Of a stretch of 64,000 nt of DNA, positions 1 through 64,000 are shown in pieces (position 1 is the stretch's first letter; every line of letters starts with the position of its first letter). The notes beneath the pieces are model-generated. The model was not told the origin of the DNA, ran no database searches, and saw only the letters and a list, made by a program, of their open reading frames with translations. Source of the stretch: Anthoceros angustus (lineage: Eukaryota; Plantae; Anthocerotophyta); assembly GCA_010909165.1 (NCBI GenBank), contig MU008158.1, positions 2,133,478 through 2,197,477 of the forward strand. Direction: 5' to 3'. The position numbers and the translations under genes were made by a program.

Positions 1-1537
1 ATGAATCTACCGGCCTAAAGGGACAGGTAGGTGTCCAGGAGAGCATGCAGCTGGCATTGCTCTGCTGAAGCACCAAGTTGGAGTGAGGCTGTGCTTACTT
101 GTTCCTCGTGGTTTGTTGTGGTGCAGTCATCCGTTCGGCGAGTTGATCTGGCGAGCGGTGAGGTGTGACATTTTGTTGAAGAATTATCTTCCTGCTACTT
201 AGGGCTCCATCTCCAAGGATGGGGGAGGGTTATGGACTTGACCTTGGAGATATTAGGTGCGGCAATCAAAGCGACTTGGGAATCAATATTTTGGAGAAGG
301 CTTAACTTTGTGGAATGACAGGTGCGGAATGACAGTTCCGTCCTCCTTTATTTATGCTTTTGCACATGGTGGGTTTTGAGTTGTTTCTTTATGTCTGGTC
401 TGCTGGTCATGTAGGCTACTTCAAGTGCTATGGTTGACAACCCAGGGTTTTATCTATAATCGGGAGAACCTTTCTCAGGTACTGCAATGGTGCTATGGCC
501 TTCCATGTTTGCTGTGTTCGTACTGTGTCAATGATCGTTTTTTTTCTTCCTGTGCCTTAATGGTCATACCGCGCAGGTTGGAACATTTACCCAGCCCATG
601 AGAGATGGTTGGGGCTTGACGGGAGATGCAACACAGTTGATTGGGAGCGACGGCACTTCCACACTGTACTTCATCAACCCGGACACCTTTGCAGGTATGA
701 ACATGCTGCAGTGGTGGGAGACCAAAATACTCCTCAACTGCTTATCTGACAATCTTTTTGCACCTTTCTAAGCAGAAATCAGGAATATCACGGTGACAGA
801 TGGAGGGAAGAAAGTGACGTTCCTTAATGAACTTGAGTACATAAGCGATGAAATCTGGGCAAATGTGTGGCAGGTTTGTTTTCTCAGTTATAACGATGCA
901 AGTAATTTTGCTGGCAGCAGAACTTTGAAACATGCATGACTAGCGCTGGAAGCTCGAGATGCTGGTTTCTCAATGTCTTAAACTTACTTCGTGCCGCCTG
1001 TGCAGAAGGAGTGCATTGTGAGAATTTGCCCAAAAGATGGTCGGGTCAAGGGCTGGATTCTACTAACTGGATTGAGGTAAGCTGCGCCTCAGTATTCCGC
1101 AGAATGCTGTTATACACGAATGGTCGGAACCTGACTACCTTTGTGCTGGAAATGGCAGAGACTCTATTTATAAAGGAGGATACGAGGTAAGTGTCACCTT
1201 TGAGTCTGCCTCTGTGCTGGTTGATGTCTAGAAGTTGCAGAGTTTTTATTGGTCTGTGACTGTAATGGCGGCAGGGAAGACCATTGGACGTCCTAAACGG
1301 CATTGCCTGGGATTCGAAACAGGAACGTCTGTTTGGTGAGTTTTATCTGCTTCCAATCGTAGCACTTGGGAAGCTATTGATAGTGCCTGCATTCTGATTC
1401 TGCACGTTGAATGAAATGCAGTTACTGGAAAGCTCTGGCCTAAGTTATTCCAGATCAAACTGCGCAGTCCTTCAGCAGGTTCCAACATTACGGTGGAGTC
1501 TGCGCGTGCCACTTGCATCATTTCTAACCAACGTTAG
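1..1537 (+). CDS. QCT: Plant-type glutaminyl-peptide cyclotransferase (glutaminyl cyclase), 3' part, multi-exon; 5' end lies outside the window
   Basis: Manually spliced exons give ESTGLKGQ / SSVRRVDL / FGEGLT / HPMRDGWGLTGDATQLIGSDGTSTLYFINP / LNELEYISDEIWANVWQ / LDVLNGIAWD..RLFVTGKLWPKLFQIKL, all typical of plant/bacterial QC. GT-AG introns; stop TAG at 1535-1537. Confidence 0.93.
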
Positions 1538-3521
1538 CACAGGCATAGTTGCACGCAAATAGAAGCTCCCTCTTTGGCCTTCTTAATTTGTACAGCTTGG
1601 AAGTTGGGACTGTGCACCTGACTGCTGGAATCTTGCCTCTGGGTCTCTCCTGTCTTTATGTATGGATCCAGCTGTTAAATATGTACGATGGCTGTTGTTT
1701 CGCGTCAGTATTTAACAAAGCAGCAATTTTTGGTCTGGCTTACCGTTTTAGGGATATATATTCAGCTTTTTGTGAGGGATAGAGATACGTATGGGATAAG
1801 GGTATGTATATATGCAGCTTTTGTGAGGTTTCCTTGCTTGTACGAGCCAGCATTTACGTAGGTAGGAGGATGGGGATTCTAGTATCCATGGGTTGGCCAC
1901 GATCAGACGCCAGAGGTCATCGATCCGTAAGCACGCAACACGAAAGAAGTTCGAAGAGCGTGGAGGCTGCCTGAGGCCGGCATTCAACTCAACAAGCACG
2001 GCCTGTCTACTTAAAGGGTGGGTTCCAGATGGGCCCTAGCCTTGGGCCTTGTCGTGCTTGTTTGCAGCAGTGGGCCTAACTGGAGGAGCCTCACGAAATT
2101 ATGCAAAGGAATCGAGGCAGCGTCGAAGCTTGGCCCGGATCCGCTGTAGGGGTTACCATCAGCGCGACCTTCTCCTGCCGAAATTACCCTGATTCTTCCT
2201 GTGCATCGGAAACCTGTAGGACAGTACGCGAGAGTTCTATGATCATCATGTTGTTTGCATCTGAGCTTGCACATACGGTTACCCGGTGTAGATGAGAAGA
2301 GCTTTCAAGCGCATCCATCCCATCCCTTTAAACGGGATTTGGCGGGTGATTTATCGCGCCCGTGTTTCTGCTGGCTCTAGTATAAGCTTGTGTGAGATAC
2401 TTGGTGGACAGGTCTTTAAAGGACATGGTGCAGGCTACAGCTAAATATCGGTTCGTTAGGTGAACCCACATGCCATGCTCATCGCACGGCCTTCCTCTCC
2501 CCTCGTCTCCTCTCTCTTCGCGGTGCGAACCCGCGACTGGGAACCGGGACGACGGGAAACTAATTCAAGTTCCCGGCGACACGGTGCCGCGGAGGGCTTG
2601 GGATCGGGCGTGGAGAATCGTGCTTGCCGGGCACGCGCTGGGGTAAGGGTTGAGGTCAGGTTGCGGTGGCATACGGCGGGGCAAGGATCGGAATAGAGTC
2701 TTTCCGTGCCTGGATCCTTCCTTTGTTGTAGACTCTTCGTAAGCCGCTTTTTTGGCTGGGATTTGCCTCCAGCAAGTTTCACCATCACATCTTGGCTCTT
2801 GGCCACCCTACCTCTCTGCCTGTGGCAAAATAGCTCTAGAGTGGAATCCCCCATGCTCGCTCGTGTGCTTTGAAAACGAAGGTTGGATCCTCCTGATCAT
2901 AGTCCTCTCTGTCTTGTAATCTTACCACTCGCCAGTTTCAAAATACTTCCGAATCTCAAAATATTTCCGATTCCAGGCCCCCCGCGGCGAACCGATGTTT
3001 AGAAAGACGCGGGAGTGTACATTTCGATGTGTCTTCCAAGGTGTTGCGGACCGCTACAGACCTTATTGCCGTTCTCGTTAAATGCCAAAGGTCAATGATA
3101 ATATTAGCACTTCAGCAAGGTTGGCAAGCCCAAGCATGTACCATCACATCACGAGATGCAGCGAAAGGAAATTGGAGAGCTTTAGCGACACAAGACAAAA
3201 CAGAACTTGTAATCCGCCATGACAAAATTGTACAAGAATAAAGATTACGGCCAAGTAGACTTGGTCCCCGCACAACAAAATTGCATCCTGCGCTGAAGGA
3301 TGATGCTAACTTCCTAGCAAGTAAGCATCCGCACGCACTGTTATCAGTCTGTCTATAGTACCTACATACAGTGTCACATTATGAACAAATGTGCGCTTGC
3401 CCGCCTGCGCAAGGCTGCCGCTAGGTTGTTAGTAGTAAGTAATAAGTAACGTGTAGTGGACAGTGGACACCCTCCCGACAAGGTTGCCAAGTGGCAGGCA
3501 ACCAACGACTGTAACACCAGC

Positions 3522-6147
3522 TCACCCGGTGGTGAAGACACAAGTCCCAGTACCTGAGGAGCAGAAGCAGGAGCAGCACAGCACCAGAACCGGCCATCAG
3601 CAAAGCAGAAGGGAGGCATGACAACCATGAAAGCAACCAAATGACATCGAAGGAAGAAGCAGCAGCACACTTACTGGGATTGGTGATGGTGATGACCGCA
3701 TTCCCGTTGAAGAAGCAGTTCCAAGTGTTCCGCCCGTTCACCTGGTAGTACTGGTTCATGGCGAAGCTGGCGTGCGAGGCCAGCAGATCGGGCAGGAAGC
3801 AGGAGCCGCCTTGCTGGATCGGGGAGCAGTCCACCCCGGGCTCCCCGCACGCGTAGCTGAGCGCATTCACCAGGTCGCCCGCAGCCGCCCCGGGCTTGGC
3901 CACGCACCAGGTGGAGCCTGGGCCGGGGGAGGGCCCGGTGGGCGGATTTACCACCGGGGGTGGGTACACCGGGGCCACTGGCGCCGGGGGCGGGCTGTAG
4001 ACCACTGGAGGCGGGCTGTAGACAACGGGAGCGGGAGGAGGATTGTAGACAACAGGAGGAGCTGGAGGCGGATTGTAGACCACGGAGGGGCGGGGAGGCG
4101 GGGCTCAATACTTCGGGAGGAGGGGAGTGTAGACAGCAGGGGCAGGAGGAGGGGAGCGTAGACAGGGGAAGGAGGAGGAGGAGGGTAGGAGGCCTGGGAG
4201 CTGGGGCCTGGGCAGGGGATGCAGGAGCAGCACAGCACCAGAACCGGCCATCAGCAAAGCAGAAGGGAGGCATGACAACCATGAAAGCAACCAAATGACA
4301 TCGAAGGAAGAAGCAGCAGCACACTTACTGGGATTGGTGATGGTGATGACCGCATTCCCGTTGAAGAAGCAGTTCCAAGTGTTCCGCCCGTTCACCTGGT
4401 AGTACTGGTTCATGGCGAAGCTGGCGTGCGAGGCCAGCAGATCGGGCAGGAAGCAGGAGCCGCCTTGCTGGATCGGGGAGCAGTCCACCCGGGCTCCCGC
4501 ACGCGTAGCTGAGCGCATTCACCAGGTCGCCCGCAGCCGCCCCGGGCTTGGCCACGCACCAGGTGGAGCCTGGGCCGGGGAGGCCCGGTGGGCGGATTTA
4601 CCACCGGGGTGGGTACACTGGGCCACTGGCGCCGGGGGCGGGCTGTAGACCACTGGAGGCGGGCTGTAGACAGGAGCGGGAGGAGGATTGTAGACAACAG
4701 GAGGAGCTGGAGGCGGATTGTAGACCACGGAGGGGCGGGGAGGCGGCTCAATACTTGGGAGGAGGGGAGTGTAGACAGGGGCAGGAGGAGGAGCGTAGAC
4801 AGGGGAAGGAGGAGGAGGAGGGTAGGAGGCCTCGGGAGCTGGGGCCTCCGGGGCAGGGGCCTGGGCAGGGGCCTGGGCAGGGGATGCGGGAGCAGGGGAG
4901 GGGTACGATTCCTGCAGGAAGGGGCGGCCTGGGGCCGCGGGGATGGGGATGTCCGGGCCCAAGATGCCGGAATCGTAGACCGGGGTGGAGTCGGGGTAGA
5001 AGAGGCCGAAGTGGCGCTCGGAGCCGGGGCCGGGCTTGAGGTTCTCGTTGAAGAGGCTGAAGAGGTAGACGTCGAGGCCGGCGTCGGGGCGGGCGGGGGT
5101 GGAGACGTTGCTCTGCAGCCGCTTCACCAGGTTGTAGACGTAGGACTGCGCGTTCACCACATTGACGCCAACCTCGTCGGCGTCTCCCGCCCAGGGCCAG
5201 CCGGACTCGGACACCACCACGGCCAGGTTCACGATGCCGATGTTGGCCAGGGCGTAGTACACGGCGTCCACCTGCGCCGAGAAGAGGTTGGAGTAGTGGA
5301 TGCCGGTGCGGTTGTCCGTCTCGCCGTCGTTAGGTCCCTGCCCCAGGGCGTAGAGTCGGTCCTGCTCCGTGCGCTGCCCGTCGCGGTACGCGAAGTAGGG
5401 GTACGCGTTCACCATGAAGCTGGAGCCGGTGTGCACCAGGAAGGTGGCCAGGGGCGCCAGGAGCCGGGCCAGGTAGGGCTTGAAGACGGTGACGGAAGGC
5501 GGGAAGGACGGCGCCAGGATCTCCAGTGAGTGCGGGGTGGAGACCTTCACGGAGTAGTCCAGCTTCAGGTTCACCAGCGCCGTGTGGATGTTGGCCATGG
5601 CGGGGAGGAGGAGAGTGCGCATGCTGTCCGTGGTGTCGTTGCTCGTCAGCACCTCGTTCCCTACCGCGATGATGCGGATGTCCGTGGCCGGCATGAAGGC
5701 CTGGACGTGCCGCTCCACCCACTCCTGCGCGAAGCCGTGCACTCCCCGGGAGAGGCACTCGATCAGGTCGTTCGGCACTCCCACCACCACCTGGATCCCG
5801 CTGTTGGCGAACGCCTTGAGCACCGTCGGGTCCGTGTCGTAGATCTTCACCTTGCGCACCGTGGTCTTGAGGATGAGCGCCACCGCCTCCTCGGGGGTCG
5901 GCAGGTTGTTAGCCACCGTGCCGTAGTTGATGCCGAGGCTGCTTCCCGCCTCTGCACATGTGCAACAATTCCGTCACTTGTCCATCCCACAATGCAGCAC
6001 TGCGGCAGCGGCAACAACAACGAAATGCACGCGGCGTCTCTCACTCGAGAGTGTTGGACAGTTGCAATTACCTGCCAAGGAGATGACATTGGCGAGGCAC
6101 AAGCTGAGCAAGAGCAACAACGCCAAACTGCTTCCCCGAGCCTCCAT
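3522..6147 (-). CDS. Glucan endo-1,3-beta-glucosidase (GH17): signal peptide, GH17 domain, Pro/Tyr-rich extensin-like linker, X8 (CBM43) domain; 3' part duplicated and frameshifted in this sequence
   Basis: Exon 1 MEARGSSLALLLLLSLCLANVISLA (ATG at 6147). Exon 2 has LGINYGTVANNLP, AVGNEV and VSESGWP (both catalytic Glu) and FNENLKPGPGSERHFGLF. X8 motif WCVAK..ALSYACG..VDCSPIQQGGSCF.P..HASFAMNQYYQ. Last exon STGTCVFTTG* ends at 3522. Confidence 0.92.
3567..4885. repeat. ~654-bp tandem duplication of the linker, X8 exon and part of the last intron of the glucanase
   Basis: 3571 gagcagcacagcaccagaac... recurs at 4225. The copies differ mainly by 1-nt indels in G/C runs. Confidence 0.9.
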
Positions 6148-6470
6148 CCTGCCTCAGTGGCTCACAGCGTCCGTTCCAGCACAGTCTGCAATTACAGACG
6201 TCGTCAATGCACACAGCTCCGTCAGCGATGAGCAGGAAGCAAAAACTGTCACACATTTCCCGCAATGAGCCAGCGGGAGCGGCTGCAGCTGGCGCACTAA
6301 CCTGGAAGCAATTCCGTGGGCGGATGCAATTGCAAGCGAGATTCAGGTCAGGCCTGGATGATTTGAGGCAGGGCAAGGGTTCCCATGGTGAGCTCAATTC
6401 AGCGAGGAGAGGAAGCCACGTGCTGGCGTGAGGAGAAGGGAGGATGCCAGGAGAGGGAGTAGAAGTGAAG

Positions 6471-6564
6471 GGCAAGGAAAGGAAAGGAAAGGGAAGGGAA
6501 GGGAAGGGAAGGGAAGGGAAGGAAAGGAGTGAGGAATGTGGCGGGGGCGGGCGGGGCTTATAAG
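6471..6564 (-). promoter_or_regulatory. Putative core promoter of the glucanase: TATA-like box followed by a (CTTCC)n Y-patch in the 5' leader
   Basis: cttataag at 6557-6564 and a (GGAAG)n run at ~6471-6525. An apparent 5'-UTR intron (~6190-6301) precedes the ATG. Confidence 0.5.
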
Positions 6565-7629
6565 GCCAGACCGAGGGTGAAACAACGGTCACTGGTTTGG
6601 CAGGAAAGGCAACGGTCACTACCACCTTGCCCGCCTTCCCACACGCCAGTTACCGGGGCCTTGGCTGCATCCATTATGAGCGCGCAAATCTAACGGAGCA
6701 AAGCGCCGTCCCAGTCGCTAGCCGTTAACCCCGGTCAGGTTAAACTTCAGGCTTAAAATATTTTATGCTAGCAGCCTCGCACCGCTGATCGGCGTGTCAG
6801 ACCGGATACAGCCTCCGTGATGGACTGGCGGCCCAGCTGGAGTCCTGGACCAGCAGGGCCAGGCACCTGTTGGTGTCCAGTCCCAGCACTCCGGACTCTC
6901 GGACCGTGACCCAACCGGATACATACCATTTTACGTACATACATGAATACAATTAGTGTACATACATAGGTATCGTCGGCCCACGGTCACTGAGCAGCGC
7001 AGGTCGAAGTGGCGGCAGCTTGTCTGCCTCAAGACATGGATATTCTCATAAATCCAACCGGGACAGTCACAGTGACACCAGAAAGGCTTTGCGGCCAGAG
7101 ACTGGCTGCTTGCTGTTCTGCTCTGCTCTGCCTGCTGGCTCTTGTGGGCAGTGTAGTGTGCGCTGTGCAGAGTGCACGGACCCGCACTTCCATGCTGCTT
7201 CTTTTATCCGACGTGGTTCTCTGCATGGGAAAGGTACCGCCCACACTTCCTCTACAAAACTAGACACTCAAGCTTCTTCCATAGGCGCGTCTTTCCCACA
7301 CCTACACTCCCATCATTTATCGCTCATTCATGCTCTACTGCATTATCTGAGATATGGCGTCTCTTCTCCGCTATTTTTGTACCTAACGGTTACTATAGCA
7401 CGAAGTTATCAAAGGTACTAATGTTTACTGTTACTATTGAGTACATACATGTTTGCTTGTTTCCCACTCTAAGTTGTCCTCTATGCCATCCACCCACTTT
7501 CTCCATGGTAGTAGTTGAGCCTGTTCCCACTCCACTCGAAAGTGTCTCTTGTCAGGGATTGCTATCTACTCACTTCCGTCTTCCGAAGTGTCTCTTGTCA
7601 GGGATTGCTATCTACTCACTTCCGTCTTC

Positions 7630-9100
7630 CGTCATGGCGGTCGATATATAGCTGTAGGGGAATCTTTGATTATCCGAGGTTGCCATTTTACGCACCCACT
7701 TCTCTCATGGCACTAAATATGTAGTCAAAGGGATTCCTCGATTGTCCCCGCGATTGCTATGATTTACTACCCACTTTTCTCGTGACAATACATACATACA
7801 TATGTACATAGGTAGGCATAGGGAATTCTTGATTGTCTTGATTCTTGTTGCTATTTCTACCCACTACCCTCATGGGAGTAGATAGTCCTAGGGAATCCTC
7901 AAGTGTCCGAGATTGCTTTTACTACCCACTCCCCTCATAGCAGTAGATACTCGCAGGGAATCCTAGATTGCCCACGATTACTATTACAATATGTACTACT
8001 TGCTTCCCTCATGGCAGTAGATAGATGTAGCGAATTTCGAATCTTGGACTTTCCGAGATAACTATTACTACCCACTTTCCTTATAGTGGAAACTATTACT
8101 ACCCACTTTCCTTATAGTGGAAAATAGTTGCACTAGGGAATCTAGAATGTCCGACTACTATTACTATGCACTTCTACTACCCACTTCAATCTGCACTTTC
8201 CTTATGGCGGTAGATAGTCCTAGGGAATCCTCTATTGTCGCTGGCTCGCTTGCTTGTCGTGTACTTCTACATTGTCCGGGATTATTCTCACTACCCACTT
8301 CACTTGTCTTATGGCGGTAGATAGTCCTAGGGAATCTTCTATTGTCGCTCGCTCACTTGCTTGCTCTGGTACTTTTACATTGTCCAGGATTATTGTCATT
8401 ACCCACTTCACTTCCCTTGTGGCGGTAGATAGTCCTAGGGAATCCTCTATTGTTGTTGGTTCACTTGCTTGCTCGGGTACTTTTACCTTGTCCGAGATTA
8501 CTGGCACTAGTCACTTCACCTCCCTTATGGTCGGGTACTTTTACCTTGTCCGGGATTATTGGTAGTAGCCACTTGGCTTCCCTTATGGTCGGGTACTTTT
8601 ACCTTGTCCGAGATTACTGGCACTAGCCACTTCACTTCCCTTATGGTTGGGTACTTTTACCTTGTCCAAGATTACTGGCACTAGCCACTTCACTTTCCTT
8701 ATGGCGGTAGATAGTCCTAGGGAATCATCTATTGTTGTTGGCTCACCTTGCTCGGGTACTTTTACATTGTCTAGGATTACTGGCACTACCCACTTCACTT
8801 CCCTCATGGCAGTAGATAGTCCTAGGGAATCCTACGTTGTCGCTGGCTCACCTACTTGCTTGGGTACTTCTACATTGTCCGGGATTACTGGCACTAGCCT
8901 CTTCACTTCCCTTATGGCGGTAGATAGTCCTAGGGAATCCTCTATTGTTGCTGGCCCACCTACTTGCTCGGAAACTTCTAGTTTGTCTGAGATTAATACG
9001 GTCACTAGTCATTGTCCAAGATTACTGTCACTGCCCACTTTGCTCGTGGCAGTAGATAGCCCTAGGAAATCCTCGATTGTTGGTCACCTGCTTGCTTAGG
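7630..9100. repeat. Degenerate minisatellite array with ~60-bp and 108-bp units sharing the core ATGGCRGTAGATAGTCCTAGGGAATCC
   Basis: The core recurs at ~7872, 8204, 8311, 8420, 8701, 8806, 8914 and 9047. Spacing is ~108 bp in the right half, with ~60-bp truncated units at 8525-8700. Confidence 0.9.
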
Positions 9101-11135
9101 TACTCCTCGTCCCTCCTTGTGGTGGTGGTGCTCAGTTGCCAGAAGAAGTTTACGTTGAGTTTACGTTGAGCAACGTCATAATTGTCCTTCAATGTCGAGA
9201 ACATGGCGGTAGCTGACGGCATCGGTGTAGTTTTTGTCGTCATCTTCATGTTGTCCAAATACGATCTTCAACTGCACGCTGTTCTAGATAAGGTCCCCAT
9301 AGCATTGTACACTTGATGCTAAAGTCATTGCACACAAAAAAAATATTTCCTTGTTGATAGTCCTTTCATACACACACATCTTTCCTAATTTAGAACCTAG
9401 TTACCAAAAAACCTTCCCTTGTTGATACTCGTTTCACACACACACACACGAATAGGACTTAGGTCACCAAAAACTTTTTCTTGCCAATAGTAGTTTCACA
9501 CTCGTGTCGTTTCTAATTTAGAACCTAGATTATATGACAAAAATATATTGAACACACTTGCCCACAAGAAGCTATTACCTATCACATAAGATGAATTGAA
9601 TCACAATATTAGTCCTTAGTTTGATTATTAGCTGAATAGTCAATAATAATAATGAATACGATCATATAGTTTTTTCATGCTTAAACTAATACAGATAGTT
9701 TTTGTTCCAACACATATAATTTTTCCATTTCACTCCTATGACAATCATGCGTGATCCTCGTTGGACTAAAAATAATTCTTTTTCTTCTCTATCATGTCAT
9801 GCCATGGTCATCTGGAAAAGTCAGCATGACTGCTCATACATGTATGAGCAATGTTTTGTGAATAGCAGTTTTATAATAATAAAAACTTCAAATAATAGTA
9901 GAATAAATCTTTTAAATCATAATATGTGAAATAACTTGAAAGTTGTTCACGTGCTATGAGACAAGAAAGAGGCAATCCATGTAAACATAGAAAACAAAGT
10001 TTGGCCTCTTTCACTTTCATGGCTTTGCTCCTTGGATGGGGTTAGCCATATCTTCTTCCCTTTGTAGCCTACACTTGCGCGGGAGCTATGATAAGTGTTT
10101 GTATCCAGCGGGGAATGTCAATATTTATTTATTAGTGTGCTAGGCAAGCTTGGCCTTAGTGTGCTAGGCAAGCTTGGCCTCGTGCACCTATATGCATATG
10201 TACAGGAGAACTCAAAGTGGGCCGACCAAGGTAACTTGTGTCCTAAAGAATGTCTTGGTTTGACCATGTGTCTTTGTTTGCAGCACATGCTCGAAGAAGG
10301 AAGGGTCGAGGAAGTCTCCTTGTAGGCGCAAATGTTAGAGGACAAGTCCAATCCAATCGTCTGCATGTCTGTACCGGACATGCATATGACACCCACGACG
10401 TGTGCTAGGCTCAATGGCTATGCTCAGCGCAATGATGTGAAAATTGCAATCTAGAGCATCCATCCAGAAGACGCAGCTTGTTATGCATGATGACGGCATC
10501 TTTTCTTGTCTTATTGTAGCATACGCTTGGAGAAGAAGGGCCGGAGCCTGATGACTGGCATTATCCCTCGCAGTGAGGCATCCCCGTCCAGCCGTATGGG
10601 TGAGGCAGAAACTTGTTGCAGAACCAAGACGTGTGCGAAAGTGGGAGCGATGTTGAGGGGGATAAGGGCAAGCCTTGCAGACAATCATGGCGGCAAGGAA
10701 TATGGTTCCCAACATGACCCGTAGTTTCCTCCTTGTTTTCAGCGTGGCAGGAACTCTGACCTTGTTGGGCTCACAGTCGGTGCTTACTACAGTCCCGTTG
10801 TGTGCATCATTTTGGGTTCAGTCCATGGCACGATCTCCCAGTGGAGTTCTATATGTTAGGGCGACCTTCTGCAGCGGCAACAAACTCGAGGACCTGCAAA
10901 CAGTCCTTGCATCTGTATGTTTGTTTTGCTCCCACGTGCCCGAGGAGCTGGCGTCGAACAGAGAGCATGTTGCCTTGGTCACATTCGAATTTGGCACCCT
11001 CGTTAGCAGCTCCCTAGCAACTTTTCCAGGCAGAAACCTGCACCCGGAAGATTCTTCAAGCAAACTCACCTGATGCTCCAGGTGAGCCTCATGGGCTCGT
11101 GATCTTCAACATGGTAGTCTCAACACGGCGCGATA

Positions 11136-14100
11136 TCAATGCCGGTCACCACATAAACAAGACCCATCGATAAAGCGGTGCACCCGGTGGGCGTCTCTAA
11201 CTATGATTTCTCGTTTCTCCAGCCGAGACATGATCTTGGTGCTACTGTGGCAGTCGTCGCACATGCGCAGATTCTTGGTAACTAGCAGAGGAGTGCCAGC
11301 TGGGGTATTTAGAAGACCATATGCCAATGCAAGTTTTTCTGCATGCCCACATAATGCATCTACCTTCTGGCTGTCAGTCATAGACTTCAACACCAGCTCT
11401 TTCTTGGGCACATGGCCTCCCTCGTCCCTCACCTTCATGTTCATGGTTCTCAGGCCGGATGAAATATCAGCCCTACTTTCACCCACCGTGAACTCATGCA
11501 CTACGTTCTTCACTTCAATGCAAGCCTTCGCAGGCTTCTTCCAGGCTCCAGCAGCCTTTCTCAACATTTCTATTTCCTCCACATCCTCCCACCTGCCAGC
11601 AATGGCATATGTATAACCCAGGAGCACATATGCGGACGCATTGTCAGGCTCCAATTCAACCAGCCGGTCAAAACATCGTTTTGCCCGCACGACGTCACCA
11701 TGGTTCTTACAGGCACTCAGCAGAGATGTCCAACCAGCTGCACTACTTTCATATGGCATAGTCAGCAACAGGTTTTCTGCCTCATCTAATTGGCCAGAGC
11801 GTGCAAACAGGTCTACCATGCAAACATAGTGTTTGACAGTTGGCATGATGCCATTTTCATTCATCAGTAAGAAGTATCGCTGCCCATCAGTGATCCGGCC
11901 CGCGTGACTGCATGCCACTAGAAGACTCGTGAAGATCGCATCATCAAGCTTGACCCCGTGCTGCCGCATCTCATCGAAAAAATCCATGGCCACTTGGGCA
12001 TCACCATGTTCGGCATAGCCATTCAGCAGAGCGGTCCATGTCACTGCATCTTTCACGGACAATGTATCAAACACTCGCCGAGCTTCATCTAGGTCTGCGC
12101 ACTTCGCATACATATCCACCAAGCAGCTGCCGATAACCACATCAGATTCTAGACCTCGTTCCCGAACTTCGGCATGAAGCTGCTTTCCCTGATGCAACGC
12201 ACCGACAGAGGCACATGCTTGCAGAAGACAGATAATTGTGACATTATTAGCTGGAGTCATGCCATCCTCTAGCATTCGTGCATACAGAGCCAGGGCTTCC
12301 TGACCCATTCCCTGCTGTGCATATCCTGCAATAATAGAAGTCCATGTCACCACATCTCTTGTAAACAACGCATCAAACACTCTGCGAGCATCCTCTAAAC
12401 TGCCGAATTTTGCATACATGTCCACCAGGCAACTGCCAACAACCACATCAGCCTCCAGCCCTGCTTCCTGAATTTCTAAATGAAGCTTCCTGCCCTCAAG
12501 CACAGCTCCAGTGCTGGCACAAGCTTTCAAGAGGGATGCGTATGTTACGTGATCGGCTGAGATAATGCCTTCCTGCCGCATACAATCATAAAGGTCAAGG
12601 GCTTCTCGACCCATTTCCTGCTGTGCATACCCTGAGATCATGACGTTCCAGGTCACCACATCTCTTGTAGGCAGTCTGTCAAACACTTGACGAGCATCCA
12701 GTAAACTTCCACACTTTGCATACAGGTCCACTAGGCAACTGCCAATAAACACATCAGCTTGCAGGCCTTTCTTTTGGACCTCTGCATGAAGCTGCTTCCT
12801 GATGCAACGCACCGACAGAGGCACATGCTTGCAGAAGACAGATAATTGTGACATTATTAGCTGGAGTCATGCCATCCTCTAGCATTCGTGCATACAGAGC
12901 CAGGGCTTCCTGACCCATTCCCTGCTGTGCATATCCTGCAATAATAGAAGTCCATGTCACCACATCTCTTGTAAACAACGCATCAAACACTCTGCGAGCA
13001 TCCTCTAAACTGCCGAATTTTGCATACATGTCCACCAGGCAACTGCCAACAACCACATCAGCCTCCAGCCCTGCTTCCTGAATTTCTAAATGAAGCTTCC
13101 TGCCCTCAAGCACAGCTCCAGTGCTGGCACAAGCTTTCAAGAGGGATGCGTATGTTACGTGATCGGCTGAGATAATGCCTTCCTGCCGCATACAATCATA
13201 AAGGTCAAGGGCTTCTCGACCCATTTCCTGCTGTGCATACCCTGAGATCATGACGTTCCAGGTCACCACATCTCTTGTAGGCAGTCTGTCAAACACTTGA
13301 CGAGCATCCAGTAAACTTCCACACTTTGCATACAGGTCCACTAGGCAACTGCCAATAAACACATCAGCTTGCAGGCCTTTCTTTTGGACCTCTGCATGAA
13401 GCTGCTTACCCTGCTCCAATGCTTTGATGCTAGCACACGCTTTGAGCAGGCACATATAAGTTACAAGGTTGGGTTGCATAGAGCTGTCCTCTTGCATACT
13501 TGCATAAAGACTGAGGGCCTCTTGACCCAGCCCATGCTGAGCATAAGCTGTGATCATAGCATTCCATATCACCACATCTTTTGCTGGTAAACTGTCAAAA
13601 ACTCTGCGAGCATCCTGTAAGCTCCCGCACTTAGAATACATGTCTACCAAGCAGCTTCCCACGTACACGTTGGGTTCAACTTTACTCTTCGACATATCAG
13701 CATGGACTTCCTTCCCAGAGACCAAATCTGCTGCACCAGCACACGCTTTGAGGACAGCCACAAAAACATAGCTGTTCGGCTTCACCGCTGACTCTCGCCG
13801 CATTTGTCGATAGAGACCTATAGCTTGCACGAACTGGCCATGTTGAGCATGCGCTAAAATAATGGACTCCCACGTATGGTTGTCTGGTGCAGGCACCTTA
13901 CTGAAGACCTGGTTTGCCTCCTCCAACCTCCCATGCGAAGTATACATCCGTATGAGATGATTGGCAACGAATGCATCTGAATCATACCCACCCTGACCAG
14001 CAAGGGCGTGGATACGATTGCCAAGAACCAGATCCCTTTCTTCCATGCATCTCTTCAGCAGCCGACTGAAGACAGAGGTATCAACAGAGGATTTCACCTG

Positions 14101-14880
14101 CACCAGTTGGTCCAACGCCTCAACGGCATCCACTAGCTCTCCCTCCCAGCAAAGTCCTCGCGAGCCTTCATCCTCTGAATTCCCACTCAACCCAACTCCC
14201 AGTTCATCCAGCTTGGCGAGCTTCGTGTCCACCCAAGCAGGCTTGTGCGAGTTGTCCAGCCACAAACCCACCTTTGTCCTCTTGTGCTTGAAATCAGGAT
14301 GACGAGGGCTCCTCTTCTCTTTCCTATTGTCCCACCAGAGCGCAGGCTCGGAGAATAAGTCCTGCCACAAGAGCTCGTCTCGGCCTTCCTGCTCAACGGA
14401 CGAGGGTGAAGCTGCAGCATTGCCATTCCCAGACGACCTCTCTCCCACAGCTCCTGCTCTATGCCACCGCTTACTCCGACCTCCCCCTTGAGCATCCCAC
14501 GAAGCTAGCTGCGAATCCACCCACGCAGGCTTGTCTGCATTGTCCAGCCACAGTGCCTGCTGGAATGTCTTGTGCCTGAAGTCAGGATGGCGAGAGCTTC
14601 TCTTCTCCTGCCTGTTATCCCACCACTGAGTGGAACTTTTGAAGAATCCTCGCCACAAAACCTCCGGCACCTCGTTCTGCGCAACTCCTCCTTTGCCGTT
14701 CTTCAGTCCAGGAAACGCTGCGTGTATCTCACAACGACCCACACTTCCAGCCTTGCCTGGCGGGCAACTTGGGTACACGAATCCGCCATTAAATCCCACC
14801 CTCTTCTCGCCTGCATTTTCTGTCAGTGGGAAATTCGACGGCAACGCATCAACAGCAAAGCGTTGCTGCTTGACCGCCAT
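11136..14880 (-). CDS. PLS-class PPR protein with E1/E2 and DYW:KP (DRH-ending) domain and two N-terminal OSB-like PDF motifs; putative organellar U-to-C editing factor; split by a 610-bp duplication
   Basis: P-L-S triplets. WKKPAKACIEV (KP box) replaces the PG box. HAEKLA and CDDCH provide the Zn ligands. C-terminus is GSCLCGDRH. WWDNR..K...HPDF.HK...LWLD occurs twice. Removing one duplicate copy joins ORFs 12754..14898 and 11136..12854 in frame. Confidence 0.93.
12188..13407. repeat. 610-bp essentially identical tandem duplication inside the PPR gene (two PLS triplets) causing a frameshift
   Basis: 12191 gatgcaacgcaccgacagag equals 12801, and 12781 tctgcatgaagctgctt equals 13391. The offset is 610. 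Confidence 0.95.
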
Positions 14881-15119
14881 TCTCCCAGGACCTGGCAAGC
14901 CAGACAGGCAAAGGAAACGCTCGACATGTATGTGGTATCCGAATTATGTACATCAGGAATTCGCCCGGTACATACCTACATACTTAGGTGTGTATGACAA
15001 CAGCACACAGATTTGTGAAGAAATAAAACGCTTTTCTATTTCTAGGGCTTGCTTGCTGCTCTTCACATCCGGTGTGTGAGCTCGATTCCGGGCGGGAGCG
15101 TAATCCGAGCTTGGGCGCC

Positions 15120-15835
15120 ATGAACGTGGAGCGGGAAGGAAGGGGCAGGGAGCAGCAGCAGCAGGCGGCGGAGGATGTCGGGGAGTTCTATGTCCGCTAC
15201 TACGTTGGCCACAAGGGCAAGTTCGGGCACGAGTTCCTCGAGTTCGAGTTCCGGCCCGATGGCAAGCTGCGCTACGCCAACAACTCCAACTATAAGAACG
15301 ACACAATGATCCGGAAGGAGGTTTTCCTCACCCACGCGGCCTTGCGGGAGTGCCGGCGGATCATCGCCGACAGCGAGGTTGGTCAATCTGTCTTCTTCTC
15401 TGCTTCTGGTTTGCTACATATCTGCACTCTAGGGTAAGCTTCAACGTGTGGCGCTGGGTTGGTGCAGCTCATGAAGGAGGACGACAACAACTGGCCTGAG
15501 CCTGACAGGGTCGGTCGCCAAGAGCTGGAGATCGTAATGGGGAATGAGCACATCTCTTTCACCACATCCAAGATCGGCTCCCTCTTGGACGTGCAGAGTA
15601 GCAAGGATCCTGAGGGTTTGCGAATATTTTACTACCTTGTGCAGGTTTGTGGCCGTTCTATGGTTGTTTTGCTCTGTGATATTGGGAGAAGCAAAGTGGA
15701 GGTTGTACTGCAGAACGTAATGTTTATTGTGGTAGCGAAGACCTTTTCCTTCCCTAACTCCAGCTGCATTTGCAGGACTTGAAGTGCTTCGTCTTCTCGC
15801 TCATCGGCCTTCATTTCAAGATTAAGCCGATATAG
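15120..15835 (+). CDS. MAGO: Mago nashi (exon junction complex core), 3 exons: 15120-15377, 15468-15644, 15776-15835
   Basis: [45 protein letters not shown]; [38 protein letters not shown]; [19 protein letters not shown]. Confidence 0.98.
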
Positions 15836-16389
15836 GACAATGGATTTGCAGGGCTTGTGTTTCTTTTTTCAGTAACGAACACGGGCTTGTGTTGGCCTGC
15901 CTCGCAGCATTTTACCTGTAACATGTTAGTTTCAGTATCCAATGATGCCTTGCGAGTGCTTCTTTTGGTTCTTGTGTCCGAAGCACCCGAGAGTTAGATG
16001 CTATCATAGTCGGATGACGTTTAAGTCCCGACCCGAGGTTGTCGGGGTCAAGGACAGCTTGAAGCTTGAACTGCTTTGAAGCATAACAAGTACCAATCAG
16101 ATTCACCTAGAAGAAGTCATGACTGTATTTTAACATTCTGCGCAGCTACAGTCTCTGCATTACACCCTTATGTTCAGTTCTTCCCAGGCAAAGCATGAAG
16201 AAGCAATTCGCAAGTCGCAGCAGGATGGAAGCGTCTTACTTGCCATTGCTTTGAAAAGCAAACGCGGCGGATCATCAAACGTTATTGCATCCACTGGTGT
16301 AACGATAGTCCAGAGGGAAAAAATGGTGGAACGACAGAAAGCTGACTGTTGTAAGACACAAAAACATATTTCACATTGACGGCATGCAC

Positions 16390-18942
16390 CTATCCTCCCG
16401 AGTGTGCAACGGGAGTGGTGACAAACTGGCCATTTTGATAAACGTTGAGAAACTGCTCTGGCAATGCGAGCTCCACCTGCAGCACCAGAGTCAAAAGTGA
16501 TGAGGCAACACAAGACAGGAAGGTATTCAGCAGTATCGATAGTCGATCAACATACCAGGTCAGCGTCTTCAGTGGCACCAGGAACCAGCACATTGATTTC
16601 ACTTGACTTGGCGGTGGTGATTGATGCACTCAGAGATGTCTGACTAAGGTACAGTTGGCAGCCATTGGTGTTATCCACCGCAATGGTTGGCGCAGTGCCC
16701 TGGTATGCCAAAACCAGAGTAAGAGGAGGATAAGGCAGAAGCCAAGTGCCACCAAATTAGCTTCTACATGCATACACAGACTGAAGAACAGACCTGACAT
16801 TGCACCTCCACACAGTACATGCATTCACAGACTGAGGAACACACCTGACATTGCACCTCCACACTGGTCGAATTCACGATTTCACAAGCAGCGACAACAT
16901 CCTGCAGTCAGAGCACATGAGGGTCAAGGCAGATAGAACCCCGAGTCTGAGGCACAACTAGCTCGTGGTGAGCAGAATGTGTACCTGGAACACCAGTCCA
17001 GATTTGGAGCACTTGTCGATTGTTATGTTGTTCACTTTGCCTGTTTCCCAAACAAGAGCACGTTAGCCAGTTGGCGCGAAACGATGGGACAGAGGGCAAC
17101 TCAACAATCCTTGAGAAGATCTGGCGTACTGACCTTTCACCTGGATGACTGAATTTTTGCATGCATAGACGTATACAGACTGCCGGGGATTGCAGTTCTC
17201 TATGACAATGCTCTTATTGCCATCTTGATACTCAACAACCCACCTGAAAATGCGAAGCCCACCACCACCATGTGCAAATCCAACACGTCAGCTCAGACCC
17301 TATTGTTAGACATTCGTCCAGAACTTGACTTCCGAACTGAGACAAGTTACCCACTTGCGTTCTTGTTGCAGTTCGAACTTAGGAGTTCCTATTCGAGCAG
17401 ACACAGCAGAAAGCCCATTTCCCCCATCCTTTCCCGGAGTTGCGGGTCCAGCAGGCACCGCACCCGACCGGTCTGCCCGGTTTTTGGTCTTCATGTCATC
17501 AGTCACTTTCCTCAGCCCTGAAAACGGTAGAAGTTCAGCACGGATGCACACTCGTCCCCTACTCAAATCAATGCCGAGAAAGCTTCAGCACCTGAGGTCA
17601 CTGCCTCCCCCTTATTAAGTTCCTGGAAGATTGCATTCATGGTTGGCTTGTTGCCGTTGGCACCATTAGAGCCGGATGGTGGCGGAACCCCTACTGGCGG
17701 AGGTGGTGGCGGCAAAGGTGCCTTCGGTGGAGGTGGCGGTGCCGGACTGGCCCTCTTCTGAGTATCTGAGCCACCACCAGCGTAAAATTGCGCCACTTCA
17801 ATTCCCGAAGGGTTCCAAGCTGGTCCTGTTGTGTGATACTTCTTCACGTAGTCCTTGAGCCGAACCGTGAACAGAGACTTGATAGACTTCGCCCAATCTG
17901 TCTGGTTCTCATCTTTACCTCGAAACTCCATAAGCACCTGCGCACGAGGAGCACTACTGAAGTTCCCCCGAATGCAAAATGATCTACACAGCCGACCGGC
18001 AGTTGCAGTGCACTTGCACCCCTCAGTTGTGTGCAAACGAGGAAACAAAAAGCCCGCCCAACCTTGTTGTTGTAGAACTCAGCCGCTTGCCAGCTCTCAT
18101 CCACATGAGGTCCGGGCAAGCTGAGACCTGGTTCAGAGAAACTGGTGAGCGGTACTTGGCCCCTGGCTCATGAGAAACCACTGCAATGGACGGGGTTGGT
18201 AACGCACCGCAGTCCTTCCCTGTGTAGACAACCCACGAGAGAGCCGACATACTTTCTTGCACAGTCTTCAGATGGTTATACGCATCGGTCCTCCTTCCTT
18301 CCGTCAGATTGAAAGCCTTGGTGATCACGCCGGCAAGCGGCTTGATCAGCTGTTGCAAGTTCTGGAGATCCGGTTGCTGCAGTGCCAACAAGCGCAATCA
18401 GTCACGTTCGGTAAACAGCTCCCTACAGCTCATAAACCCACGCAAGGATCCACACCCCAAAACCCCGAAATCCGCATTCTTCACGATCCGCACTCGCCCA
18501 ACAAGACCCAGATCCCGAACCACCCAATCCCGCATTCCATCCATTGAACGAGGCAAGCACCGATCAAGCGACCGACCTTGCATTGCGAAATGGCCCTGAC
18601 GATGCCGTACTCGGCCACAAACGCCTCCTGCAGCAGCTTGGTGGCCACCAGCACCTGCCCCCCGATCTTTTCCGCCACAGCCACGAGACGCGCCACGCCG
18701 AAGTCGGTGGACTCCAGCAGCTCCCGGAAGGCCAGCACGGAGGGAGCATCCCCCGAGGAGGAAGCGGAGGGCGACGGCACGGGAAGCGGTGCCGGGACGG
18801 GCGCAGGCAAGGGCGCTCCGCCGCCGGATCTGGGCGGGGAGGAGGAATTGTAGAGAATCCTGGGGTCCAGCCTCTCCAAGCGCTGCACGGCCGCCTCCAG
18901 GCGGGCCACCAGGCCCGCTAGGGCCAACTCCTGCTCCGCCAT
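16390..18942 (-). CDS. CAP1: Adenylyl cyclase-associated protein (CAP/Srv2), multi-exon
   Basis: N-terminal LVARLEAAVQRLE (RLE motif), AEKIGGQV, NHLKTVQESMSALSWV, AAEFYNNK, YVKKYHTTGPAWN, poly-Pro region, AIFQELNKGEAVTSGL, C-terminal ALPEQF...FVTTPVAHSGG*. Confidence 0.95.
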
Positions 18943-19649
18943 CGCTCTCACTCGTCTCAATGTGCCTGCCACTGCCTGCTCCCTGCTCCCTGCTCGCAAG
19001 AAGCACACCAATTCGTCGGCTCCAACACGTCGGTGTCGCCGCCCAGCACACTCACTTACTTGGCGGTGCCGCTACTCGCTCGCCGCAATTGGCGGCTCCT
19101 CGATCCTACCCGCTTTGCATCGGCAGCATTGCATGCTCACCGCTGGCCCCACACCGCCTGTGAAGAGTATGTACATACCTCGCTGCTTAATGCTCCAGTC
19201 GCGCATCGCGTTTCAGCAATTATAATGTCTACATCAACCTTGCATCCAGAGAGACTTTCCTCCTCCCGACGAAATGTGGAAGCAATTAGGTACCTATTAA
19301 GTAGAAAGATTTTTTAGTTAACTTAAGACTGTACACCTAGGTACAGAAATTTCGGAGTTCAATTCAATTTTTAATATTCTTATCTTGGATATATAGTTAT
19401 GGAGTAATATATTAATCAGAGTCTCCATGAGTTAATCAAACTCAACGTAGAAAACCAAGGGCAGCAGTGGCCAGGCGGTAGACTACCATCATTTCTTTTC
19501 CTTAGAGTAAGTGTTATTGTTATAACAAGTCACATTGCGTACAACAAGTGAGCGCTCGTTATTCTGCATCTTAATTAAAGTATGGATTGGCTGATCTTGT
19601 TCACATAATTATAATGAAGATTGCATGCGTTTTCATTCGCCCAAGACGA

Positions 19650-21474
19650 CGCTCTTCGGTTCCGGTGTCCAATATGGGCTCGTCAACAAGCCCATACCAT
19701 AGCTCCTTTCGGATGCCCATATCGACATGATCTTCCAATGCCCCATGACCCATACCCCATGTCCTAAGTCACCGCGATACCCTGATGTGTCACGGTGTGC
19801 ATCCATGAGACTTGAGCCAAAGTGATGTCTCAAGAAAATTGGCTATTTGTCGCTTAATCATGTCGTGCTTTGTGCAGAATCTGGACCGGGCCAAGAAGGC
19901 CCGCTGTCAAACCGTTACTTGGCTGGATACCAACTACATATTTATCCTTATAGACTCAAATACCCATCCACTCACCCAAGATACTCTTCAGTGGTTCTCT
20001 CCTACCTCCGTGGCTGGTCAGTTCCACACAAACGTCCCATGGTTGTAATAGTCCCTTTGTTGCCAACAACGCCTCCGTCTATTATCAGGCCTCCTCCACT
20101 TTTGCAAGAGGAAGCCGATGGGCAGGAGGATATGGAGGCTTATGGGGTTTCGTTAGTTCAATTTTATGGTCCACTATCCGTGATGGAGGCAAACCGGGGG
20201 ACAAGCCCTGCGCTACTACATCCTGGAATTCAAATAACAATTTCTGAATTTGAGGATGTGTCTTGGCCTTACTTGTAACAATTTCTGAATTTGAGGATGT
20301 GTCTTGGCCTTACTTGTATTTGTGTCTCCAATTGGGGTTAACGTTATAGCTTCCCTCGCTAGGAAGGTGGTCGCGCCACTCTTCGCTTTCCTAACCTCCT
20401 TCGAGAATTTATGTTGGGTAAGTATCTGCACATGCACGCCCTCCACCATCCCATGCTTGTCAGGCTCCAGCTGTATTCGATGTTCCCTGCCTTGATGTGA
20501 GACCAACATCACCTTCTGTTCCCACTAGATCTGAGGGTTTAGGGCGGATTCGCATGAACCCACTTCCGGCTCTGTTCCGTAAGATTTTTAACGTGGCAGG
20601 GCGTCCTCATGTAAAGTAGCAAACCGAACCCGGAACTTTTCGCAGCAGGTCTCTGGTGTCTTCACACACGGGATTGAAGACATAAGCATGGCATTCTCGG
20701 CCGGTGCTCCATTGCTTCGAAATGGAGAGTCTCTACCATTGCTTGAAATGGAGAGTCTGCTACCATTGCTTGGAGGTCTCCTTGCAATAATTGATTCCTT
20801 TAATGCCATTGCTTTAAGGCCTCATCGTTGTAATTGCAGGTGACGGTCGACAAATGGTTCTTCTCCACTTGATGTAGATGCCCAATTCGAAGAATTAGAG
20901 ACCGTGTTGCACTCTTTACAGTATAATATCACAATGCTTCTAGCTCACTTGCAGCGTGTATCTCTCACCGAATGCTTCATGGGGTGCGATGCAGTATTAC
21001 ATTGCCGAGAGTGGATGGGCTTTTTTCCCTTCACCACAGAGAGTCTCACTTCTCCTGACACTGGCGGGCAGACCATAGACAATGCCTTTGATGACCAGTC
21101 CGGTAATGTTGTGGAGGAAGAAGCAAATCCTTGTGGTCGCTCCATCTTCCACTCCTAGGTTATCAAGAAGAATTGGTGCAAGTCATGAGCTCCTCTCAAA
21201 ATCGTGAGACTCGCGAGACAGGAGCTCCTCGCGAGATGTGAATTTGCAGATCTCGGTATTGAAGACCCAAAATGAACACCGGCTATACCCGGTCTGGATC
21301 ACGTCGTAGCTTCTTTCCGAGAACCGATTAAAACCACCTAAAAGCCCCCTCAGTAAACATAGGCGGGCCTTCCGTATGCTAATGATGGTCTCATGGCGGG
21401 CCCTTTTTCCGCCAAAATATCATTCCGGAAGCGGAGGTGCCCACATGCGAATCTGCCCTTATTATGCCCTCCAA
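19650..21474 (-). mobile_element. Highly degenerate Ty3/gypsy pol remnant (post-protease and RT region), left part
   Basis: Minus-strand EHRIQLEP (~20480), typical of the gypsy pre-RT linker, and faint RT-like fragments at 19650-20050. Colinear with the protease on the far side of the MULE. Confidence 0.4.
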
Positions 21475-21778
21475 GCCAGGCGCTAATGGTCACTGTGCTC
21501 TTAATGCGAGCACGGAAACCAAAGCGCCAACTCACCATGGTGAGCATGTCACATCGCAGCGGTCATGCCATGCTTTCATCTACTCTCCCGTTCGGCGCGA
21601 CAGCATTTCGCGCGCCCGTCACTGCTTCACTATAGCTATATCGTATGTACTATGTATTGTACTCATATGTCTACGTATTTCTGAACCCGTCTTTAGTTTG
21701 AAGAAGTGCAAACTCTGAAAGTGCCCTATCCCGCCATAGCGAGGCCGCTCCATAGCTGGCCGTGACCGAACTTGCGTA

Positions 21779-22525
21779 ATGAAGCTCGACTTGAACACGG
21801 TGGTCGCTCGGTTGGAGGAGGACGAGCCTACCAGCTAGCTTTTGTGCCTCTGCGCATCAACGCCTGATTACGATAGAGGCTCACATGTCTATAGAGGTTG
21901 CGTGAAATGTTTCATTGGTATCTCGCCGGGAGGGTGGTGTAAAAAATGTAAGGCTGTTGTGAATGGGCAAATGCAATACTCTTCGACTCCTCCTTGCGAT
22001 TCCGGTTGTGAGGCATGGGCGGCATTCACTCTTGGTAGAGATTTTATTAGGCTCACGGCTGAAGAGTTTAGCTTGAAGGAATTACGAGGAGAAGGTACAG
22101 AAGTCTTGGACCGGCTGCTGCACAAGAGTTTCCTGTGCCTCTTCTCCATCAAAAAGGCGTCAAGTCGACACCCTTCCAGCATCATCATTATAAGGGCTGA
22201 TGCAGTCTACATTCAGGAATTGTTCCCTGACCTTGGTGTGATGGACAACATAGCCAAGAATTTGCCACAATTCTGCACAGCTGCACAGACGCCTCTAATG
22301 CAAACAATTTCAGCTTTTCATGCGGACACAAATGAGTGCAGAGCCTCTGAAGACCTTGTGAGCAAACATGTGAACAAGCCTTTGTCAATTGTTGTGCCTC
22401 TTGTCGTTTGTTGTTCTCTGTCTATGGTTGTAACTATTGTGCTGGTTTCACTTCCAGCAAAGAGTCTTGCTGCGATATGTCTCGTAGTTTCTCTTGCAGC
22501 AATTATAGTGTTCAAGGTTTTGTAA
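21779..22525 (+). pseudogene. MULE second gene: RPA70 C-terminal (Rep_fac-A_C)/DDIAS-like zinc-ribbon OB-fold protein; in-frame TAG at 21836-21838
   Basis: ATG lies 4 nt inside TIR-L and is in frame with ORF 21842..22525. Sequence VYRGCVKCFIGI..WCKKC...QY....DSGCEAWAAF..G..FIRLTAEEF...LLHKSFLCLFSIKK follows the DBD-C pattern. Confidence 0.62.
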
Positions 22526-22636
22526 GCGGTCAAAGACACGAGCTGTCCAACGTAAATTACAAAGTGCCAAGTACAGTTGGTTCTCAATTCATGTCTTATG
22601 TGTCCATGTATCACAAATAGGCTTGGCATGCATTCC

Positions 22637-25081
22637 CTACCACATATTACGGAACAATGGTGTCCACTCGTCCAGCAAGCTCCACGAAAGTGGGCTGTTT
22701 CTTCTTAGATGGCAGCTTCCAAGTACTACTTCTTTCCCAAAAGCAAGCTTCCTTTTCAAAATTGTTATCCGGTTATATTGTCTTGGTAGTGTTGGAAGCA
22801 TGGTGTTACTTACTGCACCAGCTCCCATGCCCTCTAGTTGTCTGATCATTTGCTGGAATAAGCCCTTCGCGTGCTGCTCAAGAAAAGGCCACTTTTCCAA
22901 AACAAGTGTCAACTGCTGGCACAAAGCTTCCAAACTTGGAGACGTCTCCAATCTACCTATTGTGCACACGTTTGCTTGCTCAAGAACGAGAATACCAGTC
23001 TCACCTTGGCTACTTGTCCCCAAGCCACCGTCATGTGGGAGGAAATTCTCCCACATGGAAGTGTCCTCTTCATTACTGGGCAGAATGCTGTGTTGGAACT
23101 CAGTTTGAGCAACTGCAACCTCGGAATACCTAACAACCAGCTTTTGAGTGGGGACTACCTTGTCCATGAGCAACATAACCTTGAGCTGGTGTTTGCACAT
23201 GAAACCTCGCGTCCCTTGCTTACATGTACAATAACCCCAAGGGGTTCCAGCACCACTCACAATATATCTACGTGCTTTCCCATTGTCCTGACTATTGACA
23301 TAAGCAATATTTGGAGAGTCTAGAGTTGGTAAGACCACATGGCTATCTAATATGGCTGTTGCTTTTTGGAGAGCACTCCGCACAATGTCCTCTTGCTTGG
23401 AATTTCGAAGCATGCCAACTGCCTTACACTGGGCTACATACCAAAAGTGCCTGTTAACCTCTTCGAACAAAATATGCAGCAGCCAATCCAATCGCCGATT
23501 ACGAAGGGTTTTCTTGGAGAGCAAACATCTGTACTTCAGATGTTTGTGATATGCTTCTATGGACGAGTTGCAGTCTTGTCCGGCATGTGGAATTGTCCTA
23601 ACCGCTTTAATCCACTGTAGCATGTTAGAACCCCACTGGTCTTTAAAATACTTCACAAAGCGCTAGCGAGACTCACGGAAGGTAGCATAAAATAGTTCAA
23701 GTCTTTGGCATGCTTGGTTTACCTCTACCCGACATCAATGTCCATATGCATGATGTCACCTAAGGATTTCATAATTGCATGCACGGTGTGGTGCCTTCAC
23801 CTTTTTAGCAATTGCGGCCAAGCCCTCCGAACATGCCATAGACACAAGAAAACCAGTACGTTACTTCCAAACACAGCCTTGATGCCATTAATTTCCGCCA
23901 TACAATCGTCTACCAGAAAAGCGGTCGGTTGCCAATCTGCCCTATGTAGCAGCATCCTTGCTCGTAAGCATTCCAGCCACTGTGAAATATTGGCTGCCGT
24001 AGCCTTGCTGGTAATCACCCAAGCGACAAGGATACCGTTAAAATGATCGTCAAAAACCAACAGAGTGAATAGCTGGAACTTCCACTTATTGGTGCCAAAT
24101 GTGGCATCCATAGATATCACTGACTTGTGACCCCAACGCAACATGGATCAGAATCGAAAACTGCTTTTGGATGCCTAACATGAAATCCTTGGCATGCTGT
24201 TCTTCTCCCGGCAAAGGAAAAAATACCTCCTCCCTATGGACATCCATCCACAACTTGACACTCACCTCATCGTTTACATGGAATCGCCACACCCTGGACT
24301 CCAACTCTGCCTGCAAATTTCTTATGTCTCTAGGCAGCAAAAAATCATCCCGCTCAAGGACTGCTTGCAAATCACTATGCTTCCTTAAAAACACCTCAGA
24401 CTCATGGTCAATTAGGATCTGAAAAGCAGTCGTCTTTCGTAGCAACTTATACTTCACCCACTCCTTCTTAGCTGTGGACAGGTAAGGAGCAAGGGTACAA
24501 TTTGAAGCTGAATCACTCGCTAGCAAACCATGACAATACTCTCCCGTTGAATTAATGTGCTCCCTTTGATGTAGTCTCAGTTCAGCAACCTCAGGAAACA
24601 TCTCCAGTGTTACAAACAACAAAAACTGGCACCCACGTTTCTTGCTTTCTCCACAGGCAATCTTGGAGCGCCTGCTCCCTTTGCCTAACTTCGGCTTGTT
24701 AGTGATGTCCGCACAAACTGCAGAATCCAGAGGAGTTTGCTTTCGGTAGCCATAAGCACAGGCAAACTTGATGTAGTGCCGAGGAGTGGTAGATGAAATT
24801 CCTCTTTGCCTCACACCAGATCTGGTCCAAACATTGGCCCTTATCAATTTGGTGGGGAAGAACGTCGACTTCTCTTCGCCAGCAATGAAATCTGGGTACC
24901 TCGTCCAGGGAATGTAACAACGTTTCACACGAGTCACCGTCTGCCGGACAAGATGCTCACCATCCTGCCAATTCAATGTCTCCTTACAAAAAAGACCGGG
25001 ACCCGGATTCTGCACTTCAAAAGGGCAAGGTTGAGGCAGGATGGGGGCACCCACAGGCCTTCTCGGAATTGATTCATCCAT
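22637..25081 (-). pseudogene. MULE DDE transposase with SWIM zinc finger, broken into three ORFs (24086..25081, 23797..24144, 22637..23656)
   Basis: MDATFGTNK (D), FLVDDC (D), CLWHVRRAW (CxxH), CNSSIEAYH (E), SWIM CTCKQG...MCKH. Confidence 0.9.
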
Positions 25082-25388
25082 AAAATCTACGAGATTGTCT
25101 TCTCTGCAAGTTCGGTCACGGCCAGCTATGGAGCCTGGCCTCGCGAGCGCGCGGGATGAGTTCGCACTTCTTCAAACTAAAGACGGGTGTAGAAATACGT
25201 AGACATATGAGTATAATACAGAGTACATACGATATAGCTATAGAAGATGTGGCGCGCGAAATCTGTCATGAGCAGGAGAGTAGATGAAAGCATGGCATGA
25301 CCGCTGCGATGTGACATGCTCACCATGGTGAGTTGGCGCTTTGGTTTCCGTGCTCGCATTAAGAGCACAGTGACCATTAGCGCCTGCG

Positions 25389-25700
25389 GCCCTCCAACCA
25401 CTCCATACCTAAGATCACATCACGTTCCTCCTATAGAGGAGTCACTGTACAAGTAATTACATATTGGAGTGACCCTAAGTGAAGGTGCAGGGGTTTACTC
25501 TGCGTACTAGGTGTAGCAGACTGCTCACCGTTGGCATAAGTGACAAACCCTAAGGACATCCCCGCATCTAAGTCATTCTGCTTAGCAAATCTCAAAGCCA
25601 TAAAGTTGCATCTTGCACCATAGTCTATTAACACTCGAGATGGATGTTGGTTTACCTTTCCTAGCATCCTGAGTAACCCTCAAATCTTACGACCCTGCTG
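25389..25700 (-). mobile_element. Ty3/gypsy aspartic protease remnant (target of the MULE insertion)
   Basis: GKVNQHPSRVLIDYGARCNFM (degenerate LIDSGAxxNF), VTYANG, and DVILGMEWLE running up to the TSD. One in-frame stop. Confidence 0.75.
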
Positions 25701-26055
25701 GGGATTGGAAGTACATTTCATGACTGCTCCCCCTGTAGCAGCCATGCCGGCTAGTTTCCCGGGCTCGGATACCTGCCTTAACTTTATTCACTTGAGCCCT
25801 ACGCACTTCTGGACAAAAGGGAGGACGCCCTCAAACTCTCCCCTCACGAGGAGGGCCCTTAAGGCAACTCCCTGCACAGTGCCCCCATTCCCCACTACTG
25901 AAACACCGGCCATGGAACTCCTGTACTTAATTAATGATAATTTTACTTATCTGAATAATTCATTAATGCAGAATTTAATGTTCCAAACTTTTAAATATAT
26001 TATGACTTCAAGCTAATTTTTTTCCAAAAAAATAAACAAATTTAAAATGTATGTA

Positions 26056-26330
26056 TTACGACTTCAAGTAATATTGTTTCGACTTCAAGCATACTTCAAG
26101 TAACTTGCTTGAAGTCGAAACAATCTTACCTGAAGTTGAACAATCTTGCTTGAAGTCCAAATAATCTTGAAGTTTGCCTGAAGTGGAAACAATCTTGTTC
26201 GAGCAAGGTTGTTCCCACTTCAGGCAAACTTGTTCCAACTTCAAGAAAGATTGTTTCAACTTCGAGCAACATTAGAACCGGTTGATTAGATCTTCCAAGC
26301 TTATAAAAGAATTGCAGCCTCAAGCAATGT
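26056..26330. repeat. Degenerate short tandem repeats built from CTTCAAG / CTTGAAG / AACAATCTT words
   Basis: Repeated tgaagtNgaaacaatctt and acttcaag words in an AT-rich context. Confidence 0.6.
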
Positions 26331-26940
26331 CATTCATTCTATTTGCTTAGCCTATACAAATCGACGGGTCTATCATTCTTTCAAAGTACACATATATAGT
26401 ATAAAATTAATAACTAATTGTTTTTTGGATTAAGAAGGGGACTTGGCCATGGAGAAGGTCAACAAAGATCTAGAGATTGTCTTCGGCCGCCATGGTCTTG
26501 TAATTCATGATCGTGCCAATGCACAAGCTTCACCAAGCGATAATTTCGAACGACTTCTTAAAGTTCTTGAAGAAGGTCAGTCCGTCGATATCGGCATGAT
26601 TTTCGGACGTAATGAAACATCTCAAGTTCTTGAAGAGGGTGACAACGTCCAAATTAACGAGGCATCGGATGATGGAACATCTCAAGTTCGTAAAGAAGGT
26701 TATAGTGTCCAAAAGGATGTGGCACTTGATGGACCACCTCATTGTCCAAAGGATGATCATCCTCGTAAGTCTGCATCAACAAGACTTCATTATGTGAATT
26801 CCATCATGAACCTGGATTTTAAACTTCTCTGAAACAATTATTCAAATCCATAGGATTTAGCAATATTATATTCGTAAATTTGATGTGTTGGCTTTTACAA
26901 TAAAAAAAGTTGTAGTAGTTGAAAGTGTTTTTTTATGTAG

Positions 26941-27400
26941 GCACAAAAGAGGAACAAGAAAAGTCACTAAAGGCCAACAATGTTAAAGGACGACCTACCC
27001 AAGAGTGCGGAGAAGATAACAAAGCTGAAGGTGATGAAGGACGATCTATGGAAGAGTCCAAGAGAGAAGATAACAAAGCCAAATATGTTGAAGGACGACC
27101 TATCGAAGAGTCAAAGAGAGAAGATAATAAAGCCGAAGATATTGGAGAACAACTTGTTGAAGAGTTCAAGAGTGAAGATAACAAAGCCCAACATGTTGAA
27201 GTCCGACCTATAAAAGAGTCAAAAGAGAAAATAACAAAGCCAAAGATGTTACATGACGACCTATCGAAGAGTTCAAAAGAGAAGATAACAAAGCCGAAGA
27301 TGTTGAAAGGGGACCTATCGAAGAGTCCAAAGGAGAAGAAATCAAAACCAAAGATGTCGAAGGACAACATATCGAAGAGTCTAAAAGAGAAGTTAACGTT
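26941..27400 (+). repeat. 54-bp tandem array (~7-8 units) encoding 18-aa E/K-rich repeats; possible exon of a degenerate gene
   Basis: Unit aagagtccaagagagaagataacaaagccaaatatgttgaaggacgacctatcg translates to EESKREDNKAKYVEGRPI. Flanked by ttttatgtag (26940) and gtaagt (27401). Confidence 0.8.
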
Positions 27401-28242
27401 GTAAGTGCTAAATTTTGCATGCTGAATTTACAATCATAAAGTTCTAGTCATGGTTGAAAGTGTTTTTTTTAAGTCGCAAATTTTTTTCTTATAAATTACC
27501 AAAAAACTATTGTCTTATAATTCACCAATAGAAAAGTGTTATAATTCAAAAACAAATCTTAAAATTGGTTGAAAATAGTTTTTTCTTATAAATCGTAAAA
27601 GATTAGTGTTTTCTTATAATTCATCAATAAAATTATGTTTATTTTAATTCACAAAAAATATTTTTTATAACTCACTAAAAATAGTCTTCTTATAATTTTC
27701 GAAAAATATCATTTTTTATTATTTTTCAAAAAATAAATATTTTCTTATATAGGCGCAGAGGTAGAATGAAAAATGTCACTACAAACTGAACATGTTAAAG
27801 GACGACCGACCCATTCAAGGATCTGTCCATTGCCCAGGGATGGACTTTAGGATTTACTGTCCACCGTCCATTGGCTAGGGATAGACTTATGTGCAGAATC
27901 TCGGTCCAGGAGTTTCCTTTGCCTAATAAGGAAAGCACGAGAAAGGTACACGAGGGCTTCCATTTTCCGTTGTGCGAGCCTCACACTCTTCCCAATTTAC
28001 AAATCTACACACACTGTGGATGCGATGGGTTTGAAGGGAAGTGCTATGCTGGTAGTGGCGGCAGCCATGAACCTGCCCCGGGGATCGGCACTATAGCTAC
28101 TGCACAAGCCAACGACAGGTTTCTTTCCAGCTAGTTCTCCCAGGTGCAAGTCGACGGCAGGCTCCTGTATTAATGAACCGTGCTTGGGGAGAACCGATAA
28201 AAAATGTTATAAAACAAACAATTCTCAGCTCAGATGTCATCT

Positions 28243-28247
28243 GCGGG

Positions 28248-28290
<43 letters not shown>

Positions 28291-28315
28291 GCGTGTTCGA
28301 TCCACGCTCACCGCA
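28243..28315 (+). tRNA. trnF-GAA: tRNA-Phe (GAA), cytosolic plant type, intronless
   Basis: GCGGGGATAGCTCAGTTGGGAGAGCGTCAGACTGAAGATCTGAAGGTCGCGTGTTCGATCCACGCTCACCGCA. A and B boxes present, upstream TATA-like element at ~28207, TTTT terminator at 28327-28330. Confidence 0.98.
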
Positions 28316-28367
28316 CTGTCTGAACCTTTTGGGCCATATTGAGCCAATATCTTCGGCTTTATTATAT

Positions 28368-28495
28368 ATGCCAAGGTGAGTGAATGTGCCATATATTTAC
28401 CAAGGATATGAGTGAATATGAGTGGATATTGGCCAAGGATCTGAGTGAATATGAGTGGATATTGGCCAAGGTGAGTGAATGTGCCATATATTTAC
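28368..28495. repeat. Short ~30-bp tandem repeats (CCAAGG..TGAGTGAAT) downstream of the tRNA
   Basis: gccaaggtgagtgaatgtgccatatatttac occurs twice, flanking two copies of ccaaggatMtgagtgaatatgagtggatattgg. Confidence 0.8.
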
Positions 28496-28786
28496 AAGTC
28501 TTGTGCGCTTGCGCTTCTCAGGTCTTTTTTCACAGACAAAAATAGAGTCTGAAATGTTAACACTAAAATGTTCGAAGTGGAAAGGGTTAAAGGGTTAAAT
28601 CTGATCGACAAGACAGTCAGACGGGTTCGCGCCTGCTACAAAATAAGCGAAAAGGTGAACTAACCATTGCGGCATACTTTCGCCGCTCTTCAAATCTCCA
28701 TTTTTGGCTTCAGAGATTTTAGGAACCGTATCCTTCTGTGGCGTCAGAAATTTTAGGTCCCGTATCCATTGTTGGATTTTAGATAC

Positions 28787-28866
28787 CGGCGTCGTCCACC
28801 TCTGTATATACAGAGTATAAACAGCGGGGGACTACGCCACTGTATATACAGAGGTGGACGACGCCG
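28787..28866. other. Perfect 27-bp inverted repeat (26-nt loop) about 100 nt past the POLA1 stop codon
   Basis: cggcgtcgtccacctctgtatatacag (28787-28813) pairs with ctgtatatacagaggtggacgacgccg (28840-28866). Confidence 0.9.
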
Positions 28867-28966
28867 TCATAGTACCGGGCCAAACAAACATTGTTCAGTA
28901 CTACCTACGCAGCCCGAGAGCGTATATGGTTGCAAATTCAGCGACAAGACCAGTTCTCAAACCCGC

Positions 28967-31900
28967 TCACATCGAGGAGACGCAGAGTGCGTCCATCTGA
29001 ACCCATCTGTAGGCACACCGATCGCGGATGCTCACCATCACGTCAGCGGCATCGACTAGAGCATCCAAAACAGTCGAGAGCTGGGTTTTCACTGCCATTT
29101 GAGCTTCCTCGTCCTCTATCTGTCAAGAACCCAACCGGAACGAATGTCATGAAAAGTAAAAATAAATCTGTCAAAAACAGAAACAAAGCGCGCTCGCACA
29201 GGCGACCTTCTCCATTGCCCGAGGGATGTCCAACAAGCGACAGAAGTGGGTAAGTTGGTTGTACAAGTCCGCCTCTGTGTACTGTCAGCACAAGAGCACC
29301 GCTTATCAGAGGACATGGTTTGCACTATAATTGGGGACTAGCTCGAAGTTCACGTCGATGCCGAGGACAAGTTCAAGCGAAAGCTGAAGTGATGTAAGCC
29401 TACCTGACGTGCGAGGTGTCCATTGCATCGTGGATAGTTGGGACAAACGGTGCCTCTGTCAGCATCCCCCGACACTCGCAATGCAATATTCCGCGTCATA
29501 TGTCCACATATCTCCTCGTCACACTGGAATGAACCAAGTTAGATGTGAAAGCAGGACGCATGAGCAGCACAATGTTGGAGAACGAAAGAGCTGGAATGGA
29601 AGGCTTCCGTTGCAAACCATCATCCATCCTTCATAGTAGCGTGTGACGAAGTCCTCTGCCCGCTGTTTCACCTAGCAGAGTTTTACCAGCAGGAAGGTGT
29701 GAGGTGCTAAAGAGTGCGCGGGGGTGTAGGATACAGAAATGGCGCAGTAGGAACTGCTGTACCTGATTTGCAAGCCTTGCAGAGGCTTCCGTGTCCGCAC
29801 CACCATGGTGCCGACACCGTGGACAGCGGAATGGAGACTCACGGTGAGGAGACGAGGGCTCCGCGCTCCCAGACCGCTGTGAGGCAGACGCGATGATGCT
29901 GTCGACACCGGCGAAGTCGAAGCGCTGGCTGCATGGGCAGATCAGTTGGAGAGGTTCACAAGTTCGATACCTGTGCAGCGAGAGCGAGGTTAGTCTCCGC
30001 GGGAACCATGCGTAGAAAAAAAAATCGCCCTCTAGCCAGCACTATAGTGAGGGGTTAGAAATCTGTTAACCGGTCGTCATCATCCAGAATTGCACCAGAT
30101 GACACCAGCGCGTCGTCTCGATCGTTGGTGCTGGAGCTGTGTCTCTGCTGGAACTGCAGTATTGAAGCAAATACAGGAAGTTCGTCAGACTAGAGGCAGC
30201 CGACATAGACATTGCAACTTGTAAATATATGGCACATTCACTCACCTTTAACGGATCAAGGCCGAGACAGTCAGCAAGACGTCCTGAGTCCGTTCCTTCA
30301 ATCGGTGCACATAATCGCATGACAACAGGATGAATCTGGCGAAGAGCGAAGTACGCTTAGCCTCGACTGTTAGATCCGAGACACCTCACATACTCTGCAA
30401 GTTCACAAAATGATACACACCTGCTGCTGGATGTAGTAGTCAATATCAACAATCCAGTTTCCACTGTCTTGCTTTAGTTCGTCGGGATGCCTGGCTCTAT
30501 CTGCTATTCCAGACGATGAGCCTCCTCCAGAACCCTGTTGGAGGTGGCAGATCAGGCGACAGTCCAGGCAGTTGATAAATGAGGAGACACAAACCATGCA
30601 AGCAGCAGAAACAATACCTGCTCAACACAAATAATGTATGGTACAGTGTCCCCAACGAAACAGCCAATCCTATGCCCACTTAGTCTTCGCCTCAGAGCGA
30701 CCTGCCACAAGACAATGGGGAATATCAAATATATGGATGAGCTGAAATGCCATGTGAAAGTGGCACCTCACTTAAACGGCAAGGCAGAAGCATTGTCTCG
30801 TACTTGAACGTGAGGCTGGTTGCGTGCGTCTGGATATTCCTCTGGATTTTTAGTTAGAGTCTTCGTAATGATGTACTTGTCCAATTCTACCTGACCACTC
30901 CTCATTTCCTCTTGCAGCTACAAAACAGTCGTCACTCAGTAGGTTTAGAATCCTTGGCTTGCAGCGTGCATAGACAAACTTGTGCCATACGTGTGATGGG
31001 GCAAGCTGTAAAGGAATCACGAATCACAACATCAACGCATATCACGGGATCTAGAATTTTGAGAAGAAACAGTGGTGGCATAATCAAGATGTCACCTTTC
31101 GAAGTTGATTATGGATGCTCTCCACCACTTCTTCTCGCAGACTGGTGAGAGAGTTCCCACATTAGACCCTTTCAGCTCAAGAGGACCCATGACGAAAGGC
31201 CCACAGGGACAGAGAGACTCACCCTCCAGAAAGTATCTGCCCAAGACAGAAATTTCCGATCTCCTTGGATAACATACTCCAGTCACGCCGTACAATATCT
31301 AGTCCCTTCTGTTCGATGACCTGCGAGAGCAAAACAGGTGAGGTGGATAATCTGAAAGAGTTGAAGGAAATTGGCTCATACAAACTGACGACTGTTACCT
31401 CTCGGAAGGTTCCGTCCCCGGTTGGCACAACCTTAACTGCAGCATATTTCTTTTTCTTGAGCAGCAACATCCGCTTATACAAGCCATCCATGTCAATCTC
31501 CAACAGTCTATATTTCTTGTTAACCTGAGAAAGAAGAAGTCAGATTGAGCTAAGAGCACACGGTGCTTCTTAATTCTGACGTGGGATTTGGAACCCAGTC
31601 ATTGTACGTACTTCTTTGATGACCTTGACACCAATGTCTCGCGCAGCAACAGGGTCATCCAGCCCTGTGTGGATCATTATTGAGTCTGTATCTCCATAGA
31701 TAACCTGACCATTTTTCGTAGTACACGTCAAGTGCACGTTGCAGGCATCAAAATGAGTTCTTCCGAGTAAAAGACTGCAGGAGAGACGGACCTCAAAGTT
31801 AAGTGTGTTCTGCACGAGGTCCACTGTACTTTGCAGGATCTCCCTGCCCTGGGAAGTTATGAGCTCAGCTATCGGTTTTGCATAAAATCGCGAATTTGGG

Positions 31901-34900
31901 AACCCCAAGCACCCGTACATACTAAACAACAAACGAGAAGACTCATCAGCGTCAGCTAGGCAAGAAATATTCTGGGACTTGGAACAGGAAATGTAAATAG
32001 ACGAGCAGTGGGCTCAAATTCGAAGTTCTGACCTATTGGCAGTAAGCTTCAGTGCTTGCTGTTGAATATCCAACTGCTGATACTTCAGGTTGTCAGACGT
32101 GCGTTTCAGCCACTGCTTCACTTGCTTCCTCCTCTCTACCAGGCTTTTGAGAACCTAAGACCAACAAATCATACTTCATGTGCACAGAAATAATTGGCGG
32201 ACTGCCATCAACAGGAAACTAAAACGTTGCAGGCTATGTACCTGGGGTAAAACTCCAGGAGTGTCGCATGTTGGTAATGCAGGAATAGTATCCTCGTCAG
32301 ATCGTTCTACGGTTGTAAAACATACATTGTATTCCTGCAGGCTCAAAACATGGTCAGAAGGTTGCTCTAGGGCCTGAAAGGAGAAAAGAATCAAGAACAG
32401 CTGAATGGGAAGTGCTTGTGGAGTGAGGGCTCACTTGAATGATGGATGGGTACAGGCTATTGAAATCGAGAAGGAGGATGTACTTGTCATACAGACCCTT
32501 TTTGGGTTCCAGAACCAGTCCACCTGAATAAGCAGGGCCTTTTTTCCGCTTTCCAGGTGGCCCAGCAAGAGTCTCTTCATGGACATTTTCATCTCCAAAG
32601 ACCAGTTCTTCTCCATCATCGACTTCCAGGCTTGACAACTTCTTCCGCTTGACAGCAATTCGCTCTTTCTCGCGGAGAGTAAGTTTGTCAGGGACAATGA
32701 ACTTGCGGCTGTGAAACTCATGGAGCAGCAGATACTCAACTCTCTGTGCCCTTGCTCCCTGTCACACGAGGATTGTTAGTCTGTAATTTCTAGTTGAAAT
32801 CACTCAGAGAGCATCCCTCACCATCACCAGCAATGAGTTGGCGTTTTGCATAAAGGGAGCAAATAAAACATGAGCTGTATTCACCTGCAGAGTCTTCCCC
32901 CAGAGATTTCCACTGATGTTGGTTAGCTGCCTTGTCAATGGCAGCACATTCAAATGAAACATCAAACTCAACGAAAGCCAGGCATCAGTTTCCCCTGATT
33001 CAACCTGCAAAGGCAATACCCAGAGCGTCGTTAGTACCAGCCGTTCCAAAATGATATCAAGGCATGTTGCTTAACTCCTTGGCAAGCAGAGATCAACAAG
33101 TGATCTTGATGGCTGGAAGCAACATGGCTGCCCACCACACAGTTTTGCCCACCAGTTCAAATAAGGACGCCGATGTCTTGTACATAGATGGAATTTCAGA
33201 AGGTATAAGTTCCTTCCTCTCCCGACCTAGCTGGGTCTTGGAGAGCTGCGTTAGTGAATAGCTCACCTACATCAAACAGGGTGAAGAAAATTCAGTCCCT
33301 ACTGTCTTCACAAGTTGCTGGCACTAAGCAGTGTTAGAAACAGCCAGTTCCTACCTCTTTAACAAGGTCACGAGCAGCTAAGTAAGTATCACATAACAGC
33401 CGACCAGCAATGCACGCCATAGCTCCTGGACCAGCTCCTGCACCGAAGGTATTCCCACCTCCATTGAGTTTGGGCATCACAGAGCGTTTCAACCGGCCAA
33501 TTTTTGACCACATACTGCTGGGAACTTTACATGCCTGTTAGGTTTCAGAAACAAAGAGTCCATGAGAAATCATGAGACACCAGGGATGGAGAGTGATCAC
33601 TGACTGGGAAACCATATTGAACCATACAGGCCAACCAGTAGCTGAGTAGAAAAACTCCTACCTGAAGCCGGTGAAGGAGTACATCAAGGTCAAATCCAGA
33701 AATGTTGTGCCCCACCAAGATATCCGCATCTAGCTGGTGCAACTTGATCATTAAGTTGTTTAATAAAGCTCGTTCACTGATAGCAACATGAGAATTAGAT
33801 GTACTTCCAGGCTTTCCTATAGCACAGGATTTTTTCATTCACTTCCATTGGCAGCCTAGCAGGAACGATAGCTTTATACCTTCCTTCGCAGCTTAGGACA
33901 TTTGAGCCGGCTTTGGCATTGGTGGAAGTGACCTCTGATGTAAAGCCTAAAGGGAAAATGCCTCCATCAAGCTTTCGCACCACGCTGAAGTGATTAAGCA
34001 TCTTGTGGGTGTTCCAATGGCTTGATAACATCGGCACATCCACCTTCGAAGTCCAATTGCGTCCACGGACGGCTCGAGTTAGTCAGGTGACGAATTCTCA
34101 CTGAAGGCCGGAGAAAAATGAGAGAGACACACAAATGCTCTGCCAAGGACGGAACTGCAAAAGCCCGAGGCAACGACCAACCTGTACTTGGCGACAGTAA
34201 ACAACTGATGCTGCTGCCACCTCATTGACATTTTGCTTGTGATTCACCACAGTCTTGAGGTTGATGGCTGCAACAACTAGGGTAGGGATCGGTTGATTGA
34301 TTGTGTCCGAAACAGCTACAGTCAAATTCTTAGGGGAGTCGACAACCACCTCTAGCTTGCACCAGCTAACCTGCTTTCCAAACGATAAAGAGAAGAAAAG
34401 AGGAGGATTAGATCTCAGAGAGGACGGAGTATGGAAGCAATTCAACATGACTACAGGACAAACCAGACAGATTTGTAGAGCAGACACCTGAGAAGGGCTC
34501 GAACGAAACACAGGATTTGCGACGGACAGCCAGCATGGTCCTTTGATCTTTTTCTTAATTAACAGGAGTTCAAGGGCACTGCCGATAACAAATGTGAAGT
34601 TAGCTTCCGTCAACTTTACAACCACCGGGAAAAGCGAAGACCTGGGCTTCGCGAACAATGAACAACAACTTGTGGCAGAAAGGTGAACACACATTATGTT
34701 TCAGAGCTTGAACCTGGTCTGTGTCCCAAAGAGGCCAGAAAATGTCGTACCCTTCAAATCTGTTGGAAGGACTGTATCCTAAATCACACGATGTAGTGAC
34801 TCAGACACGTCAAATGCCCTTCTTGTAACCTCAACCACTGCAAGTAATTGTGTAAAAGGCAACGTTCCACAAACCTTGAAAGGGTAGCTTAGCTTTATGA

Positions 34901-36844
34901 AGTAGTGCTCCCCACTTGTCACATCTGGTCGTTCAAACGCGTATGACCTCTGCAATGCAGAAGCAGCAAGAAAACACCCTGTTCAACAGTTGCTATGACA
35001 AGTGACACACGTTACACAGCAAAAGGCAGTGCATTCTACCTTCACGGGAACCATGGTGAACTTCGCCACGTTAAGATCCAGCAGCTTTTGGGCAATCTCA
35101 TCTTTCACGTCACCTGCCAGCTCCTACAGCATCGGGACGCCAATGTGGGGCTCCAAGACTCAAGTGACCAAACTACAAACTACTCCTGTAGAGAAGTAAA
35201 AAACAGTGACAAGGAGATAACCTGCAACTTGGCAACCAAAGCCACAGGGTCTGCATTCCCGTCCGATTGTGCAGCACCTTGGAGCAGCGCTAGCTCTGTG
35301 GCAGGGAAGACGCTGGGAGCAGGAATGGCATAAATGCACCGCTGAATGTTCCGCACGACAACGCAGCAACTGACATATTTACCACCAAACAGAACCTGCA
35401 GAAGCACAGTGCGACTCCAGTCAGCTTCATTCCAACCATCGTCGGTCCCAGGCTGCACATGACGGCAGATTTCCAAGTCGCTAGGGGAGATGATATACCT
35501 TCCCGAAGAGGTAGACGGTACCGGGATTGGCTCCAAAGCCCTCTTCGTGGGCGTCAATGAGGTAAAAGGGGAGGCGGCCATCAGCATCGAGAGGAAAATC
35601 AGCGATATCAGCTGGTGCAATCTCAACCTGCTCCTCCTCCTCCACCACCTCTAGCTTCTCCCCAGCACCACCTTCTCTGATAGCTTGCCAAGCCGCGGAG
35701 GCTGCGGGTGCTGAAGGTGCCGCGGATGCCACCTTGGCATTTAGCCCAACCTTGTTACCTTCAACAGGAAGTGGCGGAACCACGGGCACAGGTTCCGGAA
35801 TCGACGAAAGCTCATCAACATCAGGAACTTGCTCTATCTTGGGGACAGCAGGCGGAGAATCAGGCAGCGCTGACAACCCATCTTCAATATGCCCGCAGGT
35901 TTCTTGGCCCCGGTCTCCGACTGCACGCCGGGCTTCCTCATCATCATCCCTGCTCTCCCGAATCGGCTTCCTTGCAGCTATGGACGGGACTGTCAACAAG
36001 GCACTCTCACTGGCAGACCTTTGCGGCCCCGCTCCTTGGTGGCCAATTCGGGCCGCTGCCTGCCCGCGCACACCTGCGCAACAGCGCAGGCATCAATGCA
36101 CTGACACCAGCAGCAGCAATAGAGGCCTTCCATCCACGGGCCACGGCAGAAGGCAATCCCAGAGCACAAGAGTACCGGTACCTAATCTCCGCCGCTTCTC
36201 CTTCTCCCGGTCCACAGTGTCGACTCCGATTTCCGCAAGCACATCCTCCAGCACATTCTCGGAATCGGCTGCCCTCCAGTCCTCCTTGGCCTTGCTGCTG
36301 AGCCCCGAGGCAGCAGCGAACATGGTGGACACGCGCTGCTTGTTGAGCGCAGCAGCTGCAGCCGCGGCAGCCACCGCCTTGGACACCACCTCCTTCTTCT
36401 TGGGATCTGCAATTCCATCGGGAGTCTGCTGCAGTGAGCCATTGCAAAGCAACAACCCAACATCGGCAATCCACGGCAGCAGCCCACAAGCGTACCGCCT
36501 TCCTTCCTCTGCCGCGGCTTCTTGCTCCTGGCGTCAGCCTCGTCCCCCTCCGAGTCCGAATACACATTGACATCCCACTCCTCCTCCTCCCCGATGTCGG
36601 CGTAGCCCAGGTCCCCGTCGTCCACCACGAAGCCCTTGGCCTCCTCCCGCCGGTGCGCAACCAGCAGGGCGTAGTCGGGCTCCGAGACCTCGTCGTACAC
36701 CTTCTCCTCCAGCTTCAGGTTGAAGGCGTCCACCCGCTTTCCGTTCTTCTGCCGAAGGTTTCTGATCTGCTCCAGCGCGGACGCCCGGTCCGAGCTTTGG
36801 CTGGGCCCGGCACCGGCACCGGCAGCCCGTCGTCTGGACGCCAT
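28967..36844 (-). CDS. POLA1: DNA polymerase alpha catalytic subunit, many exons
   Basis: N-terminal [14 protein letters not shown]; [14 protein letters not shown]; [31 protein letters not shown]; KLTANSMYGCLG; VIYGDTDS; [11 protein letters not shown]; C-terminal Zn fingers (CPRC, CPNYPRC). Stop TGA at 28967-28969. Confidence 0.97.
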
Positions 36845-37429
36845 TGCCCGCCCAGGACCTTCTCGTACCGCGTCGATTCCACCGTCCCTGCTGCTCCCCC
36901 TTCTGCTGTTTTCTCACACGACTCCCGTCTGACAAAAGAGACGCCCAACACACCGCAACTCGTATCGCCCACAACTGCACCTCCACTCGCATTCCAGTCC
37001 AGGCGGGAAAAATTGGCGGGAGACACAGTTTGCCAGTACAAGCGACACGCCCAACACCTCCAACCCTCCAACTGGAACGCGTCCCATGAAACTCTAGACT
37101 AATATACTTCGCTATCGCATTCCGCCGTTTTCACCTGGCCTACACATGCACCTGCCTCCTCTTTTCCTGGGCGTCCATTTTGTGTGGACGATGTACATTA
37201 TTAGGTACACACTGAATCACCCTTACCGTAACAATAATTGTCCCATGCCGAGTTCATTAGGGACAGCCATCAAATTGAAGATCGCTACTGGTCTAAGACA
37301 TGTAAACCTTGTGTCTTGTCACCATGCTTGTGACATCAACCTACTATAATATAAATGTAGTAGGGATCCCGGTTCATAGATACTACAAAGCATAATCTTG
37401 ATTATTTTATCAATCACCGATCATCATCA

Positions 37430-39040
37430 TTGTCATTATAGGATAGTCTCGCAAGCAAGAACTCACGTGGCTCGAGAAGAAAACTCTCGTGGGAACTCGC
37501 GGAAAGGATGTGGAAGAACTCTCGCGGAAAACATATCCTAGTGGAAAATTCTCTTGCCAAAGCCCACTCTCGCCGCAACACATCACCACATGACTACGGT
37601 TAAGTGTCCGAGTCCTTGTCGAAAGGTTGTGTTTGGTGAGTACGAGATGTGGGAGTTCCAGTTCATTAGCACTTGTAACAATAGTGTTAACTTGGTAGTA
37701 GTATATTGTGTCAGGGAGGGGTTCATGCTTGTCATTCGGAGGTTATATGTATGATGTGTGATCTGTGTATTTTGCGTAGAGAAACATGGGAAGGATTGGT
37801 GCATGCCATGACAACAACAACGAGCAGGATGAAAGCATGGTAGCGTGTGGCAAAGAGTGCTACTGGAGAGACATCTCTTGGGAGTCCAACATTTCACGTA
37901 CAAGCGAGGCGAGTGGATAGGAATGCTAGGCAGCAGTAGAAGGCTAGTTTAGATAGAACTAGGGTTTAGGCTTTAGGGTTTATAAAGGTCTAGAGCTGCA
38001 AAAGTGAATGGAGCTTTGACTGGGCATGACATTCCAGAGGAATTTAGGGGTGAGCATTGGCATTGGCACTACGGCGATCAGGAACCCTCAATCACATATG
38101 TAAATGTTAGGGCTGCTGACCTTCAGGTTGGCTTGAAGGAGATGGTTGGTGGCGAAGATGAGAGCCGGAGGTACTTTGAGGCCATCACCAATGGGAATGA
38201 TGGGTATCTCCCAGAGATTAGTGACCAACTGTTAGACATTGAGGTTGGTGGCGAAGATGAGAGCCGGACGTACTTTAAGGCCATGACCAATGGGAATGAT
38301 GGGTATCTCCTAGAGATTAGTGACTAACTGTTAGACATTGAGGGAACAAACGTGGACAGTCTCTTAGCAAAAAATCTACGATCGAGCGCTTACAATTGTA
38401 GCATCCCAGAGTGTAGTTCGTCACATGGCATTTAGGTTCCTCGTGGAGAAGAATCTTAGTAAAGGGGAGAATTAGTGGGCATGCTTCTTAGCAAAGGAGA
38501 AGAAAAAGCATGAGAAGCAGGATGTCCTAAAGCGGAAGTCATAGATTGAGATGTCACTTTTGAATTTGATGCAGAGGCTTCTGTGACGCTTGTGGTGGTA
38601 AAGGGTGAGGAGACGACAGCAAGGTAAAATGTGGGTGACGGTTCAATACCCCTAGCCGGAGTCCGAGAAGGTCAACACAATGGTCCTCGCAGCAATCGAT
38701 GGAGCCAACAGAGATTATGAAGAAGAAAGGAGAGAAGGTTGTGAAGAAGGAAGGCGAGAAGGCTACTAAGGAGGAAAGAGTCATAGGAAGCTACAAAAAA
38801 AAGAGGCCTTTTCTATCACAGAAGAGCCTATTTTTAAGCCAATAAGTACTAAGCCATGGGCTCCCCAATGTGGTCATGGAGGAGGTTTGTGCAAGAATGC
38901 GGGGGGAGTTAGAGGCCCGCGTACAAGAGGAAGCCGCAGTGTCTAAAGCTGAAGAGTATGGGTTTTGGATTTGGGTAACACCAAGGTCATGCTTGCAAAC
39001 ATGGTTATAAACAGCGGCGCCGCGACAACAACGGTATCTA
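37430..39040 (+). mobile_element. Probable decayed repeat or LTR-derived sequence containing a 99-bp tandem duplication (38145-38342) and telomere-like words
   Basis: No conserved coding signal. Ends near gccgcgaca followed by acggtatctaga, which resembles a tRNA-Met PBS. agggtttaggctttagggttt at ~37961. Confidence 0.25.
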
Positions 39041-40281
39041 GATATGTTATATAATATTCATTACTCTGTACTTAGCAAAATGACGCAAATAATTATGTAG
39101 TTATTTATGTCGTAGCTAGTACCTATATTATGCTGTATAAAGTGACATATTGTCTTCCCACCCTGAGGTACCCATTGATATCACTCTGGTTGCACTGCCT
39201 CTTGTATATCGAGTTATTCGCCAACATTTCTAAACATATAATAATTTGATTCAAAGTGATTTGTCTATGTATTTATACATAATTTTTATATATCTAATTT
39301 TGAAGATAAACTATACATGATTTATATCCATAGACCAAGGATATAAAAATTACCGAGGACTAAGGATACTTCTCTTGTGGTTCTTTTTTGAAATATTCTG
39401 CGGTAAACTTGAGAACTTCGAAAGGAAAGCGAGAACTTCACATATAAGCAACGACGCCTCACATAAGGCAGAAAACAACGTCACCATAGCTTCAAAAAGA
39501 ATAGCAAAATCACAGCGGATGTCACTCTAAGCTCCTACGATATTCACTCTCAATACCATATTGTCTCTAGCTTTGGATTTTCGGAGTTTCTGTCGCAAAA
39601 TACTTCGAGCCATGGTTTTCTTCATAATTAAACTCGACATATGTGTGTTGCGCCATAAGGCAGCTAGGCTATCAAGATGCAGTCTTAGGGGCATGGCCCC
39701 AATCGGCCATATCCACAAATTCACAAATCTGTTCATGTGCCTTCAAACACCTTAAAAGGCACATAATCTAGCTATCAACCTTAGCAAAAAAGTAACCTAT
39801 CTACCAGCTTAAACACCGGGCCGCAAACAGCCCCCTTTGTATGTAGAAATGAGACCTTAGGGAATGACATTCACAGCTCTTGCCATGAGTTTCGATATGT
39901 GTAACTGCCTCAACATACAGGACGTGAACATAACATTCCGTCTTCCGCAATGATGGTGCCATTAGGCTTGTACGAGTTTGATAGAGACAGGTAGAAGGAG
40001 GTGTGAGTAACTATCGCGTGCGAGAGAGAATGTAAAAATGGGGAGTAGGCTGGCAGGCGGTGGAGGCGAGGGGAGGAGTGCAGGCGGGAGGTGCAGGCAG
40101 TGAGAGCGGTAGCGAATGTAGACATCGGGGAGATGTGTGACAGGGGGTGTGAGGGGCAGTTGCACGTACATACCTTACCATATAAAGCAATTTGAAACGT
40201 TTCTTTGGAAAAGCTTATATTGTATTATACATGTATATTAGGGGTTTTGATACAAATATGTTTGAATACATAGGAATTTGG

Positions 40282-41114
40282 TATGGAATACCGATCTCGT
40301 CAAGAAGCCCTTTAGGGTTTTTTTCGATGGTGACAAAGAGTTTTCACCGCATACGGGAAAACTCGTATCACACACTTGACGACATCGGCGGGCGCGCCTC
40401 GTGTCCGATCTCGCTACTAAGCCTGTGGTGTGTGTGTGAAGATTCTTTTAGGTTTTGACACACAAGGTTTTCTTTTAGGGTCGGGCATGGGCCATCGCAT
40501 CTATTCGCATGACCCCGTCGCCTGCGGCTTGCCATAAGGAAAACCGTCACCGTGCCTTTATGGCGAGATAGCGTGGAGGAGCGTCGCGGCGCCAGCGCCT
40601 TCAGCTTCACAGCCTTTGTGGTCGATAGCCCTGAGGCGCCATGTCGCCTGGCGCGCTTCGCAGCCATCCGTCGTCGCGTGCATTTGGCGCCATACAGCCA
40701 AAAGGATGTAACACACCAGATCGAGCATGTTCGAGGCTAACATCCGGGGCCACGCACACGGTGAAAGGGAAACGCAGTCTTGAACGACTAGCATGCCCAC
40801 AGTCGGGGGCTTCCACCGGGGCCGAGACATGTCCGATCCGATATATATGTCTATATGTGGTGTAGGAAAACCTAAACATGAGTATGTGTGTTTGACATAA
40901 ATCCTAAATGGCAGAAAGAAAAGTGGATGACGAGATCGGAACACGAGGGGGCAAGTTCCGAGACAAAAAAAACTTTGTGGCGCCACGGCCCGTCCGCTGA
41001 TGTGGCGTATGTGATGAAGGAATCTTGAAGATGCGCAGGCATCTTCATGTAGAATACCGGAAGAAAAAAACTTGTCACACATGCCCGGCTTAGTGACGAG
41101 ATCGGTATTCCATA
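40282..41114. mobile_element. Non-autonomous 833-bp TIR element with TATGG...CCATA termini and 6-bp TSD ATTTGG (IS3EU-like)
   Basis: 28-bp TIRs tatggaataccgatctcgtca(ag/ct)aagcc with 2 mismatches. TSD at 40276-40281 and 41115-41120. An internal inverted pair of the ccgatctcg motif at ~40398-40417 and ~40928-40948. Confidence 0.8.
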
Positions 41115-42215
41115 ATTTGGCCTGTCAACTTAGCCACATAAGGATGACATAGTTTCCAAAAATTTTCGCCCATTCCAGAGAGAGAGGGGATGGGTGTCCG
41201 GAAAGCATGCCACCCGCATACACCTATTGAAAGATACATATTTTAAAATAACCGACAATAGATTGAAAAAAGAAATAGGAAATATTAGGCACCACGTCCA
41301 AACTGCTGAAGTGTTTCAAACGGCATGCCATAGGGGATACCGATAAGACCGAGTTAAAATTTACGGTAGATAATATCGACATCAAGAGAGAGTTAAAATA
41401 TATACATTTGTGGGGACGCTGGGATGGAGGAGAGTACTAAAGACATCGTCGTTCTTCTCGGTAAACAAGAAGGCTGAATGAGAATCTGGAGCACTCCTAA
41501 ACATATATGTGTGGGGTGTAGGCGATGTTAGAGGTCTGTAGACGACATACCTACATGCTTTCCCGCCTTGCGACGTGTGTGAATAGGGTGCTGTATGTTG
41601 ATTGGCTTTTAAAAGTGGGGTTAAAATAGAGTCCAGGGAGAGAGAAAAGGGGGAGAGAGTTTGGAGAAGAGAGTCATGAGAGGAGCCAGGAGTAGTCAAG
41701 CCAAAGCCTACTGCTAGCTGCACCTTTGGCGTCTGGACGACTCGACTCAGACTCAGACTCAGACTAGACTCGTCGCCACTCGACCTGTTTTTTTTGCCGG
41801 GGACACGCATGAGACTGACGAGACTAGGAACCGGAAGAGTAGAGCAGGCCAGCAGGGAAAGCGCGCGCAGCGGAGCGCAGGGAGCGGGAGCGCAGGGCGC
41901 AGCGCACAGCAGGCAGGTCATTGAAGCCCAGGCTTGGCACATGCCATGACCCAGGTGGACCACGCCTGTTCCACGGGCTAGCTCCTCCTCCTCCTCCTCC
42001 TGCTCCTTGCTCTGCCTTCTCCGCAATTGGACTGCCCCTGCGACGGCTGGATCGATCGCTCGCCGTCGCGGTAGGGCTTGCTCCCCGGCACGTGCGAGTG
42101 CCAGTGCCAGTGCCCGCCCCTGCACCTGCGCCTGCGCCTGCGCCAGTGCGCGCTCCAGCTCGGGCTTGGGCTTGGGCTTCAGGAGGAGCTGGGCCGGGGT
42201 TTTGCGCCGTCCGGT

Positions 42216-45200
42216 ATGGCGGACAAGCTGCTGGACTTCTCCCAGCCCTTCGACGTGGGCCTTCTTGACGAGACCGTCGCCACCTTCTACGGCACCGGCT
42301 CCAAAGAACAGGTAAATTTTGTGTCCCAGCTTTGCCCGAGCTGTCTGCTGCATGCCTCCGTCCTTTCGGAGACCCGTGGAATTGGCCTCGCCTTGCCTCT
42401 CCCCGCCTTGGCAGGCCTTGCTCCCCTCGTGCCGCCTCGAGCCTCACCTCCACCTTCTGTTGCTGTGCTGCAGAGAGCTGCTGCCGAGAGAGTTTTGAGG
42501 CTCTTGCAAGAGCATCCTGACACATGGACCAGAGTTGTCAGCATATTACAGGACTCTCAACACCTCAACTCCAAGTTTTACGCTCTCCAGGTGCGCATCC
42601 CCTGCTGCCACTGCCGCTGCCCCGCTTCATTCTCACCACTCTGAGCTTAACTGGATTTGGCTCGCTGCCTCCAGCTGTGATTTTGTTTAGTGTGCCCTTG
42701 AATGAGGAGTTGACATTCTTGTGTTGGAAAGGTTTTGGAGGGTGTGATAAAGTATCGATGGAACGCGTTGCCTACAGAGCAAAGGGATGGAATCAAAAAT
42801 TATATCTCAGACCTCATCGTCCAGGTTTGAAACACTAATACCAAATACCCTGCGGGTTAGGGTTCCCGAGTCTGTTCCGATACCAGTGGAACATGGGGGT
42901 CAATGTTGCAACCTTGTGCTGTGCTCTTACAGTACGTTGTTTTGCTGGCAGCTCTCTGGGAACGAAGCCATCTTCAGGAGGGAGCGTCTGTACGTGACTA
43001 AACTGAACATCATCCTTGTCCAGGTGCGTCACAACTCTCAGCTGCTTATGTTTGTCAAAAGTTCTCTTATTTGAATTCTCAACACGAAGATGAACATCAA
43101 TGTCTGTGGACTTCAAAGTTGGTCTTTTGTTTGCCAGGTGCTAAAGCACGAGTGGCCAGCTAGATGGCCGAGGTTCATACCCGATCTTGTTGCAGCTGCC
43201 AAGAGTAGTGAAACCCTTTGCGAGAATTGCATGGTCATCTTGAAGGTGTGTGCCATTACTGTATCATCTCTGCCTTTGTTGCATCTACTACGCCTTCGTC
43301 TCATACATGACTTCTTCGAACAGCTGCTCAGTGAGGAGGTCTTTGACTTCTCCCGAGGAGAAATGACTCAAGTGAAGATCAAGGAATTGAAGAATTCCTT
43401 GAACAGGTAACTTGTGACTCTTCTCTGGCAGCTTTAGCAGCCACTTGATTTTGGTGCCTTAGGCTGAACTTTGTAATGTGCTCATGTGCCGCAGTGAATT
43501 CCAGCTGGTCCATGAGCTCTGCCAGTACGTGCTGTCAGTGTCACAGAGGCCCGAGCTCATCAGAGCTACTTTGGCGACGTTACATGCCTTCCTCTCGTGG
43601 ATTCCTCTTGGTTACATTTTTGAGTCTCCTTTGGTAGGAACTCAACGTAAAGCATAATTTGTGTTGTGAAGCTTGTCAGCAAGGAGTGTAGCTGTTCCGT
43701 AATGATGTTGTTGCTGGAATAATTCTGGTGTCCATCAATTCATCCTGTTTTTTTTTTTTGTCATCCTTTACCAAGTGGAGAATTTGGATGTAGTTGGAGA
43801 CTCTGTTGAAGCTCTTTCCCATTCTTGCATACAGAAACCTCGCACTACAGTGCCTAACTGAGGTATGTTTTCAGGGTTTCACTTTAGTTTGTTGACTGTG
43901 CAGTAAAATATTTGGTTTGGCTGTTTTTGCCTTTGTGAACATAGAATTAATCATGATTAACCTTGTCCAGGTTGCTGCCCTGAATTTTGGTGACTTTTAC
44001 AATGCCCAGTTTGTGAAACTGTACTCGATCTTTGTTGCCCAGCTACAAGTAAGCCCCTATGGTTGTTCTCCATTTGCTTGACAGGCCTCTTGCATTCTGT
44101 GGAAGTCTCCTTATGTCACCATATTCAGTGGTGATGAAGCCTCATGTTGTGTGTGTCACAGATCATTCTGTCTCCGTCAACCAACATCCCAGAGGCTTAT
44201 GGAAGTGGTACCACTGAAGATCAGGTTGCTTGATATCTGGAACCCTTTTACAAATGAATTTATAGATTTTTATACTTTCTCTTTGGCTCATACTGTTTGT
44301 TTTGGTTGCAGTCCTTCATCCAAAACTTAGCACTTTTTTTCACGTCATTCTTCAAGGTATGCCATGTATAGCCTTTAATGCAGGAGCGGACCTCTTGAAC
44401 AACGTATTTCTTGTTATTTACCCCTCGGGACCTGAAACGAGTCACTCTTCTGACAGGCCATGTGCATTGACTTTGCAGGCTCATATTGGAGTGCTGGAAA
44501 CAGCTCCAGAAAATCAGGCTGCCCTTCTGCTGGGATTAGAGTATCTGATTGGTATCTCCTACGTTGACGATACAGAGGTGTTCAAGGTAGAGAGTGTCCA
44601 AGACTTCGCACACACATTGCATTCTGTGTATGTATCTGACTTTGGTTTCGGTGGCTGGGTTCTCCCTTCTAATTTGGATGTTTACTTTTTGTCAGGTTTG
44701 TCTGGACTATTGGAATGCGCTCGTCTGCGATCTCTTTCAATCAGAGTGCGGTATGGAGGGTCCGGTAGGGTCAGCTGTGATGGGTCTGCAGGTGACTCAA
44801 GCAGGAACCTCTTTAAGCTGTACTTACTGGTAGAAAATGAGTTGCTGACTCTCGATTACTGTGTGGCATCAAGGTTGGTATGGCTTTGGGGAGTGTTCTT
44901 GCTGATGGAATGGGAGGAATGGGACAACTGTCTCACCGAAAGCAACTGTATGCTGGACCCCTTTCTAAGCTGCGATTGCTCATGATTAGTCGCATGGCAA
45001 AACCTGAAGAAGTCTTGATTGTAGAAGATGAAAACGGTAATATTGTCCGAGAAACTATGAAGGACAATGATGTGCTTGTCCAGTACAAGGTAAAGTAGCC
45101 TCTCTCACTGGCTGTTGATGTGTTCTTACTTTCGTCATTTCCTCACTTTACCTTGCTGTGTAGATCATGAGAGAGACCCTCATTTACTTGTCACATCTCG

Positions 45201-48200
45201 ATCACGATGATACGGAGCAGCAGGTGTGCTTAGGTTTATTGCCATTGTTCAGTATCAACGGGTTTGATCTGTTGTAGTTGTGGTCCTCTGGTCCCTGCTG
45301 CTTGCTGCAATGAAATGACATGGCGAGTGGGATCGTCCTGTAGATGCTCAGAAAGCTGAACAAGCAGCTGAATGGAGAAGAGTGGGCCTGGAACAATCTC
45401 AACACCCTATGCTGGGCCATTGGTTCAATTTCGGGCTCCATGGTCGAGGACCAGGTGCAGTATGCTTGTGTAGTTGTTGTTGAGTGCTGATTTATGGAAG
45501 AGTGTTAGCTAATTTAGGGCAGATGTCAATGTGCTAATCTTTGCCTCCCTTTTCAGGAGAACCGGTTCCTTGTAACAGTCATTCGCGATCTGCTGAATTT
45601 ATGTGAGAACACGAAAGGCAAGGACAACAAGGCTGTAATTGCTAGCAACATAATGTAAGGTTTTCCTACCTAATAAGGCAGCTACGAATTCGTTGCTGGT
45701 TTCAGCTGGCTCTTTCGGATCCCTGAAACTGATCCAGAGGTGATCTATGTCTCAAAGGTATGTTGTCGGCCAGTACCCAAGGTTCTTAAGAGCACACTGG
45801 AAGTTTTTGAAGACTGTGGTGAACAAGCTGTTTGAGTTCATGCATGAGACCCACCCCGGAGTGCAAGTAAGGATCAGTGCTTCTGAGTTTTCAAAGAATG
45901 TCTTTGCTGTGGTTACCTGGTGGTGGTGCAACCGTGGACGTGCAAGCAACTAAATGTATGGCTTGCATTCCAGGACATGGCCTGTGATACATTTTTAAAG
46001 ATTGTTCAAAAATGCCGTCGGAAGTTTGTCATTCTTCAGGTGAGGGTGACTCGGTCAACAAAGGAATTGTGCAGTCGGCCATCTTAGGAAAAATTCTGTA
46101 CTACATGTAACCGTTGCTATGTTTGTAGATTGTGATGTGGGTTGAACTCCTGTATTAACCTCCAGTCTTGTAGGTGGGGGAGACAGAGCCGTTCGTTTGT
46201 GAGCTGTTGAAGACCCTGCCCACAACTATTTTGGATCTTGAGAGCCATCAAATCCATACATTTTATGAGGCGGTAAGCTGATAACAGATGCATGTGCACA
46301 GAGTGAGTGGGATAGGTTTACTGGAAAGGATCCTGAACTTACATTTATGCTGCTGAAGTTCTACTAGTGTGAGATTTGTATATTACTTTGATGAAACAGG
46401 TGGGCTTTATGATACAAGCTGAAGGAGACGTCCATAGGAGGGACGAATACCTCCAAAAGCTGATGGAGTTGCCGAATCAGGTGCTGATCTTTCTTGTTGC
46501 ATCTTCAAAAGGTTATTTTGTGAATACTATGCGCCTCTGGAGATCAAGGCTGCTGACAAATTTTTATGTGCAGAGATGGGCAGAGATAATTGGCCAAGCA
46601 AGACAAAGTGTGGACTACCTGAAGGCCCAGGATGTTATTCGTTCGGTTCTGAATATCCTTCAGGTAAGCTGATTATCTGTTTCATGAGATTCTGTCTTGC
46701 TCGTGATTTGGTTCTCGCTACCTTGTGTGCTCAGCAGGCTTGGGATTTTTTTATTCAGGTCATTAACAAGGGCTACTGTTGTGGTTTCAGACTAATACCA
46801 GTGTTGCCAGCTCACTGGGGCAAGCTTTCCTGACTCAGATTTCCCTGATATACCTGGACATGCTGAATGTTTACCGGTATGTGTAGATTGTGAGATCAGT
46901 TAAAGTTGCTTCTTTCAGCTATAGGTGACTGATATTGCGAGTCCATTTCTGATGTAAAGTGTTTTTGGGGACGTCCTGGATGTCTATGGAATTGCAGTTT
47001 CAGCTTGATATCTGTGTGACTGAACTTTTGTACATGCTTCATTGCAGAATGTACAGTGAGCTGATTTCTTCTGGCATTGCGGAGGGTGGCCCTTATGCCT
47101 CTAGAACATCTTTTGTGAAACTTTTAAGGTATTATGTGATATTTCAGCAGCTGCCTATGTGATCTGAGAGGTATCTGACATAGTGGGTGCATGGAATTCA
47201 GAGTTAGCTGACTGTTTTTCTGCTGGAATGGAATTAACTTGCAGATCTGTAAAGCGGGAGACTCTCAAGTTGATTGAGACTTTTGTGGATAAAGCTGAAG
47301 ATGTAGAGCTCATCTCAAAGCAGTTTGTACCTGAGATGATGGACCCCATTTTGGGTGATTATGCGCGAAATGTCTCGGATGCCCGAGAATCTGAAGTCCT
47401 GTCCCTGTTTGCAACCATAATCGATAAGTGCGTGCTTATGTGCTGATCTTTCTTAGTAGCTGAAATTTGTCCAAACACTGTTTGCCAACTTATATATTGT
47501 TGTCTTCTGTGCCATGCAGATTGAAGTCTGCAATGATTGAGGACGTGTTACGGATTTTCGAGGCAGTTTTTGCTTGCACACTTGATGTATGTTGAGATGT
47601 TATCATAGTCTGCAGCTTCTTAAAGGGCCGCCCTTTTATCACAGGCTGACCCTGGTTTCTGTAACTGCAGATGATTACCAAGAATTTTGAGGATTACCCC
47701 GAACACCGACTCAAGTTTTTCTCATTGCTGCGTGCCATTGCTACTCACTGTTTCCCTGCACTTTTTACTCTGTCGAGTCAGGTACCAACTTCAGTGACCA
47801 TGCACTCTTCTGTTTCATGTGCTGGCAACTAGTGCTGGATATTTGATTTGCTTTGCCTTCACTGACCAAATGCATACTTTCGAAAACGTCTCCTAGTAAT
47901 GGTAGATACCACGCAGCTCATGTTTTCTGCAGGACTGCTTTAACATGAATGTATTGTTTCCTGCTAATGTCATTTTAATTTGCATCTGAGCAGCAACTGA
48001 AACTGGTTATGGACTCCATTATATGGGCCTTCCGGCACACTGAACGAAATGTAGCTGAGACTGGGCTGAATTTGTTGCTGGAAATGCTATCAAAATTTCA
48101 GGTTTGTCCCGTTATCGTGTTGCCGTCAAGCTTTTTTGATGTATTTGTGTCCACATGAAGCATTTTTTTGAGGTGGATATGTTTATCAAGGTCTTTCTTG

Positions 48201-49006
48201 CAGTATGACAACGTCTAATTTTTTTCACCTGCTGTTGTAGGCCTCAGAGTTTTGCAACCAATTTCATCATAGCTATTTTGTGATCATTGAGCAAGAAATT
48301 TTTGCTGTCCTCACGGATACATTTCACAAGCCAGGGTTTAAGTTACATGTTCTTATACTGCAGCACCTTTTCTGTCTGGTACGTCCCTCTTTGAATGCCA
48401 ATGGATTTGTTACTGATGGAGGTACCTCTGACTGTAGCTGACTGGTCGGTTTTTTTGGTCCATCAGATTGACTCTGGATCATTGACTCAGCCACTCTGGG
48501 ATGTGTCCAATCCAAGTTTGGGGCCATATTCCAATAATATGGAATTTGTGCGTTACCACACTATCAAATTGTTGGGAACATCTTTTCCAAACATGACACT
48601 GACTGAGGTATGGCGTGACCGCTGCGTCTTGCTGACTGTATGGCGTGAATCATTTGCTATGAATTGTTATATATCTTCTGGATTCTGTGGCAGGTCACCA
48701 GTTTCGTTGATGCTCTATTTGAGACACGCACAGATTTACCTTTATTCAAAACACGACTTCGGGATTTTCTGATCCAGTCTAAAGAGTTCTCAGCCCAAGT
48801 AAATATCAATGATTTTGACTTCTCTAATGAGTGAGTTATGTGCTTGTAGTTTTATATTGTGCTCATGGCTGTGGCTGCTGCAGGATAACAAAGACCTTTA
48901 TGCTGAAGAGGCTGCTCATCAAAGAGAGTTGGAGAGACGCCGGATGTTAAGCATACCTGGATTAATTGCCCCAAGTGAAATCCAGGATGACATGGTGGAT
49001 GCCTGA
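42216..49006 (+). CDS. XPO1: Exportin-1 (CRM1), many exons
   Basis: [18 protein letters not shown]; [29 protein letters not shown]; [15 protein letters not shown]; [20 protein letters not shown]; [16 protein letters not shown]; [31 protein letters not shown]; [17 protein letters not shown]. Confidence 0.98.
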
Positions 49007-49619
49007 GATTGGTCGTCATGAGAAAGAGCTGCCTCACACTTTGGGTGCATGATCTCTGGTCCTGACTTGAAGTCAAGAACTGAAGGAGAAACCTTCCGGG
49101 TAGGCGGTTGAGGAGACGTGGGCAGAGGCAGTAATATCTTCAGTGTTAGGGAGGTGTCTTAGAATGCTTGCATTTTTATGTGGAGTCCATTCAAGTTCTG
49201 GAGCTATCCGCAATTACTAGTGATACCTCTAGGCAGGGTAGAGAATGCGGTGGCAGGTTCAGGACTGTCGGCCTGGTAAAATATCCTGCCTTTAGAGCTT
49301 CTCATTATGCGCTGCCTTTAGTCGTTGAAGTAGGGATAGCTTCTTTCAACAGACTCCACATCTGCAGACAAGCTGTAGACTGTTGACACCGTTGTATGCA
49401 CATTGCTCTTTACAATTGAGTTAGAATTGGCCGGCGGATTTTCACAACTTCTGAGTTGTTAGAAGGGTGCTGATGGGGGTTAAGATAGTATGTCAGGTCC
49501 TGATCGATAAGTTGTCTGATTGGTTCCATAGGTGAAATGATAATCGATCAGGTATACGTCGGTGTAATGATTTGTTCTGGCTATTCGTCGTGCTTTGAAA
49601 ATGAGTTCTATTTGAAGTG

Positions 49620-49880
49620 TGTTCTATTCGAAGTCACACTTTACGTTGTGTGAGTCTTTGAAGTCTACATCTTGTGAATGTTCGAAGTCACACTTTATGC
49701 GGTGTGTGAGTCTTCGAAGTCACACTTTACCTCCTGTGAGTCTTCAAAGTCATAAGTTACCTCGAGTCGACGTTACTTCGAAGTTACACTTTACTTTGTG
49801 TGAGTCTTCAAAGTTACTTCGAAGTTATAATTTACTTTGTGTGAGTCTTCAAAGTTACGTGTGAGTCTTCGAACTCACAC
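49620..49880. repeat. Degenerate ~30-bp tandem repeat (TCTTCRAAGTYACACTTTAC..TGTGAG)
   Basis: Roughly 8-10 copies of ttcgaagtcacacttta / gtgagtcttc. Confidence 0.8.
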
Positions 49881-51004
49881 TCGGTGATCTCGATAGCAAG
49901 TGAATTCTAGCTGACAAGAAGTTAACTCTTGGTAATCTCAGTATTAAGAGAGTCTTCTAGCTGACTAGCTTAGAGGTTGGACCTACATTTGACAATTATT
50001 GACTAAGTGGTATTAAATGGTAGCCACATCCATATTCGTCAATTGTCAATCAAATGATACTAAATGGTCACTGCTCTTTTGATTCATAATTGAGTGAAAG
50101 TAATTAATGTCACAAGTTATCGCAATTGAATCAAATAAATTTGGTGGTGGTAAAATCCCACAACATTTCTTATACTATATATAGGCTTCAAATAAGTAGA
50201 TGGGGTGAGCTCATTTAACATATAATATACGATACAGATGTCTCGAGTTGAAGAATAATATAGCTTCAAGTTATCATTTATAAAGTTTTAGTTCGAACAT
50301 GAAGAGTTTGCACACTACATCGCTAGATTGTCAAGGATGCAAGCCTAGCATTTGAGCTTTCAACGTTGCCAATTAGCTTGCGCTCAACTTTTTGGCAAAA
50401 ATTTTTGTCGAGCATAGCCGATGAGGAGCCGTGTTCGTAATCACTTCCTCCGCGTCAGGCAATACTTCAAATCCATGTACTTTCCAGGATATGAATTAGA
50501 CTAATACATGTTCTAATTTTATTATCGCCTTGCACTCTTGTCAATTAACTTGTTGCACCTGCATCTCAAACCCCTCATCTGTCTCTATGGTTTCGTGCAT
50601 ATGACGTACGAGCCCCACCTTCCTCTCCGCCTCTCCCTTCCGCTCTTTCGTCTACATTTCATTGGAGAGAGCCATGACTTCAGGCTGGAGCGCGGTGTAT
50701 GAAAACTCGCCCAATACTTATGGTTGCGCATTTCTATTTGCGCCGTTTGCTTCACGCTTGCTTCTTCCAACATTGTCTTGGCTTCAGCCAAATCGAGGTT
50801 AAATTCCCGAGTCCATAGCTCAGATGTCGAGATTACTGCAACCGCCCTTTCCAGGATAAGAACGTCTAGGGAAAAGCTGTGTTCTCTATTCTTTGTGAAC
50901 GAAGAACTAAGTCATTCCAAGACAATGTAATCATTTTTGACTTGTCAATGAGGTTTTACTTGTAAAAAAAAGATTTTACTCTCCATCCTCTTATTATGTC
51001 ATAA

Positions 51005-52153
51005 TTATGAAGATGCTAGCTCTTTCATATTTTTTACTCCCGAGTTTGAATTATGTGGAAATGTATGGTTCCAAAGCTTATGGGCGATTATCTTTTGAAC
51101 AGTTTCACTTGGATGATATTGATCAAACCAAGTATATTTTTTTGTGTCAAGACACGCTAGCTTCTCACTAACGCAAGCAAATTGGCCATTGAAAGGTCCA
51201 TCGCCACAACATGGTGCATTTTTTTCAAATCCGTGCTTTGTAATATCAGACATGATATCCTTAAATATGTTATATGTTGGTCCAAAGTAAAAATAAGAGT
51301 CCTTGAGACCTTCACGACCAGTGAATATCTCATTTAATTTGCTCATAGTAGCATGATTATAATGCTCCATGTCGGCATTCACAAAATCTATGCATTCACC
51401 ATGTGGAATATACCTGAATCTATACAATATATTTGGCATACATCCCATATTTGCAAGACCCATAATGGCAAACTTTCTTGCACCCATCCAATGCAGCTTC
51501 TTGATCACATCCAATAAGTTTTTAAGAAGAGAAATAGTACAATTGTTCCTAGTTTCTTCATAATTAGCAACATGCAACTGCCACCCTTCAATTGGATAAT
51601 GCATGAATGCCCAATCACTATAGCCAACTGAAATAAAAATGATTGATTCTTTCAAATGCTTTTGAACTGCATTGGAACCTAATATTTGTTCAAGATTTTA
51701 AATTACTACTTGTTCCATTAATATTATTTGATCATGAAAGGGAATAGCATCTCCTAGTTGATTAAGTCTCGTTTTAAGCAATATCCCAACACCAACAGAG
51801 GCAAAATTTACACCTGGCGATGCGATACTAGAATGAATATTGCGTGATTCAAAGGGAGCTTGGTATCCACTCAACTTGAGATACTTGGTGGCTAATATAT
51901 CTATTGCAAGCTTACCATCAATATATCTTCCAGTTGAAAGATATGTATCAAAGTTTCTGCCATATGTACAATGATCAGCTTTGTAAGCAACTTGACGATT
52001 TACATTATTCCCAACATATACTGATGAATCACCAAATACGTAAAGTGCTTTAACGTCGTGAGAAGCATCATTATCATTATCATTATTCACAAGTCGATCT
52101 TGCGCTTTAGACCTCGCACGAGGAGGGTTGCGAGAAGCATGTACATTATACAT
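51005..52153 (-). pseudogene. Intronless GDSL/SGNH esterase-lipase pseudogene
   Basis: ALYVFGDSS..GNN, TGRY.DGK, GVNFASVG, GARKF, MGCMP, CCG.GPFNG, FDQYHPSE. ORFs 51698..52153 and 51005..51655 are in the same frame, separated by a TAA at 51698-51700. The signal-peptide region has a stop and abuts a (TA)n run. Confidence 0.85.
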
Positions 52154-52184
52154 GTGGTATGCTATTCAATACCATGCTAGAAAG

Positions 52185-52185
<1 letters not shown>

Positions 52186-52239
<54 letters not shown>
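52186..52239. repeat. (TA)n microsatellite, ~27 units
   Basis: Directly visible. Confidence 0.97.
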
Positions 52240-52243
<4 letters not shown>

Positions 52244-52593
52244 GTAAAATTTCATCCCATATCTATTATATGTAAATAATACGATACCTATGATTAGCAA
52301 ATAACAAGCTATAGAAAACCATGATATAGCACCATTCAATATATTACAAGCGAAATAGACTATAAGAGTCTAGCTTTTGTCCCTCTGTTTATACTAGATA
52401 GCTAGATATCTTAGATATGGTTAACAAATTCTAATTTAAAATTTCTCCAATATTTCCATTGTGGTTCGAGGATCCAGAGCCAACATCTTGCAATACGTTT
52501 CACAAGATCACTGACTACTTAGTGGCTTTGCTATTTGGTTTGACAAACAAGTCAAGCAGCAGCATTACTTAGTGACTTTGCTGCTTGGTTTGA

Positions 52594-54407
52594 CAAACAA
52601 GCCAAGCACCAGCATTGGCTATCCAATGTCTTTGCTATGTGATTTGTGATTTGTGGCATGGGCAAACGCCCGAGGGAGACCTTGTTGTTTGGTGTTTGTG
52701 CTTCAGGAGAAAGAGTTAATTTGGATGAGGCACATTGTACTTGGATAACCCATCTCCAATTTTGTTTCCTTCCCTTGTTGCTCCTTACCTCTCTCATTCC
52801 AAAAAGACTCGTATCTGCATGCGATAAACAATATTCTACATAAATTCTAAGAGATAATAAATACCTTACATAGTTTGGTTAGGAGAAGGGTTGATAACAT
52901 CTTGATATACAGCAAGCCTACCCTTGAGGAGTACATCAGCATTATTAGAGAAATAATCCTCTTATAATGTATGCAAACAAAAGCTTTACATTTAGCGAAT
53001 GTATAATTCACGAATTTTCTAAATCGATAATTCATTAATTTGTTAATTTACTAATTCGTTATAAGAATCATATATTACATATAACGATAATGAATTAAAG
53101 AGCAATAAAATTTGGTTATTTTTTTGGGTGAATGATAATTGAGTGTATTAAATTAGAGGATGAGCAAGAGCTGAGTACAAGGAAAATGGTTCAAAGATCC
53201 ATCGGAGAGTGCAAAACCACAAGAGTGCTGCTAAAAAAAATGGCTACTTAGAACCGCCGTATTGACCCCCAATCACGGAGGAAGACAAAAACGAGAAGAC
53301 AGATATATACGCGCCGCAGCCAAAACAACATGCGCTGTGAAAAGAATCCACAGAGCTGACCAATCATACCACCATAAAGAAGCAGGCCAACTCACAAGGG
53401 TCTTCAACCAAAACTATCATCCAACACACTTAAATTGCATGTTAAGAGTTGTACATGTTAAGAAAGTAAGACTAGAAATCAAAGTAAATGTATGTTATGT
53501 ACCAATATTTAAGAGGGTCCGAGTCAAACAAGCCGTTGGCTATCCAATGTCTTTGCTATGTGATTTGTGATTTGTGGCATGGGCAAACGCCGAGACCTTG
53601 TTGTTTGGTGTTTGTGCTTGAGAAAGAGTTAATTTGGATGAGGCACATTGTACTTGGATAACCTCTCCAATTTTGTTTCCTTCCTTGTTGCTCCTTACCT
53701 CTCTCATTCCAAAAGACTAGACCGCATGCGATAAACAATATTCTACATAAATTCTAAGAGATAATAAATACCTTACATAGTTTGGTTAGGAGGAGGGTTG
53801 ATAACATCTTGATATACAAGAGCCTACCCTTGAGGAGTACATCAGCATTATTAGAGAAATAATCCTCTTATAATGTATGCAAACAAAAGCTTTACATTTA
53901 GCGAATGTATAATTCACAATTTTCTAAATCGGTAATTCGTTAATTTGTTAATTTACTAATTCGTTATAAGAATCATATATTACGTATAACGATACTGAAT
54001 TAAAGAGAAATAAAACTTGGTTATTTTTTTGGGTGAATGATAATTGAGTGTATTAAATGAGAGGATCAGCAAGAGCTGAGTACAAGGAAAATGGTTCAAA
54101 GATCCATCGGAGAGTGCAAAACCACAAGAGTGCTGCTTAAAAAAATGGTTACTTAGAACTGCCGTACTAACCCCCAATCACGGAGAAAGACAAAACAGAT
54201 ATATATCTGCTAAATTAAAACAACATGCGTGAAAGAATCCACAGTGACCAATCATACCACCATAAAGAAGCCAACTCACAAGGGTCTTCAACCAAAACTA
54301 TCATCCAACACACTTAAATTGCATGTTAAGAGTTGTACATGTTAAGAAAGTAAGACTAGAAATCAAAGTAAATGTATGTTATGTACCAATATTTAAGAGG
54401 GTCCGAG
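52594..54407. repeat. ~0.9-kb tandem duplication of non-coding AT-rich DNA (52594-53523 and 53525-54407)
   Basis: Both copies run from caaacaagcc..ttggctatccaatgtc to aatatttaagagggtccgag. The second copy carries many short deletions. Confidence 0.92.
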
Positions 54408-54997
54408 GCTGCTGTCGAAACCGTTACTCTATCGGTTTGTTGTTCATTCACTCATCAAATGAATTTATGGAAATTGAAAAAACAAATGTCAAGACACAGA
54501 AAAATTGGTGTTTCGCCCTTCCCCAAATCAACTTGGTAGTGAAACTCGGAGTGACATATAATCGAAGTATAAACACCACATATTTCATTTCGTGTATGGC
54601 ATCCTAGCCCTGGCATTCAATTGGCTTCCAGTGTTGGATCCGCTACGAAGCTGTGCCGCTCTTACGGGATGTAGCAGCACGGGCACTTCCTCGTCGTGTG
54701 TCTTCCCTATGTCGGGTGCACCGCAGTGACTGCGGTGCACCCGGAACCACTGTGGTTCCGTCCGTGTCCGATTGCGGCCCTGTGTTTAGCCTTCTCGGTG
54801 GCGGTAGGTGGTGAGCTGGTGTGGTCCTCCGTTCCCCGTTTGCTTCCCTGCTTTCATCCTGGCTCGATGGCCCCCAGCCTGCTTGTGCTCAAAGTCTCCG
54901 GGCTTTGTATGACTTGCAATCTAGGGCCATGGTGTGAGTCCCGCCCGTTTTAGAAGGTGAGCTTTTGGTGCACAAATTGTGTGGGTGCTGAGGTTTT

Positions 54998-56400
54998 GAG
55001 TGCTGTGTTGTAGGCAGGGCGAACTCAGGGATGAAGGTAGCCTGTGGACTGACGCATAGGAGACCGATTTGGGAGCTTTCAGCTGTCTGACTAGGCTGAG
55101 GGAGAGAGGTGCGCTGGGAGGGTAATTTGGAACGCTGGCCGAGAGCACCAGAACTCGACGAAATTGCGAATGGCTCATGGGCGCTAGATTGCCGATGGGT
55201 GAGGTCAGGGTTGTGAGCGTTATCCATGGTGGCACACTTGACTACTAAGGCGGAGGTAGAAGTAGGGGCGGTCAAGTGTTAAGCCGGATGGCCATGTGTT
55301 TGTAGCAGCCTTGCAGGCTTGTGCAAGGGGAGCAGACCCCGAAAGTGGGCAAAAGGTTCATGCTAATGTGCTGGCTAGCAAGCTTTAGCTTAATATGTTT
55401 GTCTCTAGATGCTTGGTGGACATGTATGCAAAGTGTGGCATGGGTCAGGAAGCCCTACGACTGCACAGTGAAATGCAACAAGAAGGCATTGCTGCACCGG
55501 ATTCTGGAACATTTTGTGCCTACTGCAAGCATGCGCAAGTTGGGGTACCCGACTTTCAAGACGAGAAAGCGACTTCATGCATGATCAAGAACAAGAGCTT
55601 CAAAGTGATGTTATTGTAGTCAACAGTCTGATTAACATGTACGCAAAGTGTGGTAGCCTAGATGATGCCAAAGCGTGTTTAAAAGTCAAAAAGATGTATT
55701 GATGTGGAATGCCATGTTCGCCGCATACTCCCAACAAGTCATGTTTCAGGAAGCTATTCGTCTTTATAGTGTAGCCTAGATGATGCCCAAAGCGTGTTTG
55801 AAAGTCAAAAAGATGTATTGACGTGGAATGCCATGTTCGCCGGATACTCCCAGCAAGTCATGTTTCAGGAAGCTATGCGTCTTTATAGTGCTATGGAACA
55901 AGAAGACAGGACAGGACCTGATTCTGTGATGTTCATATGCGTTGTGCAGGCATGTGCAAGTGTTGGTATCTCGGTTCTACAGAGCGCAAAGTATGCAACT
56001 GTGATGTTCATATGCCTTGTGCAGGCATGTGCAAGTGTTGGTATCTCGGTTCTACAGAGCGCAAAGTACTTGCATAGATAGATTGAAGAACGATGACTTC
56101 AGGTTGATGTGGTTCTGGGTTGCAGCCTGGTAAACACAAAGTACTTGCATAGATAGATTGAAGAATGATGACTTCAGGTTGATGTGGTTCTGGGTTGCAG
56201 CCTGGTAAACACAAAGTACTTGCATAGATAGATTGAAGAACGATGACTTCAGGTTGATGTGGTTCTGGGTTGCAGCGTGGTAAACATGTACGCAAAGTGC
56301 GGCAGCCTTCACGATGCTCAGAGCTTGTTTGATGGACTTGATGAGAAGAATGTGGTGACGTGGAATGCCCTAATATGCCCAGTAGGGCATGGCTCAGGAA
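54998..56400 (+). pseudogene. PLS-PPR pseudogene, truncated before E/DYW, with internal 118-bp x2, 75-bp x2 and 75-bp x3 duplications
   Basis: Fragments VLCCRQGELRD, VKPDGHVFVAALQAC, CLVDMYAKCG, VNSLINMYAKCGSLDDAK, DVLTWNAMFAGYSQ and VVNMYAKCGSLHDAQSLFDGLDEKNVVTWNALI, with stops and frameshifts. Confidence 0.88.
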
Positions 56401-56429
56401 ACTGCAAGCCGAGTGGCATCTCTGGTCGT

Positions 56430-56760
56430 GTGTTGTTGTAATCTTTATGATTGTCATAGCATTCCTTATGATGGTCATGGTAGGTTGCTTTTGTTATAAT
56501 TGTTCTCATCTCCTTATAATTATCATCAATGTCATTATGATTATCATCCTTGTCTTCATGACTATCATCATTATGCTTATGATGTCTTGTCCTTACAATT
56601 GTCTTTGTCAACACCACCCCTGTGATTATTGTCTATATGATTGTACCTCTCTGATTGTTGCCTGTATGATTGTACTCTCTGATTATTACCCATATAATTG
56701 TCCCCTCTTATGATCCATATAATTGTCCCCTCTTATTATCATCTTTATGATTTAGCCCTT
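56430..56760. repeat. Low-complexity (TAT/TGA/TCA)-rich tract
   Basis: Dense attatcatc / ttatgatt words; translation gives biased low-complexity peptides. Confidence 0.75.
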
Positions 56761-57154
56761 CGTGCCGACAATATAATTCGAAATTTATAATTGTGCAAGG
56801 TTTAGCCTAATGCTTGTACTACAATATGATTAGGAAGGATATATTTATCATCGACAATCTATGTACATAAAATATTACAATTAAATATACATCATAATCT
56901 GACTTTTCTCACTTACAATGATAAGACCCCCCTTATTGACCTGTCCTTGTGTGGCTACGCACACGGGCTACTATCAAAACACAAAACCAAAGAGAAATGT
57001 AGACCACATCCCAGACCTTTGAAGAACCATGGCGAACATACCGCGAGGCCCTGTACAAAATGCCAGCAAACACGAAAACACCAGCATGGTTTCTCTATCG
57101 TAGAAATGATGCTATACAATACTATACTGGCAACCGGTAGCTTCCGGCAACTGC

Positions 57155-60116
57155 TCACATGTCAGCCCTACTGGCACCAGTCTGTTGGGAGGCCTCAGCT
57201 GATGATACTGCCTGTAATCCCTTATTACCAGACAGAGCCACGGGGTCTTCAGGCAACAGAGTGGAGCGGACCCCTTCACCGAAAACATGGTTCAGTGCAC
57301 GGAAGAACTGTTCCTTCAAAGGTTCCTCGGCCGGCAAGGGACCGGATTCCTTCGACAGTTCCACGTCCGGTTCATCACCACTATCTGAAACAACCTGTGC
57401 ATCACCCTCAGGCCGCCAATGATTGAAAGAAACTTCCTCTCCTCCAACCACCAAAGCCTGGTTCATGGTGGCTGGCGCACCATTTGCACTAGCCTCCTTG
57501 TCTTCCACGGGGACTTTATCAGCCTGTTTATCCTCGCCCTCCAGTTTCACAGCATCCACCGGCTGATGCATAGTCGCCAGCATTTCATGAATGGCAAGAG
57601 GATTTTGCCTCACGAACTCAACAATCACGAAGTGCGGGTAGTTACTGCCGACATTTTGCAACCTGTCAAAGAGTCTTGACAACTCCATAGCATCACTGGA
57701 CACAAATCCCCTCAGTTGCATGGCCCTGTGCAAGTTAAAAATGGCCGGCTGAGAAGGTTCGCGGCGCAGATACTGCCAGGAGGGAGTTTCTCCTTCCACG
57801 CTAGATATGGCCGTTGATGTAATCAGTGAAAGTGGCAAAGGAGACGCTGAGCAAGAGGAAGCACATGACTGTGCTACTTTCAACCATGGCTTAAACTTTA
57901 GAATAAGTAAAGTGCGTCCAAGAACCCCGTGATCCCTAACAAAGTCGCACTGCAAGACACAAGTTAGCTTTCGCTAGAGAGTGACGTAATGCCATTATCA
58001 AATCTTTACTGTAATATCAACGCTTATCAACAAGCTCTTGGAAGGCAAAGCATCAGGAGGACTCACAGCATCTTTCAACTTCGGGCAAGCTGCCTGTTGA
58101 CACGTCTGCAAAAGCTGCTCACTGAACATTTCCTTGAGTTTATCCAAGTTTTTCTCAAGACACACTGCACCGCCATACATGGAACATATTTTGACATCCA
58201 AAAGAGGGAAGAACCTTCACAGACAGGTTGCAAACAACATTGAGTCAGACTAGCATGCAGCTTCTGCCAGATTAGCTCACCTTCACAGACTGGTTTCACC
58301 GCATCAACATCAGCTTGGTTTTCCGCACTATTTTCAAGAGGCAGGATGTCCAGAGAGGCATGAACGCGTCGACTTAGCTGGCACATGCACATGGCAGTAT
58401 TAACATGAGTCAAATAGGTACTCAAGTTTGGTGAAGAAGAATAAAAGGAACATCGGGGTACAATCTGCAGGCAACGAGCTAGCTCAAATGTGCAGAAACT
58501 AGCTACATATAAGGGGTCAAACTCACATGATGGATATTCCGGTAAACATCAGCGATGTCTTTGGAATTGCAAGTTGATTTGATAGAGGAGACTGGATCTA
58601 TTTGAAACTTGCTCAAGACTATCGCAGTTGCCAGCTGTGGATATCTGTTGATGAAGTTGCACTGAAAAGCCCAAAAAAAAGACAAGGGTCACATCAGGTA
58701 TGCCGCACGGTGAAAAACGTACGACAGGGGTAAAGAGGAGCACCAAAACAACCAATGGGTAAAACACAGCATCAGTGAGGCACGATATTGAACATACAGT
58801 ACTCTGCTCACAATCCGCTTCCACATCCTTGCTGCAAGAAGCTATCAACCGACGCTTGAGGGTGTGCATGAGCCGTCTGGTCTGCAACTCCAACGTCTCT
58901 GCAGTTTGACAGAAAAAACGTTAATATGAAATAAGTATTCACGATCCAAAGACGTACGCAGCAGTCGAAGATTAGCATACCGGTACACGAGATCCCTGAT
59001 GTTGTGGACACCGACACATCCTCCAAGACCTCGACAAGTAAATCACGATACTTGGTGTCCAGGCCACCACACGAGCTAAGCGACGGTGCATTCAGCCACA
59101 GAGGCTCCGCCGCGAAGGATACTGTCGGGGCAACCCTTGGGCGGGATGGCGACACCCAGTTCCTCTGCCACACACCACAAAACATTCCAACTTTCAAAAT
59201 CCGCTCACTTCCAAGCGCGCAAGCTTCAGAAGAAGATCATCGGACACCGTGCACGGCCACCGCAACGCAGGCGGTCTGTTAACAACACACCAGGTGGTTT
59301 CCCGCGGACTGGATCTTGGCAGCAACGGAGGAGGCCCCGTACGCCAACTTAGACTTGAAACTCTCCCAAGCGCCGGCCGGGCCCCTTACTTCATGGGGAC
59401 GTGCATCACGAACCCGTCCAGTGTCCCGAAAATGACGAAACTGATCTTCCCCGAACTCCCGTCCAGCCCGATGAGCGCTCCAGTGCTTGGCGCCGTGAGC
59501 ATGCCTCCGATGGCCAACACGATAAGGAACCGATTCACCCTCTCTCCACTCGCCCTCCCGCATCATCCGCGCCGGCAACCTCTCTCGTCTGTGATGCTCC
59601 CGGGACCCCGCGTGCTGACCCCGGTGTCCAGGATGCTCGCCGGCAAGCCCGACATCACCGTGGTGCCCCTCCGCATGCCGGTGATGCTGGCCATGGTACC
59701 GGCGCTGCCAAGTAGGATGGATCTCCAAACCCCGCTCCTCACCTACGCATCCAAATAAACATCCACATCCACACCAAACACTCAGCACAGCATCCAAACA
59801 ACAACACCACTCAACCCCACTCCACGGCACAGCCACACACCCTACCTGGGGCATCCTCCAGCAACGACTTCCCCGGCCGGCGGATGAAATTGTGATGGAA
59901 GGACTTGGGGTAGTGGTGCAGCGGGTGCAGGTCCCCGGCCCCGGCCCCTTTCGCAGAGCTGGATCTCCGCCAGGCGTCCCCGTGCAAACTAGGGTCCCCG
60001 CCGTGCTGTCGCTGGAATGTGCCGATGGGAACGAAGCCTTGAACCAGCGCCGGCAGCGCCACTGCCGCCAGGAGCAGCAGCAGCAGCAGCAGCGGCACAC
60101 GAGCCGCCCCCGCCAT
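57155..60116 (-). CDS. Unknown multi-exon protein: signal peptide, His/Arg/Gly-rich segment, Cys-rich middle, acidic C-terminus
   Basis: ATG at 60116 starts MAGAARVPLLLLLLLLAAVALPALVQG. A chain of GT-AG-bounded open exons follows, including RRYHGQHHRHAEGHHG and CNFINRYPQLATAIVL. The final 266-codon ORF ends at 57155. Confidence 0.68.
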
Positions 60117-60931
60117 GGTCCTCTTCAGTGCAGACAACTTCAGGCCCTTGCAACACGAAAATGCGCAGCGTGCAACACACCCGCTCCTGCTACGAAATGC
60201 ACAGCCAGCGGTCACGCACTTGGATCTGCAACCTAGGCAAGGAGACCCAGGACTCGAGGTCGGGGCAAGATACGCACCGAGAAGAGATGGTTGGAATCGC
60301 TCTGGGCGCGGCCACCTTTGCCGAAGCAGAGACGCCGGGCGGAGTATGGAAGGAGCAATAAGTAAGCCAGCCAGGTGGAACCACAATTAATAAAATATAA
60401 CTTTACATGTGTTGTTTAGATGATTCACCGGGCCGCGGCCTCCAGCACGACGCCTTTAACTACCGCGCTTCCTTCTTTACTGCAACCGACGAAACGTACG
60501 ATACGCGCAATCAATGGAGCCTTCGCGGCAAGCCGAGCCTCGAGCCTTCCGTCCACGTTCCGAATCGAGTGTCCGCACAACAGGAGACGCATTCCCCTAC
60601 ATATGGGATACGGGATCTCCGTGGGGTCCGAACCATTCAGATCACGCCACACTCGTTCGGGGACCGTTTCTCAGAAACCGGCCCGGCCGGGTTGCTTGCT
60701 TCGTGGGAGCCAAGCTTCAGTGCATCATCTCTTTATAGAACTTATTACTCTGGCTTATCCCTTGTCTCAAGCTGAAAGCTATGTACATAATATGCATCTA
60801 TGTACTTGGGTATCTGCTCAAGGCAAGTGACAGGACACTCTGCTTTTCTAACGAGTATACGTCTGGATCACTTTATTTTCTGGAAAGAATCAATTAATTG
60901 TTTTGTGGATACCAGGCTCCGGGAATCTAGA

Positions 60932-63900
60932 TCACGGCACACCATCAAGCTCGATCTTTTGATTCGCTGCTTCTTGTGCTATCTCTTTGCGAGACACTTC
61001 CCACAGTTGCTCCTCTATGCCCAGCTTTCGTAGCTCCATCAATCCTCTTTCGACTGCATCAAAAATAGACCAGACGTGAGATAGGGTGACGTAACTCACG
61101 TGGCAATCACCATCTCAAGTCAAGAGATACCAACCGTCAACGGCATGATGAGATGTGGCTGGCTGCGAACTGTGAGCAATCCAATACTGTAGTCTTTCAT
61201 CAGCGATGTCCGACTCAACTCCACTAGTCTTTGCCCGTCGCCAGAAATATATCAACCAAGCCTGCAAGGCTCTCGAGTATTGTTGTTTGTCCGGGAGAAT
61301 ATTTCAAATGCACAGATTTCAGGGAAGGTACACTGCGATGAGCCTACCTCTCTAAATTGCATGTCCTCGATCTCTTCCCTGCTTAGGTCTGCATGGAGAA
61401 ACAATTGAGTCCATTCACAGCGAGGAAATTGGCTTGGGGAATTTCAAAAATGGTGGCTCATTTGCTTACTGTGCACCACACAGTATATGACTGCGAGAAA
61501 AGGGAAGAAGCTACCAAGAAAGAAGGAACATACCCAACGCCTCCAACAGTTTCGGCTGATCTCCAGGTTTTGGCTCTGCAATAAAGACCACTTTCGGTCA
61601 TTGTGGGTAAAGAGCGCAACACTTGGTGACCTAGGGCGAAACAAGGTGAAAACCTAACCAACTCACCAGATATTGTTCCTACGCGGACAAATGGTCGCCG
61701 GTGTTCAGCCATAGCCAACTTCACTGCTTCCTCAACCTGAAAGGTGACAAGAAACTACTCAGGCCAGGCCACTGAGGATATGATCTTACTATTTTGAGCA
61801 TCACCGCAAAAAGGGTCTCCAGCACTTATATACTTTATTACTTTTAGATAAGCGAGCTCACGTAGGCCCTTCTCCACAGCAAGCATGCTTTCAATATTTC
61901 CTTCTCCAGTGATATCATTGACATCTCGAACAAACTTCGACTTCCTATCCAAGCCGTGCCCACCATCTACAAACACAATTACTTGCTGTGATGATGATAG
62001 CAAAATAAAGCATGCGGCACAGCAAAAGAGAATAGCTCAAAGAAACGCAGACATCTTCACAAATGGGCTGAAGCATCTTTACAAATGACACTCACCATCA
62101 GCATCAGCTGGAGCAGGGGCTTCCTTTGCCTTTTGGCCAGCAGAAAGTACTATCTCTAAGGGGAGAGGTGCCAAGGACGACCAATGGTCATGTTTGGTGC
62201 TCGCAATTTCTGCGTGTACACCTGGTTTACACCCAACCATAAAAAGTCAATTTTATAAATTCTAGGTCTGTGGCAACACAATTGCAAGGTGCAGGATAAG
62301 TAATCGAACCAGTATCTCACCATGGTGAGCAGCTAAGCCCCAGTAACGAGCCAGCCAGCAGCGCTTCAATACCACTTCCTCCTGAGCATGCAATGGAGTT
62401 TTCTTAAAACATAGTTGCCCTCAAAGAAATTGATAAGGAGGAGAAAATATGGCAAGATTTGGTTTGCATATAACATGTAGGCTTGATCTTTCACAGCACA
62501 GCGCTGACCATTTCCTCCTGAGTCAAGATCATCCTATGAGTCATGGTACGCAGAGCTTTTACTTCCACCTCAGCCTCACTGGCTGCTTGTGAGGCAGCCA
62601 TGGCCTCGTCCCGAGCAGCCTGAGGAAAAAAACCACTTGAATCAAAGGTATGACCTGTACCACTCCCCTTTATGAAGGGGAGTACTAGTGGCACGCTAGA
62701 TCTGAGAGTGTAGGCAAACATCCATCACGTGAAATACCTCAGTTTCTAGCCGAAGAGCAGCAATTTCGTCATCCTTCACATCCTTGGACTGCTCTTTCGC
62801 AGCCTTTAGTTCAGCCTGAATAGAGAGAACAAGGTCAAGAAGGAACCACGTTTCACATCAGGGATGCAGGGAAGACCCCGCTGCAAGACTACAATGTCCA
62901 CACTAGCTTCCAGCTTGGGTTCCTTAGGTGGGCTACGTCCTAACACTGCCATTCCAGATAAATTCAGGAACACCCTAAAACATGTGTCAGCCTTACCTCC
63001 CGCTGTCGCAAGAAAGCCTCCTTCCTGCAAGAGCCAAAAGAAATGTTACTGCACTTGCTACAAAAGCACACAGACTCTCAAATCTGTTCCATTATGGAAA
63101 AGATTACACGAGGTGGAGTCATGCATATAATTGAGACCAGTTGCTACCTTTAAGAACTAAGCAAACTGAAGACAGCTGAGAAGGCAGCACACACTCATTC
63201 TCCTTCCTCTTTACAGGATCCAGAGAGTCTGTAATGCTCTAGCAATGTTTACGGGTATGTCTCTAAGCTCCTCACAGGGAGCCGTCATTATGTAAAGTAC
63301 AGACCCTCCAACTATGCATTGCCATTCACCTGACATAAGTACAAACTTGAAGACCCAGATTGAAATTGTTAAACCTACCTGCTTAAAAGTCGAGCTTCCA
63401 TTGATAAGCCTTCTCCCATGGACGCAACCTGATAGGATCAATGATTATGGTGAAATACACTTGAATATCCTACATAATCAACAAAAGCAATAGCTTGAAG
63501 CGATTAGATCTCAAACCTGTTTTTCCAGTTCCTTTGTACGGGCTTCAACTTCCAGTGCTCGTTCTTCAGCCAATCGGAGCTGAACAGTCCCACTCATTAC
63601 TCAGAATTGGCTTTAACGCAAGGCACAAAGTACACCACAACAAACGAATCACCATTGGAGCGATATATCACTGTGATGATATCCGAAGAGCGAAGCATAC
63701 CTTCTCTTGCATTATCGCATTTTCTTCCTCCAGTTGGTCAATCTGTGATAAACGATAAACCATGAAAGCTATTCCCTCTAATAAGAGAGGAGAGTCTGGC
63801 ACTAAGACAGAGCATAATTCGTGCAAGGTCTAAGGTCACCCGGTAAGTGGTGAAACTATTAAGGAAGGTGACGGGCCTTCCAACCATGAGTGCCCATACT

Positions 63901-64000
63901 CACCTCATCCATCAATGCCGCATTCTCCCGAGACCCTCCGGACTCTGGTTGCTGCCTGAGACTTTGGGTATCCAAAAATCTGCCAATGTCAATTCAAACC
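60932..64000 (-). CDS. SCD2: Coiled-coil protein SCD2-like, 3' part; 5' end lies outside the window
   Basis: [15 protein letters not shown] / [17 protein letters not shown] / [22 protein letters not shown] / [22 protein letters not shown] / [25 protein letters not shown] / [19 protein letters not shown]. Stop at 60932-60934. Confidence 0.93.

Follow-up and report, generated by a model that had tools for sequence, protein, structure and literature searches.

A Decayed MuDR-Like Element in Anthoceros angustus and a Possible, Highly Diverged RPA70 DBD-C Domain in Its Second Gene

Introduction

Can a cut-and-paste transposon carry a single-stranded DNA (ssDNA) binding factor of its own? The question is raised by positions 21,475–25,388 of a 64-kb stretch of Anthoceros angustus DNA (herein referred to as the window, meaning the whole stretch that was analyzed), where an initial annotation, made from the sequence alone, described a two-gene transposon of MuDR style and assigned its second gene (herein ORF2) to the RPA70C/DDIAS-like OB folds that bind ssDNA. 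Accessory genes such as MURB, VANC, and the ULP1-like genes decide how Mutator-like elements (MULEs) integrate and escape from silencing, and to our knowledge few of them have a known biochemical activity. We asked what kind of element occupies this interval, whether ORF2 is or was a gene, and how far its relationship to RPA70 can be sustained.

Results

A MuDR-Like Element With Two Convergent Genes

The interval 21,475–25,388 is a 3.9-kb MULE, present as a single copy by self-BLAST within the window. Its terminal inverted repeats (TIRs) are each about 300 nt long (TIR-L, 21,475–21,775, plus strand; TIR-R, 25,106–25,388, minus strand) and pair over 21,477–21,775 and 25,106–25,386, with the inverted-repeat pairs I1, I2, and I4 covering TIR-L. 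The outer 117 nt contain only two mismatches and the full repeats are 87–88% identical (88% in a local alignment of 301 columns), the inner half containing indels. A perfect 9-bp target site duplication (TSD; GCCCTCCAA) adjoins both ends of the element (left copy, 21,466–21,474; right copy, 25,389–25,397), and a 32-nt terminal pattern recurs at two sites in the 64 kb, which are the two ends of the element, against a chance expectation of 0. The TIRs also share a TATA-like 11-mer in mirrored position (TATAGCTATAT at 21,631–21,641 in TIR-L and its counterpart at 25,232–25,242 in TIR-R), about 150 nt upstream of each ATG. Short matches upstream of the element (I8 and I9) were not reproduced and were attributed to chance.

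Two genes point inward from these repeats, as the initial annotation had described: the transposase begins at an ATG at 25,081, 25 nt inside TIR-R, and ORF2 at an ATG at 21,779, 4 nt inside TIR-L. The layout is compact, with the stop codons of the two genes 111 nt apart. The element has the long TIRs of the Mutator superfamily and a TSD within the 8–11 bp range of that superfamily, and, in the manner of MuDR-type elements, its ORF2 converges with the transposase, setting out from the inner boundary of the other TIR. Helitron identity was considered and rejected: Helitrons carry a RepHel gene and have neither TIRs nor a TSD, whereas this element has both of these features together with a DDE transposase. 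A Helitron nested inside the MULE was likewise rejected because the gap from the TIR edge to the start codon leaves no room for one.

The transposase, which lies on the minus strand, contains a MULE domain (PF10551; E 6.4e-11, 43 bits against a Pfam cut-off of 27.6 bits) and a SWIM-type motif that matches the Pfam SWIM model weakly (E 0.028, under the cut-off) and whose C-x-C...C-x-H cysteines and histidine are invariant in an alignment with relatives (A1). The MuDR-style element proposed earlier is borne out in its long TIRs, 9-bp TSD, PF10551 domain, SWIM-type motif, and convergent ORF2. Damage to the transposase had escaped the initial annotation: the gene is interrupted by at least two frameshifts and one in-frame stop. 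The N-terminal piece (24,152–25,081; 26% identical over 228 aa to the N-terminal ORF of the related locus L001) runs from the ATG to a frameshift near 24,168–24,152; the MULE catalytic piece (23,800–24,147), which holds PF10551, lies in a different frame and ends at the in-frame TGA at 23,797–23,799; and a further frameshift between 23,740 and 23,659 precedes the C-terminal piece (22,637–23,662; 39% identical over 165 aa to L001 and L002), which includes the SWIM-type motif at 23,177–23,230 and ends at the stop codon at 22,637–22,639. With both genes decayed, this copy is dead, and the interval represents a dead copy of an autonomous-type MULE of MuDR-like build in a land-plant nuclear genome.

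ORF2 Is or Was Probably a Gene of the Element

ORF2 comprises about 250 codons on the plus strand and carries, as noted previously, a premature TAG (21,836–21,838, codon 20), which separates a leader (21,779–21,838; the ATG and 18 further codons before the TAG) from the main open frame (21,839–22,525; 228 codons and a stop). Removal of the TAG by splicing was rejected because the sole GT...AG pair around it lies about 39 nt apart, which is too short for a plant intron. The motifs on which the RPA assignment had been built are both present: a four-cysteine, zinc-ribbon-like motif, Y-x2-C-x2-C-x8-W-C-x2-C (21,890–21,949; ribbon spacing C-x2-C-x9-C-x2-C), which in its strict form occurs once in the six frames of the window and which may correspond to the four-cysteine zinc ribbon of RPA70 DBD-C, and the downstream string D..W..F..G..F..LTAEEF...KSF. 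A feature absent from the initial annotation is the C-terminal tail (22,379–22,522), which consists of two strongly hydrophobic, transmembrane-like segments with Kyte–Doolittle means over 19 residues of up to 2.8; such a tail would be unusual in a nuclear protein that binds ssDNA.

The codon usage of ORF2 is coding-like. In each of the four segments, the leader included, its frame outscores the other five, and its host-trained score (0.024) falls within the range of the transposase pieces (−0.02 to 0.07) and exceeds that of 98.5% of composition-matched random open frames, a modest advantage (z about 1.9). Together, codon usage and compact layout suggest that ORF2 is or was a genuine gene of the element.

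ORF2 Has No Detectable Sequence Relative in the Collections Searched

We searched for relatives of ORF2 and the transposase using the separate pieces between stops and frameshifts. For ORF2, Pfam returned no match (E ≤ 1 for the whole ORF, E ≤ 10 for the core), Zf-GRF and Rep_fac-A_C included, and NCBIfam returned none at the most permissive reporting threshold (E ≤ 10). A very weak Rep_fac-A_C match would still be compatible with these profile results because the HMMER filters discard most matches above E of about 0.1. Pairwise comparison with PDB sequences (phmmer; whole and core) yielded no RPA, the best matches being a response regulator, Mlh1, and MsrB, all at E > 1. Exhaustive phmmer found no match at E ≤ 0.001 among 1.84 billion representative proteins; a word-indexed search with whole and core found none in 5.8 billion proteins; and back-translated ORF2 was equally without a match in contigs from metagenomes, viruses, and prokaryotic genomes. 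An exact-sequence look-up of three ATG-started ORFs of the element found none of them in the collection, and no similar protein or DNA that could represent a parent gene was encountered in the public collections searched. By sequence, ORF2 thus has no detectable relative in the collections covered here. Such orphan status is to be expected of a transposon-borne RPA-like gene, given that the RPA-like proteins of plant Helitrons are only about 21% identical to one another (PMC4683698).

A Weak Rep_fac-A_C Signal

A protein language-model feature search gave a different picture from the alignments. In both of two runs with different boundaries, all listed neighbor clusters with a Pfam annotation belonged to PF08646 (Rep_fac-A_C). 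Most came from Streptophyta, and they scored 0.84–0.88 (below the 0.9 bar of the tool) with 131–151 shared features, where true family members typically share 170; in this range, which the tool labels "lead only," chance and distant relatives are indistinguishable. The RPA70C reading of the initial annotation agrees with these sub-threshold neighbors, and is not reflected in Pfam, NCBIfam, PDB phmmer, or exhaustive phmmer.

Structure prediction by AlphaFold followed by Foldseek, which had been proposed as a check on the fold, did not yield a match. Single-sequence models reached pLDDT values of 37–41 (41.5 for the whole ORF, 36.7 for residues 1–150), and the only region above 60 was the tail, with helices at residues 185–204 and 207–227. 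The low-confidence models do display strands followed by a pair of helices, a further pair of strands, and a helix at the C-terminus, an order that does not contradict Rep_fac-A_C; Foldseek against PDB and a shape search of the Atlas returned noise, as expected from an AlphaFold confidence that is too low. An OB fold of RPA70C/DDIAS type, as originally claimed, was not demonstrated, there being no OB-fold match in the alignment- or structure-based tests that were run, an outcome that the initial annotation had itself named as counting against its reading. The language-model signal, although weak, is the one line of evidence suggesting that ORF2 may be a very diverged DNA-binding domain of RPA70 type.

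Related Elements

Eight loci encode relatives of the transposase at 22–39% identity, and so far these relatives have come solely from metagenome contigs of moss type. None of the eight contains ORF2, as judged by tblastn and a zinc-ribbon regular expression. In L002, the nearest reachable relative, a convergent 398-aa ORF lies downstream of the transposase; among PDB sequences it matches only a Ulp1-like SUMO protease, in an alignment that includes the catalytic-type motifs, and it has no similarity to ORF2. L002 seems to carry a Ulp1-like protease in the position that ORF2 occupies here. Pfam revealed nothing useful in 15 other ORFs of the related loci.

Discussion

The locus is a dead MuDR-like MULE, and we hypothesize that its ORF2 is an accessory gene borne by the element, of very diverged Rep_fac-A_C type, a reading to which we give about an even chance. 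Two TIRs of about 300 bp each lie directly upstream of an inward-facing gene, one of them on the minus strand (the MULE/SWIM transposase) and the other on the plus strand (ORF2), and both genes could, more speculatively, be transcribed from putative promoters within the TIRs. ORF2 would be an accessory gene of the element and not a captured fragment, and its product would consist of a single diverged RPA70 DBD-C zinc-ribbon domain, a linker, and the hydrophobic tail. MURB is required for reinsertion and integration and binds the N-terminus of MURA (PMC12973397); by analogy with MURB, the ORF2 product might speculatively join the transposase in acting on single-stranded or gapped DNA where the element excises or integrates. 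The more specific proposal, that a MULE family of a seed-free plant recruited a standalone, diverged RPA70 DBD-C zinc-ribbon OB domain that is driven from the TIR and equipped with a membrane-anchor-like tail, we put forward as tentative.

If the ORF2 product does bind ssDNA in the manner of RPA70C, then a transposon of the cut-and-paste type would independently have taken up the host replication and repair module that rolling-circle Helitrons also carry, and ssDNA or gap-repair intermediates would emerge as a common weak point of transposition. Transposon-borne RPA-like genes would then reach beyond the angiosperm range of monocots and dicots in which they have been reported, and ORF2 would have no described precedent as an RPA-like accessory factor of cut-and-paste transposons within the literature searched and known to us.

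The alternative that survives best, which we regard as unlikely though still a serious competitor, is that ORF2 is indeed an accessory gene of this MULE family, restricted to its lineage, but is neither an OB fold nor related to RPA and combines a generic four-cysteine ribbon with a membrane-anchor-like tail, comparable with MURB of maize and VANB/VANC of Arabidopsis. The accessory ORFs of known MULEs are lineage-specific orphans (PMC6446971). Neither profiles nor pairwise or structural comparisons link ORF2 to RPA, its language-model matches all lie in the "lead only" range, and its hydrophobic tail is ill-suited to an RPA-type protein. What speaks against this alternative is that a chance neighbor is improbable: the family had been predicted from the motifs beforehand, and it was returned twice with different boundaries. 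Were ORF2 merely such an orphan, the locus would be an ordinary one, a further decayed MULE whose second gene is specific to its lineage.

It is less probable still that ORF2 was captured passively, in the manner of a Pack-MULE, from an RPA70C-like gene of the host, a Helitron, or a CACTA element and plays no role in transposition. Capture of gene fragments is frequent in MULEs (PMC6446971), ORF2 would equal just one OB domain of an RPA70-type protein, and the nearest reachable relative seems to hold a different, Ulp1-like gene in the same place. Yet a Pack-MULE has no transposase gene and this element has one, though broken; ORF2 extends from the TIR edge, with its ATG 4 nt away, to the 3′ end of the transposase with no spare flank, and its codon score is coding-like throughout. 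The absence of similarity to canonical or Helitron-type RPA among the 1.84 billion representatives indicates that ORF2 was not captured recently from a conserved RPA1, and it is unlikely that an exon of the host RPA1 was captured in the ordinary way because the ORF2 sequence resembles no canonical RPA70.

Least probable of all is that ORF2 is no gene, only a chance open frame of 228 codons in the non-coding interior of a decayed MULE: it is true that it lacks a homologue in every collection searched, that 20 open frames of at least 228 codons exist in the window, some of which are not genes, and that its codon-score advantage is modest, but its position and orientation relative to the TIRs exactly mirror those of the transposase, its frame is the best of six in every segment, only 1.5% of random open frames reach its score, and its language-model neighbors are consistent.

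Comparison With Known Systems

Plant MULE accessory proteins are common and diverse, and some possess zinc-ribbon nucleic-acid-binding domains (PMC12973397). ORF2, which matches no Pfam family, differs from Zf-GRF and the other accessory domains that recur in active TIR transposons of plants. KI-MULEs, whose accessory gene encodes a ULP1-like protease (Peptidase_C48), share with the element the combination of a MULE transposase and one accessory gene, an arrangement to which L002 may be compared; the element in the window, in contrast, has ORF2 and not a protease in the accessory position.

The nearest language-model neighbors of ORF2 are found among the plant Helitron RPA-like proteins (PHRPAs) and the PF08646 family, which includes standalone domains of DDIAS type. 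Both sides of this comparison concern a candidate ssDNA-binding domain that is carried by a transposon and contains a four-cysteine ribbon, and the PHRPA family is fast-evolving and has been reported only from monocots and dicots (PMC4683698). The differences are substantial: the carrier of ORF2 is a TIR element of cut-and-paste type, flanked by a TSD, and not a rolling-circle Helitron, and ORF2 has at most one domain where PHRPAs have several OB folds, fails the Pfam model, and ends in a hydrophobic tail.

Maize MuDR provides the closest structural parallel. ORF2 does differ from its counterpart there in matching no protein among the 1.84 billion (a library that may lack MURB), and the transposase in the window is distant, with relatives at 22–39% identity on moss-type contigs, in a copy that is dead. 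The build of the two elements is nevertheless the same: both combine long TIRs (about 200–300 bp) and a 9-bp TSD with a DDE transposase of MULE type and a convergent second gene, both genes starting at the inner edges of the TIRs as mudrA and mudrB do.

A Decayed Mutator Element with Two Convergent Genes

A Mutator element inserted at this locus with a 9-bp duplication, and neither of its two genes remains intact. The element spans 3,914 nt (21475–25388) and is bounded by inverted repeats of ~300 nt each (TIR-L, 21477–21775; TIR-R, 25106–25386), with 2 mismatches across the outer 117 nt and a full-length identity of 87–88%; indels are restricted to the inner half. A perfect 9-bp direct repeat, GCCCTCCAA, flanks both ends (21466–21474 and 25389–25397), and the 32-nt terminal pattern is found in the 64 kb at the two element ends only (chance expectation 0), the element being single-copy within the window. 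The ATG of the plus-strand second gene (ORF2; 21779) lies 4 nt inside TIR-L and that of the minus-strand transposase (25081) 25 nt inside TIR-R, each ~150 nt downstream of a TATA-like 11-mer common to both TIRs; the two stop codons are separated by 111 nt, such that the element contains essentially zero spare DNA. The element belongs to the Mutator superfamily and is organized like MuDR, as the initial annotation had proposed from two genes pointing inward from the TIRs; the element structure, ORF positions, ORF2 motifs, and premature TAG that it described are confirmed in full at the sequence level.

The transposase is split into three frame pieces. The MULE-domain piece (24147–23800, minus strand) is matched in Pfam by PF10551 (MULE; E 6.4e-11) and also by the related RNaseH-like domain of ZSWIM1-3, and the C-terminal piece (23662–22640, minus strand) carries a SWIM-type C-x-C...C-x-H motif at 23177–23230 that scores weakly in Pfam (E 0.028) and whose cysteines and histidine are invariant across the alignment with relatives. 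When the ORFs of a related metagenome locus, L001, are aligned to the window copy, the minus-strand damage comprises an in-frame TGA at 23797–23799 and two frameshifts, one near 24168–24152 and the other somewhere in 23740–23659. Introns were rejected as the cause of these breaks, the same alignment pointing to real damage. As the N-terminal and MULE-domain counterparts in two further relatives (L004 and L007) are uninterrupted in a single frame, the transposase gene is a pseudogene, a point absent from the initial annotation.

Genomic Setting

The window is land-plant nuclear DNA, in which the largest open frames correspond to PPR, PPR-E-DYW, family-17 glycosyl hydrolase, and exportin-type repeat proteins. 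The glycosyl hydrolase family 17 gene (4522–5973, minus strand; E 2.5e-74) lies inside a GC-rich island (GC 0.66) and has a GC content at third codon positions of 0.86, far above the ~0.44–0.50 of the transposon genes, indicating that host and element codon usage are strongly unlike. At 11139–14943 (minus strand), two long open frames in different frames overlap by ~110 nt, the upstream one (729 codons) consisting of PPR repeats throughout and the downstream one (576 codons) of PPR repeats, an E motif, and a DYW deaminase domain; these could represent either a single very long, frameshifted PPR-DYW gene or two neighboring genes. Immediately to the right of the element (25995–26273) is a dense cluster of 23–34-nt units with the core TTGCTTGAAGTCGAAACAATCTT in direct and inverted orientation, in AT-rich surroundings (GC 0.35 across 26001–28000), possibly representing a small repeat array of the foldback or MITE-like kind.

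Coding Status and Affinity of ORF2

ORF2 is interrupted by a premature TAG at codon 20 (21836–21838), after which 228 codons are open to the end of the main frame at 22525. This TAG could stem from a C-to-T transition at a CAG (CHG context), an origin that would suit methylation-driven decay of a silenced element, although this is conjecture only. With codon usage modeled from the window's host genes, the native frame of ORF2 is the top-scoring of six in leader, core, middle, and tail; once the advantage of a stop-free frame is subtracted, its score (0.024) is bracketed by those of the three transposase pieces (−0.02 to 0.07) and exceeds 98.5% of the values for stop-free frames in random sequence of matched composition (z ~1.9). 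Together with the mirror-image placement of the two genes relative to the TIRs, this score argues that ORF2 probably is, or once was, a genuine gene belonging to the element. Two strongly hydrophobic segments make up its final ~48 residues, the only region for which AlphaFold gives any confidence (modeled as helices), and this tail may be genuine, spliced out, or the product of an undetected frameshift in a decayed copy.

The initial annotation had assigned ORF2 to the RPA70C/DDIAS-type OB folds. The motif Y-x2-C-x2-C-x8-W-C-x2-C and the string downstream of it are present, the strict cysteine motif occurring once across the window's six translated frames. Every alignment-based search was negative: no match was obtained in Pfam or NCBIfam at the most permissive reporting limits, no RPA was recovered with the whole or core ORF2 by phmmer against all PDB sequences (RPA70 structures included), and zero matches were returned by a word-indexed search of 5.8 billion proteins, an exhaustive phmmer search of 1.84 billion representatives (E ≤ 0.001), and scans at the DNA level of contigs from metagenomes, viruses, and prokaryotes. 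The single-sequence AlphaFold models (mean pLDDT 41.5 and 36.7) yielded only noise in fold searches and point neither way on the OB fold. The sole positive result comes from a language-model feature search with residues 1–130 and 12–150, in which all of the Pfam-annotated neighbor clusters shown were Rep_fac-A_C (PF08646), the RPA70 zinc-ribbon OB-fold family, and mostly from Streptophyta, albeit with scores (0.84–0.88) under the search's 0.9 bar and shared-feature counts (131–151) in a class described as "chance hits or distant relatives". This signal gains weight because PF08646 is the sole family that had been predicted beforehand from the motifs and was reached twice, and is limited in that one cysteine-rich stretch underlies both searches. 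In ORF2, a hydrophobic strand is followed by Y-x2-C, the ribbon, an aromatic-rich strand, a helical "AEE" segment, one strand with K-S-F and another rich in I, and a final helix, an order resembling that of human RPA70 DBD-C, which we treat as a lead and not a test. Plant Helitron RPA-like proteins are mutually only ~21% identical (PMC4683698), and a diverged, decayed member could therefore escape sequence searches. We consider the chance that ORF2 is of the RPA70C type to be even or marginally better.

Origin and Possible Role of the Second Gene

Three observations favor ORF2 being an integral gene of the element: it opens with an ATG at the edge of the TIR, the element is compactly filled, and its statistics are coding-like over the whole frame. 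A less favored but credible alternative is that ORF2 was captured from an RPA-like gene of the fast-evolving kind borne by transposons. Recent capture of a canonical host RPA1 exon is unlikely, since canonical RPA70s are conserved and yet none is detectably similar to ORF2.

The layout and what is known of MuDR suggest that both genes would have been transcribed inward from TIR promoters and that ORF2 would have served the element. More speculatively, ORF2 may have bound single-stranded or gapped DNA, cooperating with the transposase in integration or gap repair; this is proposed by analogy with MURB, a protein that reinsertion requires and that binds to the N-terminus of MURA (PMC12973397).

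Related Elements and Known Systems

The transposase relatives found in public collections are eight loci only, 22–39% identical, from ENA (L001 and L002) and JGI (L003–L008) metagenomes, and ORF2-like sequence is absent from all eight. L002 instead carries, convergent with and downstream of its MULE transposase and in ORF2's slot, a 398-aa ORF (1805–3001, minus strand) that has no Pfam match and whose only PDB sequence match is a weak one (E 0.42) to 6dg4_A, a Ulp1-like SUMO protease, in which the motifs H-W-T-L and Q...W-x-C-G line up. Its sequence and position suggest that L002 may be a KI-MULE-type relative with a putative accessory protease, and that the accessory slot switches occupant inside the element's clade. 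In five of the relatives, inverted-repeat arrays (L003, 2888–5618; L004, 1724–4366; L005, 1789–4571; L006, 2114–4899; L007, 7312–9992) of 80–250-nt repeats, 80–88% complementary and ~2.2 kb apart, lie on either side of the transposase's MULE-domain part, with the C-terminal match just outside; the arrays may reflect nested elements or introns rich in repeats.

The Anthoceros element is a genuine two-gene MULE, now dead, whose second gene is an orphan. Extra ORFs known from MULEs comprise mudrB, mutB, vanB/vanC, and ULP1-like genes (PMC6446971), and RPA-like genes have been described for Helitrons, within plants from monocots and dicots only (PMC4683698). The literature searched, coverage of which was incomplete, yielded no report of an RPA-like gene in a Mutator element, such that novelty is unproven. 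Should the RPA70C reading fail, ORF2 would be an ordinary lineage-specific accessory ORF; should it hold, the element would represent a novel variation on a known MULE type.
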